DNA of 64,000 nucleotides from Bacillota bacterium (GTDB lineage Bacteria > Bacillota > Sulfobacillia > JAJYWN01). The number at the start of each line of letters is the position of its first letter. Within the stretch, counting starts at the first letter, position 1. The notes below the pieces were generated by a model. The model saw only the letters and a program-made list of their open reading frames with translations. It was not told the origin of the DNA and did not search any database. Below, in pieces: positions 1 through 64,000 of the stretch. The translations under genes were made by a program, and so were the position numbers. The stretch covers positions 16,140 to 80,139 of the forward strand of contig JAJYWN010000034.1 in NCBI GenBank assembly GCA_021791495.1. Direction: 5' to 3'.

Positions 1-1515
1 GTGATGGCCGGGCGGGACGGGCTGAACGTGAGCTGTGGCCTGATGGACACCACGGTGGGCGCCTACCTCCTGGACCCTACGCGGTCCGGTTACCCCTTGG
101 GGGCCTTGGTGCGGGAGTTCCTGCAGAACGAGCTTCCACCGGCGCCCACCACCGTGAAAGGGGTCGTGGACCCCGAGGCCCTGGCGGCGCATCTGGCGTC
201 CCAGTGCGCCGCCCTTCCGGCCCTGGCGGCGGAGCTGTCGCGGGCGATGGAGGAGAAAGAACTGGCGGGCCTCTACCAGCAGGTGGAGATGCCGCTCCTC
301 CGAGTCCTGGCAGCCATGGAGGTCACCGGGGTAGGCTTGGACCGGGCGCGGTTGGAGGAACTGGGAGACGAGTTCACGCACCGTCTGGAGGACCTGACGG
401 CGGACATCTATAAGCTGGCCGGGTACGAATTCAACATCAACTCCACGCGCCAACTGGCCGAGGTCCTCTACGGTAAGATGCAGCTGCCCATCCTGAAGAA
501 GACGTCCACGGGTGCGCCGTCCACGGATGCGGAGGTGTTGGAGGAACTGGCCCACCGGAGTCCCATCGTTGAGAGAATCCTCGAACACCGGTCACTATCC
601 AAGCTCAAGGGGACTTACATCGAAGGGCTCCGGACGCTGGTTAATTCGCGTACCGGCCGTGTCCATACCAGCTTCAACCAGACGGTCACGGCTACGGGCC
701 GCCTGTCCAGCTCCGACCCGAACCTCCAGAACATCCCCATCCGCGAAGAGGTGGGGCGGCGCATCCGCAGGGTCTTCATTCCGGGGAGGCCGGGTGACCT
801 AATCCTGGCGGCCGACTACTCCCAGATCGAGTTGCGTGTGCTGGCCCATCTTTCGGAGGACCCGGTCCTGTGCGACGCCTTCATGAAAGGGGAGGACATC
901 CACCGCCGCACGGCGGCCGAGGTGTTCGGAGTCCCCTTGGCGGAGGTCTCTCCCCAGATGCGCGACCGCGCCAAGGCCGTCAATTTCGGTATCGTCTATG
1001 GTATCAGCGATTATGGCCTTTCGCGGAACACCGGTGTCGCGCGGGGGGAGGCCAAGCGGTACATCGAGAGCTACTTCGCTCGGTACGCTGGGGTCAAGGC
1101 CTACATGGACGAGACCATCGTACGGGCGCGACGGGTGGGGTACGTCACCACCATCCTGCGGCGGCGCCGGTATCTGCCCGACCTGCATAACCGCAACTTC
1201 AACATCCGTTCCTTCGCGGAGCGGACGGCCATGAATACGCCCATCCAGGGTAGCGCCGCCGACATCATCAAGGTGGCCATGGTGCGACTGGCGCAGAGGC
1301 TGACCGGCGCCGGCCCGACCGGACAGCCGGTCTTCCGCTCACGGATGATCTTGCAGGTGCACGACGAACTCATCTTCGAAGTCCCGCCGGACGAGTTGGC
1401 TGAGGTGGCGGCCATGGTGAAGAAGGAGATGGAGGGCGCCGTCCAGTTCCGCGTTCCGCTCCGGGTCGACTTGAAGGTGGGACCTAACTGGTATGAGGTG
1501 AAACCCCTTGCCTGA
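1..1515 (+). CDS. polA: DNA polymerase I, C-terminal part (5' end outside window)
   Basis: Family A motifs TGRLSSSDPNLQNIP, ADYSQIELR, KAVNFGIVYG, QVHDEL. Confidence 0.98.
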   Translation: MMAGRDGLNVSCGLMDTTVGAYLLDPTRSGYPLGALVREFLQNELPPAPTTVKGVVDPEALAAHLASQCAALPALAAELSRAMEEKELAGLYQQVEMPLLRVLAAMEVTGVGLDRARLEELGDEFTHRLEDLTADIYKLAGYEFNINSTRQLAEVLYGKMQLPILKKTSTGAPSTDAEVLEELAHRSPIVERILEHRSLSKLKGTYIEGLRTLVNSRTGRVHTSFNQTVTATGRLSSSDPNLQNIPIREEVGRRIRRVFIPGRPGDLILAADYSQIELRVLAHLSEDPVLCDAFMKGEDIHRRTAAEVFGVPLAEVSPQMRDRAKAVNFGIVYGISDYGLSRNTGVARGEAKRYIESYFARYAGVKAYMDETIVRARRVGYVTTILRRRRYLPDLHNRNFNIRSFAERTAMNTPIQGSAADIIKVAMVRLAQRLTGAGPTGQPVFRSRMILQVHDELIFEVPPDELAEVAAMVKKEMEGAVQFRVPLRVDLKVGPNWYEVKPLA

Positions 1516-2398
1516 ACTCCCCGAAGTCGAGACTATCCGCCGCAACCTGTTGGACAAGGTCAAGGGCTTGGAGGTCCGGCGAGTCGAGATCCTTTCTCCC
1601 AAGTTCATTGAGCACCCCGGCCCGGAGGAGTTCGCCGTCCGGTTGACGGGCAAAGTCCTGGGCGATATCGAGCGGCATGGTAAATACCTGGTGTTGCGCT
1701 TCGGGGCCGGGGCGGGCGGCGGCGAGCCGGCGAGCGCCACGGAGGAATTGGTGGTCGTCCACTTGAAAATGGCCGGCCGCCTCATCGCTTGCCGGCGGAG
1801 TGAGCCTGTCGTCAAGCACACCCACGTCATCTTCCATCTGGACGGGGGGTGGGACCTCCGCTACATTGACTTGCGGCACTTCGGGCGTCTGGCTATCCTG
1901 GCAGGCGGGGAGAGCCCGGTGGTGACGCCCGCCCCAAGCCGCCGGCTGGAGAAGGGCCTGAAGGCCCTTGGGATCGAGCCCCTGTCCCCTGAGTTCACAG
2001 CCGAGTGGCTGGCGGGATACTTGGCACGGCGCGGCGGGCGTATCAAAGCCGTCCTCCTGGACCAACACGTCGTTGCCGGCCTGGGCAACATCTACGTGGA
2101 TGAAGCCCTTTTCGAGGCGGGCATCCACCCTGAGAGAAGAGCCTCGTCGCTATCGGCCGCCGAGGCGGCGGCGCTGCACCAGGCCATCAAGGTCATCCTC
2201 AGGCATGCCATCGACTTCCGCGGCACCACCATCCTCACCTATGTCGATGGGGAAGGCCGGCGCGGTGAGTTCGCCGCCAAGCTCAAGGTCTATCGGAAAC
2301 ACGGCCAGCCGTGCCCGCGCTGCGGCACCACTATCGAACGGGCTATCGTGGCCGGCCGGGGGACTCACTTCTGCCCCCGGTGCCAGGCGCGCCGGTAA
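1508..2398 (+). CDS. mutM: Formamidopyrimidine-DNA glycosylase
   Basis: N-terminal PELPEVE, GLGNIYVDE H2TH motif, C-terminal CPRC..CPRC zinc finger; overlaps polA stop. Confidence 0.97.
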   Translation: MPELPEVETIRRNLLDKVKGLEVRRVEILSPKFIEHPGPEEFAVRLTGKVLGDIERHGKYLVLRFGAGAGGGEPASATEELVVVHLKMAGRLIACRRSEPVVKHTHVIFHLDGGWDLRYIDLRHFGRLAILAGGESPVVTPAPSRRLEKGLKALGIEPLSPEFTAEWLAGYLARRGGRIKAVLLDQHVVAGLGNIYVDEALFEAGIHPERRASSLSAAEAAALHQAIKVILRHAIDFRGTTILTYVDGEGRRGEFAAKLKVYRKHGQPCPRCGTTIERAIVAGRGTHFCPRCQARR

Positions 2399-2467
2399 GA
2401 GAGGCGTTTCTGTCGGCCCGTCTTATGTCACGTGTCGAACGGATGTTTGCCCACAAACCCGAAAACC

Positions 2468-2478
2468 TGTGGTACAAT
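2468..2478 (+). promoter_or_regulatory. Putative extended -10 promoter
   Basis: TGTGGTACAAT, ~195 nt upstream of the 66-aa ORF. Confidence 0.5.
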
Positions 2479-2487
2479 AAGGAAAAT

Positions 2488-2642
2488 GGGACACGCCCCA
2501 TGCTTCCAGCCACCCCACATCGCCGGACCGGGGACCGGTTAGGGGTGGCGAATTATGACAACTCGCCCCCGGGCCGGTTGTGGCCGGATTGATAGCCGGC
2601 CGGTTGACGGAGTCTTAAGGGAGCAGCGAAAGGGCGACGTCC
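2488..2642 (+). ncRNA. Candidate structured 5' leader or ncRNA (family unknown)
   Basis: Nested complementarity GGAC-A-CGCCC/GGGCG-AC-GTCC, TGCTTCC/GGGAGCA, GCCACCCC/GGGGTGGC. Confidence 0.4.
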
Positions 2643-2674
2643 GATTGAGTTAGGCGCGCGGGAGGTAGCAGAGT

Positions 2675-2875
2675 TTGCAGACGATCACTCTTGAATTCGA
2701 AAACGAGAAGGAAGTGCGCGACGAAGCGGAGCGTCTTTGGCGGAAAGTGGGCATCACCGGGGAAATGGGCATCCGGCCCGTGGGTAACGGCCACTGGCGC
2801 CTGGAACTGAACTCAGAGCGCGAACTGAAGCCAAACGTGGTGGAGAAGCTTAAGGGAAAAATCATCGAAGACTGA
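2675..2875 (+). CDS. Small hypothetical protein (66 aa)
   Basis: GGGAGG RBS, TTG start, globular-looking sequence, followed by a terminator. Confidence 0.75.
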   Translation: MQTITLEFENEKEVRDEAERLWRKVGITGEMGIRPVGNGHWRLELNSERELKPNVVEKLKGKIIED

Positions 2876-2917
2876 AGGGGCGCCCAGGCAGGTTTTGGTG
2901 CATCTCCCGACCAGGGC

Positions 2918-2949
2918 GAAAAGACCCACAGGGGTCTTTTTCTCTTTTC
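2918..2949 (+). terminator. Intrinsic terminator
   Basis: AAAGACCC-ACAG-GGGTCTTT followed by a T-rich tract. Confidence 0.65.
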
Positions 2950-3111
2950 GGAGGACGTCTGGCTCACTGCCGCTGGTGGCAGAGGAAGGCTTCGACGACG
3001 GCAGGATTTAGCCTTGATTGAAGTTAACGATAGACCAGCCGAAACAGTAGTCAATTCCGGGCGCTAGTGCGTGCCAGGTGACCGCCCGAGCGAAAGGAGA
3101 GCTAAGGGAGA

Positions 3112-3720
3112 GTGTCCCCGGTAATCGGGCTGACCGGCGGGATCGCCTCCGGTAAGACCACCGTGGCGGAGATTCTCAGGGAGCTTGGCGCGCGCATCAT
3201 CGACGCCGATCTCGTCTCCCGGGAAGTGGTCGCCGTGGGCGAGCCGGCGTGGCGGGAGATCATCGACGCCTTCGGTCCGGCGGTCCTCAACTCCGACCGC
3301 ACCATCAACCGGCGACGCCTCGGGGACATGGTCTTTGGCCGCCCCGCGGCCCTGTCCCGTCTGAACTCCATTGTTCACCCGCGCGTCCTGGAACGCGTCG
3401 CCGGGGATATCGCATCGTACCGCAAACGGCCGGACGCGCCGGCCTTGGTGTTGGTGGTCCCCCTGCTCATTGAATCGGGTATGTGTGATATGGTGGATGA
3501 AGTGTGGCTGGTCACCCTTGAGCAAGAGGAACAGGTAGAACGTCTTATGAAGCGGGACCGGTTCACCCTTGAACAGGCCACCAACCGCCTGACCGCGCAG
3601 ATGCCACAGGCGGAGAAACGGAAGTACGCCGACCGGCTCATCGATAATTCCCGCAGCTTCGACTACACAAAGAAACAGGTGGAACAGCTCTGGAGCATGG
3701 TCACCGGGTCCACAACATAG
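3112..3720 (+). CDS. coaE: Dephospho-CoA kinase
   Basis: IGLTGGIASGKT P-loop, IDAD, vHP, vPLLiE; polA-mutM-coaE synteny. Confidence 0.97.
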   Translation: MSPVIGLTGGIASGKTTVAEILRELGARIIDADLVSREVVAVGEPAWREIIDAFGPAVLNSDRTINRRRLGDMVFGRPAALSRLNSIVHPRVLERVAGDIASYRKRPDAPALVLVVPLLIESGMCDMVDEVWLVTLEQEEQVERLMKRDRFTLEQATNRLTAQMPQAEKRKYADRLIDNSRSFDYTKKQVEQLWSMVTGSTT

Positions 3721-3778
3721 ACTTACCCACGTGTTCACACTCGACCAGACACCCAATTGACCCGGCGGGGAAGCGGCC

Positions 3779-4330
3779 GTGAGGAGATTCCTGCTCTTTC
3801 TTGGGCTCTTCTTGGTGGCGATGTTTGCCGTATTGGAGTCCAAGGTCGTCTGGCGCTGGGCTTATCCCCTGAAGTACCGGGAACTCATTTTCGCCGAGGC
3901 GAGAAGCCAGGGCGTCGACCCCTTCTTGGTCGCCGCCGTCATCCGCGTCGAGAGCGATTTCCGTGAGGGCGCGGTTTCGCCGAGGGGTGCGCGCGGATTG
4001 ATGCAGCTCATTCCTTCGACGGGTCAGTGGATCGCCGAAAAAACCGGCATGCGCGGGTTCACCCCGGAGCAACTGGAAGACCCCGCCACCAACATCAAGA
4101 TGGGTACGTGGTACCTGCGTTATCTTTCGGACGAGTTCGAGGGGAACATGGCCAAGACGCTGGCAGCCTACAACGCCGGGCGCTCGTATGTGAAGGACTG
4201 GGTCGCCACAGGCAAGTGGTCCGGCTCGCTGTCGGAAGTCGGGTCCATCCCCTTCGCCGAGACCCGCGACTTCGTGCGGCTGGTATATCATTCGTGGGGA
4301 CGCTACCGGTGGGTGTACGGGACACGTTAG
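3779..4330 (+). CDS. Lytic transglycosylase (SLT domain) with N-terminal anchor
   Basis: VES..F, GARGLMQL, AAYNAG, ETRDFV motifs. Confidence 0.93.
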   Translation: MRRFLLFLGLFLVAMFAVLESKVVWRWAYPLKYRELIFAEARSQGVDPFLVAAVIRVESDFREGAVSPRGARGLMQLIPSTGQWIAEKTGMRGFTPEQLEDPATNIKMGTWYLRYLSDEFEGNMAKTLAAYNAGRSYVKDWVATGKWSGSLSEVGSIPFAETRDFVRLVYHSWGRYRWVYGTR

Positions 4331-4423
4331 GCATCGAGCACGAGATTGGCGGCGTCAAGATTAGCGGCGTCAAGCAGTTGAAAGACGCATCGAGCATGTG
4401 CTAATATAAGTGATGCACGATTC

Positions 4424-4507
4424 GCGGAAGTGGTGGAACTGGCAGACACGCGGTGTTCAGGGCGCCGTAGGCGAACGCCTGTAAGGGTTCAAATCCCTTC
4501 TTCCGCA
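4424..4507 (+). tRNA. tRNA-Leu(CAG)
   Basis: GCGGAAG/CTTCCGC acceptor stem, anticodon loop TTCAGGG, long variable arm, GGTTCAAATCC T-arm; CCA not fully encoded. Confidence 0.95.
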
Positions 4508-4569
4508 CCGAAAGCCTCCTCCTGTTATCAGGCGGGGGCTTCTGATTTTCCGGAAACAAAAGCAGACCG

Positions 4570-5386
4570 TTGGTCGTCTCAAGTTTTGTTGTCGGATTTG
4601 TAGCCGATTTGCAGACTCAGCAGTCAAAGGCGAGCGGTAGGCTGATCGCGGATATGAAAACTGTTGCTCATGGGCATCGACCAACGGCTGGGCGACAAGG
4701 GCCGGCCCGACACGATCATGCTGGTGTCCCTGGGGCGAGACGGGAAAGCGGTGGTTCTATCGATACCCCGTGACACCTTGGTCGAGATTCCGGGCCACGG
4801 TGATGACAAGGTGAACCACTCCTACACGTACGGGGGAGCAAGCCTGACGATGGAGACCGTCAGCCGGTTCCTAGGGGTCCGTATCGACGGGTATGCCCTG
4901 GCCGATCTCGATGGCTTTGCCCAGATCGTGGACGCCCTGGGCGGCCTGACTATCGACGTCGAGAAACGCATGTACTATGACGATTCCACCCAGAATCTGC
5001 ACATTGATCTCCAGCCGGGTGTCCAGAAGCTCGATGGTCAGCAGGCATTGAACTACGTCCGCTTCCGCGACGACGGATTGGGCGATATCGGGCGCGTGGC
5101 CAGGGAGCAGAAGTTCGTAGCCGCAGTGGTGAGAGAATGTCTGGCCCCGGCGAATCTGCTGCGGTTGCCGGGAGTCATCAGGCAGGCCTATCAGTCGGTG
5201 GAGACCGATCTGCCGCTGACGCAGGCGCTGGGTCTGGTGCAAGCGGTGGCCAAGCTCTCGCCGGACGAAGTGGAATTGAAAGTCCTGCCGGGCAAGGGCG
5301 AGTACCTGAACGGCGTCAGCTACTATGTGCCGGATGACCTCGATGCCCTGAAAGCCGATCTGCGCGTAGCCGGCGTGGTAGACTAG
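4570..5386 (+). CDS. LCP (LytR-CpsA-Psr) family protein; N-terminal part frameshifted at an A4 run (~4657)
   Basis: LMGID, RPDTIML, SIPRD, KVNHSY, YVRFR..D.GR motifs in 4664-5386; hydrophobic N-terminal segment lies in another frame. Confidence 0.88.
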
Positions 5387-5505
5387 AGAAAACCGCCGGT
5401 TTGAACCAAACGATCCCAAACGATCGGTTCGACTTGGCGAATGAACATCGCTTATGCTATCATATAGTGCGTAATCGGCTGGTCGATCCATTGACCACCG
5501 TTCTC

Positions 5506-5588
5506 GTCCGGGTGGCGGAACTGGCAGACGCGTACGTTTGAGGGGCGTATGGGCAACCGTGGGGGTTCAAGTCCCCCCCCGGACACCA
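5506..5588 (+). tRNA. tRNA-Leu(GAG)
   Basis: GTCCGGG/CCCGGAC acceptor stem, anticodon loop TTGAGGG, GGTTCAAGTCC T-arm, encoded CCA. Confidence 0.96.
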
Positions 5589-5601
5589 AAGATTCAGACT
5601 A

Positions 5602-5644
5602 CGAGGCCAGGGTCGAAATAGACCCTGGCCTCGCACTTTCTTTG
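5602..5644 (+). terminator. Hairpin terminator after tRNA
   Basis: CGAGGCCAGGGTC-GAAATA-GACCCTGGCCTCG followed by a T-rich tract. Confidence 0.65.
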
Positions 5645-5819
5645 GGCCGGAGTTCATCATTGCAGAGAAAGACTTCGGCTTATGGACAAGAGTCTTGTTT
5701 GAAAAGGTCGAAGCGGTTCTCGATACAGTAGTTGGTATCGTCAGAATCCGGATAGCATAGGGCTTAGTAGAAAACTGGCTGGAACCTATGGACAAGCAAT
5801 CCGGGGGTGTATTAGTCTA

Positions 5820-6017
5820 ATGGCTAGGAGAGGGGGTAGAGTTGAAGTGACCGAGATAATGTCCGAAATCCGCAAGCTCCAACTCTCGCCCCGTCTGCTT
5901 CAGGACCTCGGCCTTGACAAGGATTGGAACAAGAGAGTGTCGCCCAAGTTCGTCGAAGAGGTCTTGCACGTAACTGAGAAGTATAAAGAGGCCATCAAGG
6001 CGCTGGCTGAGCGGTAG
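5820..6017 (+). CDS. Putative antitoxin partner of the Doc-like gene
   Basis: Small ORF overlapping the Doc-like start; C-terminal EKYKEAIKALAE helix resembles Doc-associated antitoxins. Confidence 0.6.
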   Translation: MARRGGRVEVTEIMSEIRKLQLSPRLLQDLGLDKDWNKRVSPKFVEEVLHVTEKYKEAIKALAER

Positions 6018-6427
6018 TGGCGAGAGTAAGACGTGTAACCCCTGTTGCGGCGATCATCATTCACGATGTGATTTTGGATAAGTACTTACCCGACGAAACC
6101 ACAAGCGGTGTCATGAGAGGGGTCAGAGACTCCTCTCTTCTTATTTCTGCGATTGAAAGCCCTTTTCAAACCTGGGGTGGAAAGGATCTTCACTCAGACG
6201 TTTTGGATCAGGCAGCTGCACTCCTGAGGTCTATCATTAAGCTGGCTTTGGAGATCGCCAGGGGGCACGGTGATGCTACTTCGATATCGCGGATCAAGCG
6301 CCATCTCCGCAAATACGTTAAGCAGGCAAAGCCGCAGGCGAGAGGCATACTGGAGCGGTTCATTCCAGCCGATTTGGCAGAGTGGCTGGCCAGAGACGTA
6401 GCTACGAAACTCATCAATGCCAGATAG
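6017..6427 (+). pseudogene. Doc/Fic-family toxin lacking the catalytic HPFxDGNKR segment
   Basis: Doc-type N-terminus (IHD..., GVRD..LL.SA...PFQT.GG.DL, AAALL.SIIK) joined directly to LALEIARG. Confidence 0.7.
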
Positions 6428-6550
6428 TACGTTTCCGCATTCTGCGCCCACGCTCTCTTGACCTAACGTGCACCGACGATGTCTATGAATATGAGCTGAT
6501 TCTCGTCCTTCACCTTGCCTCTGGTGAAAGCAGCAAAAGGAGGAGGCCCA

Positions 6551-7708
6551 GTGCAAAGAAAGGTACTCGTCCTTGGCGTTCTCCACGATGGTCATGCAAC
6601 TTGTGAGGGCTACACGTATTGGCACCTACTCAAGCTGTTGGATGCTTACTGGCCGGACCTGGTCTGTCTAGAAGTAAGCCCAAGACGGCTGGCTCTAGGC
6701 GATTTTCGCTGCGACTCACCGGAGAAGTGGGGAATTGCCCTTCCGTGGGCGAAGGAGCGTAGCATCGCAGTGGCAGGCGTCGACATGAATGGTGAGGAGC
6801 CCTCAGAAAGAGCACGGCGCTATAGAGAAGCCTTGCACGAGTTCGAACAGGCGGCTAACATTGTAGAGACTCTGGCTGGTCTCGAGACCGCTGTGAATAG
6901 AGTTCTAGCGGACGCCGGGGGTGTAGGGACACTCCTCGCGACTTATGAGGCAGCTAATAGCCAGCGGACTCAGGAAGTGTTCCGCCAGACGCACAACCTC
7001 AACGAGGCCACTTTGGGACACTTTGGTGATGGGATTCTGACGGGGAATTGGGTGAAGCGGAATCGGCGAATGTTCGAACTAACCCTAGAGGCTATGAACA
7101 ATCAGCAAGCCAAGAGGGCTGTCGTCGTAGTCGGTGTAGAGCACAAGTACGCCCTGGATGACATGTTTGCCACGCTGTCTGGGTCCGATGTTGTCCAGCT
7201 GACCGACTTCCTCACCTCACCACTGGTCCTAACTGCCGAGGAACAAGGAGCCTTTTGGCGCGGGGAATCCCCCATTGTCTATCCATCAGACCTAATGTTC
7301 ATACACCGCAGACTCCATGGGGGCGAACCTGGTGCATACTCCCAGGTCATCCCCACAAATTCGGAGGTGGTAGATCTTGACGGTGTCTGGGAACGGATAG
7401 AGAACGGGCTGAAGAAGAGTCCAGATGCCCCGGACCTGCTGTACTATCGAGGACTGTACCGATACTGCCGGGGGCAATGCGAAGTGGCAGCACAGGATTT
7501 TGAGGTGGTGTCTCTGGACAGAGGTCACAAGGTTGGTTTGACAATTCCATTATGGGAGCTGGCCGAACTACGGCGTGGTCAGATGCTTGACCTCCTAGGG
7601 AAACGGCCCGCAGCTATCAACTGCTACATGCGAGTCATTGACGATGGTTCGGGCTCTCTTGAGAGCCAAGCCAACCACTTCATCTCTGAACCCTTCGCCC
7701 GCTCATAG
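6551..7708 (+). CDS. Hypothetical protein: TraB/ChaN/erythromycin-esterase-like N-terminal domain plus C-terminal TPR
   Basis: AGGAGG RBS and GTG start; LGVLH, PDLVCLE, RN..M, VVVVGVEH pattern; TPR-like helices at the end. Confidence 0.6.
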   Translation: MQRKVLVLGVLHDGHATCEGYTYWHLLKLLDAYWPDLVCLEVSPRRLALGDFRCDSPEKWGIALPWAKERSIAVAGVDMNGEEPSERARRYREALHEFEQAANIVETLAGLETAVNRVLADAGGVGTLLATYEAANSQRTQEVFRQTHNLNEATLGHFGDGILTGNWVKRNRRMFELTLEAMNNQQAKRAVVVVGVEHKYALDDMFATLSGSDVVQLTDFLTSPLVLTAEEQGAFWRGESPIVYPSDLMFIHRRLHGGEPGAYSQVIPTNSEVVDLDGVWERIENGLKKSPDAPDLLYYRGLYRYCRGQCEVAAQDFEVVSLDRGHKVGLTIPLWELAELRRGQMLDLLGKRPAAINCYMRVIDDGSGSLESQANHFISEPFARS

Positions 7709-8020
7709 ACTGACCACCCATGTCTTTGGCGGAGAGGTTTCTGCAACACCCTGTACTAGCAGTTTCATCGGGCTGTTGGGAACCCGGGAAGTTACGCGAT
7801 CGGGAGTCTCGATATTGGTGCAAAGTACGGGTGTTGGCCCCCGGACACGGGCATAGGAAGGGATCAAGGTCATAAGCCTTGGTCCCTTCTTCGTCTATCT
7901 CAAAGGCAACAAGCCTGTGATCGAAGCTAGACTTCGGCAACGAGTGGATGTCCGGGGGAAGGTTTCGGCTCACGTGAGGCAGTTCCTTCCAGCCGGGGCT
8001 CAGAGCCTGGAGGGATAAGC

Positions 8021-8866
8021 ATGGCAGGTGAGAACCTCTGGCGGTATGGAGATCCACTATTGGAGGGGGCGGTGGGAACGCGGATAGCCCTGATCTCAAG
8101 TGAGATAGGCCTTAACCGGTCGGCGAACCTGGCAAGAGTTCTGGACGGGGTAGACCGGGCCGCAGAGGCCGGGGCCAGTCTAGTTCTGTTTCCTGAAGCG
8201 GCCTCAGGCCTGACAAACAATGATCACCCGCCCCACGACCTCCTCCTTGGCGAGCCGATTCCTGGCCCAGTTACGGAGCGCATCGCCGCGGAGGCCGCCA
8301 GACTGAACGTGTTTGTCGGGTTGGGCTTGCTCGAACGGGAGGGCGAAAGAGGAAAGGGGCGGCTGTATGACTCGGCCGTGCTCTTCGACTCAAAGGGGAG
8401 AATCTGCCTGAAGTACCGGCGGGTCTCCACTGGTTGGCACGGTCGGCGGGCAGACCCTGACGTGTATCGACAAGGCAGCGACATCCCACATGCTGATACA
8501 AGTCTAGGCAGAATCGCCTTCCTGGTTTGCGGAGACCTCTTCGACGAAGACGTTGTGCGCAGGGTCCGTTTGCTGGAGGCTGACCTTCTGCTTTTCCCGT
8601 TCGCCCGTTGCTTTGGTTCCGAGGTGAACGCACCAGAGGAGTGGGAGAGAGTAGAGAAGAATGCCTATGCGGCACGGGCGGCGGCAGCGAACACCTCCAC
8701 GCTAATGGTGAATTATGTGGGTACTCCAGAGATCAATGACACGAGCTTCGGCGGGGCACTGGCGGTTGGCCCTGACGGACAGATACTTGCTTCGCTTCCG
8801 GTCGGCAGTCCGGGCATGTTACTGGTCGACCTTGATCTAAACGTGAGGCATGCGCTCCCCGAGTAA
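8021..8866 (+). CDS. Carbon-nitrogen hydrolase (nitrilase superfamily)
   Basis: LFPE, LYDSAVL, KYRR, FLVCGD motifs. Confidence 0.88.
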   Translation: MAGENLWRYGDPLLEGAVGTRIALISSEIGLNRSANLARVLDGVDRAAEAGASLVLFPEAASGLTNNDHPPHDLLLGEPIPGPVTERIAAEAARLNVFVGLGLLEREGERGKGRLYDSAVLFDSKGRICLKYRRVSTGWHGRRADPDVYRQGSDIPHADTSLGRIAFLVCGDLFDEDVVRRVRLLEADLLLFPFARCFGSEVNAPEEWERVEKNAYAARAAAANTSTLMVNYVGTPEINDTSFGGALAVGPDGQILASLPVGSPGMLLVDLDLNVRHALPE

Positions 8867-9034
8867 CCTGCGCAGGACAGTATAGGTGGCCACAATGATG
8901 AGAAACGTGAGCCCTGGCGATACACGTGCCAGATCGGGTGCAACCCCTAACATCCACAGAACCTGATGGACAAGCCAAGGGACGGCAAAGTAGAAGCCAA
9001 AGAATGTTCCCACAAGGATGAGGAATGACTTCAT
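8837..9034 (-). CDS. Small membrane protein (65 aa, 2 TM)
   Basis: AGGAGGG RBS before ATG 9034; two hydrophobic segments. Confidence 0.6.
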   Translation of the reverse strand: MKSFLILVGTFFGFYFAVPWLVHQVLWMLGVAPDLARVSPGLTFLIIVATYTVLRRLLGERMPHV

Positions 9035-9377
9035 CCGAATCCCTCCTGTTCCCATTGTACTCTCCCAGGGCGGTCGTGCCCAACGAAACTGCTTGTTTCC
9101 AGTCATTCGCCACAATACAGACAGCTCTAAAGGTAGCGTCAGCACGAGGAAAGGGCAAGCGCCATACTCGAAATGGAGATTGGGACCTCATGATAACCCC
9201 TACTCGGGCGCTGTGCCAGCAGTAGTCCCGCTTCTGGGAGGTCTCGAGTTTCTTCTGGCCGCCGACGGCATCGCTCAGGAAGGACTACACTTCCACGCCG
9301 ACGGTTTCGACCTGACCGTTAATGGCGGAAAGCTTACTAAGGAGAAGCAAGCGGTCATCATATCCATGTAGAAAGAC

Positions 9378-9773
9378 CTAGCGGATAAGCTGCACCTCAA
9401 CGCCCGGCAACGCTGGCCAGGTCCTATCGGCTGTCAACGCGGGTACGGCCAGAGTCTTGGCCAAGGCCATACAGGCCCGGTCACCGAGAGATAGCCCCGC
9501 CTCTCTTGTGGCGGCCCGCAGGGACGCGGTCTCTCGTGCTAGTACTGCGTCGAAGGCGACTATCTCCAGGGCGTCCATGATACCCTGGCTGGTCATGGCT
9601 TCTAGAGCCTGATCTACCCCGAGGCCGCGGTCTTCGAGCTTGGATAACACTTCGCATTGATTCACCGCGCAGACAAACACGCCGGAAGAGAGTGCCTCAG
9701 CCACTCTATCCGAGCCGGGCTCGTCAAGAAGGTAAGCTAGCAACGCCGATGCATCAAGAACGACCTTATTCAC
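9378..9773 (-). CDS. vapC: VapC PIN-domain toxin
   Basis: VLDASALLA, E, LSLGDR, LTADR PIN motifs. Confidence 0.93.
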   Translation of the reverse strand: MNKVVLDASALLAYLLDEPGSDRVAEALSSGVFVCAVNQCEVLSKLEDRGLGVDQALEAMTSQGIMDALEIVAFDAVLARETASLRAATREAGLSLGDRACMALAKTLAVPALTADRTWPALPGVEVQLIR

Positions 9774-10030
9774 CCTCGGGCGTCCTCCTGTTTCGCCTCT
9801 TCCTTCCTATCTCGGATCAGTTCATCTACCAGGCTCTCGCCATCTTTCCGGAGTTGTCGGAAGATGCCACGTCCCTGTTGGATGGCGTTTGCCAGACGAA
9901 GCACACGAAACTCTCCGGGCCTCACAGGTTCCACCACCACGGCGTCACCCTCGTGGAAATCTAGTTCCTTGCGGATTTCCGCGGGTATGCACAGCCGTCC
10001 TCGCTCATCCAGCATCGCCCGAACCCCCAT
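9770..10030 (-). CDS. vapB: AbrB/MazE-type antitoxin (VapB)
   Basis: DERGRLCIPAEIRKEL swapped-hairpin motif; overlaps vapC start. Confidence 0.88.
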   Translation of the reverse strand: MGVRAMLDERGRLCIPAEIRKELDFHEGDAVVVEPVRPGEFRVLRLANAIQQGRGIFRQLRKDGESLVDELIRDRKEEAKQEDARG

Positions 10031-10149
10031 GCCACCCACCTCCTGTCTGCAAATGGGTCATCGACGTAATGTGGGTCAATCCGATTATATCCCATTTCTC
10101 ACATGTCTGGTACACTCGGCACACAAGACTCGAACGAAGAGGGAGGGTA

Positions 10150-11646
10150 TTACCCTCTGACCACGGCCATAATGGCCCGGCCGACCTTGGGCTGTCCATT
10201 GGCCTTGCTCGCGCGCACCAAACATGTGGCCATGGCCGCGCCCGCCAGGAGGGTCAGGAAGTAATAGGTTCTGGAGAAGCCGCGGAGAAATAGCCCGGCG
10301 TCCACCACTCCAGCTGTCGCGGACGCGGCCGATCCGGCCCAAGCCGCGAACAAAGAACCTGCCAGGGCCGTCCCGGTCATCATCCCAATGTTGCGGATGG
10401 TGGCCACCATGCCGCCCGTCAGCCCGAGTTTACTGCGGGGAACGGCGCCCATGATGGAGCTGTTGTTGGGAGAGTTAAAGATGGAGGTGCCGATGCCCAG
10501 AAGCACCAGCCTGACCGCCACGTCGAAGTACGTGCTATTGGCGGTGAGCCCGCCAAGGAGGTAGAGAGAGACGCCGGTTAGCCCCATGCCCACGGTCGTC
10601 GGGACGATAATGCCGATACGGTCCGAGAGCCAGCCGGAAAGGGGAGACACCAAGGCGGTGGTGAGCGGCGTCGGCAGCATCAGGAGTCCGGCCTGGTAGG
10701 GGGAGTACCCCATCATCCTTTGCAGGTAGAAGGGCATCAGAAGGCTGTTGCCGTTAAGGATGAGATAGGAGATCGGACCGGAGAGGTTCCCCATGGTGAA
10801 GGCCGGAATCCGGAAAAGGCCCAGGTCCAACATGGGATAAGGGCACCGCGACTCGCGGACGATCAAAAGCCCCAACGCCACCATGCCCGCCGCAACCACC
10901 AGCCAGAGCTTGGGCGAGGCCCACCCCCAGGCGAAACCGCGTGACGCGATGGTCAGAAGCGCCATGACCACCGAAGACATGATCACCGCGCCAAGGTAGT
11001 CGAAGGGCTCCCTGGTCTTCCTTTCGGGGTCCACGGGGAGAATCGCCCGTCCGAAGGCGTAGCCGAAGAGGCCGAGGGGCAGATTCACAAAGAACACGGC
11101 CCGCCAGCCGGCCAGACCGACCAAGAGTCCGCCCACCGGTGGACCCGCCAGGGCGCCGGCGGCCACCACCGACGCCAGAATCCCGAGGGCTCTCCCACGC
11201 TCCTCCGCTGGGAAAGTAATGGTGGTGATGGACATGGTGTTGGCGACCAGCATGGACCCGCCCGTGGCCTGGACCAAACGAAAAGCCAAGACCATGGGCA
11301 GGTTCTGCGCGAGCCCGCACGCCGCCGAGCCGGCGGTGTAGAGGAGAAAGCCGGTGGTGAAGATCCGCTTGCGTCCCACCGAGTCCCCCAGGCGCCCGAA
11401 CACCGGGAGCAGGGAGGACGTCGCCAGGAGGTAGATGCTGATCACCAGTTGGACGCTGCCCACGCCAGCCTTCAGCGCCGTGGACATCTGCGGAAGGGCC
11501 ACGGCGACCACGCCGGAGGTTAGGTTGTTCATGAACGAGGCTGTGGTCACCGTGGCCAACACGATCCACCGGTATGAGGGGCGCGATTGCAGCGACTCAC
11601 GGACGCCCGCGTAGCGCTTCTCTAGATTAGTGGCGGGAACGGACAC
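10150..11646 (-). CDS. DHA2 (EmrB/QacA-like) MFS transporter
   Basis: ~14 TM; GRLGDSVGRKR, GP.VGG.L, WR.VFFVNLP motifs. Confidence 0.92.
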   Translation of the reverse strand: MSVPATNLEKRYAGVRESLQSRPSYRWIVLATVTTASFMNNLTSGVVAVALPQMSTALKAGVGSVQLVISIYLLATSSLLPVFGRLGDSVGRKRIFTTGFLLYTAGSAACGLAQNLPMVLAFRLVQATGGSMLVANTMSITTITFPAEERGRALGILASVVAAGALAGPPVGGLLVGLAGWRAVFFVNLPLGLFGYAFGRAILPVDPERKTREPFDYLGAVIMSSVVMALLTIASRGFAWGWASPKLWLVVAAGMVALGLLIVRESRCPYPMLDLGLFRIPAFTMGNLSGPISYLILNGNSLLMPFYLQRMMGYSPYQAGLLMLPTPLTTALVSPLSGWLSDRIGIIVPTTVGMGLTGVSLYLLGGLTANSTYFDVAVRLVLLGIGTSIFNSPNNSSIMGAVPRSKLGLTGGMVATIRNIGMMTGTALAGSLFAAWAGSAASATAGVVDAGLFLRGFSRTYYFLTLLAGAAMATCLVRASKANGQPKVGRAIMAVVRG

Positions 11647-11687
11647 TAGGGGGCCTCCGGAGTACGGCGTTGGCAGAAACTCGCCCG

Positions 11688-12665
11688 CTACTCGCCCGCC
11701 CCGGTCTGGTAGAGCTCGGTACTGAGGTACTTCAGCCCGGTATCGTTGACCACGGTCACCACGCGCTGTCCGGCTTGCATCCTCCGGGCGACCTTGATGG
11801 CGCCGGCGACGTTGGCTCCCGAGGAGAAACCGGCGAAGATTCCCTCTTCCTTGGCCAGTCTCCTGGCAGTCTCAATGGCTTCCTCGTTGGTCACTGTCAG
11901 GACCTCGTCGGTTAGTTCCGGGCGATAGAACGGGGGAATCTGCCCGGTGGCGATACCCTGAATCTTGTGGCCGGAGACGGGTCCCCCCGAGATCGGTGCC
12001 GAGGTCGCGGGCTCCAGCACGACGACTTTGATCTTAGGGTCGTGCTTCTTCAAGGCCGCCGCAACCCCCATGGCCGTGCCGGCCGACCCGACGGCGATGA
12101 CGTAAGCGTCGAGCCGCCCGCCGGTCTGCCGGATGATTTCGGGGCCGGTCATCTCTTCGTGAACGCGAGGGTTGTTCGCATTGGTGAACTGGTCCACCCA
12201 GAAACCGTTTCGTTCCTCGGCGATCTCCTTGGCCCTGGCCTTGGCGCGCAGGTAGTCCGCGTTCGTCACCACGCCCCGGGGAGTCCCCGGCAACTGCGGA
12301 ACGAGCGCTACCTCGGCCCCCAGAGCCAGCAGCATCTGCCGGCGCTCCTCGCTCATCGTGGCCGGTAGGACCGCGACCATGTGATACCCCAGCACCGCGC
12401 AGGCTATGGCGAGCCCAGTCCCCATGTTCCCAGAGGTCTGGCTCACCACCGTCATGCCCGGTTTCAGAATGCCGTCCCGCTCCGCTCCACGGATGATGCC
12501 CAGAGCGGTACGGTCCTTCACGCTGGCGCCGGGGCTGAAGTACTCCAGCTTCACCAGAACCTCGGCGGGTACGCCTTCGGTCAGATGGTTCAGGCGCACG
12601 AGCGGGGTGTTCCCAACGGTTTCTAGCACGTTAGCGGCGATATCGGTCAACTTGATCAGCCTCAC
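11688..12665 (-). CDS. PLP-dependent cysteine synthase family protein
   Basis: GNTPLV, SVKDR (PLP Lys), TSGN.G, GSAGT, HKIQGI, G.SSGA. Confidence 0.9.
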   Translation of the reverse strand: MRLIKLTDIAANVLETVGNTPLVRLNHLTEGVPAEVLVKLEYFSPGASVKDRTALGIIRGAERDGILKPGMTVVSQTSGNMGTGLAIACAVLGYHMVAVLPATMSEERRQMLLALGAEVALVPQLPGTPRGVVTNADYLRAKARAKEIAEERNGFWVDQFTNANNPRVHEEMTGPEIIRQTGGRLDAYVIAVGSAGTAMGVAAALKKHDPKIKVVVLEPATSAPISGGPVSGHKIQGIATGQIPPFYRPELTDEVLTVTNEEAIETARRLAKEEGIFAGFSSGANVAGAIKVARRMQAGQRVVTVVNDTGLKYLSTELYQTGAGE

Positions 12666-12823
12666 CTTGTATGGTTTCCGCTTCCACTCTCAGACACTAT
12701 CATTTGTAACTTTCGCGGCCGCCCCACGACGTCCTGCACCTGAAACAAGTCGGCCCCTCTACCGCGGAGAAATGGCAGGAGACGGATGGCGAAAGGAGAA
12801 GCCGACTTGCTGGAGGCAAGTGG

Positions 12824-13393
12824 ATGGAGCGGACTCTCGTGCGTGTTGAGTGTCTAGACGGCGGTCTACAACCCGTCACCGCCACCCTTGACCGTGTCCG
12901 GCTACACCCGGAGGAAATCGCCGGGCTTCTGGCGTGCGATGGCGATGAAGCCAGGTACTCTGAGTTTCGAGACTGGGCAGCCGATTGGTTCGGGCGGTCG
13001 GCGCGGCCCGAAGTCGCCCTCTGCGCCCGGCACGAAATCAGCCTCGTCGGAATGGTACGGCTGTGGCGGTCTCCCCACGTGGCAGACCGGTGGTTTGTCG
13101 AGGGACTTGTGGTTGCCCCGAACTGGCGGCGCCGTGGGGTGGCCACGCAGCTTCTTCAGCAGGCATTCCTTCTGCTGGACTCATTGGGCGTTCGCGGACT
13201 CTACGCCCACATCTCCAAGACAAACACGGCTTCTCAGCAGCTCTTCGAGAAGCTCGGGTTCATCAGGGGGACCGATGCATACCTGAACAGCTGGGGAGAG
13301 CCCCGCGACGGAGTGGGATGGGAATACCGTATAGACCTGCCGCATGAACCTGACCGGACGGACATGACGGACATGACGGACATGACCGGCTAG
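12824..13393 (+). CDS. GNAT acetyltransferase
   Basis: V.P.WRRRGVA acetyl-CoA motif, N.AS..LFEKLGF. Confidence 0.88.
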   Translation: MERTLVRVECLDGGLQPVTATLDRVRLHPEEIAGLLACDGDEARYSEFRDWAADWFGRSARPEVALCARHEISLVGMVRLWRSPHVADRWFVEGLVVAPNWRRRGVATQLLQQAFLLLDSLGVRGLYAHISKTNTASQQLFEKLGFIRGTDAYLNSWGEPRDGVGWEYRIDLPHEPDRTDMTDMTDMTG

Positions 13394-14310
13394 CCGACCG
13401 AGGGGGACCTGACCACCGCCGTCCCCCCGTGCCAGGTGACCCTGTTCAGCCCGCCATAGCGGGAGTTGTCCCCGAAACAGAAGTGGCACGTGCCCCTGAC
13501 CGATTCGTCCTCCATGATGCAGCCGCTGACCTCCGCCTTGGCGTTGCCCCCAAAGCCCACCTCGGCCAGTTGGGAGTTCCGTGAGTCGACCGCGCGGCGG
13601 CCCAGCATCTCGGACCGATAGATCTGAAAGATAGGGTCGACCGAGCTCCTGCACCCTATCTCCGTGAGCCTCCCACCTTCCACGGTCAAGGCGACCGGGG
13701 TGGACACCCTGCCAAGGAAGACGCCGACGTCGGCCACGATGGTGCCGTTCACCGACTCCTCCACCGGGCTGGTTAGAAGCTCCCGCCCATGGATCATCCA
13801 CTGTCGCGGGACGAAGGTGATGTCCGTCCCACCGGGGGCGATGAGGTGGGTGAAGCTCCCGGGCACGGCGCGACGACTCATCTCCCGCTGCAGATTCTCC
13901 AGATAGGCCCGGTCGTCGGATGGGTCGGAAGAGTAGACCCGGAGCACGCTGCCCAAGGGCATGACTTCGTCGAAAAAGACGGGACGGCAGGCCACCTCCA
14001 GTCGAGGGCCCCCATCGTGGCGGAAAAGCTTCTGCAGACCCAACTCCGACCACATCCGGTGAGATGACAGCACCATGAGTCCATCTGCTGGATTGGTGAG
14101 GATCTCGGACATCTCCACCGGCCATTCGCCGAGAGGAGACGTCATCTCGACCATGACCGGGCGGGCTCCCCGCGCCAAGAGGCCGGAACGCAAGACCTCG
14201 GCCAGCGATGCTTTCTGAGCATCGAAGAGGATGCCCACTCTCCGACCCGGCGGGACATTGAAGAAGTGGGTCAGGATCGAATCGGCGGCACGCGCCAGAT
14301 CCGGGTTCAT
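13390..14310 (-). CDS. M29-like (thermophilic metalloprotease) aminopeptidase family protein
   Basis: AEVGFGGN, IMEDE...GTCHFCFGDN..YGG motifs; GGAGGAGG RBS before ATG 14310. Confidence 0.75.
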   Translation of the reverse strand: MNPDLARAADSILTHFFNVPPGRRVGILFDAQKASLAEVLRSGLLARGARPVMVEMTSPLGEWPVEMSEILTNPADGLMVLSSHRMWSELGLQKLFRHDGGPRLEVACRPVFFDEVMPLGSVLRVYSSDPSDDRAYLENLQREMSRRAVPGSFTHLIAPGGTDITFVPRQWMIHGRELLTSPVEESVNGTIVADVGVFLGRVSTPVALTVEGGRLTEIGCRSSVDPIFQIYRSEMLGRRAVDSRNSQLAEVGFGGNAKAEVSGCIMEDESVRGTCHFCFGDNSRYGGLNRVTWHGGTAVVRSPSVG

Positions 14311-14450
14311 GGGGCCACCTCCTCCGTCATGGTCGCGCCTGACTTCACCCCGTTCTCCAGACAGAAGATCGCCTCCTCCCGGATTACTCCATCCGGACCC
14401 AGGAAGCTTCAGGGGCAGCGTGGTAGAATCATGCAGTGGGAGGCGCCACC

Positions 14451-15314
14451 GTGAGTACAAGCCCATTCGCCGGGACAGCCCAATACTACGCCAAGTACCG
14501 GCTCGACTATCCGGAGGCACTGATTGCCCTGGTCAGGGACGCCTTCCGCCTGGACGGACGCGGCCGGTTGCTCGATGTCGGCTGCGGTACCGGGAAACTA
14601 ACCATCCCGCTTGGTAGGTACTTTGAGCACACTGTGGCCGTAGACCCGGATCCGGGGATGCTATGCGAGCTGGGGGACCAGTTGCGGCGCGGCGGCGAAG
14701 ACAGCGACGGCGACGCCGCTCAAGCCGGCACCATCTCCACTCTCTTGGCCCGTGCCGAAGAATGCCGGCCGCAGGAGTTGGGTACCTTCCGGCTCATCGC
14801 CAGCGGCGATGCCTTCCACTGGATGGACCGCGACCGGGTGCTCTGCCTGTGGCACCGGATGCTCGCGCCCGGTGCTATCCGGGATGAGTCAAGCACCAAG
14901 AGCGGCATAGCCATCGTAGGCACCGGCGGCGGCTCGATGAGCGCGCCGGCGGACTGGCAAAAGGCCGTCTGGGACGTGATCCGGCGTTGGCTCGGCCCGG
15001 AGCGGCGAAACGCCGGATGGCAGAAAGACGCCCGCCGCCACGAAGATGTCATCAAGGAGAGCGGGCTATTCACCATCACGGCCGTGGGCGCCGTGCCCGC
15101 GACCCACGTGCGCGACGTGGACTCCATCATCGGTTTCCTCTACTCCACGTCCTTTTGCAGCAGGTCCCTTCTGGGCGAAAACGCGCCACGCTTTGAAGAG
15201 GATCTGCGCCGTACGCTCCTGAAGGTCGAACCCAGCGGCCGGTTCTTGGAGGAGGTCAGCGCCGGGTACATCCTTGCCAGGCCGCTGGCGGTCTCGAGTG
15301 GAAGAAGCGAGTAG
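14451..15314 (+). CDS. Class I SAM-dependent methyltransferase
   Basis: LLDVGCGTG, AFHWMD; GGGAGG RBS and GTG start. Confidence 0.9.
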   Translation: MSTSPFAGTAQYYAKYRLDYPEALIALVRDAFRLDGRGRLLDVGCGTGKLTIPLGRYFEHTVAVDPDPGMLCELGDQLRRGGEDSDGDAAQAGTISTLLARAEECRPQELGTFRLIASGDAFHWMDRDRVLCLWHRMLAPGAIRDESSTKSGIAIVGTGGGSMSAPADWQKAVWDVIRRWLGPERRNAGWQKDARRHEDVIKESGLFTITAVGAVPATHVRDVDSIIGFLYSTSFCSRSLLGENAPRFEEDLRRTLLKVEPSGRFLEEVSAGYILARPLAVSSGRSE

Positions 15315-15345
15315 CCGTGAGGATCGGTGATGATCGTCGGCGCCG

Positions 15346-15794
15346 CTATCTGACGGACTCCTGGTCCTTGCCTTTGCCCTTGTCCTTGGCCATCTCTTCG
15401 ATGCGCCCAGCCACGTTAAAGATGATGGGTGGGCTTATCGGAGGCAGTGGCCGGCCGGCCTTGATGTAATCGGAGAGGTACACATCCAAATGCGTGGCCA
15501 GACGAAATCCACCGGCCCGAAAGGAATAAGGATTACCATAGGCCGGGCACCGGCGTTTACGGTGCGGTGGAACTCCGACCACCAGTAGCTGGGGGAGGCG
15601 ACGAAGGTAACGTTGGGGTTCTGCATTTTCAAGAGGAAACCATTGTACGGTTTGTAGCGCCTCAGTTTGGTGACGAACTGGAGGACCTCCAAGTAGCCCG
15701 CACTGGTCTCGTACAGGCGGCTGCGGAGGAAAAGCTCATCTAGAGACTGCTGGTCGTCGTCCAGGAACGGTAGCGATGTTTGGGGCGGCATCAC
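15346..15794 (-). pseudogene. Remnant of an ArdC-N-like ssDNA-binding domain protein, internally deleted
   Basis: Y.PYN..LL..QNP..TFVA....W...F.R.V..GARP..IL.PFGPV pattern breaks at ~15500; a C-terminal-looking tail continues in another frame. Confidence 0.6.
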
Positions 15795-15866
15795 CCTTGC
15801 TCCCTCCCCCTGACCCCTCGGGCGTCCCTCTTCTGGCCCTGGCCAGGAATTCCTTTCGACGCGCCT

Positions 15867-17186
15867 CTAGCAGGCGCCATCCCCAGGTTCCGTGGCGAGC
15901 GCCCGCCGCACCAGACTTACAGACTCCTCCACGATCCTATCCCCGGCGGCCGCCGCCAGAATGCCCTGCCGTTCTGACCTGCCAGGAATGTTGCCCAGCG
16001 TGCCGTTGGCCGGCGCCACGATGAGCAGATAGGGTGGCGCCACGCGGTCCCGGATCTCCGCCTCTCGGGCAGTGTGAAGTTCGCCCTCGACGCCGAGGAA
16101 GTAGATAGGACCCACTCTGATGATCTGCACTTCCGACGGTGTGGTGGCGACCTTCACACTTCTGACCGTCTCCAGTTGCCGACAGGCCCGCTCCCAATAG
16201 ACATACTGCTCCATCACCGCGCCCATGACCATGTTGTAGGTGGGGTTGCCAGACGCGGCGTCCGGGGCTTCACGGATGGTTCTATCCAAGACGGCCCGTT
16301 GCTTGTTAACGGCCGCCTGAAGCTCGTCTCCGGTGGGAAGAGGGCCGACGGGAACATCGATGATGGTGCTGAGAGAACACACCCGGTCTACCTCGACCGG
16401 CTCGAGATTGTCCTGGATAGCCAGGAGTTGTTCCACCAGGGCCCGACCCAGTCGGTCAACTTCAGCATAAGTCTGTTCGCGGCGGGTGCTGCGGGTGCTG
16501 ACGTCGCCGGCGGCGCCCATCAACAATACCACCTGGGCCCCGCCCAGAGCCGCGCCCAACACGTCGCAGGCCACGCCCACGAAATCCGATGAGGTCAAGA
16601 GGTTCTGCCATCCCAAGATGCTGGGGTGGCAAGCATAGGAGACCACCGCGCCTTTGACGGTGCCGTCGCACCGGATGAACTCGAGCAAGCCGGCGTATGG
16701 CTGGTAAGGAAGGTCCCGACGATCGCGGGTGGTCCCGATGCCTTCGATCGGCTGCCGTGTCGCAAGGAGGAGGCATTCCTCCCGGTCCCCGAGGGCCTCT
16801 TCGACGGAGCGGGCGGTGGCCTCGACCACCCTCTCGACGTAGTCCGGTTCGCCGAAGAAGTCCGGATCAATGCCTGGCGCGGCCGCTTCCACGCCGACGC
16901 CTCCTGGTGCGGAATGCACATGGGTGTGGGAGATGATGACCTGGGGTCCAGGGAGCCCGGTGCGCCTCTCGATTCGTGCCCGCGCCTCCCGGACCACCCA
17001 GGACATGTTCACAGCCAGATCACAGCTAACCAGAGCGACGGTCGCCGTCCCTTGGCTCACGGCGACGGTCCGTGCCCAAAGCGGATCGTGGTGGCCCACC
17101 ACCGGGAGCCGACGCTCCGTAGCGAAGCAACCGAACCTCGTCCCGACGGGCGGCGTGATGTCCGCTTTTCCAAAACCGGCCTTCAA
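15867..17186 (-). CDS. Neutral/alkaline ceramidase N-terminal-domain family hydrolase
   Basis: G...DITPP, HDPL.AR, HTHVHSAP, YACHP, S.DF.G, GAAGDVS; AAGGAGG RBS and TTG start. Confidence 0.82.
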   Translation of the reverse strand: MKAGFGKADITPPVGTRFGCFATERRLPVVGHHDPLWARTVAVSQGTATVALVSCDLAVNMSWVVREARARIERRTGLPGPQVIISHTHVHSAPGGVGVEAAAPGIDPDFFGEPDYVERVVEATARSVEEALGDREECLLLATRQPIEGIGTTRDRRDLPYQPYAGLLEFIRCDGTVKGAVVSYACHPSILGWQNLLTSSDFVGVACDVLGAALGGAQVVLLMGAAGDVSTRSTRREQTYAEVDRLGRALVEQLLAIQDNLEPVEVDRVCSLSTIIDVPVGPLPTGDELQAAVNKQRAVLDRTIREAPDAASGNPTYNMVMGAVMEQYVYWERACRQLETVRSVKVATTPSEVQIIRVGPIYFLGVEGELHTAREAEIRDRVAPPYLLIVAPANGTLGNIPGRSERQGILAAAAGDRIVEESVSLVRRALATEPGDGAC

Positions 17187-17442
17187 CGCTATCCCTCCTT
17201 GACCGCTACTACGGCCCTGTGCGTCTCCAAAAGGGGATTTTGCCCCAGACCACCGTAACCCTCTGCCGCCCCTGCGGCAGGCTTTGGCGAGACGGCGGAT
17301 AATACCATGTTGCGACGCGTGCCGTTCAGTTGGGAAAGCCGTACCTGGCCGGGGGCGAGTCCCGGCAAATACCGGGTAAGCCTGATCACGTAGGGCCGAC
17401 CGGAAGCCCGGCCGGCGAAGGGCAGATAGGAGGACTCGGAAC

Positions 17443-18284
17443 ATGCTCGTCACCATGAAGGAGCAGCTCGTCCAGGCGAAAAGAGACGGTTATGGGATCG
17501 GCGCCTTCAACGTTTATAACCTTGAGACGGCGGTAGCCCTCTTCGAGGCCTTCGACGAGACGCACTCGCCCGGCATCTTTCTGGCCGGCGGGCCCGATAT
17601 CCCTCAAGTGCTCGCCATCGTCGAGTCTCTTGCCACCCAGGTGTACCCCCGCATCCCAGTCTCCATCATCCTTGACCACGGCCGCGACTATGAGGCGGCG
17701 GTACGGGCCATCCGCGCCGGGTTCACGGCCGTCATGATCGACGGTTCCTCCTTTTCTTTCGTAGAGAACGTCCGGGTGACTTCGGAGGTCGTCCACTTAG
17801 CCCACGCTGTGGGAGTGACCGTCGAGGCCGAGCTTGGCCACGTCGGGGGGGCGCGGCAGACTCGGTGGAGGAGCGCCGAAGGCAGTTTACCAGGCCGGAT
17901 GAGTGCCGGAAATTCGTGGAGCTCACCGGTGTCGACTGCCTGGCGGTGGCCATCGGCACTGCCCACGGTCTTTATAAAGCCGGGACACCCACCCTCGATC
18001 TGGACCTTTTGAGGGAACTGGTGGCTTCGACCGATATCCCCCTGGTGCTGCACGGTGGGAGCGACACGCCGCTGGAACAGATCCAGGCGGCCATCAAGAT
18101 TGGTATCCAGAAAATCAACATCGCCACCGATATCAGGACGGCTTTCATCGCGGGGCTAAAGCAGGGGATCGCGGAGAACCCCGACGCCATCGACCCCAGG
18201 GTGTTCCTCAGGTCGGCCAAGCAACGCATGAAGGAAGAAGCGATCCGGAAGATCGAAGCCTTCGGCACCAGGAACCGCATCTAG
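17443..18284 (+). pseudogene. Class II ketose-bisphosphate aldolase, frameshifted at a G7 run (17845-17851)
   Basis: LDHG, VMIDGS, EAELGHVG in one frame; AIGTAHG, LVLHGGS, KINI.T in the next; one extra G restores a single ORF. Confidence 0.85.
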
Positions 18285-18767
18285 CCAAGAGGCAAACGAA
18301 AGGCAGAGCTGTAACCACAGAATAGAAACATCGCAAGCTTCTCGGTCGCTACTGGCCAGCTACCGCGCAGCATTGGAGCGCTCATCGCCGACTGTCGCCA
18401 GGCCGGCGGCCGCCAGGGAGTCGCTGCCGAGGAGGGTGTCAAATTCTCGCCGACACCGCGGGGCTTCAAACTGTCAAGTTTCTTATACACCCCCTCCCTC
18501 TCGGATACCCACTGGGGTATAACAAGACTTCTTGTGGAACCGGCCTTGGGGGAGACTGCCAGTGAGCGCACAGCCTCTGTTAGATCTAAAATGCTTGTAG
18601 CTTGGGCGTTCTTGCTAGGACAGGGCATGGTGGTTCAGACAATCGTCTACAGGCTGCCTTCCAGACCCTGAAACTGGGGCGTGGTGGCGGGGGGTGCATG
18701 AGGAATTTGGCAGTCTGCGGACCGCAGCTGTCAAGAAAACTATAACCTCAAGGGAGGAGATACACGG

Positions 18768-19361
18768 ATGCGCGCAACTCACCGTTTCGACCCGCAGCAC
18801 ATGGGGCGCCTGGTTAGCCCCGAACGGCGAAAGATGCTGGACCCCGTTAAAGCACTGGACTGTCTGGAGTTACGCCCGGGGATGGTGCTCGTAGACTTGG
18901 GCGCCGGTCCTGGTTTCTTCACTCTGGACGCGGCCCGCAGGGTGGCTCCTGACGGCAAGGTGCTGGCCATCGACATCTCCCAGGAGATGCTGGACCTCTG
19001 CGTGCAACGAGCCGCCGGAGAGGGAATCAAAAACGTGGTGCCAGTGCTGGCCTCCACCGGATCACGCGGGTACCCGGTAGCCCCCGCTAGCGTCGACGCC
19101 GTCCTGATGGCAATGGTGCTGCATGAAGCGGACTCGCCCGCTCGGATGTTGAGCGAGGTGCGCCGCATGTTGAAACCAGGCGGCGCCGTGCTGCTGGCGG
19201 AGTGGAAGAAAGAGGAATCGGCCATGGGTCCCCCGCTGGAGCACCGCCTGAGCCCGCGGGAAGCCACGGAGGGATTTGGGGCCGCCGGCTTCATCCGGAG
19301 TAATGATGGCTGCGAGGTCGGGCCCCACCATTACGCCCTCCGGTTTGACCTGCCTAGGTAG
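18768..19361 (+). CDS. Class I SAM-dependent methyltransferase
   Basis: DLGAGPG, AIDIS..M, VLHE, LKPGG. Confidence 0.9.
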   Translation: MRATHRFDPQHMGRLVSPERRKMLDPVKALDCLELRPGMVLVDLGAGPGFFTLDAARRVAPDGKVLAIDISQEMLDLCVQRAAGEGIKNVVPVLASTGSRGYPVAPASVDAVLMAMVLHEADSPARMLSEVRRMLKPGGAVLLAEWKKEESAMGPPLEHRLSPREATEGFGAAGFIRSNDGCEVGPHHYALRFDLPR

Positions 19362-19690
19362 GCGAAGAAGATCATGCTGTAGTACATCCGCTTGGCTTCC
19401 TCGTAGTCTTCAGGCCGCGGCTTCCGCCCGACCATGGCCCCGGAGGGGAAGGGGACGAACATGCGCTCCGGAAGCTTGTCGTCTTCTTCGGAGAACCATT
19501 GACGCAGGTTAAAGACCCTGGTCAAGGTGACAGCGCGCCGCGCCACATCATGGCCCGCACTTTCTCGGCATCCAGACTGTCGAAGGGCATGGGCGACAGA
19601 ACTCCCAGCGTCCGTAGTTCCTGGATGACGGCCCCTTCCTTGGCGTAGCCAATGTCGTGGAAGTTATGGCTGTGGCCGGCGCCGGCGGGT
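19360..19690 (-). pseudogene. Fragments of the C-terminal region of an aldehyde:ferredoxin oxidoreductase
   Basis: GA.H.HN.HD fragment and R.FNLR.......DD.LPERM...YY fragment in different frames. Confidence 0.6.
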
Positions 19691-19719
19691 AAATGCGAGC
19701 AGATTGCTGCTACCGCCAC

Positions 19720-20269
19720 CGTGACTACGAATGGGCCATACATCACCCTCTACGCTCGCGATGCTTTCGGTTTCAGCCCGTCGCAGATCAACCTGCTGTT
19801 CGCCTTCGGGCATTTCTTCGTCACCCTGTTCAGCCTGTTTGGCGGAAGGCTCATCGAGGCCAAGGGGACGCGTTGGTCCATGGCTACCGGGCTCATTGCC
19901 GGCCTGGGCCTCATCTTGGTGTGGCTGCTAGTGCCGGTCTACGCCGCCTCGGTGGCGGTCTTCATCTTGGTCCTGTTGGCCATGCAGGTCGGCATCATCG
20001 GGTGGGACACCGTCCGGACAGAAGGAGTATCCACCAAGGTCCTCGGGCGGGCACTGGGCGCCGTTGGAACGGTGACCGGTTTCGTAGGCGCCTTCGGGGC
20101 GCCGCTAGCATCTTGGCTGGTGGGGTTGACCGGACCCACGGCTCCCTTCTGGCTGGCCTTGAGCGTTGGGCTGGCAGCCGTGGCGTCCGTGCTGTGGAGC
20201 GGGCAAGATGTAACGGCGACACCACCGCCAAATCTGACAGAAAGCGCCATGGGGAAAGTAATAGAATAA
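19720..20269 (+). pseudogene. C-terminal half of an MFS transporter
   Basis: About 6 TM segments with GG.L....G.R motif; no RBS or N-terminal half. Confidence 0.6.
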
Positions 20270-20301
20270 GGTATCGGACAATCTTGAGGAGGGGAAGGCA
20301 C

Positions 20302-20624
20302 ATGCCTCCGACCGGTCTACCTTCCGGGAACCGTCTCATATGGCTCCCGCGCACTACCCTGGGATGGGTCGCCGTGGGTCTGGCTGCCTTTTTTGTTTTC
20401 ATACTCGCGATCGGACCGGTACTGGATGCGGGGGCGGTGTACGTCCCTCGCATATCTTGATCATCCTTGGGGTCTGTACCCTAGCTTCCGGCCTGGCGGC
20501 AGGCCCCGTAGCCTGGATGGCCATCTTCCGCCGGCACGACCGGTCGGTCTTGGTGCTCTTGGCCTTTCTGCCGTGCCTTCTCGCCCTGGCTTTCCTCATC
20601 GGAGAACTGGTGGTTCCGCACTAG
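20302..20624 (+). CDS. Small membrane protein, frameshifted at a G5 run (20430-20434)
   Basis: GAGGAGG RBS; P.T.LGW.AVGL N-part and AI....RS.LV...GE...PH C-part joined by +1 G. Confidence 0.6.
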
Positions 20625-20709
20625 ACCTGGCCGTGCTACTGCTCCATGAAGGTAAGCGCGGGACCTTCGCGGAACAAGAGGAGGAAACCTCCAGAGAAGG
20701 GTGACCGCG

Positions 20710-21453
20710 ATGGCACAGATCAGAGATAACATCGGATTGACCTTTATCGAGGGCACCAAGCACCGCAAAGAGCCGTCGGACCAAATGAAAGGCCTGCCGC
20801 AACCCCCATTGGAGCGGGCGCCTAACCCCGATCAAACCGTCATCGACCTGCCCGATCCCGCCAAGGTCGAGGTCGGGCGCCTGGACCTCAGTCAGGCCAT
20901 TAACGAGCGGACAAGCCTCCGAAAATACAGTGATGCTCCTCTCTCGCTGGGTGAGTTGTCCTACCTCCTCTGGTCGACGCAAGGGGTCCGACAGGTCACC
21001 GCGCGACCCGCCACCCTCCGTACCGTCCCATCGGCCGGGTCCCGCCATCCCTTCGAGACCTACCTCCTGATAAACAGGGTCGAGGGGCTGCAGCCGGGCC
21101 TTTACCATTTTCACGGCATCCCGCACAAACTGGCGGTTCACGACCTGGACCCGGAACTGACCCAGAAGATCACTGCCGCGGGCGGCAATCAGGGGTTCAT
21201 CGCCGCCAGCGCCCTAACATTCATCTGGGTGGCCGACGTGTACCGTACCTTCTGGCGGTACCAGGAGCGGGGCTACCGGTATTTGTTTATCGACGCCGGG
21301 CACGTTTGCCAGAACGCCTACCTGGCGGCCCAGGCCATCGGCGGCGGGTGCTGCGCCATCGGGGCCTTCGACGACGATGAGATGGCTCGCTTGCTGGGCC
21401 TTGACGGCAGGGATCAAATGGTGGTTTACATGGCGGCGGTCGGGAAGCGGTAA
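20710..21453 (+). CDS. SagB/ThcOx-like nitroreductase-family oxidoreductase
   Basis: R.S.R.Y, RTVPSAG..HP, Y.ERGYRY...DAGH..QN, GAFDD. Confidence 0.9.
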   Translation: MAQIRDNIGLTFIEGTKHRKEPSDQMKGLPQPPLERAPNPDQTVIDLPDPAKVEVGRLDLSQAINERTSLRKYSDAPLSLGELSYLLWSTQGVRQVTARPATLRTVPSAGSRHPFETYLLINRVEGLQPGLYHFHGIPHKLAVHDLDPELTQKITAAGGNQGFIAASALTFIWVADVYRTFWRYQERGYRYLFIDAGHVCQNAYLAAQAIGGGCCAIGAFDDDEMARLLGLDGRDQMVVYMAAVGKR

Positions 21454-21490
21454 GCCGCGCTGGGTGAAGCTGAGTGGTGAGCTGAGCTAG

Positions 21491-22081
21491 ATGGGGCAGG
21501 AAAGGTGGCCGTCCAGGTCTCCGTCAGAGGATCACCGGCGCCGTTGGCGGGCCACTCCTCGCTTGGGTGTCGTCTTGGCGCTGCTGTTCTTGGTCGGTCT
21601 GGCAGTCGGGGTCGTGTCTGTCTCGTGGCAGCCGGTGGCCGACGGCCAAAAGGAGACGGTGGACGAGGCCGCCCGGGCCTTCGCCCAGAACCCGCGTCGC
21701 ATTGAGGCCGTCATTGACCGGAAGAAAGCCACGGCTGTCGTGCAAATTTTCGAAGACGGCAAGGTGGCGGCGACCTTCAACGGTCGCTCCGGCTCGGGCG
21801 CGCCCGGGGAGGAGACACCCTCCGGCTACTACCGCGTGACGGCACATCTCGGGACTATCCATACCGCCCTGTACCGCGCCACCTACGGACACGAGTTTAT
21901 CCTGAAATACTTCCTGCAGTTCCAAGGGGACTACGGGTTCCACGCCTATAAGATCAACGACCAGACCATGCGGGTCGAACCCGACGCCACCCACGGATGC
22001 ATCGCGTTCAGCGAGGCCGACGCCAAGCGCCTCTACGACTGGGCCACCGAGGGTACACCGATACGCATCACCGGCAAGTGA
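21491..22081 (+). CDS. L,D-transpeptidase (YkuD) family, membrane-anchored
   Basis: TP.G.Y, YGFH, THGCI catalytic His/Cys; N-terminal TM. Confidence 0.85.
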   Translation: MGQERWPSRSPSEDHRRRWRATPRLGVVLALLFLVGLAVGVVSVSWQPVADGQKETVDEAARAFAQNPRRIEAVIDRKKATAVVQIFEDGKVAATFNGRSGSGAPGEETPSGYYRVTAHLGTIHTALYRATYGHEFILKYFLQFQGDYGFHAYKINDQTMRVEPDATHGCIAFSEADAKRLYDWATEGTPIRITGK

Positions 22082-22100
22082 GGCCGGCCGTCGGAGGTGC

Positions 22101-23294
22101 TTAGGAGGCCGAGGAGGCCGAGGAAGCCGCTCTCTTCACGGCCGCCGGTGCAACTCTCAGAAGCCCCAGGGTGGCGGCGGCGCTGACCAGTCCGATCAGC
22201 CCCAGCGTCCAGAAGCCCTGGGTCAGCCCGACGGTGTCGGCGATGAGGCCGACGATCATGGGGCCGATGAACATGCCGAAAGCGTACATGGCCTGGAAGA
22301 TACCCATGGCCGTTCCCCGTTTCTCCGCGGCCACGTCCTTGATGCTGATGCCCATCAGGAGCGGAAGGACCAGCCCACGGCCGAAGCCGCCGATGCCCTG
22401 CGATATGTAGAGCGACTCGACGCTGTGGGCGAAAGGGACCGCGATGGCTGAGAAGGCCAGGATCGCGAAACCGAAGGAGACCGTGAACGCTTCCCCCAGC
22501 TTCTTCGCGAACCACGACCCGCTCAAGGCCGACGAGACGGCCATGGGCACGGTGGCGATGGTGGTGAGGATGCCCAGTTGGAAGTCCGTGGCCCCAAGGT
22601 CTTTCGCCGCCACCGGGGCAAATCCGTAAACGGTGCCGTAGGCCACGATCTGGACGGCGATGCCCAACCCCGAGACCGAAAGCAGGTGCCGGTCCGCACC
22701 CACCTTCAGCAGGTCTTTGGCGGACCGGGGCTTGCTCGTCGGACGGACCTCGAGAGTGGCAAGGCTCATAGCCAGGCCGATGGCCCCGCCCACGGCCCCA
22801 AGGAGGAACGGCGTCCGCTGGCCGGAGGCTGCCGCCACAATGCCGCCTAGGAATGTCCCGCACATCTGGCCGACGAAATTCAGGGAGTTCAGGATGCCGA
22901 TAGCCTTAGGGGCTTCGGCCGGATCGAAGTAGCTGGCGTAGAGGACCGTAAAGGCCAGCCACGCCGCGGCTCCCACGCCCGACAGGAAGCGGAAGACCAA
23001 GAGCCAAAAGGGGTCGGATGAGGCGAAGAGGCCCAGGCCGCTGACGACTGCGAGGACTAAGCCCGCGACCACGAAGGCTTTCCGGCGGCGCAGGGTGTCG
23101 GAAAGGACGCCCATGGGCAGGCGGACCGCCATCTGCGCGAAACCGTATGAGCCGGCGATGAGGCCCACCATCTTGTACGACGCGCCCATGGACTTGGCGT
23201 AAGGTGACAGTATGGGGACGTAGGCGTAATAGGAGAACCAGTAGAGGGTGGTCACTAGCCCGAAAAGGATAGTGTGCTTGCCGCGTCCACGCAT
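22101..23294 (-). CDS. MFS transporter
   Basis: ~12 TM; G.LSD...RRK, RG.AMG.FQ motifs. Confidence 0.9.
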   Translation of the reverse strand: MRGRGKHTILFGLVTTLYWFSYYAYVPILSPYAKSMGASYKMVGLIAGSYGFAQMAVRLPMGVLSDTLRRRKAFVVAGLVLAVVSGLGLFASSDPFWLLVFRFLSGVGAAAWLAFTVLYASYFDPAEAPKAIGILNSLNFVGQMCGTFLGGIVAAASGQRTPFLLGAVGGAIGLAMSLATLEVRPTSKPRSAKDLLKVGADRHLLSVSGLGIAVQIVAYGTVYGFAPVAAKDLGATDFQLGILTTIATVPMAVSSALSGSWFAKKLGEAFTVSFGFAILAFSAIAVPFAHSVESLYISQGIGGFGRGLVLPLLMGISIKDVAAEKRGTAMGIFQAMYAFGMFIGPMIVGLIADTVGLTQGFWTLGLIGLVSAAATLGLLRVAPAAVKRAASSASSAS

Positions 23295-23514
23295 GGTTGT
23301 GTGATTGGGCCCCCAGTGATCGGATTTCGCCTATATGAGAGGCGAGACTTCTCTGGTACGGGCCAGATACCTGCCGCACAAGGGTACAACCCGAAGGCCG
23401 GCGAAGACGGCAAAGCCTGCGCGAACCGCCCGAGTTTGTAAGAGCCGTCCAGACGGTGGCGACGCGCTCCCCGAAGTGCTCCGTTTCGCTCGCTATTGAG
23501 AGGAGGCACTTTCC

Positions 23515-23631
23515 ATGGACCTGAAGTCAACAGATGAGAAGCACCCTGAGCTCCGCCAGGCACTGGAGCGGAACGTTTTCGAGAACCACATGCTTTCTGT
23601 CCTGGCTAGACTGGCATCAGCCTCTACCTAG
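23515..23631 (+). CDS. Possible 38-aa small ORF or gene remnant
   Basis: AGAGGAGG RBS upstream of ATG; MDLKSTDEKHPELRQALERNVFENHMLSVLARLASAST. Confidence 0.3.
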   Translation: MDLKSTDEKHPELRQALERNVFENHMLSVLARLASAST

Positions 23632-23668
23632 CAGATATCGGCGGCTCTACGCCAGGTCCGCGGGGAGA

Positions 23669-24457
23669 CTAGACAGACCATTTCTCTATGGCCGACAAGA
23701 CCTGCCTTGCGTTCCAGGGAAGAAGCTCAACGGAGGCTTCCCTTACTGGCCGAGGAACAGCTCCGCCGGATTTTGGGACCATGCCAAGAATGGGCTTGCC
23801 GAAAGCCGCCGCCAAGTCCATCTCTCTTCTAATGACCCTTGGATCAGTGACGAAGATGTCAGACAGGACCACAAAACAGCTGATATCAGTCAACTGCTTA
23901 GTCAGAATGCTGTCCAGGTTCTCTATCGTTTGGGAGGCAGGATAGGGTTCCGGCACGCCGCCCCACTCCAGTCTATATCCTGGGGTCGATCTCAGGAGTT
24001 GCAGGAAGTAGTCATGGAAGACCTCACGTTTCCAGGCATGGCTGACAAAGAGCTTCGCACAAGTAGAAACTGCGGCCACGCCGGCTGGCAGTTCCGTAGG
24101 TGCATTGCTCACCACCCCATATGGCGTCGAACTCTCGCTAAGGCGCAAAGAGTCCCCTGGGAGGCTACCCATCTCCCGGGTGATGCCCTCAGCTATCCAC
24201 ATCCGCAGTAGGGACTGGTAGCCCAAAGACCGCCGATTGGCAATGTCTCTAGCTGCTCTCAACTGCTCGGGAGCTAAGCGGAATGTCACAGGTTTCTTGG
24301 CCATCTTTTTCAAGATGCGGTTCTCCAAGGCCGGGTCCAGTTCCAAGTGGACCTCGCCGTCTTCTAACTCAACATCCGTGATGGAATGGGTGGATCAGAA
24401 ATCCGCTTCCTCCGCTTCAGACTTGAACTCAGGAACGGGTATCTTCTTCCTGGCCAT
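23669..24457 (-). pseudogene. CopG/BrnA-type antitoxin fused to an MTH538/ThsB-like TIR domain; in-frame TGA at codon 21
   Basis: PEFKSEAEEADF*STH and RHH (VTFRL...LGYQSLLRMWI) followed by LFVSHAW...REMDLA...GKPILG...P.PV...WN...AI. Confidence 0.75.
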
Positions 24458-24550
24458 TTACTCCCTCTCCCTGCGGAACCAGACTTTTTCCCTCGGGGTC
24501 ATGTTCCTAACCGTGATGACTCGCACCTTACCATCCACCACCAAAGCCAT
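24458..24550 (-). pseudogene. BrnT-like toxin C-terminal remnant
   Basis: KVRVITVRNMTPREK.WF resembles the BrnT C-terminus (RVISAR..T..E); TAA-ATG coupled to the antitoxin. Confidence 0.6.
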
Positions 24551-24580
24551 AGTACGCCCGACGTATTGACAACGTCAATA
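24549..24580 (-). promoter_or_regulatory. Putative sigma-A promoter with overlapping palindromic operator
   Basis: TTGACG-18-TACTAT on the minus strand; inverted repeat TATTGAC-aac-GTCAATA at 24564-24580. Confidence 0.55.
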
Positions 24581-24644
24581 TAATGCGTTCGACAAAGAAG
24601 GATGGGGAGACTGGCGCGGGGGAGGAAAAGCAGTACCCAGAGGA

Positions 24645-26144
24645 CTAGACCCGGCGCGTCTTCCAACGGCCGCTGCGGAATCTCGCGTAGATGAAGACCG
24701 CCCGCACCGACTGGTCGATGTCGAAAGCGGCCCAGGCGCCTTTGACGCCCCAGTGCCAGCCGTGTACGAACACGACCGCCAAGACGACCCGCAGCCCCAG
24801 CACGGTAACCAGTGTCGAGACGAAAGGCCAGACCGTGTCGCCCGCACCCCGTAACCCGCCCGACAGTATCTGCTGGTCCGTCTGGCCGATGAGGCCGAAG
24901 GTGCCCACTTGGAGAGCGATGACACCCGCGGCGATGACCACGGCATCGTTGGTGTACAGACGCATGATCAAGGGAGCGGCGGTGAAGAAGAGGACGATAA
25001 GGGTAACCGAGGAGATGACGCCGAAGCGGTGCGCTTCCCAGCCGCTGCGCTCCGCCTCGCGCGGACGCTTGGCGCCTAGATTCTGCCCGACCAGTGTGGT
25101 CGCGGCCACGCCCAGCCCCTGCCCGGGCATCATCGTCAGGTTCATGATGTTCTGCACGATCTGGTGGGCGGCGAAACCTTCGGTGCCCAGACCGGCCATG
25201 ACCTTGGTCAAGATGGTGAAGCCCGTCCGGAACACCATCTGTTCGCCGGCCGCCGGCAGCCCCAAATTGGCGATGCGCCGCAAAATGCCCCAGTTCAGCT
25301 TATAGGAGCCCTTCAGCGAGAACCGGAGGACGTGCTTGCCGCTCATAATGGTACTGGCCGCGAGGCAGAAGGCCACGAAGCGCGCCATCCCGGCCGCCAC
25401 GGCGGCGCCCACCGCTCCCAGGGCGGGCAGTCCGAACATCCCGTAGATCAACGGGAAGCCGAACACCACGACCAGCGCATCGGCGGTCATGTTCACCCGC
25501 ATTGGGGTACGCGTATCGCCCGAGCCACGGAGGGTTGAGTTTATGCTGAGGGTCAACGTGTTGAAGGCCAGTGTGGCCATGATAATCTGGCAGTACCGCG
25601 TCGCCACGTCGACGATGTCCGGGCCCGCGCCCATAAAAAGCACCAGATCGCGCGAGAAGACGTACCCAAGGACCGAGAAGGCGATGGCCAAAAGGACATT
25701 GATCAGAATGGTCTGTCTGGTGACCTCGTTGGCTTCTTCAGGGTTATCGGCGCCGATGGCACGGGCCACCATGGCGGTGGCGCCCACGTTCAGGGCCTGA
25801 AAGACGGCCAGAGCAAGGAAAACAGGCTGCGTGGTGATGCCGACCGCCGCCACGGCCGCCGGACCCACGCGGCCGACCATGATGAGGTTGATGACTTGGA
25901 TGAAGCTGGAAAAGGCCATCTCGGCCACGGCGGGCAGGGCCAGGTCGAGGACCCGCCGGCGGATGGCTCTCGTAGAAGCTTCGGCGGTTGCATCGCCGTC
26001 GCGGGGCCGAAGGTTTGGCTTTATTGTAGTGGTCGAGAGTGTGTAAGGCTCCGCCAGACCGACGCCGCTGGGGATGGCGCAGCTTGCGGTGGCACTGTCG
26101 GCGCGCTCTGCTTCAGGCACGGTGTGTGTGTCGTGTTCAGCCAT
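24645..26144 (-). CDS. MATE family efflux transporter
   Basis: LA.P, LRGSGDTRTPM, G.AAHQI, LRGAGDT, RF.S..W motifs. Confidence 0.93.
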   Translation of the reverse strand: MAEHDTHTVPEAERADSATASCAIPSGVGLAEPYTLSTTTIKPNLRPRDGDATAEASTRAIRRRVLDLALPAVAEMAFSSFIQVINLIMVGRVGPAAVAAVGITTQPVFLALAVFQALNVGATAMVARAIGADNPEEANEVTRQTILINVLLAIAFSVLGYVFSRDLVLFMGAGPDIVDVATRYCQIIMATLAFNTLTLSINSTLRGSGDTRTPMRVNMTADALVVVFGFPLIYGMFGLPALGAVGAAVAAGMARFVAFCLAASTIMSGKHVLRFSLKGSYKLNWGILRRIANLGLPAAGEQMVFRTGFTILTKVMAGLGTEGFAAHQIVQNIMNLTMMPGQGLGVAATTLVGQNLGAKRPREAERSGWEAHRFGVISSVTLIVLFFTAAPLIMRLYTNDAVVIAAGVIALQVGTFGLIGQTDQQILSGGLRGAGDTVWPFVSTLVTVLGLRVVLAVVFVHGWHWGVKGAWAAFDIDQSVRAVFIYARFRSGRWKTRRV

Positions 26145-26305
26145 GTGTTCTGCTCTGAGCTCTTTTCCCCGAAAAACTACAAAAACGGCTTCTTCGCTTA
26201 GCGAAAGAAAAGTCCTCCCGCAGCGTTATGTCTAAATTGCTGGTTCTTCACCCAGAAGACCTGCGCTTCCAGGTGTAGCGGGTACCCTTGCGATTGGTTG
26301 GATGG

Positions 26306-27721
26306 TCAAACCCGGGCGTACCGCCAACGATCGCTTCTAAACCGGAAGTATAGGAAGAGCCCGCGGGCGGCTTGGTCCACGTCCCAGGCGATCCACGCTC
26401 CCACCACACCCACGTGCCAGATCTGGACCAGGAGCACCGCCAGGGTGACGCGGATCCCCAGGACCGAGAAGAAGGTGGAGTAGAGAGGCCAGGCCGTATC
26501 CCCCGCGCCGCGCAGGCCGCCCGAAAAGATCTGTTGCCCCGTTTGCCCAGGCAGCCCCAGGGTTCCCACTTTCAAGGCGATCACACCGCTGGCGATGACA
26601 ACGGCGTCGTCGGTGTAGAGCCGCATGATCCACGGCGCCCCGAAGAAGAAGAGCGCGGCGATGGCCGCCGAGATATACAGGCCATACCTGTGGGCTTCCC
26701 ACCCGCTGCGTCCGGCGGCCTCGGGTCGGCGTGCCCCCAAACCCTGCCCCACCAGAGTGGTGGCCGCCACTCCCAACCCCTGGCCCGGCATCATGGTGAG
26801 GTTCATGATGTTGGTCACGATCTGGTGGGCGGCGAACCCTTCCGTGCCCAGGCCGGCCATGACCCTTGTCAAGATGGCGAAGCCGGTGCGGAAGACCATC
26901 TGCTCACCGGCGGCGGGCAGGCCGAGTCTGGCCACGCGCCGCAGGGTACGGAAATCCAGGGTGTAACGGCCCCGCGAGGCGAAGTGCAACGCGTACCTGC
27001 CGCTCAGGACCGCCCCCGCCGCCAGGCTGAAGGTGACGAAGCGGGCGATGCCGGCGGCGATGCCGGCGCCGAGGACGCCCAGAGCGGGGAGGCCCAGCTT
27101 GCCGTAGATGAGGGGATAACCCAGAATGACCACCAGGATATTGGCGATCATGTTCACGCGCATGGGAGTCCTGGTGTCGCCGGCCCCGCGCAAGGTAGAG
27201 GTGATGCTCATGCTCAGGGTATTGAAGGCCAGGGTGGCCATGATGATCTGGCAGTAGGTGGTGGCGGAATCCACAATGTCGGGGCCGGCACCCATCAGGA
27301 GGACTAGGTTACGGGAAAAGAAGAAGCCCAGGACGGACAGCCCGGCCGACAAGAGTACGTTCACCAGGATGGTCTGGCGCGTCACCCAGTTCGCTTCGTC
27401 CCAGTTACCGGCCCCCACGGCCCGGGCCACCATGGCCGTGGCGCCGACGTTCAGAGCCTGGAACACCGCCAACGCCAGGAAAACGGGCTGGGTGGTGATG
27501 CCGATGGCCGCCACGGCGGCCGGGCCCACGCGCCCTACCATGACCATGTTGATCACCTGAATGAGGCTGGAGAAGCCCATCTCGGCGATGGCGGGCCACG
27601 CCAGTTCCAATACCTGGCGGCGGATGGCCCGGGGCGTCGGTTCGCCGGGGCCGGGAGTCGGAAGCCCGCCGGAGGGGTTTGATGGGACTTCTGGGACAGA
27701 TTCCGTTTCGTTGTTGGCCAT
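26306..27721 (-). CDS. MATE family efflux transporter (paralog of neighbour)
   Basis: Same motifs; long identical stretches shared with 24645-26144. Confidence 0.93.
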   Translation of the reverse strand: MANNETESVPEVPSNPSGGLPTPGPGEPTPRAIRRQVLELAWPAIAEMGFSSLIQVINMVMVGRVGPAAVAAIGITTQPVFLALAVFQALNVGATAMVARAVGAGNWDEANWVTRQTILVNVLLSAGLSVLGFFFSRNLVLLMGAGPDIVDSATTYCQIIMATLAFNTLSMSITSTLRGAGDTRTPMRVNMIANILVVILGYPLIYGKLGLPALGVLGAGIAAGIARFVTFSLAAGAVLSGRYALHFASRGRYTLDFRTLRRVARLGLPAAGEQMVFRTGFAILTRVMAGLGTEGFAAHQIVTNIMNLTMMPGQGLGVAATTLVGQGLGARRPEAAGRSGWEAHRYGLYISAAIAALFFFGAPWIMRLYTDDAVVIASGVIALKVGTLGLPGQTGQQIFSGGLRGAGDTAWPLYSTFFSVLGIRVTLAVLLVQIWHVGVVGAWIAWDVDQAARGLFLYFRFRSDRWRYARV

Positions 27722-27814
27722 GGACCTTTGCCCGTATATTTCCTCGTATGGTCTTTTATGCCAGCGTGCTATGGGTCGGGTGTTTCGCCCTCGGCGTGGG
27801 AAGTCCTCCAGGCG

Positions 27815-27844
27815 TTGACATCTTCCGGGCGACTGGTGTAACAT
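27815..27844 (+). promoter_or_regulatory. Sigma-A promoter of the T-box leader
   Basis: TTGACA-18-TAACAT just upstream of the T-box. Confidence 0.7.
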
Positions 27845-27873
27845 CTGAAACAATACAGGTCACAAAGAGCTAC

Positions 27874-28253
27874 AAGGCGATGATCAGGAGAGTAAGTTGC
27901 CGCCGCCGCCAAAAGCGAGAGGCCGAACGGTGCGAGGGACTCCGGCGAGGCGATTGAAGTTCACCTGTGAGCCGCGGGCTGAAACAGGGATCCGCCATCG
28001 GCGGTGACTTGGAGTAGGATCCGACGGGTTCCCCCGTTACCGGGACAGGACATACGGTCGGCGAAAGCGGTTCTATGGCTCAGTCGTCCGGCCCGTGTCT
28101 GAGGAGTTGGGCTGGGAACCGGCAACCGATTGCCGGCAACCGGCGCGTTCTCTGCTTTCCAGGGGTGAAGGCGTCGGGAAGCGCATTCCGGCCAAACAGG
28201 GTGGTACCGCGGGTGAGTAGGATGCCCGTCCCTTTCGAGGGACGGGCTTTTTG
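27874..28253 (+). promoter_or_regulatory. T-box riboswitch, Phe (UUC) specifier
   Basis: Stem I AGTA ... GAAG-TTC-A (27960-27962), CCGTTA F-box, T-box AACAGGGTGGTACCGCG (~28195-28211), terminator GCCCGTCCC-TTTCGA-GGGACGGGC-TTTTT. Confidence 0.92.
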
Positions 28254-28296
28254 CTGGAACGAATCGATTTCCACAGTTACTGGAGGGGTAAAGTCC

Positions 28297-29135
28297 ATGG
28301 GGTTTTGAGGCTTGGAGCATACGCAGGTGAACCGGGCGGGTACGATGAGGCGGCGGCCATCTTTCTACAAGACAACGGGCACGACCGCGGTTTGACCGTA
28401 CCATGTCGGACGATGGCCGAAGTTTTCGCCCGGGTCGGTGACGGGTCGGCGGTCTACGGCGTCGTCCCGGTGGATAACTCGCTCGCCGGCAGCACGGGGG
28501 AATCCTACGATCTCTTGTTGGGTGCCGCCGGCGCCCTGACCATCACCGGCGAGACCGTGGTGAATGTCGATCACTGTCTGCTCGGGCTGGTAGGGACCCG
28601 GTTGGACCGCGTCAGAGAAGTGCGCGGGCACCCGCGGGACCTGGCCCAGTGCGAGCCCTATCTGGCTCAGCTGGGAGTCGAACTGGTGCCGCACTACAGC
28701 GCCGAGGGCGCTGCCAAACATGTCAAGATGTGGGGTTCGCCCGAAGTGGCCGCCGTCGGTCCGGCGGCGGCGGCCGCCGTCTATGGCCTCAGCATATTGG
28801 CCAGCGGTGTGCAGACCAACCCCCACAATTTCACCCGCTACGTCCGCATCGAGCCGGCTTCGCGGCCGCGCGGGGAGCGTAACAAGACCGTGCTGGCTCT
28901 GGGCTTGGAGCACACTCCCGACTCGCTCTTCCTGGCCTTGTCTTCAGTCGCCTGTCGAGGCATCAACCTGACGAAGATCGAATCCCGTCCCATCCAGCGC
29001 GACCCATACCAGTTCATTTTCCTCTTGGAGTTCGAAGGGCACATCGATGACTGGCAGGTCAAGCAGGCCCTGGATGAACTCAAGGCCAAGACCACCATGC
29101 TGCGGGTCCTCGGCTCATACGCGGTGGGAGAGTGA
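28297..29135 (+). CDS. pheA: Prephenate dehydratase-like protein with ACT domain (divergent; the ATG with an RBS is one base out of frame)
   Basis: VPVDNS, HP..LAQC, N.TRY, INLTKIESRP motifs; lies under a Phe T-box. Confidence 0.8.
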
Positions 29136-29140
29136 GCCCC

Positions 29141-29983
29141 ATGGGAAAAGTACAGCCTTTCAGGCTGGCCAGCCGCCAAGTGTGGCCAGGCCAGACCGTG
29201 GTGGATTGCGGCGGAGTGAAGTTCGGCGGTGAGAAAGTGGTCTTGATCGCCGGGCCGTGCACCGTGGAAAATCTCGACATGTTGCTGGAGGCTGCACGCG
29301 CGGCCAAAGCGGCCGGGGCGGTGATGCTCCGGGGCGGTGTGTTCAAGCCGCGCACCTCGCCGTACAGTTTCAAGGGACTGGGCGAGGAAGGGCTGGCGCT
29401 GCTGGCTGAGGCCCGGCGGCAGACCGGTCTCCGGGTGGTGACGGAAGTCATGGAGCCCGAGGAGGTCGGAGCGGTGGCCGCTCACGCGGACATGCTCCAA
29501 ATCGGGACGCGCAGCATGTCAAACTTCAGTCTTCTGAAGGAAGTGGGCCGGCAGCGAAAGCCGGTGATGCTGAAGAGAGGCATGATGTCGACCTTGAGCG
29601 AGTGGCTCCAAGCTGCCGAGTATATCATGACCTACGGAAACACACAGGTGGTCCTGTGCGAGCGCGGCATCCGGACCTTCGAAACCTATACCCGTAACAC
29701 GCTGGATCTCAGCGCGGTGCCGGCGGTCAAGGCCATGAGCCACCTACCGGTCATGATCGACCCCAGCCACGGCACCGGGCGGAGCGACTTGGTGACCCCC
29801 ATGGCCATGGCGGCCGTGGCGGCGGGCGCCGACGCGGTGATGGTCGAAGTCCATCCGGAGCCGGCCAAAGCCCTTTGCGACGGGGACCAGTCTCTTGACC
29901 CACGCCAGTTGGACCGGTTGGCAGAGCGCTTGGCGGCCGTGGCGGGTGCCGTGGGGCGCCGGCTACATGAGCCTGTGGCCTAG
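29141..29983 (+). CDS. aroF: DAHP synthase type I-beta (catalytic barrel only)
   Basis: IAGPC, KPRTSPYSF.G, QIG.R, LCERGIRTFE, DPSH. Confidence 0.95.
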   Translation: MGKVQPFRLASRQVWPGQTVVDCGGVKFGGEKVVLIAGPCTVENLDMLLEAARAAKAAGAVMLRGGVFKPRTSPYSFKGLGEEGLALLAEARRQTGLRVVTEVMEPEEVGAVAAHADMLQIGTRSMSNFSLLKEVGRQRKPVMLKRGMMSTLSEWLQAAEYIMTYGNTQVVLCERGIRTFETYTRNTLDLSAVPAVKAMSHLPVMIDPSHGTGRSDLVTPMAMAAVAAGADAVMVEVHPEPAKALCDGDQSLDPRQLDRLAERLAAVAGAVGRRLHEPVA

Positions 29984-30048
29984 CTCCACGGCAAACCCGT
30001 GGGGCTGTGGATGAGCATGGGACAGCGAAGCGCATGAAAAAGGATGGA

Positions 30049-30080
30049 AAAAGGGCTCCCCTATCTGGGGAGCCCTTTTT
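30049..30080. terminator. Bidirectional intrinsic terminator
   Basis: AAAAAGGGCTCCCC-TATCT-GGGGAGCCCTTTTT. Confidence 0.8.
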
Positions 30081-30084
30081 CCGC

Positions 30085-30259
30085 GGGAGGTGGAGATTCC
30101 TATCGGCCCTCTCGGTTGGGCCAGTGGTATATCGTCATCTTTAACAGAAAACCCGCCTCGCCGGCTCATCTCTGAGCAGGGGCGGGTTCACCACTGGCTC
30201 CAGCAGATCGAGGTGACCAGGTTACAGATCTGCTTTCATAGCTTCCCTCTGTTACCTCC
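30085..30259 (-). ncRNA. Candidate standalone ncRNA (~175 nt, rod-like; 6S-like is one possibility)
   Basis: Nested stems GCCAGTGGT/ACCACTGGC and AACCCGCC/GGCGGGTT; extended -10 upstream, terminator downstream, no good ORF. Confidence 0.45.
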
Positions 30260-30339
30260 AAGGTACCACATTCTCGAGGCGAGTGGTATCCATGAAAGGA
30301 AGGAGTGTGTTAACAAAGTGTTAACAGATGGCCGACCTC

Positions 30340-30642
30340 CTATTCCTTCCTTGGAAAGGCGTTCTGGCCCGTCAGGAGGGTGGACATGCCGGCGATGACG
30401 TAGGCGATGCGGATGGTCTCCGTGATCTCGGCCTCCGTCGCCCCGGCCCTCCGGGCCTGGTTAGATAGGCTTTCCACGCCACGGGCGGCGCCGTGGGTGG
30501 CGTCGAGGGCCATCGAGATCAGAGCCTTGGTCTTCTGGTCCAGCGCACCTGAGCCCATGGCCGCGGCGTACAGGGGTTCAATGGCCTTGGCCAGGACGGG
30601 ATCATTTTGCTCGACAGCGGCGAGGAATGGGGGCAGCGCCAT
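30340..30642 (-). CDS. Carboxymuconolactone decarboxylase/AhpD-like family protein
   Basis: GALD.KTK.LI.MALDA, A...GAT..EI.E pattern; AAGGAG RBS. Confidence 0.85.
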   Translation of the reverse strand: MALPPFLAAVEQNDPVLAKAIEPLYAAAMGSGALDQKTKALISMALDATHGAARGVESLSNQARRAGATEAEITETIRIAYVIAGMSTLLTGQNAFPRKE

Positions 30643-30717
30643 TTCGGGTTACTCCTTTGGGGTTACTGTGTCTCCTGGTATTATTGCCGGAACGGCCCAT
30701 TTCCTCGCCCCAACCCC

Positions 30718-30746
30718 TTGCCATCCCATATGCACCCGTGTATAAT
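30718..30746 (+). promoter_or_regulatory. Near-consensus sigma-A promoter
   Basis: TTGCCA-17-TATAAT. Confidence 0.75.
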
Positions 30747-30810
30747 CATGACGTTGTCCGGCCGGGGTAGGACCGGACGGGAGAAGGCAAGGAGAAAGGA
30801 GGGTTGGCTG

Positions 30811-30885
30811 GTGGCCTGGATCACGATGCGCATCCGGAACAGAATAATGGCCGGTTGGGGCGTGGCCCGGGCTGTTCTCGGCTGA
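30811..30885 (+). CDS. Putative 24-aa peptide
   Basis: AAGGAGGG RBS 7 nt before GTG; flanked by its own promoter and terminator. Confidence 0.5.
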   Translation: MAWITMRIRNRIMAGWGVARAVLG

Positions 30886-30958
30886 CCCCCACGAAAGTCA
30901 CGTGACTTCGGCTTTCGCTGCCTGAGGAACGTGCGACGGTGTGAATCTGGAATTACCC

Positions 30959-30987
30959 AAGGCCCGGGGTAACCACCCGGGCCTTTT
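30959..30987 (+). terminator. Intrinsic terminator
   Basis: AAGGCCCGGG-GTAACCA-CCCGGGCCTTTT. Confidence 0.75.
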
Positions 30988-30997
30988 CGCGCGCTCT

Positions 30998-31012
30998 TGG
31001 CACGGATAATGC
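30998..31012 (+). promoter_or_regulatory. Putative sigma-54 (-24/-12) promoter
   Basis: TGGCAC-GGATA-ATGC versus consensus TGGCAC-N5-TTGC. Confidence 0.5.
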
Positions 31013-31184
31013 GAAGACTTTGCCGTGGGTAGCTGGACACGGCGAGGGGCCGCGGACGCACAATGAACCCGTTGGTGGAAGGGAGGAACTTCCAGAAATG
31101 AAGACTGGAATCAGGGAACTCTTGGGTGTTCGCTCTCGTATAGGGAGCTGTGAAACAGAGGAGCCGCAAGGAGGTGAAAGAGAC

Positions 31185-31418
31185 GTGGAGATAATCGAAG
31201 TCCTCTACACTGGAGAGCTGAGCTCACAGGTGGTAGAATACGTGCACTCATCGCCGGAGTCCCAGATCATCGGGACCATTCCGCTCATCGTCAAGACGAA
31301 GGAAGGGTCCGATCTTCTGGCAGGTTTGTTGAAAGCTATCAGCTACTCTTCCATGTCTGTGAGTCACGTGAAGTTGCACCGCCGACCCGTCAGGCAGCTG
31401 GCTGCCCGTACGGCTTAA
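31185..31418 (+). CDS. Small hypothetical protein (77 aa)
   Basis: AAGGAGGTG RBS and GTG start. Confidence 0.65.
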   Translation: MEIIEVLYTGELSSQVVEYVHSSPESQIIGTIPLIVKTKEGSDLLAGLLKAISYSSMSVSHVKLHRRPVRQLAARTA

Positions 31419-31611
31419 GCCGCCGCCACCACGGCCTAGACCGACCGAATCACCGCGGGGGGCGCGCGGGCCCGGGACCTTGCAGGAAAAGCAAGGAAAA
31501 CAGTCGAAGGCCGGGAGGAGTGAAGCGCTCCTCCGGGCCTTCTTGTCTCCGTCGGACGAAGCCGTGAATTCGCCCGCCCCATTGTGGGCAGAAGAGAGCT
31601 TTGACGGAGGG

Positions 31612-33309
31612 ATGTCAGTTAGTATGGTGCCGACCACCCCGCTGAAAGTCACTCTGATAGAACCAAAGCCGCCCGAGCGGCACACTTTCGACGCCGCCCG
31701 ATTGCCACGGCTCGGCCTCGTGAACATGGCCACGGAGCTGCGGCATCGCGGCTACGAGGCCAATGTGTGGTGCCAGGCCTGGAGTATGCCTTCGCTGACC
31801 GACTTGCTGTCCACCGATCTGGTCGGGATCAGCACCACCACTTCCACGGCTCCCGAGGCTTACCGTTTGGCCGACATGATGCGGCGCCACGGTATTCCGG
31901 TGGTGTTGGGCGGACCTCACGTCACGTTCCTGCCCGATGAAGGACTGGAGCACGCGGACTTCGTTATCCGGGGCGAGGCGGACCTGAGTTTTCCGGGATT
32001 CGTCGACGCCCTGTTGCGAGAGTCGGGCGACCCGTACGCCACGCCGGGGTTGAGTTACCGCAAGGGTGGTCCCGCTGTCCACAACCCCCTGGACGGCGCC
32101 ACCGTCGACATTGACCGGCTCCCCATCCCCAATCTGGCTTTGGTGCGGCCGGGTTGGTCCCGCTGGCGGACTTTCCCGGTGATGACCTCACGGGGTTGCC
32201 CGCACGGCTGCACCTTCTGCGGCGTTACCGCCATGTTCGGGCGCCGCTACCGTTTTCGTTCGAAAGAACTGGTCCTCGAGGAACTGTCGCGCCTCCGTGG
32301 TCGCAAGGTCTTCTTCTACGATGACAATTTCACCGCCAACCCCGGACGCACGAAGGAACTGCTCGAGGGTATGCTGTCCACTTCGGCTCGGCCATCGGCC
32401 TGGGGGGCGCAGGTGCGCGTGGACGCCGCCCGAGACCCGGAACTGCTGCGCCTCATGGCCCGCTCCGGATGCCGCCGCGTGTACGTGGGCTTCGAGTCTA
32501 TTAACCCTGAAACTCTTCGATCTTTCCATAAAGGACAAGGGTTGGAGGATATCCGGACCGCCATCAGTGCTTTTCACCGGGCCGGGATCGGTGTCTACGG
32601 CATGTTCATCCTGGGGGCCGACGCCGACGACGCCCGGACGCCCGGGTTGACCGTGGACTTCGCCCTGGCTGAGGGTCTGGAAGGGGCGCAGTTCATGATC
32701 TTGACGCCCTTGCCCGGCACCGGGCTCTTCTCTCAGCTCGAAGAGCGGGGGCGCTTGCTCACCAGGGATTGGGCGCTGTACGACGGTCACAACGCGGTGT
32801 TCCAGCCGGCCGGTCTTTCCCCGGCCGAACTGGAAGCGGCAGCCGCCCGCGCCCACCTGGCCTTCTATTCCGCCAAGGGAATGGGGCGGGCTATGGCCGC
32901 GGGGAACTTCCGCGCGGCTTACCAGCGTGCTCTGGCCCGCGTCGAACTGGGGCGTTGGCTACGCGCGGCCAAGACTATGGCCGCCATGGCCGCGACGGCC
33001 CGCGTCTGGGCCGCCGCCCGCGCCCGCCTGAACGTCGAGCGCCTGGATACGGCGGCCGTACGCCGTCTCAAGAGGGAGGTCAATAACCTCTTTCGGGCCG
33101 GCCGCCGTCAGCTAGAAATCCATATCGCCTCGCGGGCCGCAGTGGCCCAGACCAAAGCACTGGTGCGCTTGGCCCGCTTCCTTGACCGCATCGGACGAAT
33201 ACCAGGGGTCAAGGTCCGGCTCACCGGCCTGAACGCCATGGCCGAGAACCTGATTCTGGCGGCGCTGGCCCATGCGCCTTCCTTCGAGGTGCTACCACAG
33301 AAAGCCTGA
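31612..33309 (+). CDS. B12-binding radical SAM protein with C-terminal STAS-like extension
   Basis: P.LGL, GGPH.T, GEA B12-domain motifs; SRGCPHGCTFC; DDNF, GFES, LTPLPGT. Confidence 0.9.
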   Translation: MSVSMVPTTPLKVTLIEPKPPERHTFDAARLPRLGLVNMATELRHRGYEANVWCQAWSMPSLTDLLSTDLVGISTTTSTAPEAYRLADMMRRHGIPVVLGGPHVTFLPDEGLEHADFVIRGEADLSFPGFVDALLRESGDPYATPGLSYRKGGPAVHNPLDGATVDIDRLPIPNLALVRPGWSRWRTFPVMTSRGCPHGCTFCGVTAMFGRRYRFRSKELVLEELSRLRGRKVFFYDDNFTANPGRTKELLEGMLSTSARPSAWGAQVRVDAARDPELLRLMARSGCRRVYVGFESINPETLRSFHKGQGLEDIRTAISAFHRAGIGVYGMFILGADADDARTPGLTVDFALAEGLEGAQFMILTPLPGTGLFSQLEERGRLLTRDWALYDGHNAVFQPAGLSPAELEAAAARAHLAFYSAKGMGRAMAAGNFRAAYQRALARVELGRWLRAAKTMAAMAATARVWAAARARLNVERLDTAAVRRLKREVNNLFRAGRRQLEIHIASRAAVAQTKALVRLARFLDRIGRIPGVKVRLTGLNAMAENLILAALAHAPSFEVLPQKA

Positions 33310-33354
33310 TCGGAAGGCCTAGCCGGCGTCTGGCGTTCCCTTCGGGACGCTCGG

Positions 33355-34755
33355 TCAGTTGGCTCCGCCGGCTGTCTCTTCCTTCTCTGCCTCGTCATCC
33401 GGCACCCGGCGCAGCATGCGACTGCCGTAGAAGACGGCCCAGAACCGCCCGGGCGCCGTGTGATCATCTGGGTAGAAACGGGCGATCCTCTCCTGTCCTC
33501 CGAAGTGGAAGACAACCGTCCTCTCATCTGTCGCCCGCGCCACCAAGGGTTCCGGCTCTCCTTCGACCGCGGCCCCCAACTCATCCCCTCTGACCGTCAT
33601 CCTCAGACGGCCGCCCTCAGCCGACTTGTACGTCCCAGCGAAGTGACGTAGCTGTTCGGGCGTGGGCCGGAAGTCCGCCGGCTCCTCGCTACGCTTCTGG
33701 CCAAGGGGGAGCCCCAGCGCCGCATTGACTAGGGCGAGCCACAAAGGGTTGGCCGGCGCGCCGCTGGTGTTGGTCAGCACCACGGCCACCAGCTCTTTCT
33801 CCGGGATGAAGCCGAAGTTCGAAGCCACCCCGATTTGATTTCCGCCGTGCTCCACCAGGGTGAGCCCGGTACCGGCATAGTCGGGGGTTGTCTGAAGGGC
33901 GAAACAGTAGTGGGTCCGGCGCCCCGTCTGGTATACGGGCTGGTACATGCGCCTCAGGACGGAGGACGAAATCAGCCGGCACCTTCCAGCCGTGCCCCCA
34001 TTGACGTAGACCGCCCCGTAATTCAGCAGGTCCCGCACGGTGGAACGTACTCCACCGCCCGGCGCGTAGGTCCCCAGTTCGAACCAGGGACGCTTCTCGT
34101 GTTTGCCGGCCTTCCGGTCCCAGACGTACAGGTCGGTGACATTCCCCAGAGCCTGGAAGTCGTCCAGGAAGTAGGTGGTCCGGGGCATACCGATGGAGCG
34201 GACGAGCTGCATCATGTAGTCCCGGTAGGCCATCCCCGTCACCCGCTCAATGATGGCTCCCGAGAGCAAGAAAGTGTCGTTGCAGTAGCTGAAGTACTCG
34301 CCCGGCGCCCCCAGCAGCTGGTAGTCGGCGGTCGCCAGGTAGTCGACATGCTCGTCGAAGGTTTTCAGTTCCGGGCGCCGTTTCATCGGCGGCAGGCCCG
34401 TCGTGTGCGAAAGGACGTGCCGGACCTTGATAGCGGCCATGTCCCGCGCGCCACGCAGGCGAAAGTTGGGCAGGTAGTCCGTGACCGGAGCGTCGAAATC
34501 GACTTTCCCGGCGTCGACTAACCGGGTGACGGCCATGGCTGAAAAGGATTTGCTGACCGAGGCCAGGCCAAACACGGTATCTGGTGTTACGGCGGCCCCT
34601 TCACCCAAATCACGCTGCCCGAACCCCTTGGCGTACACCACTTCGCCGCCCACCGAAACCGCCGCCGCCAGACCCGCGATGTGCTGATTGGACATGGCCT
34701 CGGCCACGTAGGTCTCAAATGCGCTCCATTTATCTTGCTGCGACAATACCGGCAC
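33355..34755 (-). CDS. Serine hydrolase, beta-lactamase/S12 family
   Basis: SxxK (ASVSK), LSHTTGL, YCN, HGG. Confidence 0.9.
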   Translation of the reverse strand: MPVLSQQDKWSAFETYVAEAMSNQHIAGLAAAVSVGGEVVYAKGFGQRDLGEGAAVTPDTVFGLASVSKSFSAMAVTRLVDAGKVDFDAPVTDYLPNFRLRGARDMAAIKVRHVLSHTTGLPPMKRRPELKTFDEHVDYLATADYQLLGAPGEYFSYCNDTFLLSGAIIERVTGMAYRDYMMQLVRSIGMPRTTYFLDDFQALGNVTDLYVWDRKAGKHEKRPWFELGTYAPGGGVRSTVRDLLNYGAVYVNGGTAGRCRLISSSVLRRMYQPVYQTGRRTHYCFALQTTPDYAGTGLTLVEHGGNQIGVASNFGFIPEKELVAVVLTNTSGAPANPLWLALVNAALGLPLGQKRSEEPADFRPTPEQLRHFAGTYKSAEGGRLRMTVRGDELGAAVEGEPEPLVARATDERTVVFHFGGQERIARFYPDDHTAPGRFWAVFYGSRMLRRVPDDEAEKEETAGGAN

Positions 34756-34888
34756 CTCCTGAAGTCACCGCGAATCGACATTTTCCGCACGTTAATCCGG
34801 GCCCGCCCGTCACCGATATAACGAGTAAGGCCGCTTAAGATTGGAGCTTGGCCGGGCAGCAAGCGTTTTCCTTCGGGGGTGCCCCCTA

Positions 34889-37243
34889 ATGAACAAAGTT
34901 CCACTTTTCACCGGTGGTTCGCTTCCAGCTAGAGTATGGAGATGGGCCAACAGACTCCGGATACCCATCGCTACGAAAGTTGTGGGTGCCATGGCCGGCG
35001 GGGCCTTGTGGGCCGTCCTCACCGTCAGTCTGGTAAGTTACTTCTATATCAACAAGTTCGTCGACAACAACATGTCCAAGCAACTGGACCTGGCGTCCAA
35101 CGTGGAGCAGACGCTGATAGATCAGCATTTGGCGAAGGTCAGGGACCTGGCCGCGTTAGTGGCCGGTGCCCCGTCCGTGAGGCAGGGTGTGGTGGGCATC
35201 GGTGGGACCGGAGTGCCCCTGTCCCAGCAGTTAAGGGAGTGGAAGGCGGCGTCACCTGACCTCACGGTCCTGACGGTCGTCGATCCGACCGGCAAGGTCC
35301 TGGCCCGGGCCAATAGCAGTGCCACCGGCCAGACCCTTGGCATCAACGGGTTGGTGGCCGAAGCCGCCCGGCGGGCGGCGCCCGTGGCTTCCCCCGAAGT
35401 CATTGGCGAGGCCGAGTGGTCATCCGAGGGCGATCTAGTAAAACAGCAGGTAGTCATGGCGGTCAAACCGACTCAGGGTGCGGAGACGCGTTCGGAGAAA
35501 GAGGTGAGTGGGGCGTTATCCCTTGTCGGTGTGGCGCCCGTGCGAGACGCCGGCGGCAAGGTAGTGGCGCTGGTGGTGGCCGCGGAGGTGTTGAACCAGA
35601 ACTACGGCATCGTCGACGAGGTGCGCAGCCGCACCAATGGTTTGGTCACGGCGACCATCGCTATGGACGGAGTCCGGGTCACCACGAACGTCAAACTCAA
35701 GGATGCTTCCGGAAAACCGACCGAGGCGCGGGCCATCGGGACCATCTATTCCATTCCCGTCATGACCAGTCTGCGCCAGGGGAAGGAGTACCGTGGGCGG
35801 GCACAGGTGGCCGGAGAGTGGCAGAGGACCGTCTATACACCCTTGAAAGACCACACCGGGCAGGTTATCGCCGGGCCGTACGTGGGCATTCCGGAGACCA
35901 CGTTCTTTGCCCTGAGGAGGCAGTCCCTGCTCACCCTGCTGTTGGTGGCCCTAGGGATCGTCGCCGTCTCCTTTGTGGCCGCCATGGTCGCGGGCAATGT
36001 CCTGGCGAGCCCGGCTAAGAGGTTGAAGGAGGCTACCGACAGAGTGGCGGGCGGGGATCTGTCCATCGACGACCTGCGCGCCGAATCCAACGACGAGTAT
36101 GGAGACATGGCCCTGTCGTTCAACCGGATGGCGGCCACGTTACGAGAACTGTTGCGACAAGCGGCAGATACCAGCAGTTTGGTGACCGAGTCCGCCGGGC
36201 AGTTGACCCAGAACACTGAACAGATGGCGACCGCGCTGCACGGTGTGGCCCAGGCCATGGTCCAGACGGCCCGCGACGCCACGCTGCAGACTGAGGCGGT
36301 CCAGGACGCCAACCAGACTATGAGCCAGCTGCGGCTCTCCATAGCCCAGATATCGAGCGGCGCCATGGAACAGGCCAAGAGCGCGCAGGAAACGGTCAAT
36401 ACCGTTACGCACATGGTAGCGTCCATTTCGGGGGTGGCCGGAAAAGCCTCGACCGTGTCGGCCACCACGCAACAGGCCGCCGGAACGGCCGAGAAGGGCG
36501 GCCAGGTGGTCGGGAAGGCCATCGAGGGCATCGACCGGGCACGCGACTCGGTCCTGGGAGCGGCTCAGCGCATCAAAGACCTGGGCGAACTGTCCGGACA
36601 GATCGGCGAGATCATCAAGGTCATCACCGGCATCGCCAACCAGACCAATCTCTTGGCGTTGAATGCCGCCATCGAGGCGGCCAGGGCCGGTGAGCACGGG
36701 CGGGGGTTCGCCGTGGTCGCCGATGAGGTGCGCAAGCTGGCCGAGCGGGCACGTAAGGGGGCCGACGATGTCGGTGCTCTGATCCACCGCATTCAGGAGG
36801 GGACGGACCTGGCCGTCCAGGCCACTGCGCAGGGCACGGAGGAGGTCGAGGCCGGCGCGCGGCTGGCCGAGGACGCCGGAAGGGCGTTGCAGGAGATCCT
36901 GGTGATGGTCCAACGCACCACCGAAGACGTCGGGAGCATCGCGGCGGGCGCCGAGCAATTGGCGCTGTCCAGCCGCGAGGTCTCCGGGGCGGTGGAGTCG
37001 GTGGCTGCTGTTTCGGAGCAGTACATGGCGGCCACGCGCCAGATGGAAACCGGCGCGGAACAGGTGCGCAAGTCCGTGGGGGACATCGTCGCCATCTCGG
37101 AAGGGAATGCGGCGGCGGCGGAAGAGGTGTCGGCGTCCGTGGAGGAGATGAACGCTTCCGTGGATGAGATCTCCAGTTCCGCGGCACGGTTGGCACAGGC
37201 CGCCCGGGACCTGCAGGCCCAAATCAAGAGGTTCAAGGTGTAG
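34889..37243 (+). CDS. Methyl-accepting chemotaxis protein (Cache sensor, HAMP)
   Basis: Two TM segments, RVTTN..R.IGT Cache motif, [35 protein letters not shown]. Confidence 0.95.
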
Positions 37244-37289
37244 GCGGCGGGCGGGAGGATTCGGGCCGGTACGGTGGAATCTTTCCGTC

Positions 37290-38168
37290 ATGCGCATCGC
37301 CTACCTCGGTCCCCAGGGGACCTTTTCCGAAGAAGCGGTTGAGATCTACCGAGCGAGTCTGGATTCGGGCCGGTACGGCGCTTTCACCACCGGTTCGGCC
37401 CATGAGCTGGTGCAGTGCACCAGTAACGCCGAGGTCATCAGCACCGTGGCTGGGGGGCAGGCGGATGAGGGCGTCGTCGCCATCGAGAACTCCATCGAGG
37501 GGCCCGTCAATGTAACCCTTGATATGCTGGCTTGGGACGTGGATCTCCACATCAAGGGGGAGGTCCTGGTACCCATCATTCAAAACCTCCTGGTACGGTA
37601 CGAGACGGCGGAGGCGGGAACGGGGGCCGGCGTGCGGGCCATCACCAAGATCCTCTCGCACCCCCAGGCGGTGGGGCAGTGCGCGGCTTTCTTGAACCGG
37701 CATTTCCCGAGCATCCCGGTGCAGTACGCTTCCAGCACGGCGCTGGCGGCGCACATGGTGGCGGATAGCCGAGAGTCTTGGGCGGCCATCGCCTCGACCC
37801 GGGCGGCCGCACAATGCGGGCTGACCGTGCTCCTCCCGTCCATCCAGGATAAGGACAATAACGTCACCCGGTTCGTGGCGCTTTCGCGGGACAAGGATGG
37901 GCCGAATACGGGGAAATGCAAGACCTCCATCGTGTTCGCCACCGAACACGTGCCCGGCAGCCTCTACCGCGCGCTGGGCGTCCTGAACTTGTGGGACCTG
38001 AACCTAACGAAAATCGAGTCCCGACCGGCCAAGAACCAGTTGGGGAACTACATTTTCTTCGTAGACATCGAGGGCCACCGGGAGGACGAGAACATCCGGG
38101 ATGCCCTGACGATGCTGAAGAAGAAGACCTTCTACTTCAAGATGCTGGGGTCTTACCCGACGGCCTAG
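37290..38168 (+). CDS. pheA: Prephenate dehydratase
   Basis: YLGP.GTFS, IENSIEG, SHPQA..QC, N.TRF, NLTKIESRP, LGSYP. Confidence 0.95.
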   Translation: MRIAYLGPQGTFSEEAVEIYRASLDSGRYGAFTTGSAHELVQCTSNAEVISTVAGGQADEGVVAIENSIEGPVNVTLDMLAWDVDLHIKGEVLVPIIQNLLVRYETAEAGTGAGVRAITKILSHPQAVGQCAAFLNRHFPSIPVQYASSTALAAHMVADSRESWAAIASTRAAAQCGLTVLLPSIQDKDNNVTRFVALSRDKDGPNTGKCKTSIVFATEHVPGSLYRALGVLNLWDLNLTKIESRPAKNQLGNYIFFVDIEGHREDENIRDALTMLKKKTFYFKMLGSYPTA

Positions 38169-38334
38169 CCGCGAAGGCCCCCAGCGCCGCGTAGCGTCCT
38201 CCATCCTCCTCTTCTCTGTGGTCGGGGTGTTTCCGCTTCCGGCGTCGCCCTCTCTCCAGCAGGAAGCGGAGGCGGTTCTCGGCGAAGCAACAGACCGATA
38301 TTTCGTGTCCCGAAAACAGAGGAGGGTATGCACC

Positions 38335-40947
38335 GTGTCGGAGGGCCAGAAGAAAGTCACTTCACCCGAGGAATTCTTCGGTTTTCGTATGGGGAGCGAT
38401 CGGAAGATCGCCCGGTGGGACAAGATCGTCGAGTACTTTCAGCAGCTGGAGACCGAGACGGACCGCGTCAAGGTCGTGGACATGGGTAAGAGCACGGAGG
38501 GCAACCCCTTCCTCCTTGTCATCATTTCGTCGGCCACCAACCTCAAGAACCTGGAGCGGCTGCGCGAGATCAATGGCAGGCTGGCCGACCCGCGCGGGCT
38601 CGCTGAGGAAGATGCGCGACGGCTGGTGGGGCGCGGGAAGGCTGTGGTCTGCCAAAGCATGAGCCTGCACGCCACGGAGATCGGTGGCACGCAGATGTCG
38701 CCGGAACTGGCCTACGAACTGGTGACGGTGGACACACCGGACAACCGGGCCATCCTGGAGAACGTCATCTTCCTGATGATTCCCTGCTTCAACCCGGACG
38801 GCCAGATCATGGTCACCGACTGGTACAACCGGTGGCTGGGGACGGAGTACGAGGGGAGCGGCCAGCCCTGGCTATACCACAAGTACGCGGGCCACGACAA
38901 CAACCGCGACGCCTTCGCCCAGAACCTGCCCGAGTCGCAGTACATGGCCAAGGTCTTGTTGAGAGACTGGCACCCTCACGCCTACCAGGACCACCACCAT
39001 ATGGGCAGCTACGGGGCGCGGCTGTTCATCGTCCCTTACTGCGAGCCCATCCACCCCTACGCCGACCCGCTGGTGTGGCGCGAGGAGAGCTGGTACGGGG
39101 CCCACATGGCCTACAAGCTTGAAGAGAACGAAAAGTACGGCATCTTCAACGCCGGGCAGTATCCGGGGTGGGCCCACATGGGGTTCCACTGGCTGGCGGG
39201 CTACCATAATACGCCCAGCATGCTCACGGAATCGGCCAGCGCCAAGCTGGCGACGCCGCTGTTCATCCACCCGAGTCAGTTGGAGGGCGCCAGCAAGAAG
39301 ACCATGCCCAAGTACGAGGCCCAGACCAACTTCCCGCACCCGTGGGAGGGCGGCTGGTGGCGACTGCGCGACATCGTGGAGCAGCAGAAGATTTCGGCCT
39401 GGGCGCTGTTGGACCTGGCGGCGAAGCACCGGGAGACGGTGCTGTGGAACGGGTATTTGAAGGCGCGGCGGCAGACGGAGCGGGGGGCGGCGGAGGGTGA
39501 GCCGAAGGCCTACCTCATCGCGCCGGAGTTGGAGAACGACCCGTTGACGGCGCTGAAGCTAGTCCGGATGATGCTGAACCAAGGTGTGGAGGTCAAGGTG
39601 GCGGCGCGGGGTTTCGTTGCCGATGGGCGCGCCTATCCGCAAGGCACCTTCATCATCTACCTTGACCAGCCGAAGATGGGTGTCATAAAAACCTTGCTGG
39701 AGCGTACTTCCTTCCCCGATAACTACTGGACGCGGAACCCGGACGGGTCGCCCATCATCTACGACACCGCCACCGACACGGTGGGCGAGTTTATGGGTGT
39801 GCGCGTGCGGCGGGTGGATGAGCCCCTCCAGTGCAACTGGCGGACCGTCAAACAGGACGGAAAGCTGGGCACTGGTGGGTATGTCTCGTCACCGGTGGCG
39901 GCGCCGGCGGGATATGTCCTCGATTGCCGCCAAAACGACAGCTACCGTGTGGTCAACAGGCTTTTGGCCAAAGGGTTCCCGGTAAGCCGGTTCGCGGATA
40001 GGGTTCAGGTAAGGCAGCCTGGTCAGTACGCGGAGATCGAGTTCCCGGTCGGGGCCTTCTTCATCCAAGCCGCAAACGGCATGTTGGCCGATCAGGTCCG
40101 GGAAGCCCTATCCTCACAAGCCAGCGATACTGGTGTCGTGTTCTGGGGTGTGGCGGCGGCACCGGCTGTGGCAACGCGGCAGCTCAAACCCTTGCGGGTG
40201 GCTATGTACCAGCGGTATTACGGCGGGAACATCGACGAGGGCTGGACCAGATTCATCTTCGACCAGTTCGAGGTACCGTACACCACCGTCCGCGACGTCG
40301 ACATCAAGGCGGGCGGGCCGGCCTTGAAGGAGCGGTTTGACGTTCTCATCTTCCCCAGCGACCGCAAGCAGTTCATCGTCGACGTCACCAAACCCGATCG
40401 CGGCGAACCGGTCAACGAGTACGTCCGGCGGATGGTCGAGAACGTGCCGCCCGAGTTCAGGAGCGGCATTGGCGACGATGGGGTCAAGGCGGTCCGGGAA
40501 TTCGTCAAGGCCGGCGGGCGCCTGGTTGCTTTCGACGCGGCTTGCGACTTCGCCATCGACACCTGCGAGCTGAAGGTGAAGAACGTCCTGGCCGGCACGA
40601 CGTGGAAAGAGTTCCACTGCCCCGGCTCCACGCTGCGGGCGAAGGTGAACGTAGCGCACCCCCTGGCCTGGGGCATGCCGAAGGACGCCTGGGTGATGAA
40701 CTTCCGCAGCCCGGCCTTCTCCATCCAGGAGCGGGGTCACGCCGAAAACTACGAGGTAGTGGTGGAGTACCCAAAGAAGGACCTGCTCCAGAGCGGCTGG
40801 CTGGTGGGTGAGGACCGCATCGCCGGGAAGGCGGCCCTGCTGAACGTGAAGTGCGGCGAGGGGCAGGTCGTCCTCATCGGCTTCCGGGCCCAGTACCGGG
40901 CGCAGGCTCACGGGACGTTCAAGCTGCTGTTTAACTGCCTGGTGTAG
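38335..40947 (+). CDS. M14 zinc carboxypeptidase family protein with C-terminal GATase-like domain
   Basis: HATE, NPDG, HDNNRD, DHHHM motifs; DEGWTR..F, FV..GG.LV. Confidence 0.88.
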   Translation: MSEGQKKVTSPEEFFGFRMGSDRKIARWDKIVEYFQQLETETDRVKVVDMGKSTEGNPFLLVIISSATNLKNLERLREINGRLADPRGLAEEDARRLVGRGKAVVCQSMSLHATEIGGTQMSPELAYELVTVDTPDNRAILENVIFLMIPCFNPDGQIMVTDWYNRWLGTEYEGSGQPWLYHKYAGHDNNRDAFAQNLPESQYMAKVLLRDWHPHAYQDHHHMGSYGARLFIVPYCEPIHPYADPLVWREESWYGAHMAYKLEENEKYGIFNAGQYPGWAHMGFHWLAGYHNTPSMLTESASAKLATPLFIHPSQLEGASKKTMPKYEAQTNFPHPWEGGWWRLRDIVEQQKISAWALLDLAAKHRETVLWNGYLKARRQTERGAAEGEPKAYLIAPELENDPLTALKLVRMMLNQGVEVKVAARGFVADGRAYPQGTFIIYLDQPKMGVIKTLLERTSFPDNYWTRNPDGSPIIYDTATDTVGEFMGVRVRRVDEPLQCNWRTVKQDGKLGTGGYVSSPVAAPAGYVLDCRQNDSYRVVNRLLAKGFPVSRFADRVQVRQPGQYAEIEFPVGAFFIQAANGMLADQVREALSSQASDTGVVFWGVAAAPAVATRQLKPLRVAMYQRYYGGNIDEGWTRFIFDQFEVPYTTVRDVDIKAGGPALKERFDVLIFPSDRKQFIVDVTKPDRGEPVNEYVRRMVENVPPEFRSGIGDDGVKAVREFVKAGGRLVAFDAACDFAIDTCELKVKNVLAGTTWKEFHCPGSTLRAKVNVAHPLAWGMPKDAWVMNFRSPAFSIQERGHAENYEVVVEYPKKDLLQSGWLVGEDRIAGKAALLNVKCGEGQVVLIGFRAQYRAQAHGTFKLLFNCLV

Positions 40948-40974
40948 GCAGAAGCCAACACCGAGACAGAACAC

Positions 40975-41015
40975 AACGCCCGAGGACCCAGTATTTCGGT
41001 CCTCGGGCGTTCTTA
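40975..41015. terminator. Terminator between convergent genes
   Basis: AACGCCCGAGGACC...GGTCCTCGGGCGTT hairpin. Confidence 0.7.
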
Positions 41016-42092
41016 CGTAAGGGCCCTATCGATCAGGCCGTCCAGGTAAGGAGACACCTTTGGTAGGAGTTGACGCAGGTGCTGGTAAGGCACCAGCCTG
41101 TCGTGCTGCAAACGTCCGAGAACCAGGCCAGGGTGCCGGTCTATCGAGCGGGCAACGGCAAGAATGGTCTGCTTGGAGAAATGAGCACGGTGCGTCTGCG
41201 TGAAGCCTCTCCATGCGTCGGGGTTGATGATCCAGTCGCGCGCCCTATCGTTGGCTTCCATCTCCGCATGGCTTGGACTTGCGTCTTCAGAGTTGCAGAC
41301 ATAAGCCGCTCTGTGCCCAAGGGAGATGTGTGCCAGTTCATGACAAAGGGTGAACCAGAATGAGTCTACCCTATCGTACCTTAGGGAGAGGGCGATCACT
41401 GGAGAGTTACCGACGTAGAAGGCGGCGCCATCCATATATGTTTGGGGTAGGTGCGGCACCAGCGCAAATCTAATCCCCAAATCGGCCAGGGCGGCGGGAA
41501 CTCTTCGCACCGCCTCGAGATCAACGGTCTGAGCCAACAACGAGGGGATGTTCTTTCTGAGACCCTCAGCTGAAAAATGGCCAACCCGTTGGCCGCTCAC
41601 TAAGTGTTCAACCCGCTTCGCCCATGCGACAATGGCCAGGTTGTTGGGCCTCTTCCCTGAAGAGAGCCGGAAGTTCGCTGCTACTGCCGGCCACTCAGCC
41701 AAGGAATCAATACCAAGCAAGGAACCGACTTCCTCCAGAACCTTGTCGCCTTTGACCCAACCCCTTCGGACGAGATCACGTATAGGCAGCAGTCTATACA
41801 GCTCGCTCCGCAATCCGATTTGGTCGTCATAACCCTTCGCGGTGGCGATCTGGAGACGATAGTTTGCCTCGAGATTTACCCAGAACTGAGCCGGAAGACC
41901 GAGTGCACGCTCTAACTCCAGAGCGGTCTCCGGGGTGATGCGCTTGGTTCCCGCAACAATCTCAGTGATGGCCTGAGGCGGACGCTGCAGAATATCAGCG
42001 AGATCCTGTTGTGTCCAACCCCTAGCTTCCAGTTCTCTCTTCAGAATCCGTCCAGGGGGCACCGCCCGGGCGGGACTGATCTCCTCAACCAT
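41013..42092 (-). CDS. higA: HigA antitoxin (HTH) with ImmA/IrrE-like metallopeptidase domain
   Basis: PG..LK.EL..RGWTQ.DLA HTH; FWFTLCHELAH (HExxH). Confidence 0.9.
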   Translation of the reverse strand: MVEEISPARAVPPGRILKRELEARGWTQQDLADILQRPPQAITEIVAGTKRITPETALELERALGLPAQFWVNLEANYRLQIATAKGYDDQIGLRSELYRLLPIRDLVRRGWVKGDKVLEEVGSLLGIDSLAEWPAVAANFRLSSGKRPNNLAIVAWAKRVEHLVSGQRVGHFSAEGLRKNIPSLLAQTVDLEAVRRVPAALADLGIRFALVPHLPQTYMDGAAFYVGNSPVIALSLRYDRVDSFWFTLCHELAHISLGHRAAYVCNSEDASPSHAEMEANDRARDWIINPDAWRGFTQTHRAHFSKQTILAVARSIDRHPGLVLGRLQHDRLVPYQHLRQLLPKVSPYLDGLIDRALT

Positions 42093-42105
42093 TCCGTGGC
42101 CCTCC

Positions 42106-42414
42106 TCAGTGATAGTCCTCTACTCGGACCACAAGTAGATAGCGGCCGTTTGAGTCCTCCAACGGTTTCACCACTAGTCTCCACTGGTCATTCAATCTTA
42201 ACGATCGCTCTCTTTCCTTGGCACGCCTACCTTTTAGCTTCTCGTACCGGAACCCTTTCTGCAACCGCAACCCGCGCTCGTCGGGCATGGCCGCGATGAC
42301 CGCCATAGCTTCGAAGAACGCCTCTATGACCTGAGAGGGGTAGGCTCTAGCCCCTCTCTCCGCCGTGTAGAGATCGCGTAGTTTTTCGTCAAGGAATCTG
42401 AACCGCAACTGCAA
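42106..42414 (-). CDS. higB: HigB (RelE superfamily) toxin
   Basis: EKLKG.R...S.RLNDQWRL, terminal DYH; upstream of higA. Confidence 0.9.
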   Translation of the reverse strand: MQLRFRFLDEKLRDLYTAERGARAYPSQVIEAFFEAMAVIAAMPDERGLRLQKGFRYEKLKGRRAKERERSLRLNDQWRLVVKPLEDSNGRYLLVVRVEDYH

Positions 42415-42484
42415 AGCTCCTTTGCGGAGGCCACGGCTGCCATCTACCCTGATTCTACCAGAAAGTCACGAGGTCATCAAGGAC

Positions 42485-42513
42485 GCTGAATTCACCCTTA
42501 GGGTGAATTCAGC
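42485..42513. promoter_or_regulatory. Perfect 14-1-14 palindrome upstream of higBA (likely operator)
   Basis: GCTGAATTCACCCT-T-AGGGTGAATTCAGC. Confidence 0.65.
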
Positions 42514-42582
42514 AATATCACCAAGAGCCGCTGCTGGCCAGCAGGCCTGGTGCTCCAGCCGCACCTCATGGCGGTGACGGCC

Positions 42583-43692
42583 CTATGCCGGCGTAGCCTC
42601 TTTCCCAGACACCCCGCTCAGATCGAAGGCCGGGATCAGGGCTTTCCCCGCCGACGACAGGTCCTGGGCGAACCCGTCGGTGAGTCCGATGTCCACACAA
42701 AAGTCCAATACCTCGCCGTACTCTGTCAGCGTCAGGCGCCGGTCGATCTCCGGGTAGCGGCTGGCGTGGTGCAGCGGGGTGTACTGTGCCATGAGACTTA
42801 CGAGGACGCCCTCCGGCAGGTTCTCCTTGATCCAGCGTAGGACGCGCTTGCTGTCCTCGACCATCCCGGGCAGCACCAGGTGCCGCACAATGACGCCACG
42901 CCGGATCATCCCCTCATCATCGAATTCAGTCGGGCCGACCTGAGTAGCCATGGCGGCGATGGCCCGGGAGGCGATTTCGAAGTAGCGGGGTGCCGCCGAA
43001 TACCGGAGGGAGGCTGGGGAACGGCGCGGCGGCTGCGGCGGGCGCACCGGGGGCAGCGGCCGCTGCGTGTGCGGACGCGGTACGTGCGGGCGCGGAAGGC
43101 TGGCAGAAGTCGTTGGCGCATCGTCCGCCGTTAACTCAGATGCCTCCACCTCCGGTCCGTACTTGAAATCCGGAAGGTAAACGTCCACCGCCCCGCGGAG
43201 CATCTTAATGGCTTCCACCGTTTCATAACCGTTGGAGTTATGGACGATGGGAAGCCTTAGCCCACTGCGCCGCGCCCATGCCACCGCTTCAACGATCATG
43301 GGCAAATAGGGAGTGGGTGAAACCAGGTTGATGTTGTGGGCACCCTCCTGCTGCAGCCGGAGGAAGATCTGGGAGAGATCGTCCACGGTGATTTCTTTCC
43401 CCGCGACTTCCCGCCCCGCGTCGCCACCCTGGCTGATGGGGTAGTTCTGGCAGAAGACGCACCTCAGGTTGCAGTGGCTGAAGAAGACGGCACCCGACCC
43501 GCGTGTGCCCGACAGGCACGGCTCCTCTCCGAAATGGAGCGCCGCCCTGGCCAGCTTGGGGCGGGCCCCGGCGCCACAGTAGCCTCTCCTGCCGGCCGTC
43601 CGGTCGTTGCCACACCGGCGCGGGCACAGGGTGCAAGTCTTAAGAAGGTCTCCGAGTTCTCCGTGTTCTCCGTGTTCTCCGAGCGCGGTCAT
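42583..43692 (-). CDS. PflX-like radical SAM protein
   Basis: C.LCPR.C, HFGEEPC.SG..GSG, CNLRCVFCQN, YLPDFKY, RHLVLPG. Confidence 0.9.
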   Translation of the reverse strand: MTALGEHGEHGELGDLLKTCTLCPRRCGNDRTAGRRGYCGAGARPKLARAALHFGEEPCLSGTRGSGAVFFSHCNLRCVFCQNYPISQGGDAGREVAGKEITVDDLSQIFLRLQQEGAHNINLVSPTPYLPMIVEAVAWARRSGLRLPIVHNSNGYETVEAIKMLRGAVDVYLPDFKYGPEVEASELTADDAPTTSASLPRPHVPRPHTQRPLPPVRPPQPPRRSPASLRYSAAPRYFEIASRAIAAMATQVGPTEFDDEGMIRRGVIVRHLVLPGMVEDSKRVLRWIKENLPEGVLVSLMAQYTPLHHASRYPEIDRRLTLTEYGEVLDFCVDIGLTDGFAQDLSSAGKALIPAFDLSGVSGKEATPA

Positions 43693-43889
43693 ACCGTCAT
43701 TGTACCGCCTTCGAGGGCTCTTTGGAGGGAATCCGTCTATTCCTGACAATCTCGCATAAAAACGTTCGGTAAAAGAAGGATAATCCGGTTTTGGATAGAA
43801 TCGAGTTGCCTAATTACCCTGAAAAGAACGGCCAAGTAGCATAGTCCACAGTAGGTGCCTGCTAGACAGCAGGTTCAAGTCCATATTTC

Positions 43890-44110
43890 GGAAGGGTGCC
43901 TAGGGTTCCGCCGCCCCCCACCTTCACTCAGCCTCGGGCTAGGTGAAGAGAAGGGCGGGACAGGTCCAAGCGGCGCCACCCTGACGGCCGGTGGAGCGTT
44001 CGACGGTAGAGAGGCGGAGGCTCCAGGCCACCGACCGGCGGGGTACACCGTGGGTAGAAAAGACCCAAGCGGCAAGTTCCTACGAGCTGCCCTTGGGTCT
44101 TTTTCTTTTT
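43890..44110 (+). promoter_or_regulatory. ykkC-I subtype 2a (ppGpp) riboswitch with overlapping terminator
   Basis: GGAAG..CCTAGGGTTCCG ... GGTCCAAGCGG ... ACACCGTGGG..AAAAGACCCAAGCGGCAAGTTCC with P0 GGAA/TTCC; terminator AAGACCCAAG/CTTGGGTCTT plus T tract; upstream of BCAA genes. Confidence 0.88.
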
Positions 44111-44212
44111 GCCCGGAAGCACGGCCGGTGCAGCTCGGGAAAACCGCGGGCATGGGCACGGAAAGCACGGAAAGCAGGGATAGGAAAGAAAGCAGGGAAA
44201 GGAAGGAAAGTC

Positions 44213-45877
44213 GTGGCGGACATCGGGAGACCGGTAACAACAACAGACCAGCCCAAACCAGCCAAGCAAGTGGAGATCTTCGACACCACCCTACGTGACG
44301 GCGAGCAAACCCCCGGTGTAGGTCTTAGCGTCCGTGAGAAGCTGGAAATCGCCGAGCAGCTAGTGCGGCTCCGCGTGGATATTATTGAGGCGGGGTTCCC
44401 CATTTCCTCGCCGGGCGACTTTGAGGCCGTCCGCGCCGTGTCCCGCGCCGTGCAGGGGAGCGGCGTCACCGTCTGCGGCCTGGCGCGCACGCGCCAGGAA
44501 GACATCGACCGTTCTTGGGAGGCCATCCGCGACTCCGAGCGGCCCCGCATCCACATCTTCATCGCCACCTCGCCGGTGCACATGAAGCACAAACTCCGCC
44601 TGACCGAGGACGAAGTCCTCCAGGCCGCCGAGGACATGACCCGCTACGCCGCCTCCACCGGCGCCGAGGTGGAGTTCTCGGCCGAGGACGCCACGCGCTC
44701 CGAGCCGGAGTTCGTGCGCCAGGTTTTCCGCCGCGCCGCCGCCGCCGGGGCCCACGTCCTGAACGTCCCGGACACGGTCGGTTACACCACTCCGGCGGAA
44801 TACAAGACCCTGCTGGAATTCCTGATGGCCGACATCATGCCGGCCCACCCCAAGGTCAAATTCTCCGTCCACTGTCACAACGACTTGGGCTTGGCCGTGG
44901 CCAACTCCATGACGGCGGTGACCGTGGGGGTGACCCAGATCGAGTGCACCATCAACGGCCTGGGCGAGAGAGCCGGCAACACTTCCATGGAAGAGGTCGT
45001 CATGGGCCTCTATACCAGAAGAAGCTACTACCAGACGAACTGCTGTATCGACACTCGCCAGATCGCCCGCTCCAGCCGCCTGGTCACCACCCTCACCGGC
45101 ATCCCCGTCCAGCCTAACAAGGCCATCGTCGGCACCAACGCCTTCGCCCACCAGTCCGGCATCCATCAGGACGGAGTCTTGAAACAACCTCTCACTTACG
45201 AAATCATGCGCCCGGAAGACGTGGGCCTGGCCGGCAGCGCGCTGGTCCTCGGCAAACTCTCCGGGCGTCACGCTTTCCGGCAGCGCCTGGCGGAGATGGG
45301 CTACACCCTCACCCCCGCCCGCCTGGACCGGGTCTTCGCCCGGTTCAAGGAACTGGCCGACCGCAAACGCGATATCACCCAGCGCGACTTGGAAGCCCTC
45401 CTCGAGGACGAGGTGGTCGACGGGCCGGAGACCATCAGTCTGGAGTCCTTCCACGTGGTGGCTGGCAACGGCGCCATCCCCACCGCCACCGTGCGTGTGC
45501 GCGTCGGGTCGGAGACCAAGCAGGAAGCCTGCCTCGGCACCGGCCCGGTGGACGCCGTTTTCCGCGCCCTGGCGCGGGCCATCGGCCTCGGCGACGAAGC
45601 CGGCCTGAAGCTGGCCGATTACTCCTTGAAAGCCGTGACTAGCGGTGAGGACGCCCTGGGCGAGGCCACGCTCCGCCTGGAGATGGGCGGCCGAACGGCG
45701 CTGGGCCGCGGCGTAAGTACGGACGTCATCGAGGCCAGCGCGCTGGCCTACGTCAAAGCCTTGAACAGACTGCTCGGGTCAGCCGAGTCGAGTCGCCCCA
45801 CCGCCGCCGAAGGTGGCGCCAGCGGGGGGGCCGTCTCCGACGCCGGCCGGCTCGAAAGGGGGACCGCTCCGGAATGA
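44213..45877 (+). CDS. leuA: 2-isopropylmalate synthase
   Basis: FDTTLRDGEQ, HCHND.G, GERAGN, H.SGIHQDG; C-terminal regulatory domain. Confidence 0.96.
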   Translation: MADIGRPVTTTDQPKPAKQVEIFDTTLRDGEQTPGVGLSVREKLEIAEQLVRLRVDIIEAGFPISSPGDFEAVRAVSRAVQGSGVTVCGLARTRQEDIDRSWEAIRDSERPRIHIFIATSPVHMKHKLRLTEDEVLQAAEDMTRYAASTGAEVEFSAEDATRSEPEFVRQVFRRAAAAGAHVLNVPDTVGYTTPAEYKTLLEFLMADIMPAHPKVKFSVHCHNDLGLAVANSMTAVTVGVTQIECTINGLGERAGNTSMEEVVMGLYTRRSYYQTNCCIDTRQIARSSRLVTTLTGIPVQPNKAIVGTNAFAHQSGIHQDGVLKQPLTYEIMRPEDVGLAGSALVLGKLSGRHAFRQRLAEMGYTLTPARLDRVFARFKELADRKRDITQRDLEALLEDEVVDGPETISLESFHVVAGNGAIPTATVRVRVGSETKQEACLGTGPVDAVFRALARAIGLGDEAGLKLADYSLKAVTSGEDALGEATLRLEMGGRTALGRGVSTDVIEASALAYVKALNRLLGSAESSRPTAAEGGASGGAVSDAGRLERGTAPE

Positions 45878-47190
45878 GCCTGACGCTGGATATTTTCTCC
45901 GCCCGCGCTGGAAAGCGGGTGGAGCCGGGAGAACTGGTCGAAGTCGATATCGACCTGGTCCTGGCTAACGACATCACCGTTCCTCTCTCCATTCCAGAGT
46001 TCAACAAGATCGGGGTCAAGAAGGTCTTTGACCCGCGGCGGATCGTGCTGGTGAACGACCACTTCGTGCCGAATAAGGACATCCTTTCGGCCGAACAGGC
46101 GGCCATGGCGCGTCGTTTCGCCCGGGAGCAGGGGCTACCATACTTCTTCGACGTGGGCACCATGGGCGTGGAGCACGCGCTCCTGCCCGAACAGGGGTTC
46201 ATTTCGCCCGGCATGATCATGGTCGGGGCCGACTCCCATACCTGCACTTACGGCGCGTTGGGCGCCTTCTCCACCGGCGTCGGCAGCACCGATGCCGCCG
46301 TGGCCATGGCCACCGGCCGGATGTGGTTCCGCATCCCGCCCAGCATCCAGGTACGTTTCGAAGGGAAGGCCAAGCCCTGGGTGGGCGGCAAGGACTTCAT
46401 CCTCTACGCCCTCTCCAGGCTCGGCGTGGATGGTGCCCGGTACGCCTCCCTGGAGTTCGCCGGCGAGGCCATCTCCGCGCTATCTATGGAAGGCCGCCTG
46501 ACCATGTGCAACATGGCCGTGGAACTGGGCGCTAAGAACGGCATCGTGGCCGAGGACGACGTCACCCGCGCTTACCTGGCGGGTCGGACGCGTCGCCCCG
46601 GAGTGGAGCCGCGGGTGGCGTGGCCGCCGCGGACGCAGACGTCGTCCTCTGTGGCTGTTGGGCAGTCCAAGGCCAAGGCCGCGGATGACGGCAGCTACGC
46701 CGCCGTCCACGTCTACGACGCCAGCAAGATCGAACCCATGGTCGCCCGCCCACACCTTCCTTCCAACGGCGCCGCCGCGGCCGACCTGTCCGGCACCCGC
46801 ATCGATCAGGTGGTCATCGGCTCCTGCACCAACGGGCGCCTGGAGGACCTTCAGGTGGCCGCCCGCATCCTGACCGGCCGCAAAGTCCACCCGGACGTGC
46901 GCTGCATCATCATCCCAGCTACACCCACCATCTACCGGCAGGCCATGGAGCAGGGGCTCATCGAGGCCTTTATGGAAGCGGGCGCCGCCGTGAGCACACC
47001 CACCTGCGGGCCGTGCTTGGGCGGCTACATGGGTGTCTTGGCCGCCGGCGAGCGCTGCGTGGCCACCACGAACCGCAACTTCGTCGGCCGCATGGGGCAC
47101 CGCACCAGTGAAGTCTACCTGGCCGGCCCCGCTGTGGCCGCTGCCTCGGCCATCCTGGGCCGCGTGGCGACTCCCGAGGAGGTGGCCTAA
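45874..47190 (+). CDS. leuC: 3-isopropylmalate dehydratase large subunit
   Basis: DSHTCT.G, IGSCTNGR, CGPCLG, TNRNF.GR. Confidence 0.96.
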   Translation: MSLTLDIFSARAGKRVEPGELVEVDIDLVLANDITVPLSIPEFNKIGVKKVFDPRRIVLVNDHFVPNKDILSAEQAAMARRFAREQGLPYFFDVGTMGVEHALLPEQGFISPGMIMVGADSHTCTYGALGAFSTGVGSTDAAVAMATGRMWFRIPPSIQVRFEGKAKPWVGGKDFILYALSRLGVDGARYASLEFAGEAISALSMEGRLTMCNMAVELGAKNGIVAEDDVTRAYLAGRTRRPGVEPRVAWPPRTQTSSSVAVGQSKAKAADDGSYAAVHVYDASKIEPMVARPHLPSNGAAAADLSGTRIDQVVIGSCTNGRLEDLQVAARILTGRKVHPDVRCIIIPATPTIYRQAMEQGLIEAFMEAGAAVSTPTCGPCLGGYMGVLAAGERCVATTNRNFVGRMGHRTSEVYLAGPAVAAASAILGRVATPEEVA

Positions 47191-47733
47191 ATGGCCAAGG
47201 TTTGGCGGTACGGCGATAACATCGACACCGACGCCATCATCCCGGCGCGTTACCTGAACACCTGGGACGCCGCGGAACTGGCGAGACATTGTTTTGAGGA
47301 CGTGGACCAGACCTTTGCCGCCGGCGTCCGGCCCGGCGACGTGGTCGTGGGCGGCACGAACTTCGGTTGCGGCAGTTCGCGCGAACACGCTCCGGTAGCC
47401 TTGAAGGCAGCCGGCGTCAGCTTCGTGGTGGCGGCCAACTACGCCCGCATCTTCTTCCGCAACTCCATCAACATCGGTCTGCCGCTGGTCGAGGCTCCCG
47501 ATGCCGTAGGCTCCATCAAGGCCGGCGACGACGTGACCTTCGACAGCGCCGCCGGGGTGCTGACCAACCGCACCACCGGCCAGTCCTGGACCGTCCGCCC
47601 CTTCCCGGCGTTCCTGACCGAGATCGTCGCCGCGGGCGGGCTCATCCCGTTGACGCGCCGCCGTCTGGGCCTGGAGGGCGGGACGAGCGCCGGCGAGGGC
47701 GGCGGGGATGCTGGGGAGGGGGATGACCGATGA
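47191..47733 (+). CDS. leuD: 3-isopropylmalate dehydratase small subunit
   Basis: IDTD.IIP, NFGCGSSREHA, ARIFFRN. Confidence 0.96.
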   Translation: MAKVWRYGDNIDTDAIIPARYLNTWDAAELARHCFEDVDQTFAAGVRPGDVVVGGTNFGCGSSREHAPVALKAAGVSFVVAANYARIFFRNSINIGLPLVEAPDAVGSIKAGDDVTFDSAAGVLTNRTTGQSWTVRPFPAFLTEIVAAGGLIPLTRRRLGLEGGTSAGEGGGDAGEGDDR

Positions 47734-48863
47734 CGAAGACTTTCCGCCTGGCCATCCTTCCGGGCGACGGCATCGGTCCCGAAGTGACCACCGCCGCCAT
47801 GAAGGCCCTGGAGGCGGCGGCTAAGCGGTTTGACCTGTCCTATCAGGCACAGACCTACCCCTCTGGTGGCGCCGCCATCGATCAGGAGGGCACACCTCTG
47901 TCGGAACGGACTCTGGCGGCCTGCCGCGCGTCCGACGCGGTCCTCATGGGCGCTGTGGGCGGCCCGAAGTGGGACAACGTCCCCTCCCAGATCCGCCCCG
48001 AACGTGGCCTCCTGGGCCTGCGAAAAGAGATGGGCGCCTTTGCCAACCTGCGTCCCGTCCGGCTTCCGCCCCTCCTGGCTGACTTGTCGCCCTTACGCCA
48101 CCAGGCGGTGGGGCGGGGCATCGATATCGTCTTCGTCCGCGAGCTCACCGGCGGCCTGTACTTCGGCCCCAAGCGCCGCATTCCGCCCGAGCCCGGACAC
48201 GACCCCGACGAGCTGGCGGCCGAGGACACCTTGCGCTATTCCGTGGCCGAGATCAAGCGGGTGGCTGAGGTGGCCTTCCGCTTGGCCGCCGCCCGGTCGA
48301 AGAACCTGTGCTCCGTGGACAAGGAAAACGTCCTCTTCTCGTCGCGCCTCTGGCGCGAGATAGTGAACAATATGGCGGCGAACTGGCCTGATGTGAAAGT
48401 CACCCACATGTACGTGGACAACTGTGCCATGCAGCTCGTCCGCGCCCCGGCCCGCTTCGATGTCATCCTCACCGAGAACACTTTTGGCGACATCCTTTCC
48501 GATCTTGGCGGGGCCATCTCCGGTTCTCTCGGCCTGCTCCCCTCGGCCAGCCTGGGCGGGAAAGTGGCGGTGTACGAGCCGGTCCACGGGTCGGCGCCGG
48601 ACATCGCCGGGCGCGGCATCGCGAACCCCATCGGAGCAGTCTTGTCCGTGGCCATGATGCTGCGACACACCTTCGAGAGCGAGGCGGCCGCCCGTGCCGT
48701 GGAGTCGGCCGTCGACCACGTGTTGGCCACCGGCTGCCTGCCTGCCGACCTGGCCAGCTCCATGAGCGACGCGCACAAGAAGGGCAAAGACGCGCCCACG
48801 GTCAAGGTGACGGGCACGGTGGATTTCGGCAAACTCATCGCCGCCGAGGTGGCGAAAGCGTAG
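47730..48863 (+). CDS. leuB: 3-isopropylmalate dehydrogenase
   Basis: GDGIGPEV, FANLRP, RELTGG.YFG, N.FGDILSD, EPVHGSAPDIAG. Confidence 0.97.
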   Translation: MTKTFRLAILPGDGIGPEVTTAAMKALEAAAKRFDLSYQAQTYPSGGAAIDQEGTPLSERTLAACRASDAVLMGAVGGPKWDNVPSQIRPERGLLGLRKEMGAFANLRPVRLPPLLADLSPLRHQAVGRGIDIVFVRELTGGLYFGPKRRIPPEPGHDPDELAAEDTLRYSVAEIKRVAEVAFRLAAARSKNLCSVDKENVLFSSRLWREIVNNMAANWPDVKVTHMYVDNCAMQLVRAPARFDVILTENTFGDILSDLGGAISGSLGLLPSASLGGKVAVYEPVHGSAPDIAGRGIANPIGAVLSVAMMLRHTFESEAAARAVESAVDHVLATGCLPADLASSMSDAHKKGKDAPTVKVTGTVDFGKLIAAEVAKA

Positions 48864-48994
48864 GCCGCACAGCGGCGAAAAAGGATGGCGCGATCGGGTG
48901 GGATGGAGGTTTAGCTGCGACTTCACTGGCTAAGCTTCTGGGGAGAGCTTTGAAAAGAGCTCCTAAAGTCCAAGACAGATAAGGGGCGGTCAGA

Positions 48995-49921
48995 ATGTCG
49001 AGACAGATTTACCTGGATGGGCGGTTCGTACCGAAAGAGGAAGCACGCGTGTCCGTCTTCGACCACGGCTTCCTGTACGGGGATGGAGTTTTCGAAGGGA
49101 TCCGGGCCTACAACGGTCGTGTGTGGAGGCTGGAGGAGCATTTGGTGCGGCTGTACGAGTCGGCCAAATCCATCATGCTTCCCATCCCGATCTCCATGGA
49201 CGAGATGCGGGAGGCCACCTTAGAGACCCTACGCCGGAACAACCTGCGTGACGCCTACATCCGGACGGTCGTTTCGCGCGGCGCCGGCGACCTGGGCCTG
49301 GACCCCCGGAAGTGCCCTAAGCCCACCGTCATCATCATCGCCGACACCATCACCCTGTACCCCGAGGAGTTGTACCGCATAGGGATGAAAGTCGTCACCG
49401 TTCCCACGCGGAAGAACCTCAGTGACGCCCTGAACCCGCGCATCAAGTCGCTGAACTACCTGAACAGCATCCTGGCGAAGCTGGAAGCCAACCACCTGGG
49501 ATACCCGGAAGTCCTCCTGATGAACCAGGAAGGGTACATCACCGAAGGCACTGGCGACAATGTCTTCATCGTCCGCCGTGGCGTTCTCATGACCCCGCCG
49601 AACAACGCGGGAATCCTCGAGGGCATCACGCGCGCCGTTATCCTTGAAGTGGCCAAGGAAGCGGGTATCCCGACGGCCGAGGTTCTCTTCACACGGCACG
49701 ACGTCTGGACGGCCGAAGAGTGCTTCCTCACCGGAACGGCCGCCGAGGCCATCCCCGTGGTCGAGGTGGACGGGCGCACGGTGGGGACTGGAAAACCGGG
49801 TGCCATTACCAAGGCCCTCATCGGCGCTTTCCGGGCCAAGGCCATGTCCGAAGGCACCGAGATCTACCCGGCGGGCGCCGATGCTTCCCGCGTCGCGGGC
49901 GGCGGCGGGTCTCTACACTAA
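48995..49921 (+). CDS. ilvE: Branched-chain amino acid aminotransferase
   Basis: YGDGVFEG.R, KSLNY, EGTGDN.F, LEGITR, FLTGTAAE. Confidence 0.95.
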   Translation: MSRQIYLDGRFVPKEEARVSVFDHGFLYGDGVFEGIRAYNGRVWRLEEHLVRLYESAKSIMLPIPISMDEMREATLETLRRNNLRDAYIRTVVSRGAGDLGLDPRKCPKPTVIIIADTITLYPEELYRIGMKVVTVPTRKNLSDALNPRIKSLNYLNSILAKLEANHLGYPEVLLMNQEGYITEGTGDNVFIVRRGVLMTPPNNAGILEGITRAVILEVAKEAGIPTAEVLFTRHDVWTAEECFLTGTAAEAIPVVEVDGRTVGTGKPGAITKALIGAFRAKAMSEGTEIYPAGADASRVAGGGGSLH

Positions 49922-49992
49922 GGCGCGGCTGGTGGCAACGGATTGTCCGGCATGGCGGCATGCCTGCCGGCGTCATCACCCATTAGGAGGCG

Positions 49993-50745
49993 GTGCGGGT
50001 GAGAAAGATGATAGCCGTATTGGTGGGCGACAGCCCGGGCGTGCTGGCCCGGGTGGCAGGCCTTTTCGCCAGGCGGGGCTATAACATCGACAGCCTGGCT
50101 GTGGGTACCACCGACCGTCCTTCGACTTCCCGCATGACCATCGCCTTCCAAGGGGACGAGACGGTCAAGGAGCAGGTATCCAAACAGCTCTACAAACTCA
50201 TCGATGTGTACAAGGTCAGCGACCTTGACGCCGAGAACTCGGTGGTCCGCGAACTGGCGCTGGTCCGCGTGCACTGCGAACCGGCGCGGCGTCCACAGGT
50301 GGTGCAACTGGCCGACCTTTTCCGGGCCAGGGTCGTGGACGTTTCCAGAAACTCCATGATCATCGAGACCTCGGGGACCCAGGAAAAAGTGGAGGCCCTC
50401 ATCCAACTTCTCCGCGATTTCGGCCTCCAAGAAGTGGTCCGTACCGGCCCCATCGCCCTGGAGCGCGGCATGGCCAAGACTTCGGCCGAGGTGACGCCCT
50501 TGAACAAGGCCGTGGGAGATAACGACCTTGACGCCTACCCGCGGCCCGTGGCCGCCGCTGCTACCGCCGGCGGGGGCGGCGCCGGCGGCGTGTCTGGCGC
50601 GGGGCCATTGCGCCGCGTCGGACCCGTCCGGGGGCTGGCCTCCTCCCAAATCGCGGGAGTTTTCAGCGAAGACATCGCCGTCAATGGCTTGGAATTCTAC
50701 GAAGAACTCAATAGCACTGATGAGGAGGACAGAAAAAGATCATGA
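49993..50745 (+). CDS. ilvN: Acetolactate synthase small subunit with long C-terminal extension
   Basis: [28 protein letters not shown]. Confidence 0.92.
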
Positions 50746-51740
50746 CTCATGTCTACTACGAATCGGACGCCGACCTTTCCGTCCTGAAAGGTAAGAAGGT
50801 GGCGGTCATCGGCTTCGGTAGCCAGGGTGGCGGCCAGTCGCAGAACCTGCGGGACAGCGGCGTGGACGTGGTCGTCGGGCTACGCCCGGAGGGGAAGAGC
50901 TGGCAGAAGGCCAAGGAGGCCGGCATGAAGGTAGCCTCCGTCGAGGATGCCGCGGCGGCCGGCGACGTCATCGCCTTCTTGTTCCCGGACCACCTGCACG
51001 CCGACGTCTACAATAAGCAGATCAAGCCCGGCCTGAAGCCCGGCAAGACCATCCTCATGTCCCACGGTTTCTCCATCCTGTATAACCAGGTTGTCCCGCC
51101 GCGCGACGTGGACGTCATCATGGTCGCCCCCAAAGGTCCGGGAGCGCTGGTCCGGCGCATGTACACCGAGGGAGCCGGCGTCCCGGCCCTCATCGCCGTG
51201 GAGCAGGACTACAGCGGTCACGCCAAGGCCACCGGCCTGGCCTACGCCAAGGGCATCGGCGCCTCCCGCGCCGGCGTCATCGAGACCACATTCCGCGAAG
51301 AAACCGAGAGCGACCTCTTCGGCGAGCAGACCGTCCTGTGCGGCGGCGTCAGCGAACTGGTGAAGGCCGGGTTTGACACCTTGGTCGAAGCCGGTTACCA
51401 GCCGGAAATCGCCTACTACGAAGTCTGCAACGAGCTGAAGCTCATCGTCGACCTCATCTTCGAGGGCGGCATGCACCACATGCGCTACTCCGTGTCCGAT
51501 ACCGCCCGCTACGGCGACATCACCCGCGGCAAGGTCATCATCAACCAGGCCGTCCGCGAGAACATGAAGAAGGTGCTCCAGGACATCCAGAACGGCGCCT
51601 TCGCCCGCGAGTGGATCCTGGAGAACCAGGCCAACCGGCCGGGCATGAACTCCCTGCTCTATAAGGAAGAGGCTCATCCCATGGAGAAGGTCGGCGCCCA
51701 GCTGCGGGCCATGATGCCCTGGCTCGGCAAGAAAAAGTAG
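50742..51740 (+). CDS. ilvC: Ketol-acid reductoisomerase
   Basis: [34 protein letters not shown]. Confidence 0.97.
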
Positions 51741-51828
51741 GACCAGAACGAAACCTTGTGGGCGGCGCCGGTGAGAGACCGCGCCGCCCTAACCTTAGCT
51801 AAACGACACGAATAGGAGCGATACCCCC

Positions 51829-53622
51829 ATGGCTACAGAGCATTCCGCCCAGACCCCCCGGCGGTCGCATTCCATTACCAAGGGCGTGGAGCGGGCCCCG
51901 CACCGGTCCCTCCTGCGCGCCCTCGGTCTCAACGACCGCGAGATGGACTCGCCCTTTATCGGCGTGGTGTCGGCTTTCAACGAGCTGATTCCCGGCCACA
52001 TCCACTTGCCGCAAATCGCCGCGGCGGTGAAGGCGGGCATTCGAATTGCGGGCGGAACGCCCTTTGAGTTCCCGGTGATCGGCGTCTGCGATGGTCTGGC
52101 CATGAACCATGTGGGCATGAAGTACTCCCTGGCCAGCCGCGAACTGATCGCCGACTCCATCGAAGTTATGGCCAAGGGGCACGCTCTGGACGCCCTGGTC
52201 CTGATTCCTAACTGCGACAAGATCGTCCCCGGTATGCTCATGGCCGCCGTCCGCCTGGACATCCCGGCCATCGTCGTCAGCGGCGGCCCCATGCTGGCCG
52301 GCCACTTGAACGGCAAAGCCATCGATGTCACCACCATGTTCGAGGCGGTGGGGGCGGTGAAGGCCGGGAAGATGCACGAAGTCGAGCTGGAGGCGTTGGA
52401 GCTGGCGGCCTGCCCGGGCTGCGGATCATGCAGCGGCATGTACACCGCGAACTCCATGAACTGCCTGTCCGAGGCCATCGGCATGGCCCTCCCCGGCAAC
52501 GGCACCATTCCTGCCGTGGACGCGGCCCGCATCCGGCTGGCCAAGGACACCGGCGTCCGCATCATGGAACTCCTGAAGGAAGGCATCACGCCGCGGAAGA
52601 TCATCACCGATGGCGCCGTCCGTAACGCGCTGGCCATCGACATGGCCCTGGGCTGCTCTTCGAACACGGTGCTCCACCTTTTGGCCATCGCCCGCGAGGC
52701 GGGTGTGCCGATGGACCTCACCTGGGTTGAGAAGGAAAGCGACCGCGTGCCGCAGCTCTGCAAACTGTCGCCGGCCGGTGTCCACCACGTGGAAGACCTA
52801 GACCGCGAGGGCGGCATCCAGGCGGTGGGAGCCGAACTGATCAAGGGCGGGTATCTGGACACCGGCGTGACGACGGTGTGCGGTCACGCCCCCGGCGCCG
52901 GGCGCGTGCGCCGGCCGGTGGGTTCGGGGCTGGGCGACGGCGCGGTACCGGGCCCGGTCATCCGCCCGCTGTCCGATCCCTATTCCGCCACCGGCGGCCT
53001 GGCCATCCTCCGCGGCTCGCTGGCGCCGGAAGGCGCTGTCGTGAAGCAGGGCGGCGTGGCCCCGGAGATGCTGAAGCGGACCGGCACGGCCATCTGCTTC
53101 GACAGCGAGGAGGAAGTCACCGAGGCCATCCTTTCGGGCGAGGTCAAGCCGGGCCACGTGGTGGTCGTCCGGTACGAAGGACCCAAGGGGAGTCCCGGTA
53201 TGCGCGAGATGCTCACCCCGACTTCGGCCGTAATCGGTATGGGGCTGGGGTCCAGTGTGGCCCTGATTACCGATGGTCGGTTCTCGGGGGCCACGCGCGG
53301 CGCGTCCATCGGCCACGTGTGCCCCGAGGCGGCGGAAGGCGGGCCCATCGCCTTGATTGAAGACGGTGATCGAATTAGCATTGATATTCCCGGCCGGAAG
53401 CTGGAGCTCATGGTGGAGCCGGCTATCCTGGCCGAGCGGCGCCAGAAGTGGCTGGCGGCAGGCGGTGGAGCGGCGCGGGCCCACCGTCTGGGAGGCTACC
53501 TCGACCGTTACCAGGCCGCGGTGATGTCGGCGGCCGAAGGCGCACGGGTGGCGACGCCGGAGGAGCTGGCGGCAGCGGCGGTGCAACTCAAGCCTGACAG
53601 CACCGGGGGTGCCGGGAAATGA
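51829..53622 (+). CDS. ilvD: Dihydroxy-acid dehydratase
   Basis: CDG.AM.H.GM.YSL.SR, NCDK..PG, GSC.GMYTAN, TDGRFSG. Confidence 0.97.
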
Positions 53623-55391
53623 GGGTCGACGGTGCACGGGCTCTATTGATGAGCCTGCTGGAGGAGAAGGTCGAAGTCGTCTTCGGCTACCCCGGCGGGT
53701 CGGTCATCACCTTGTACGACGTCTTGCCTGAGTTTCCCATCAGGCACGTTCTGGTACGCCACGAGCAGGGTGCGGCCCATGCCGCCGATGCCTACGCCCG
53801 GGTGTCGGGCAAGGTTGGCGTTTGTTTCGCCACCTCCGGCCCCGGCGCCACCAACCTGGTCACAGGCTTGGCCAACGCGATGATGGACTCCATACCCATC
53901 ATCGCCGTCACCGGCCAGGTGGCCGTGGGGTCTCTGGGGACCGACGCCTTCCAGGAAGCCGATCTGACCGGAATCACACTCCCGGTCACCAAGCACAGCT
54001 ACCTGGTGAAGAAGGCTTCGGACATACCAAGGGTAGTCAAAGAGGCTTTCCACATCGCCGCCACGGGTCGGCCGGGGCCGGTCCTGATCGACCTGCCCAA
54101 GGACGTGCAGCTGGCTCAATGCGAGTTTCATTACCCGAAGGCGGTGGACCTCCCCGGCTACAAACCGAACTACGACGCCCACCCCCAGCAACTGCAGCGG
54201 GCGGCGCGGGCCATCGCGGCATCGCCGCGGCCGGTCATTCTGGCGGGGGGCGGGGTCATCGCCTCGGGCGCCTCCGACGTACTGACCGCTCTGGCGCGGA
54301 AAGCGTCCATCCCGGTGGTTCCGACCTTGATGGGTCTGGGCGCGTTTCCCGCGGGAGACCCGCTTTTTCTCGGCATCGCCGGGATGCACGGTTCCTACGT
54401 GGCCAGCCGGGCGTTGCACGAGGCCGACCTGCTCATCGCCGTGGGCACGCGCTTTTCCGACCGGGTGACGGGGCCGCCCAAGGGCTTCGCTCCGCGCGCC
54501 CGCGTTATCCATATCGACATTGACCCCGCCGAAATCGGCAAGAACGTACGTGTGACCCTGCCCATCGTGGCCGATGCGCGCCGGGCCCTTGAACCTCTCC
54601 TGGAGCTGGTGCCCGAGGGCGGGGTGGCGCGACGACCCTGGCTGAAAGAGCTGGATGACTGGAAGGCCGAAGCCGTTCGCCTGGTCGAGAGAAACGTTGC
54701 CCGTGGGCGCCGCGGAGCGGTGACGGGGACGGCCGACCTCGCGGCGGGGGATCGGCCTTCCGGCCAGTCCGCCTTCGAGAAAGCGGCGCGGCGGCGCACC
54801 CTTTCCCCCCTTGAAGTCATGGACCGGCTGGGTGCGTGGACCCGCGATCACGAGGCCATCGTGGTCACCGACGTGGGCCAGCACCAGATGTGGGCCGCGC
54901 AGCGGGTGCCGGTGGACCATCCCCGCGCCTTTGTGACTTCGGGTGGGCTGGGCACCATGGGTTTCGGCCTGCCGGCGGCCCTTGGCGCCAAGGTCGCCCG
55001 TCCCGACAAGCCGGTGGTCCTGGTGACCGGGGACGGCAGCTTCCAAATGCAACTGCAGCAACTGGCCACCATCCGTTCGGAGAACCTCGATGTCAAGGTC
55101 GTCATCTTCAACAACGGCTATCTGGGCATGGTTCGGCAGTGGCAGGACCTGTTCAACGACAAGCGGTACTCGGCGGTGGCCCTGGGCCAGTGGCCGGACT
55201 TCTGCAAGCTTGGGGAGGCCTACGGCCTGCGGGCGGCGCGGGCCACCTCGACGGCCAGCCTGAAGAAATACCTGACGGAGACACTGGAGTGCGAAGGACC
55301 GGCGTTATTGGAGTGCATGGTGGAGCCCGAAGCCAACGTCTTCCCCATCGTGCCGCCGGGGCAAGGGTTCGAGCAGGTCATCTTGTCATAG
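53619..55391 (+). CDS. ilvB: Acetolactate synthase large subunit
   Basis: [44 protein letters not shown]. Confidence 0.97.
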
Positions 55392-55423
55392 GTGGCTATC
55401 GTGCGGTTGCATTTCCCGCCAGG

Positions 55424-55774
55424 CTACTTGCGACGCGATTTCTTGGCGGTCCGCGTGCGGATGTAGTTCGCCCGCCACGGCCAGAAGACCAGGCCGATGA
55501 CGGCCACCACCACCAGAAGGACCAGGCTCAGCGGCCACGGTCGCCCCAAGGTGATCAGGGCCGAGGGCGTGGGGTTCGGCAGGCCTGGGGCCGGGACGGT
55601 GATGGCCGCCGGCACGTTGCCGCCGGGTTCGCTTAAGAGCCAGGCCGTGCCGAGAACGGCGGAGGTCAGGGCGGCGACCCAGGCTCCCGCCATCGAAAAA
55701 GCTCTCCAGAACCTCCGCGCTCTCCGAAGGCGGGAGGTTCTCTTTCTTTCGGCACGAGACGGCAAAGTGGTCAT
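55424..55774 (-). CDS. Hypothetical membrane protein
   Basis: Two hydrophobic segments flanked by basic tails; fills an intergenic gap. Confidence 0.5.
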   Translation of the reverse strand: MTTLPSRAERKRTSRLRRARRFWRAFSMAGAWVAALTSAVLGTAWLLSEPGGNVPAAITVPAPGLPNPTPSALITLGRPWPLSLVLLVVVAVIGLVFWPWRANYIRTRTAKKSRRK

Positions 55775-55873
55775 AGCAGCACTAGTCTTCCCCGATTGGC
55801 ATAACCGAAACGGCGGCCTGCCGAGGCCGGCGGTTGCGGGCAACCTAGAGGGGAGAGGTGACTTCGAAAAGCC

Positions 55874-56515
55874 ATGACGAACGACTCAAGCCTAAAGGCC
55901 AAGTTCAAGAAGAAACCGGACGCCGATGACTTCGACCCGAAGAAAGACATTGACTGGGAGAGTCTGGCCAAGCAGTTGAAGGTCAAACTGGTATCCTATG
56001 GTGGCGTACACTTCTCCGAGGCGCCCGCGCCGGTGCGTGGGCTTGTCGACAAACTGGCCACCGGGTCGAGGAGTGCGGGCGAACGGGGGAAGTCAGTCGC
56101 GAAAAGCGGGACCGGCACCGAGGGCAACGTCAAGCTCCCGATACGCATTTGGGGTCGCAGTCTGGAAGACGGGTCGATGATTCTGGTCCAGGAGGGCGGC
56201 CAAGTCTGGCTGGACGGGCCCGAGTACGTCAACATCTCCGCGTCCAACCCCCAGAGATTCGCCGAGATCCTGTCGGGCCACTCGGTGAGCGGGCTCACAC
56301 CGGAGGAGAGCGGGGTTTACGACGCGCAGGATCAGTTCTTCCGGCTGAGTAGTGAAGGGGAAGGCATCTTCGGAGGATACGAACTGCTCCCATCCCTTCT
56401 GGAGGCCAGGACGGAAGGATTGGATCTGCGACTCCGGGACGCCACGAAAAAGCCCCTTCCCTGGGTCTTCGGGCCGCCCGCGGGTGAGGGCGTCAAAGGC
56501 CAGGGAAAGAAGTGA
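55874..56515 (+). CDS. Hypothetical protein
   Basis: 213-aa ORF, GAGGTG RBS, typical codon usage. Confidence 0.7.
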   Translation: MTNDSSLKAKFKKKPDADDFDPKKDIDWESLAKQLKVKLVSYGGVHFSEAPAPVRGLVDKLATGSRSAGERGKSVAKSGTGTEGNVKLPIRIWGRSLEDGSMILVQEGGQVWLDGPEYVNISASNPQRFAEILSGHSVSGLTPEESGVYDAQDQFFRLSSEGEGIFGGYELLPSLLEARTEGLDLRLRDATKKPLPWVFGPPAGEGVKGQGKK

Positions 56516-56611
56516 CCCCCCGGTGGCCGGAGCCGTCCGAGGGGTTCACTTTACCGGTTATCGCATCAGTTTCCACCAGCATCTGGCCCGCGGGCACCAG
56601 GCGACCACGCC

Positions 56612-57091
56612 CTAGCCCAGCGTTCGCAGCTCATCCATGACTGTGGCGATTTCGGGCCGGTCGGACGTGCTCTCACCTATGTAGGCATATTTCACCTTGC
56701 CGTCGCGGCCGATGATGAAAGTGGAAGGGCGCGGAATGCGTCGACCCCGGGGTTCGTTCTCGTGGAAGACCCCGTAAGCGAAGACCGAGGTCAGGTCGGG
56801 ATCGGACAGTACCGTGTAATCGAGGTGGTCCGTCTCCACCACCCGGGCCACTTCTTCCATGGGGTCGGGGCAAACGGCGATAACCTGGGCACCAAGGGTG
56901 TCGAAGTCGAAAATGGAGTGTCGCAACTGCGACAACTGTTTCCTTCAGGGGCCTCACCAGTATCCACGATAAAAGACCAGCACCACATGCGTATGCTTCA
57001 GGCTGTCCGCCAGGCTGACCATGTCGCCTTTTCCATCGGGCAGGGCGAAAAGGGGCGCATCGTCCCCAGGTTGGAGCTTGCTTGGCAGCAT
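56612..57091 (-). CDS. Peroxiredoxin-like AhpC/TSA selenoprotein with UxxU motif (159 aa)
   Basis: GGAGGGGG RBS and ATG; G..AP.F.LPD..G..V.L ... VLVFYRGYW-TGA-G-P-TGA-RKQL ... LSDP ... PSTFII..DG.V.Y; SECIS-like hairpin downstream. Confidence 0.88.
56915..56944 (-). promoter_or_regulatory. Candidate bacterial SECIS hairpin
   Basis: UGUCGC-AGUU-GCGACA upper stem with GGA/UCC lower stem; loop begins 16 and 25 nt after the two UGAs. Confidence 0.65.
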
Positions 57092-57248
57092 CTTGTCACC
57101 CCCCTCCGCCCACCAGAATGATAACGCGTGGTAATTCGGCCTTTCGTCCCCTTATCCCTTTCCAGTCTCCTCTTCCCTTTCCAGCGGGCGGCCGGCATAG
57201 AATGAGACATGAACTTGGCGAGGTACGTACGGAGGAGGCCCCCGGTCC

Positions 57249-57956
57249 ATGCCCAACGCGCCCAATATCGTAGACCTACTACTGACCCCCAATTCCACCC
57301 GTCCCGGCGGAAACCGGCCGGGAACGCCCCTTTCTCCCCAAGGGGTGACCGTCCACCGTACGGGTGACCCCGGCGCCACGGCACGGAACATCAGAAACTA
57401 CTTCGACACCATCCGTCCGGGCAACGAGTCCTCGGCCCACTACGTCGTGGACGGGACGGGGGAGATCATCCGGTGCATTCCCGAGACGGAAGTGGCCTGG
57501 CACGCCGGACCCGCGGCGAACCAGCGCGACATCGGGATCGAAACCTGTGAACCGCTCACGGGTGCCGCCTATGAGTCCACTGTCTGGCTGGTGGCCGACA
57601 TCCACAGGCGCATGGGTTGGCAGGCATCCCTGGGTCTCACTATCCGTCCCCACAGTTTCTATAGCCCCACCGATCGACCCGAAGACCCTTTCTCCTGGAT
57701 CAGGTACCAGGCGGGCCAATCGGATTCCGGAGCCCTATACCTCCCGGCACCGTTTCTGGCTACAGTGGAGGCGAGCCTCATGCCTTTCAAGGATGTTCCG
57801 TCCAGCCACTGGGCCGCCGTCGCTATTGAACTGGTGGCAAACAAGGGCCTGATGCAAGGGTACGCCGACGGCACCTTCCGCCCCGACAACCCGATCAGCC
57901 GCGCGGAACTGGCGGTGGTCCTGCAGCGCCTCTTAGTATTGCTGAAACAAGCCTAA
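57249..57956 (+). CDS. N-acetylmuramoyl-L-alanine amidase (Amidase_2) with C-terminal SLH domain
   Basis: TVH.T, SAHY.VD, E.AWHAG, IGIE.C; F.DV...HWA...G...GY.DGTFRP...ISRAE. Confidence 0.9.
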   Translation: MPNAPNIVDLLLTPNSTRPGGNRPGTPLSPQGVTVHRTGDPGATARNIRNYFDTIRPGNESSAHYVVDGTGEIIRCIPETEVAWHAGPAANQRDIGIETCEPLTGAAYESTVWLVADIHRRMGWQASLGLTIRPHSFYSPTDRPEDPFSWIRYQAGQSDSGALYLPAPFLATVEASLMPFKDVPSSHWAAVAIELVANKGLMQGYADGTFRPDNPISRAELAVVLQRLLVLLKQA

Positions 57957-58103
57957 CGAGTTTCCGATATCTGGCTACGTCAGTCCATTCTGCGCTTCAG
58001 TTCATGGCTTTCCACCTGTCAGGTGCACTGCCCCCGCCATATAGGCACCGTGGCAGGATTTGACAATGGCTTCGGCTAATCCTAATCGGGCGTATCCTTC
58101 CCC

Positions 58104-59318
58104 GTGTCCAGTTGGCACCGACTCACGATGGGGGGATGGCTGTTGGCTTTATGGCTGTCACTGCGAAGTGCCCGGAGTAACCTTCCCAAGTTCCTATTTG
58201 CCTCTTTCGGAGTGTGCCTGGCCATCCTGGCCGTGTCCTCGACGGTTGCCGGAATGGCCGCTCTCAGGAGCCAGGGCACGGGCGCCATCCCACAGTTTAT
58301 CGGCGGGGACATCATGGTTCTGGCCTCCAACTTGGAAATGAAGGCCCTCCCAGGCGCGGGGTGGACCTTGAATCCGGCCGCTCTCAGGAGCTTCGACCCT
58401 GCCGTGGTACGGGATCGCGTCGGTCCGGCCACTCTGACCGAGAGCTTGCTTGTCCCGGCTTACGTCCACACCCAGGAGCAGCGGGGTTTCAGTACCTACC
58501 TTTTGGGGCGGTCTGTTACTGGAGGGGTAGGACCGCCATTGCCCATGGTTGACGGTAGATTCCTGCAACCACGGGATTCATCGATGCCGAATGTCGTTCT
58601 GTACTCAGGAAACCAGACCCAGGCGTTGATGAGCCAGTCGCTCCAGGTCAGGGTCGCGGCCCTGGATGGGCCGGATGGGCGAGCCGACCTGGCCGGCGGG
58701 AAGGATGTGCGCCTTCAGGTCGTGGGCCTCTACTGGGCCAAAGCCGTCGGCACGAACTCGCCGGTGATGCCCCTAGACTACCTTCAGCAGGTGGTCGGAA
58801 CTCACTCCGTCCAGTGGATGGGAGTTAAGGTCGACAACTACGCGCAGATTGAGCGGGCCGCTACCGACCTCCGGCGGAAACTGCCCGGCTTCACGGTGTT
58901 GACTTCGGAGGAGGTCCTAGCGGCCATGGACGCCGAGAGCGCCAAAATCCAGCAGGCCGCACTGCCCATCACCTTCATGGCCCTGGCCGTAGCTTGCATC
59001 GCCGTTCTGAACACCTTCCTTCTGATGGTCAGGACACGCAAGAAAGAGATTGCCCTTTTCAAGGTGCTCGGCCTTTCCGCGGCCCAGATCGGCACAATGT
59101 TGCTGGTCGAGGCTGTGGGGGCCACGGTCCTGGCGGGGGTGGCGGGGTTCCTTGTGGGGAGTCTCATGCCGGCCCTGCGAGGGCTGGGATTCGCCTTGCC
59201 GGTGTCTCCGATGTTGCCAATGCTCGTTCTCTTAGTCCTGGTCTCTGGTGCGACTACTGTGGTGCCCGCCTACTGGGCCACCCGGCAATCAGCCATGGAG
59301 GTGATGCGCAATGTCTGA
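58104..59318 (+). CDS. ABC transporter permease (FtsX/MacB-like)
   Basis: N-terminal TM, extracytoplasmic domain, R..EI...K.LG motif. Confidence 0.85.
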   Translation: MSSWHRLTMGGWLLALWLSLRSARSNLPKFLFASFGVCLAILAVSSTVAGMAALRSQGTGAIPQFIGGDIMVLASNLEMKALPGAGWTLNPAALRSFDPAVVRDRVGPATLTESLLVPAYVHTQEQRGFSTYLLGRSVTGGVGPPLPMVDGRFLQPRDSSMPNVVLYSGNQTQALMSQSLQVRVAALDGPDGRADLAGGKDVRLQVVGLYWAKAVGTNSPVMPLDYLQQVVGTHSVQWMGVKVDNYAQIERAATDLRRKLPGFTVLTSEEVLAAMDAESAKIQQAALPITFMALAVACIAVLNTFLLMVRTRKKEIALFKVLGLSAAQIGTMLLVEAVGATVLAGVAGFLVGSLMPALRGLGFALPVSPMLPMLVLLVLVSGATTVVPAYWATRQSAMEVMRNV

Positions 59319-60000
59319 GAGCCTCCTCCGAGTCACTTCCCTTACTAAGACCTACCATGTGGGGCCGCGGCCGGTCTCCGCCCTGAGGGATGTTAGCCTG
59401 GAATTGGATTACGGCCAGTCGCTATCGGTAACCGGCTACTCCGGGTCGGGCAAATCAACGTTGTTGGGCTTGATCGGCGGCCTCGAACGGCCCACTTCGG
59501 GTGAGATCGAGTTCAAGGGGCGACGTTATTCCGGTCTTTCCGAGGCCGAGCTCACGGTTCTAAGAAGGAAGGACATCGGCTTCGTCTTCCAGACCTTCAA
59601 CCTGATTCCGGGCCTTTCGGCCTTCGATAACATCTTCCTCTGCTGCCGTCTGGCCGGCCAGAGCCGCCCCCAGGCCGGGCAGCGGTCGCGGGAGCTATTG
59701 GAGGTCTTGGGGATGGGCGACCGGGCCGGCCACCTGCCATCGCAGCTTTCCGGGGGCGAGCAGCAGCGGGTGGCCGTGGCCAGGTCCCTGGCTTCACGGC
59801 CGGCCCTGCTCATTGCCGATGAGCCCACCGGCGACCTGGACAGCGACAACGGGCGCGTGGTGGCCGACCTCATCTTGGGACTGTGCAAAGAGAACGGAAG
59901 TAGCTGTGTCATCGCCACCCACAACCTGGAACTCGCCGGACGGACCGACCGCAACATAGCCCTCAAGGACGGCTGCGTGCAGCGGGGGAGTGGTCGATGA
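59311..60000 (+). CDS. ABC transporter ATP-binding protein (LolD/MacB-like)
   Basis: GYSGSGKST, GFVFQ.FNL, LSGGEQQRVA, ADEPTG. Confidence 0.95.
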   Translation: MSESLLRVTSLTKTYHVGPRPVSALRDVSLELDYGQSLSVTGYSGSGKSTLLGLIGGLERPTSGEIEFKGRRYSGLSEAELTVLRRKDIGFVFQTFNLIPGLSAFDNIFLCCRLAGQSRPQAGQRSRELLEVLGMGDRAGHLPSQLSGGEQQRVAVARSLASRPALLIADEPTGDLDSDNGRVVADLILGLCKENGSSCVIATHNLELAGRTDRNIALKDGCVQRGSGR

Positions 60001-61067
60001 TCGTCAAGATGTTGGCCCGTAACTTGACGATGGGAACTTCCAGGGTCGTAATCACCGCCCTGACCGTGGCGGGGGCGCTGCTGGTTAACGCTCTTTACGT
60101 TTCCTATCACACCCCCATGGCGGCGCAAACCAAATACATCCCTGGAGAGGCCCGGCTGGTGGTCCTCACGCCGAAAGATGACAAGACGGACACCGATTGG
60201 TTGCGGCAGGCCGGGACGGTGGACTCCTTCGAAACGTTCCACCTCCTCGATGGGTTCATCAAGGACCAGTACGTTCCAGTTTGGGCGGTGTCCGGTGCGC
60301 CGCGCGTGGCGGCGCCTGCCCTCGTACCTCCTGGAAAGCAACCTTCGGCGCCCGGAGAGGCCGTCGTGCCTGCGGTTCTCGCCGGAAACTATGGTCTAGG
60401 CATCGGGTCTCCTTTGTCGATCTTCTCCCCCGGAGCGGGCCTAGCCGCCGTCCCGGACCTGAGAGTGGTGGGCGCGTCCGAAGACCCCCTTTTCCCTTGT
60501 GTGGTGACCGTCTTGCCGGACTCGTCGACCGCCGGTGGGTTCGGGGGAAAGGCACGGGTATTGGTGAGGCTAACCAAAGGGATACCTTCGCGGTCTTTTG
60601 TTCAGGAGGTTGCCCAAACCCATCCCGACATCACGGCGGTTCCCCTGGAGGAGTTCCTGACGCCCACGGGGGTACTCGTATCGGCCGCCGACGTCCTCCA
60701 GTCCCAACTGGTGATGCTCATCCTGATCATCGCGGCTTTCGGCATCGCCAACAGCATGGCTCTTTCGATGCTGGAAAGACGCAACCAGACGGCGCTCTTG
60801 CGGGCGGTGGGGCTGCCGCGGCAGGAGATCACCCTATTGTTCCTGGCTGAGGCCGCGGTCCTAGCTATGGCCGGGTCGGCCATCGCCTTCGCCGGAGCCT
60901 GGGCGGCCTCCCGGTTCCTGCCGGGGGCCGTGGCCTATGGTCTGCCGAAGGCTATCCTACGGGGATCGGGCTTGGCACTGGCGGTGGGCCTAGGGGCCAC
61001 TTTGGCGCTGGCCAACCTTTGGCAACTGGGCAGCCCCATGGAGTTGCTTCGCGGAAGATCGAGCTAA
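59997..61067 (+). CDS. ABC transporter permease (FtsX-like)
   Basis: ERR...LLRAVG motif followed by 3 TM segments. Confidence 0.82.
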   Translation: MIVKMLARNLTMGTSRVVITALTVAGALLVNALYVSYHTPMAAQTKYIPGEARLVVLTPKDDKTDTDWLRQAGTVDSFETFHLLDGFIKDQYVPVWAVSGAPRVAAPALVPPGKQPSAPGEAVVPAVLAGNYGLGIGSPLSIFSPGAGLAAVPDLRVVGASEDPLFPCVVTVLPDSSTAGGFGGKARVLVRLTKGIPSRSFVQEVAQTHPDITAVPLEEFLTPTGVLVSAADVLQSQLVMLILIIAAFGIANSMALSMLERRNQTALLRAVGLPRQEITLLFLAEAAVLAMAGSAIAFAGAWAASRFLPGAVAYGLPKAILRGSGLALAVGLGATLALANLWQLGSPMELLRGRSS

Positions 61068-61120
61068 TCGGACTGAAGGGCACCGATGTGGGGCACCGCG
61101 CCCGACAGAGCCTATCCCCA

Positions 61121-62944
61121 TCAGGCCAGGAACCTCTCCGCCAGCTCCCGGCTGAACTGCTTCTGGTAGAGGCGCCAGTACTGGCCGCGCCGGCGCAGCA
61201 GCTCGGCGTGGGTGCCCTGCTCCACGATGCGGCCGTCGTCGATGACCAGGATCACGTCGGCACTGCGGATGGTGGAGAGGCGGTGGGCGATGACAAACGC
61301 CGTCCGCCCCGCCAGGAGCACGCGCAGGGCCTCCTGGATGAGCTTTTCGGTCTCGGTGTCAATGCTGGACGTGGCCTCGTCGAGGATCAGGATGCGCGGG
61401 TCGGCCAGGATGGCCCGGGCGAAGGCCAGTAGTTGCCGCTGCCCGGTGGACAGCGAGGCCCCGCGTTCGTGGGCGTCGGTCTCGTACCCTTGCGCCGTCT
61501 TGATGATGAACTCATGGGCCCGCGCCAGCCGGGCGGCCTCCTCCACGTCCCCGTCCGGGGCTTCCAGGCGGCCGTACTTGATGTTCTCCCTAATGCTCCC
61601 CGAGAAGATGAAGGTGTCTTGGAGCACCACCCCCAGCTGACTGCGCAGGGAGCGGATGCTGACGTCCCGCAGGTCCAGCCCGTCGATGGTGACGGCGCCG
61701 GCCGTGGGATCGTAGAAGCGGGCGACAAGGTTCACGATGGTCGACTTCCCGGCTCCCGTTGGACCCACCAAGGCCACCGTGGTGCCGGCGGGCACGCGGA
61801 AGGTGACGTCGTGGAGGACGGGGCGGTCGGCCTCGTAGGCGAAGCTCACCCCTTGGAAGGCCACCTCTCCCTGAATGGTGGGGAGGGGAGTGGCGCCGGG
61901 GGCATCCACCACCAGGGGCTTGGTATCCAGATATTCGAAGACCCGCTCGGCCGAGGCCATGGCCGAGAGGATCTGGCTGTAGACCCGGCTGAAGGTGGAG
62001 ACCGGTCCCCAGAACTTGCCGATGTAGCTTATGAAGGCCAGGAGCAGGCCCAGGGTGAGCCGACCCCGCAAGACTTCCGCCGCCCCATACCACACCACAG
62101 CACAGGTGGTGACGGCCCCGACGATGTCGGTCAGGGGCCAGAAGACGATCTCCAGTTTTTGGGCGGCCATGTAGGCGCGGCGCTGGCGGTCGTTGAGACG
62201 GTCGAAGCGCACCGTGTTTCGCGCCTGCCGCGAGAAGGCCTGGATGACCTGGATCCCCTGCACCGTCTCGTTCAGGTGGCCGTTGATGCTCGCCACCGCC
62301 CTCCGGACTTTCAGCCAGGCCATCTCCATCCGGCTGCGCCAGCGGTTCAGCATGATGAAGAGGAAAGGGACGGCGGCGAAGGTGATGAGGGCCAGCTTCG
62401 CGTGCATGGCCAGCATGATGACCATGATGCCCACCAGGGAAAGGGCCTGGCTCATTAAGCTGATGAGGCCGCTGTTCACCATAATGCCCATGGCGTTGAC
62501 ATCGTTGGTCACGCGCGACATGACCTTGCCGGCCGGGCGGCCGTCGAAGAACTTGAATGAGAGCGTCTGAATGTGGTCGAAGACGTGCTGGCGCAGATCG
62601 TACAGCACATGTTGGCCCGTGTAGGTGATCACCTGGATCTGGCGGCGCTGGGCGGCCCAGGCCACCAGGCGCACGGCGCAGAGGGCCAGAACGATTAGGT
62701 TCAGTACGCGCACATTGTGGGCCAGGATGCCGTAGTCCACGGCGTAGCGCACGAAGATGGGTTCGACCAGCCCGGCGGTGGTGGTGACAAACATCAGGAG
62801 AGCGGCGAAAGCCATGCTGCGCCGGTAGGGACGGCCGTAGGCCAGCATCCGGAAGAAGTTCCGGTTGTTGAAGGGGCGCCGCGCTGCCTCTTGCTCTTCG
62901 TCTTGGTCTTCGTCTTCGTAGTCCAGTTCGTCATTAGGCGCCAC
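61121..62944 (-). CDS. ABC exporter, fused permease/ATPase
   Basis: TM domain; GPTGAGKST, LSTGQRQ, LDEATS, IAHRLST. Confidence 0.95.
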   Translation of the reverse strand: MAPNDELDYEDEDQDEEQEAARRPFNNRNFFRMLAYGRPYRRSMAFAALLMFVTTTAGLVEPIFVRYAVDYGILAHNVRVLNLIVLALCAVRLVAWAAQRRQIQVITYTGQHVLYDLRQHVFDHIQTLSFKFFDGRPAGKVMSRVTNDVNAMGIMVNSGLISLMSQALSLVGIMVIMLAMHAKLALITFAAVPFLFIMLNRWRSRMEMAWLKVRRAVASINGHLNETVQGIQVIQAFSRQARNTVRFDRLNDRQRRAYMAAQKLEIVFWPLTDIVGAVTTCAVVWYGAAEVLRGRLTLGLLLAFISYIGKFWGPVSTFSRVYSQILSAMASAERVFEYLDTKPLVVDAPGATPLPTIQGEVAFQGVSFAYEADRPVLHDVTFRVPAGTTVALVGPTGAGKSTIVNLVARFYDPTAGAVTIDGLDLRDVSIRSLRSQLGVVLQDTFIFSGSIRENIKYGRLEAPDGDVEEAARLARAHEFIIKTAQGYETDAHERGASLSTGQRQLLAFARAILADPRILILDEATSSIDTETEKLIQEALRVLLAGRTAFVIAHRLSTIRSADVILVIDDGRIVEQGTHAELLRRRGQYWRLYQKQFSRELAERFLA

Positions 62945-64000
62945 AGCCTTCACCCCCTTCCGCCGGCTGTCCATCGCCGGTGCGACCGGCCTGTCCCGTC
63001 TGGCGCGCCTCGGCCGGGTCGTTCCCCGTGTCGTTGCCGGCGGCGATTTCCGCGTCCGACCCGAACTGGGTGTCGAACATCCGCCGGTACAGCCCGTGTC
63101 CCGCCAGGAGTTCCTCGTGGGTGCCGAACTCCGTGACCCGCCCGTTCTCCAAGACGAGGACGCGGTCGGCGTTCTTCACGGTCGACAGCCGTTTGGCGAT
63201 GATGAGGGTCGTCCGCCCCTGCATGGCCTGCTCCAGGCCCTCCTGGATGGCGAACTCGGTTTCCGTATCCACGCTGGACGTGGCCTCGTCCAGAATGAGG
63301 ATGCGCGGGTCAGTCAGTAGCGCCCGCGCCAGGGCCACCCGCTGTTTCTGCCCGCCCGACAGGCCTACTCCCCGTTCGCCGACTCGCGTGTCGTAGCCTT
63401 TCGGCAGGTCCGTGACAAAGTCGTGGGCCTGGGCCACCTGAGCGGCGGCAACGATCTCGTCCGGGGACGCGTCGGGGTGGCCGAAGGCGATATTCTGTTT
63501 CACCGGCGCGGAGAATAGGAACGTCTCCTGCAGCACCACGCCTATCTGCCGCCGCAGGGACGCCAAGGTCACATCACGGACGTCGTACCCGTCGATGGTG
63601 ACGCGCCCGGCGGTGACGTCGTGGAAACGGGGGATGAGGTTGATTAGCGTGCTCTTGCCGGACCCCGTCCCCCCGACCACGGCGACGACCTCGCCGGGGC
63701 GGATCTCGAAGTTTAGATCGGCCAGCGCCGGTTCTGTGGCATCGGAAAACTGGAAGGAGACGTTTTCGAAGCGCAGGAGGCCACGGACCGGAGGCAGAGG
63801 GATGGCGGTCGGGGAATCGGTGATCTCCGGCTTCGTATCGATGATCTCGAAGACCCGCGGGGCGGCCGCCAATGCCTGTTCCATGTCGTTCACCAGCCAG
63901 CCCATCATGCGGATGGGCCAGATGAGCATCATGAGGTAGCTCTGGAAGGCGAAGAGCGCGCCGATGGTCATGCGCCCGCTCATGACTTCCAGTCCACCGT
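62934..64000 (-). CDS. ABC exporter, fused permease/ATPase (5' end outside window)
   Basis: GGTGSGKST, LSGGQKQR, LDEATS; H-loop reads IAKRLS, so a heterodimeric pair with one degenerate site is likely. Confidence 0.93.
   Translation of the reverse strand, partial: GGLEVMSGRMTIGALFAFQSYLMMLIWPIRMMGWLVNDMEQALAAAPRVFEIIDTKPEITDSPTAIPLPPVRGLLRFENVSFQFSDATEPALADLNFEIRPGEVVAVVGGTGSGKSTLINLIPRFHDVTAGRVTIDGYDVRDVTLASLRRQIGVVLQETFLFSAPVKQNIAFGHPDASPDEIVAAAQVAQAHDFVTDLPKGYDTRVGERGVGLSGGQKQRVALARALLTDPRILILDEATSSVDTETEFAIQEGLEQAMQGRTTLIIAKRLSTVKNADRVLVLENGRVTEFGTHEELLAGHGLYRRMFDTQFGSDAEIAAGNDTGNDPAEARQTGQAGRTGDGQPAEGGEGCGA

What the first reader, a model, noticed from the sequence alone, without database searches (positions are those of the whole stretch)
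56612..57091. Hidden di-selenocysteine (UxxU) peroxiredoxin-like protein with one SECIS-like hairpin for two UGAs
Seen: the ORF track shows only a 107-aa fragment, but the frame extends to an ATG with an RBS at 57091 through two in-frame TGAs (plus-strand TCA at 56954-56956 and 56945-56947). It reads VLVFYRGYW-U-G-P-U-RKQL, placing both TGAs exactly at the two Cys of the FYRGxWCxxC motif of AhpC/TSA-like thioredoxin-fold proteins. A hairpin with G in the second loop position starts 16 nt after the second UGA and 25 nt after the first. Known: bacterial Sec insertion needs such a SECIS; most redox selenoproteins carry one Sec, and UxxU is rare (selenoprotein L is the precedent). Inference: a diselenide redox enzyme in a Bacillota-like organism, with two UGAs three codons apart possibly decoded by a single SECIS.
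Basis: partly seen in the sequence, partly recalled or inferred. Interest (0 to 1): 0.85.

Follow-up and report, generated by a model that had tools for sequence, protein, structure and literature searches.

The report
Two-selenocysteine peroxiredoxin-like redox protein gene
This is a real gene for a small thioredoxin-fold redox protein whose two active-site cysteines are both replaced by selenocysteine, apparently read with the help of a single RNA hairpin; proteins of this kind are already catalogued, so it is a new member of a known family.

Summary
Window 56612-57091 (-) reads as one 159-residue AhpC/TSA-domain protein. It has two in-frame TGA codons, at codons 46 and 49, which are the two redox positions of a WCxxC-type motif.

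The genome has selA, selB, two selD genes and one tRNA-Sec, and it uses TGA as an ordinary stop.

Relatives carry U or C at both positions. I found UxxU in 5 other genomes or MAGs and in 30 confident metagenome contigs. UxxC and CxxC forms also occur.

One hairpin follows both codons. Its loop is AGUU and its stem energy is -7.9 kcal/mol. The loop starts 25 nt after UGA1 and 16 nt after UGA2. The hairpin meets the published bacterial SECIS rules for both codons and shows compensatory changes. It sits in the same register in UxxC relatives. Such hairpins are mostly missing from CxxC relatives (9 of 78, against 32 of 40 Sec forms). No second conserved hairpin and no tRNA-ReC-like gene were seen.

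The family, [quoted passage not shown], is already listed in 2022 and 2026 reviews. A 2026 paper raised the one-SECIS-for-UxxU idea for hydrogenases.

Verdict: genuine, and a new member of a known kind. Decoding of both UGAs through one SECIS is well supported by comparison but has not been shown experimentally.

The parts
56612..57091 (-). Complete selenoprotein gene: 159 codons plus a TAG stop. It encodes an AhpC/TSA-domain (Prx-like) thiol:disulfide oxidoreductase with a UxxU redox motif. There is no signal peptide or membrane anchor in the reading.
   Evidence: PF00578 E 5.9e-30; Redoxin 4.3e-23; 2 TGA inside. AF2 pLDDT 96.0, pTM 0.91.
57103..57107 (-). Shine-Dalgarno-like GGAGG. It is the start of a G-rich run that extends to 57099, upstream of the ATG at 57091.
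   Evidence: Read directly; not tested further.
56954..56956 (-). UGA1, codon 46. This is the first redox position. It sits at the N-cap of helix 47-58 and aligns with the Thr of the Prx PxxxTxxC motif and with the first Cys of CxxC homologues.
56945..56947 (-). UGA2, codon 49. This is the second redox position. It aligns with the peroxidatic Cys of BCP/PrxQ and with the second Cys of CxxC homologues.
56919..56934 (-). SECIS core hairpin: a 6-bp stem with loop AGUU at 56928-56925. The loop starts 25 nt after UGA1 and 16 nt after UGA2.
   Evidence: -7.9 kcal/mol; covariation in 20 sequences, 91.4% paired, 0 of 500 shuffles as high; published model constraints.
56917..56937 (-). Possible extended SECIS helix: three more pairs below a bulged U. 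Predicted for this sequence only.
   Evidence: fold of the isolated stretch, -9.0 kcal/mol. Not conserved in all relatives: pair 22-39 is unpaired in 6 of 20.

Best explanation
The gene encodes a cytoplasmic, 159-residue thioredoxin-fold protein of the AhpC/TSA superfamily. Its fold is closest to BCP/PrxQ and AhpE peroxiredoxins. Its WCxxC-type redox pair is written as two UGA codons, both translated as selenocysteine.

Decoding uses the organism's standard SelA/SelB/SelD/tRNA-Sec system and one SECIS hairpin inside the coding sequence. The hairpin's stem starts 19 nt after UGA1 and 10 nt after UGA2. SelB-GTP-Sec-tRNA(Sec) bound to that hairpin would serve UGA1. After three more codons, a second SelB complex on the same still-unmelted hairpin would serve UGA2.

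The product would cycle between a diselenol and an intramolecular diselenide. Sec46 at the helix N-cap would be the attacking residue and Sec49 the resolving one. The protein would act as a low-potential thiol:disulfide-type oxidoreductase and not as a classical peroxidase.

Shown here: the gene, the motif, the machinery, the conservation of both UGAs, and the conserved covarying hairpin in a fixed register.

Inferred: that both UGAs receive Sec, that one hairpin serves both, and the redox chemistry and roles of the two residues.
For: GENE AND FOLD. PF00578 matches across both TGAs. The AF2 model has pLDDT 96.0 and pTM 0.91, with a helix starting at residue 47. Best Foldseek matches are Bcp4 3hjp at TM 0.92, AhpE at 0.86-0.88 and ResA at 0.69-0.74.

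MACHINERY. selB scores 331.1 bits with its neighbouring piece (cut-off 242.25), and selA next to it scores 582.1 bits. Two selD genes each carry one TGA. tRNA-Sec(UCA) was found by ARAGORN and by RF01852 at 70.9 bits. TGA ends 582 of 1579 long open frames, so it is a normal stop here.

CONSERVATION. UxxU occurs in G031, G052, G386, G557 and a Chloroflexia-titled MAG. A metagenome pattern scan gave 75 hits; 49 match the protein at E<=1e-3 and 30 at E<=1e-10. UxxC and CxxC relatives align residue for residue.

SECIS. Of 31 distinct UxxU genes, 29 have one conserved hairpin. In 14 the loop lies 24-25 and 15-16 nt after the two UGAs. In 15 it lies 30 and 21 nt after them. Among the three best hairpins listed per gene, none is a second non-overlapping hairpin 16-37 nt after UGA2. 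Covariation in 20 sequences: 91.4% of cells paired, 3 pairs with double changes, 15 such cells, 0 of 500 shuffles as high, and slid controls at 24-64% paired. Pair 25-36 reads GC 6, UA 6, GU 5, UG 3, with no mismatch. In that pair an amino-acid-changing first codon base pairs with the synonymous third base of an Arg codon. UxxC relatives L023, L047 and L053 and the UxxT relative L054 keep the loop in the same register. Hairpins meeting the published rules occur in 32 of 40 Sec forms and 9 of 78 CxxC forms.

SPACING IN THIS GENOME. The UGA-to-loop gap is 17 nt in a TIGR02187 PDO selenoprotein (247 bits, cut-off 185) and 33 nt in both selD genes. Stem spacers therefore run from 9 to 25 nt, which brackets the 10 and 19 nt seen here.

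NO tRNA-ReC-LIKE GENE. In 5 of 5 UxxU genomes the only RF01852 hits over the cut-off are one tRNA-Sec and an ordinary tRNA-Ser(UGA).
Against: There is no protein-level or expression evidence. No RNA run was listed, and nothing here shows which residue enters at either UGA.

UGA2's 16-nt gap is at the very lower limit of the published 16-37 nt range. It is one nt shorter than the shortest other gap found in this genome.

That makes a 9-nt tolerance on one mRNA non-trivial.

Part of the hairpin's sequence conservation is forced by the conserved peptide QL[SA]QLR.

Counts across relatives are not independent. The searches were also biased: the metagenome pattern demanded UxxU, and the genome contigs pattern demanded Cys.

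Two AT-rich UxxU genes (L141, L159) show no simple hairpin.

The 81-nt region as a whole is not more stable than shuffles.

RF01852 and ARAGORN might miss an unusual tRNA-ReC. The genome is 97% complete, in 81 contigs.
Confidence: 0.68

Rival explanations
1. Mixed decoding. Only one UGA, most likely UGA1 as in the UxxC relatives, is read as Sec through the SECIS. The other is read as Cys by a tRNA-ReC-type tRNA or by near-cognate suppression, giving a selenenylsulfide (UxxC- or CxxU-like) protein.
For: A 2026 paper reports tRNA-ReC-like genes enriched in genomes with UXXU hydrogenases. It notes that one or both UGAs might then not be Sec (passages read). UGA2's spacing is at the edge of the published range.
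Against: No second selC-like gene was found in this genome or in 4 other UxxU genomes. The second-best RF01852 hits are ordinary tRNA-Ser(UGA). UGA2 is kept as TGA, not TGY, in 31 distinct UxxU genes across at least three deep clades. That is hard to explain if Cys were the intended residue, because a one-base change would encode it directly.
Confidence: 0.17
2. Two separate recoding signals. The AGUU hairpin serves one UGA, and a second, unrecognised element serves the other. That element could be a further downstream structure or the local codon context.
For: In E. coli, spacing between UGA and SECIS is tightly constrained (recalled, not read here). A few genes show additional hairpins further downstream, for example L017, L152 and L183.
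Against: The extra hairpins are not conserved in position or sequence, and they lie 38-57 nt beyond UGA2. 29 of 31 UxxU genes share just one conserved hairpin. UxxC relatives have the same hairpin in the same register, so nothing new accompanies the second UGA.
Confidence: 0.08
3. Not a working selenoprotein gene: a pseudogene, an assembly or sequencing error, or a gene ending at the first TGA.
For: Table 11 gives only fragments. The genome is a draft of 81 contigs. The G052 orthologue looks frameshifted after residue ~99.
Against: Both TGAs fall exactly on the two redox positions and recur in independent genomes and contigs. The frame is open and the domain complete on both sides. Coding-potential scores are positive on both sides. 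Two runs' contigs are identical over the stretch at word depths 29.6 and 8.4, though they may be the source. The SECIS covaries.
Confidence: 0.04

Closest known systems
Prx-like thiol:disulfide oxidoreductase selenoprotein family (PF00578; UxxC or UxxU; 1-2 Sec), first predicted in the 2004 'prokaryotic selenoproteome' study as cited by the reviews
   Same: Same Pfam domain, same position of Sec in the redox motif, and the same listed UxxU variant (reviews PMC9312934 and PMC13188914, passages and table rows read). The function is likewise only predicted.
   Different: I could not compare with the family's reference protein because no sequence was available, so membership rests on domain plus motif. 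The reviews, as far as I read them, give no SECIS analysis of the UxxU forms. The fixed-register comparison of UxxC and UxxU forms is added here.
BCP/PrxQ and AhpE peroxiredoxins (e.g. PDB 3hjp, 2ywn, 1xxu)
   Same: Best sequence and fold matches: E 6.5e-14 and TM 0.86-0.92. Sec49 occupies the peroxidatic-Cys position.
   Different: The Pro and Thr of PxxxTxxC are replaced by Arg42 and Sec46. The catalytic Arg aligns with Pro122 and is not conserved across the family. The CxxC-type pair resembles ResA/TlpA-like oxidoreductases instead.
Selenoprotein L (eukaryotic, UxxU diselenide) and NCBIfam NF040769 'SelL-related redox protein'
   Same: UxxU in a Prx-like thioredoxin fold. NF040769 is the top NCBIfam hit. 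The diselenide chemistry of SelL is recalled from Shchedrina et al. 2007, which I saw only as a reference entry.
   Different: The score of 69.2 bits is far below the 120-bit cut-off. Six other family members also fall below it, at 30-75 bits. SelL uses a eukaryotic 3'-UTR SECIS, where multiple UGAs per SECIS are routine. Here the SECIS is in the coding sequence and depends on distance.
UXXU-type Group 4 [NiFeSe] hydrogenases (PMC13582414, 2026)
   Same: Bacterial UxxU with one predicted downstream SECIS. The authors state the possibility that both UGAs are decoded under a single SECIS, and note that CXXU and UXXU forms share SECIS architecture (passages read).
   Different: It is an unrelated protein, and its Sec residues are metal ligands. 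There the ancestral Sec is the second position (CXXU); here it is the first (UxxC). That paper found tRNA-ReC enriched in UXXU genomes, whereas none was seen in 5 of 5 genomes here.

Membership tests
Prx-like thiol:disulfide oxidoreductase selenoproteins (PF00578, UxxC/UxxU) | AhpC-TSA (PF00578) domain | tested here: met
   104.2 bits (cut-off 26), covering profile positions 1-123 of 124.
Prx-like thiol:disulfide oxidoreductase selenoproteins (PF00578, UxxC/UxxU) | In-frame UGA at the first (and optionally the second) position of the xxC redox motif, aligned with Cys in homologues | tested here: met
   Of 80 genome-contig loci, 76 are CxxC, 3 UxxU and 1 UxxC.
Prx-like thiol:disulfide oxidoreductase selenoproteins (PF00578, UxxC/UxxU) | Sequence relationship to the family's reference protein named in the reviews | not tested
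Bacterial SECIS (bSECISearch consensus as restated in PMC13188914) | Apical loop of 3-9 nt and upper stem of 4-16 bp | tested here: met
   loop of 4 nt, stem of 6 bp.
Bacterial SECIS (bSECISearch consensus as restated in PMC13188914) | G in the first two loop positions, usually followed by G or U | tested here: met
   The loop is AGUU. G30 is at least 90% conserved in 20 sequences.
Bacterial SECIS (bSECISearch consensus as restated in PMC13188914) | [quoted passage not shown] | tested here: met
   25 nt for UGA1. 16 nt for UGA2, exactly at the lower bound.
Bacterial SECIS (bSECISearch consensus as restated in PMC13188914) | MFE <= -7.5 kcal/mol | tested here: met
   -7.9 kcal/mol for the 6-bp hairpin and -9.0 with the bulged extension.
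Bacterial SECIS (bSECISearch consensus as restated in PMC13188914) | Binding by SelB and support of Sec insertion | not testable with these tools
   Needs a reporter or binding assay.
Peroxiredoxin proper (BCP/PrxQ, AhpE classes) | PxxxTxxC active-site motif (Pro, Thr, peroxidatic Cys) | tested here: not met
   alignment: Pro is replaced by Arg42 and Thr by Sec46. Only the Cys position is kept, as Sec49.
Peroxiredoxin proper (BCP/PrxQ, AhpE classes) | Conserved catalytic Arg on the strand before the ...F(V/I)ID segment | tested here: inconclusive
   The PDB Arg aligns with Pro122, and Arg121 is adjacent. Arg121 is invariant in 3 close UxxU sequences but not across 31 family members.
Peroxiredoxin proper (BCP/PrxQ, AhpE classes) | Prx-type thioredoxin fold | tested here: met
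   TM 0.92 to 3hjp and 0.86-0.88 to AhpE.
SelL-related redox protein (NCBIfam NF040769) | Score at or above the curated cut-off of 120 bits | tested here: not met
   69.2 bits. Six relatives score 30.2-74.6 bits.
tRNA-ReC (selC*) assisted UGA-to-Cys recoding | A second selC-like tRNA gene in the genome | tested here: not met
   there is one tRNA-Sec per genome in 5 of 5 UxxU genomes, and the other hits are canonical tRNAs. An atypical tRNA could still be missed.

The most novel reading that the evidence does not exclude
A single intragenic bacterial SECIS hairpin, fixed in register, programmes two successive Sec insertions three codons apart on the same mRNA. The same SelB/SECIS geometry would then work at stem spacers of both 19 and 10 nt within four elongation cycles. 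UxxU proteins arose from UxxC ancestors simply by a TGY-to-TGA change at the second Cys, with no new RNA element. The result is a genetically encoded diselenide redox centre in a free-living Bacillota-type bacterium, which appears to keep its Sec machinery largely for a handful of thiol-redox proteins.
Probability: 0.6. Interest if true: 0.55.

Novelty: new member of a known kind. Interest (0 to 1): 0.36.

Why it matters
Standard annotation misses this gene; it is seen only as a 107-aa fragment. The gene adds a di-Sec protein to the selenoproteome of an uncultured lineage.

The family also gives a clean natural experiment on an open mechanistic point: how far bacterial SelB/SECIS tolerates changes in UGA-to-hairpin distance. 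Orthologues with one UGA (UxxC) and with two (UxxU) carry the same hairpin in the same register. Simple reporter constructs (UGA1 only, UGA2 only, both, hairpin mutants) could therefore settle whether one SECIS can serve two codons 9 nt apart.

The answer also bears on engineering multi-Sec or diselenide proteins in bacteria.

The existence of bacterial UxxU Prx-like proteins is not new.

Tried and rejected
- De novo selenoproteome scans of the genome by GC3 and frame rules were noisy and missed the known selD genes, so I dropped them. A codon-usage version gave 19 candidates. I kept only those confirmed by a family model or by conservation: the PDO and the multiheme cytochrome. The rest are adjacent genes in the same frame (for example the long two-part frame on C20 and the ABC ATPase with a regulator on C62) or unsupported.
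- GrdB search: there was no hit, but the control rang in no genome, so this says nothing.
- Neighbour genes in the window (ilvD-like dehydratase, TPP enzyme, two ORFs without a family, amidase with an SLH domain, FtsX/ABC transporters) give no functional clue. The gene stands alone on its strand.
- Sequencing runs: no RNA holder was listed. Runs X3 and X4 do not cover the two TGAs, so they say nothing about them.
- NCBIfam: no family reaches its cut-off for this protein or for 7 relatives.
- The tree does not resolve how often UxxU arose. It implies 4 changes on unstarred branches, while starred branches force only 1. The rows were also gathered by motif-biased searches. Rows left out: L067, L086, L111, L113, L117, L128, L134, L155 and L196 (my motif or length filter failed), L017 (frameshift), and L055 and L058 (the same sequences as L015 and L051).
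- Group C (AT-rich L141, L159): no simple hairpin was found. This is unexplained.
- Literature searches found no experimental test of one bacterial SECIS serving two nearby UGAs. This covers only the held library, and supplements were closed.
- Complex prediction, the search of protein representatives, the search for homologous proteins and the protein-atlas search were not used. The family and its Cys/Sec pattern were already clear.

Full report
OBSERVATION. On the minus strand, window 57091-56612 reads as one frame of 159 codons. It starts at an ATG preceded by GGAGG and ends at TAG, and it is interrupted only by two TGA codons at 56956-56954 and 56947-56945. Table 11 lists only the 107-aa tail. 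With TGA read as U, the local sequence is VLVFYRGYW-U-GP-U-RKQLSQLR. The read-through protein matches Pfam AhpC-TSA end to end (E 5.9e-30) and Redoxin (4.3e-23), and both matches span the two TGAs.

IS TGA A SENSE CODON HERE, AND IS SEC POSSIBLE? TGA terminates 582 of 1579 long open frames in the genome (TAG 694, TAA 303), so it is an ordinary stop and not globally reassigned. The 4.2-Mb draft (81 contigs, 97% complete, 63% G+C) has the full Sec system:
- selB, 331.1 bits together with its neighbouring piece, and selA next to it at 582.1 bits;
- two selD genes, each with one in-frame TGA;
- one tRNA-Sec(UCA), found by ARAGORN and by Rfam RF01852 at 70.9 bits.

The only other RF01852 hit above the gathering score is an ordinary tRNA-Ser(UGA). 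All 16 listed hits coincide with canonical tRNAs.

HOMOLOGUES. Searches that read through stops gave these results.
- In 61 relatives (G000 included), orthologues with two TGAs occur in G031 (51% identity) and G052. Relatives with one TGA occur in G026, G048, G034 and G010.
- In 210 genomes of the class, 15 had a match at E<=1e-15.
- In 401 genomes sampled from the phylum, 7 had a match, including two more two-TGA genes in G386 and G557.

Translation shows UxxU in all the two-TGA genes. The one-TGA genes are UxxC (G026, G048, G034, G129, G181, G117, G591), UxxT (a second gene in G386) or TxxU (G010). The TGA-free close relatives are CxxC or degenerate SxxS.

A scan of named genome contigs kept 80 loci: 76 CxxC, 3 UxxU and 1 UxxC. 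Two of the UxxU loci are the same as G031 and G386, and one is new, in a MAG titled Chloroflexia. That scan's main pattern required Cys, so the ratio is not a frequency.

A metagenome scan for F[FY]RGxW-TGA-xx-TGA found 75 stretches. Of these, 49 match the window protein at E<=1e-3 and 30 at E<=1e-10. The rest are chance matches. In all I had 31 distinct UxxU genes and 9 UxxC or UxxT genes. Both TGAs are therefore conserved features. They are not errors.

THE HAIRPIN. In the window gene a 6-bp stem with loop AGUU (-7.9 kcal/mol) begins 19 nt after UGA1 and 10 nt after UGA2. The loop begins 25 and 16 nt after them. The published bacterial SECIS model, as restated in the 2026 review (passages read), asks for four things: a 3-9 nt loop, a 4-16 bp stem, G in the first two loop positions, and a 16-37 nt gap with MFE <= -7.5. 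All four are met for both codons, with UGA2 exactly at the lower limit.

Comparison of the 31 UxxU genes:
- 14 have this hairpin in the same place, 12 with loop AGUU and 2 with CGUGUU.
- 15, from a second clade, have a different 7-bp hairpin (loop GUC or GUU) 30 and 21 nt after the two UGAs.
- 2 AT-rich genes show none.
- No gene shows a second, non-overlapping hairpin 16-37 nt after UGA2 among the three best hairpins listed per gene.

An ungapped alignment of 20 sequences (14 UxxU, 5 UxxC, 1 UxxT) gives 91.4% of cells paired, 3 pairs with changes on both sides, 15 such cells, and a covariation score that 0 of 500 shuffles reach. Sliding the partner drops pairing to 24-64%.

The most telling pair is 25-36, which reads GC 6, UA 6, GU 5 and UG 3, with no mismatch. 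The 5' base is the first base of a Ser, Ala or Val codon. The 3' base is the synonymous third base of an Arg codon. The second clade pairs in 100% of cells, with one compensatory pair, but it is too uniform to say much.

As a control, hairpins meeting the published rules follow the first redox codon in 32 of 40 Sec forms but only 9 of 78 CxxC forms. These are related sequences, so the contrast is descriptive and not a formal test. Folding the whole 81-nt region is not more stable than shuffles (z 0.22). The case for the hairpin is comparative.

ONE SECIS FOR TWO UGAs? The UxxC relatives L023, L047 and L053 and the UxxT relative L054 carry the AGUU loop at nt 29-32 counted from the U of their single UGA. 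This is the same register as in the UxxU genes. So this hairpin is the working SECIS for position 1, and the second UGA appears with no new RNA element.

Within this genome, other selenoprotein genes span the needed range:
- a TIGR02187 protein disulfide oxidoreductase (247 bits, cut-off 185) has a 17-nt gap and a 9-nt stem spacer;
- both selD genes have a 33-nt gap and a 25-nt spacer.

The 10- and 19-nt spacers of the window gene lie inside that range, and its 16-nt gap is one nt short of the smallest.

A 2026 paper on UXXU hydrogenases raises the same single-SECIS possibility and reports tRNA-ReC-like genes enriched in UXXU genomes (passages read). Here I saw no such tRNA in 5 of 5 UxxU genomes. 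Dual decoding by one hairpin is therefore the best-supported reading, but it remains an inference.

WHAT THE PROTEIN IS. AlphaFold2 with a 31-sequence alignment gives pLDDT 96.0 and pTM 0.91. A helix starts at residue 47, so residue 46 is at its N-cap and residue 49 in its first turn, which is the CxxC geometry of thioredoxin-fold proteins. Foldseek ranks BCP/PrxQ and AhpE peroxiredoxins first (TM 0.86-0.92) and ResA lower (0.69-0.74).

In the sequence alignment to PDB 2ywn, Sec49 aligns with the peroxidatic Cys. The Pro and Thr of PxxxTxxC are replaced by Arg42 and Sec46, and the catalytic Arg aligns with Pro122. The protein thus has a peroxiredoxin fold but a dithiol-type (here diselenol-type) redox pair.

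I infer a diselenol/diselenide cycle, with Sec46 as the exposed nucleophile. The very low potential expected of a diselenide is recalled from work on SelL and on model peptides, which I did not read here. The reading shows no signal peptide or anchor, whereas several UxxC and CxxC relatives have a hydrophobic N-terminal stretch. Neighbouring genes give no clue.

KNOWN OR NEW. Two reviews list 'Prx-like thiol:disulfide oxidoreductase, PF00578, UxxC/UxxU', and the 2026 one gives it '1~2' Sec residues (passages and table rows read). The 2008 GOS paper mentions UxxU sequences in another Prx-like family (passage read). NCBIfam has no model that captures this protein. The best, SelL-related, scores 69.2 against a cut-off of 120, and seven relatives also reach no cut-off. 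So this is a new member of a catalogued family. What this analysis adds is the fixed-register, covarying SECIS shared by the UxxC and UxxU forms. My searches of the held library found no experimental test of two nearby UGAs served by one bacterial SECIS.

PHYLOGENY. A quick ML tree of 106 rows places the window protein with L015, L137 and L165, all UxxU (SH-aLRT 91-93, not starred). That group sits inside a 34-row group that is mostly Sec forms. UxxU needs 4 changes on the tree, but starred branches force only one. Sampling was motif-biased, so I draw no conclusion on the number of origins.

READS. Contigs of two runs hold the stretch with no difference, at word depths 29.6 and 8.4, but they may be the source of this assembly. 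Two other runs do not cover the TGAs.

VERDICT. This is a genuine di-Sec gene of a known family. Interest is moderate, because the family offers a clean test-bed for SECIS spacing tolerance.

Noticed in passing
L219:152-1543 (-) = G000:C28:8151-9542 (outside the window): A 464-residue multiheme c-type cytochrome with about ten CxxCH motifs has one in-frame TGA in a conserved GEG-U-GG[AS]LPPLE motif. A conserved hairpin with loop GUU follows 17 nt later. The TGA is kept in the orthologues of 6 other genomes of the class (48-56% identity). No NCBIfam model reaches its cut-off; the weak hits are ExtM, ExtN and ExtO. The 2026 review lists other multiheme cytochrome selenoproteins (ExtKL, an octaheme family), so this may be a related or further family.
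   Followed up: partly
L218:214-945 (-) = G000:C36:22613-23344: A known-type selenoprotein: the TIGR02187 protein disulfide oxidoreductase (247 bits, cut-off 185) with motif TPT-U-PYC. Its strong SECIS has a 17-nt gap and -13.9 kcal/mol.
   Followed up: yes
L010 (G000:C10:34029-35000) and L011 (G000:C54:48833-49753): There are two selD genes, each with one in-frame TGA and near-identical SECIS hairpins (loop GUC, 33-nt gap). The FdhA homologue has no TGA. The selenoproteome detected so far consists of SelD plus thiol-redox and cytochrome proteins, with no formate dehydrogenase.
   Followed up: partly
L051:546-2843 and L140:3927-7111: In two unrelated UxxU loci the gene is directly followed by a DUF362 protein whose start overlaps its stop, and a metallo-beta-lactamase-fold protein lies close upstream. 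This neighbourhood is absent from L165, from L052 and from the window.
   Followed up: partly
L151:3389-4207 (-), L171, L088: One UxxU subclade (FYRGxWUP[TS]U...) carries an extra C-terminal region of roughly 110-130 residues with no family assigned.
   Followed up: no
L017:1501-1977 (G052:C11): The UxxU orthologue of G052 matches in two pieces in different frames, residues 2-99 and 95-153. This suggests a frameshift or an assembly error after residue ~99.
   Followed up: no
L141, L159 (metagenome contigs): AT-rich UxxU genes (FFRG[IV]WUDYU) form a separate clade among the CxxC forms. They show no simple SECIS-like hairpin within 16-37 nt.
   Followed up: partly
window 55497-56515 (+): Two adjacent ORFs of 126 and 213 aa, convergent with the selenoprotein gene, have no Pfam family.
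   Followed up: no
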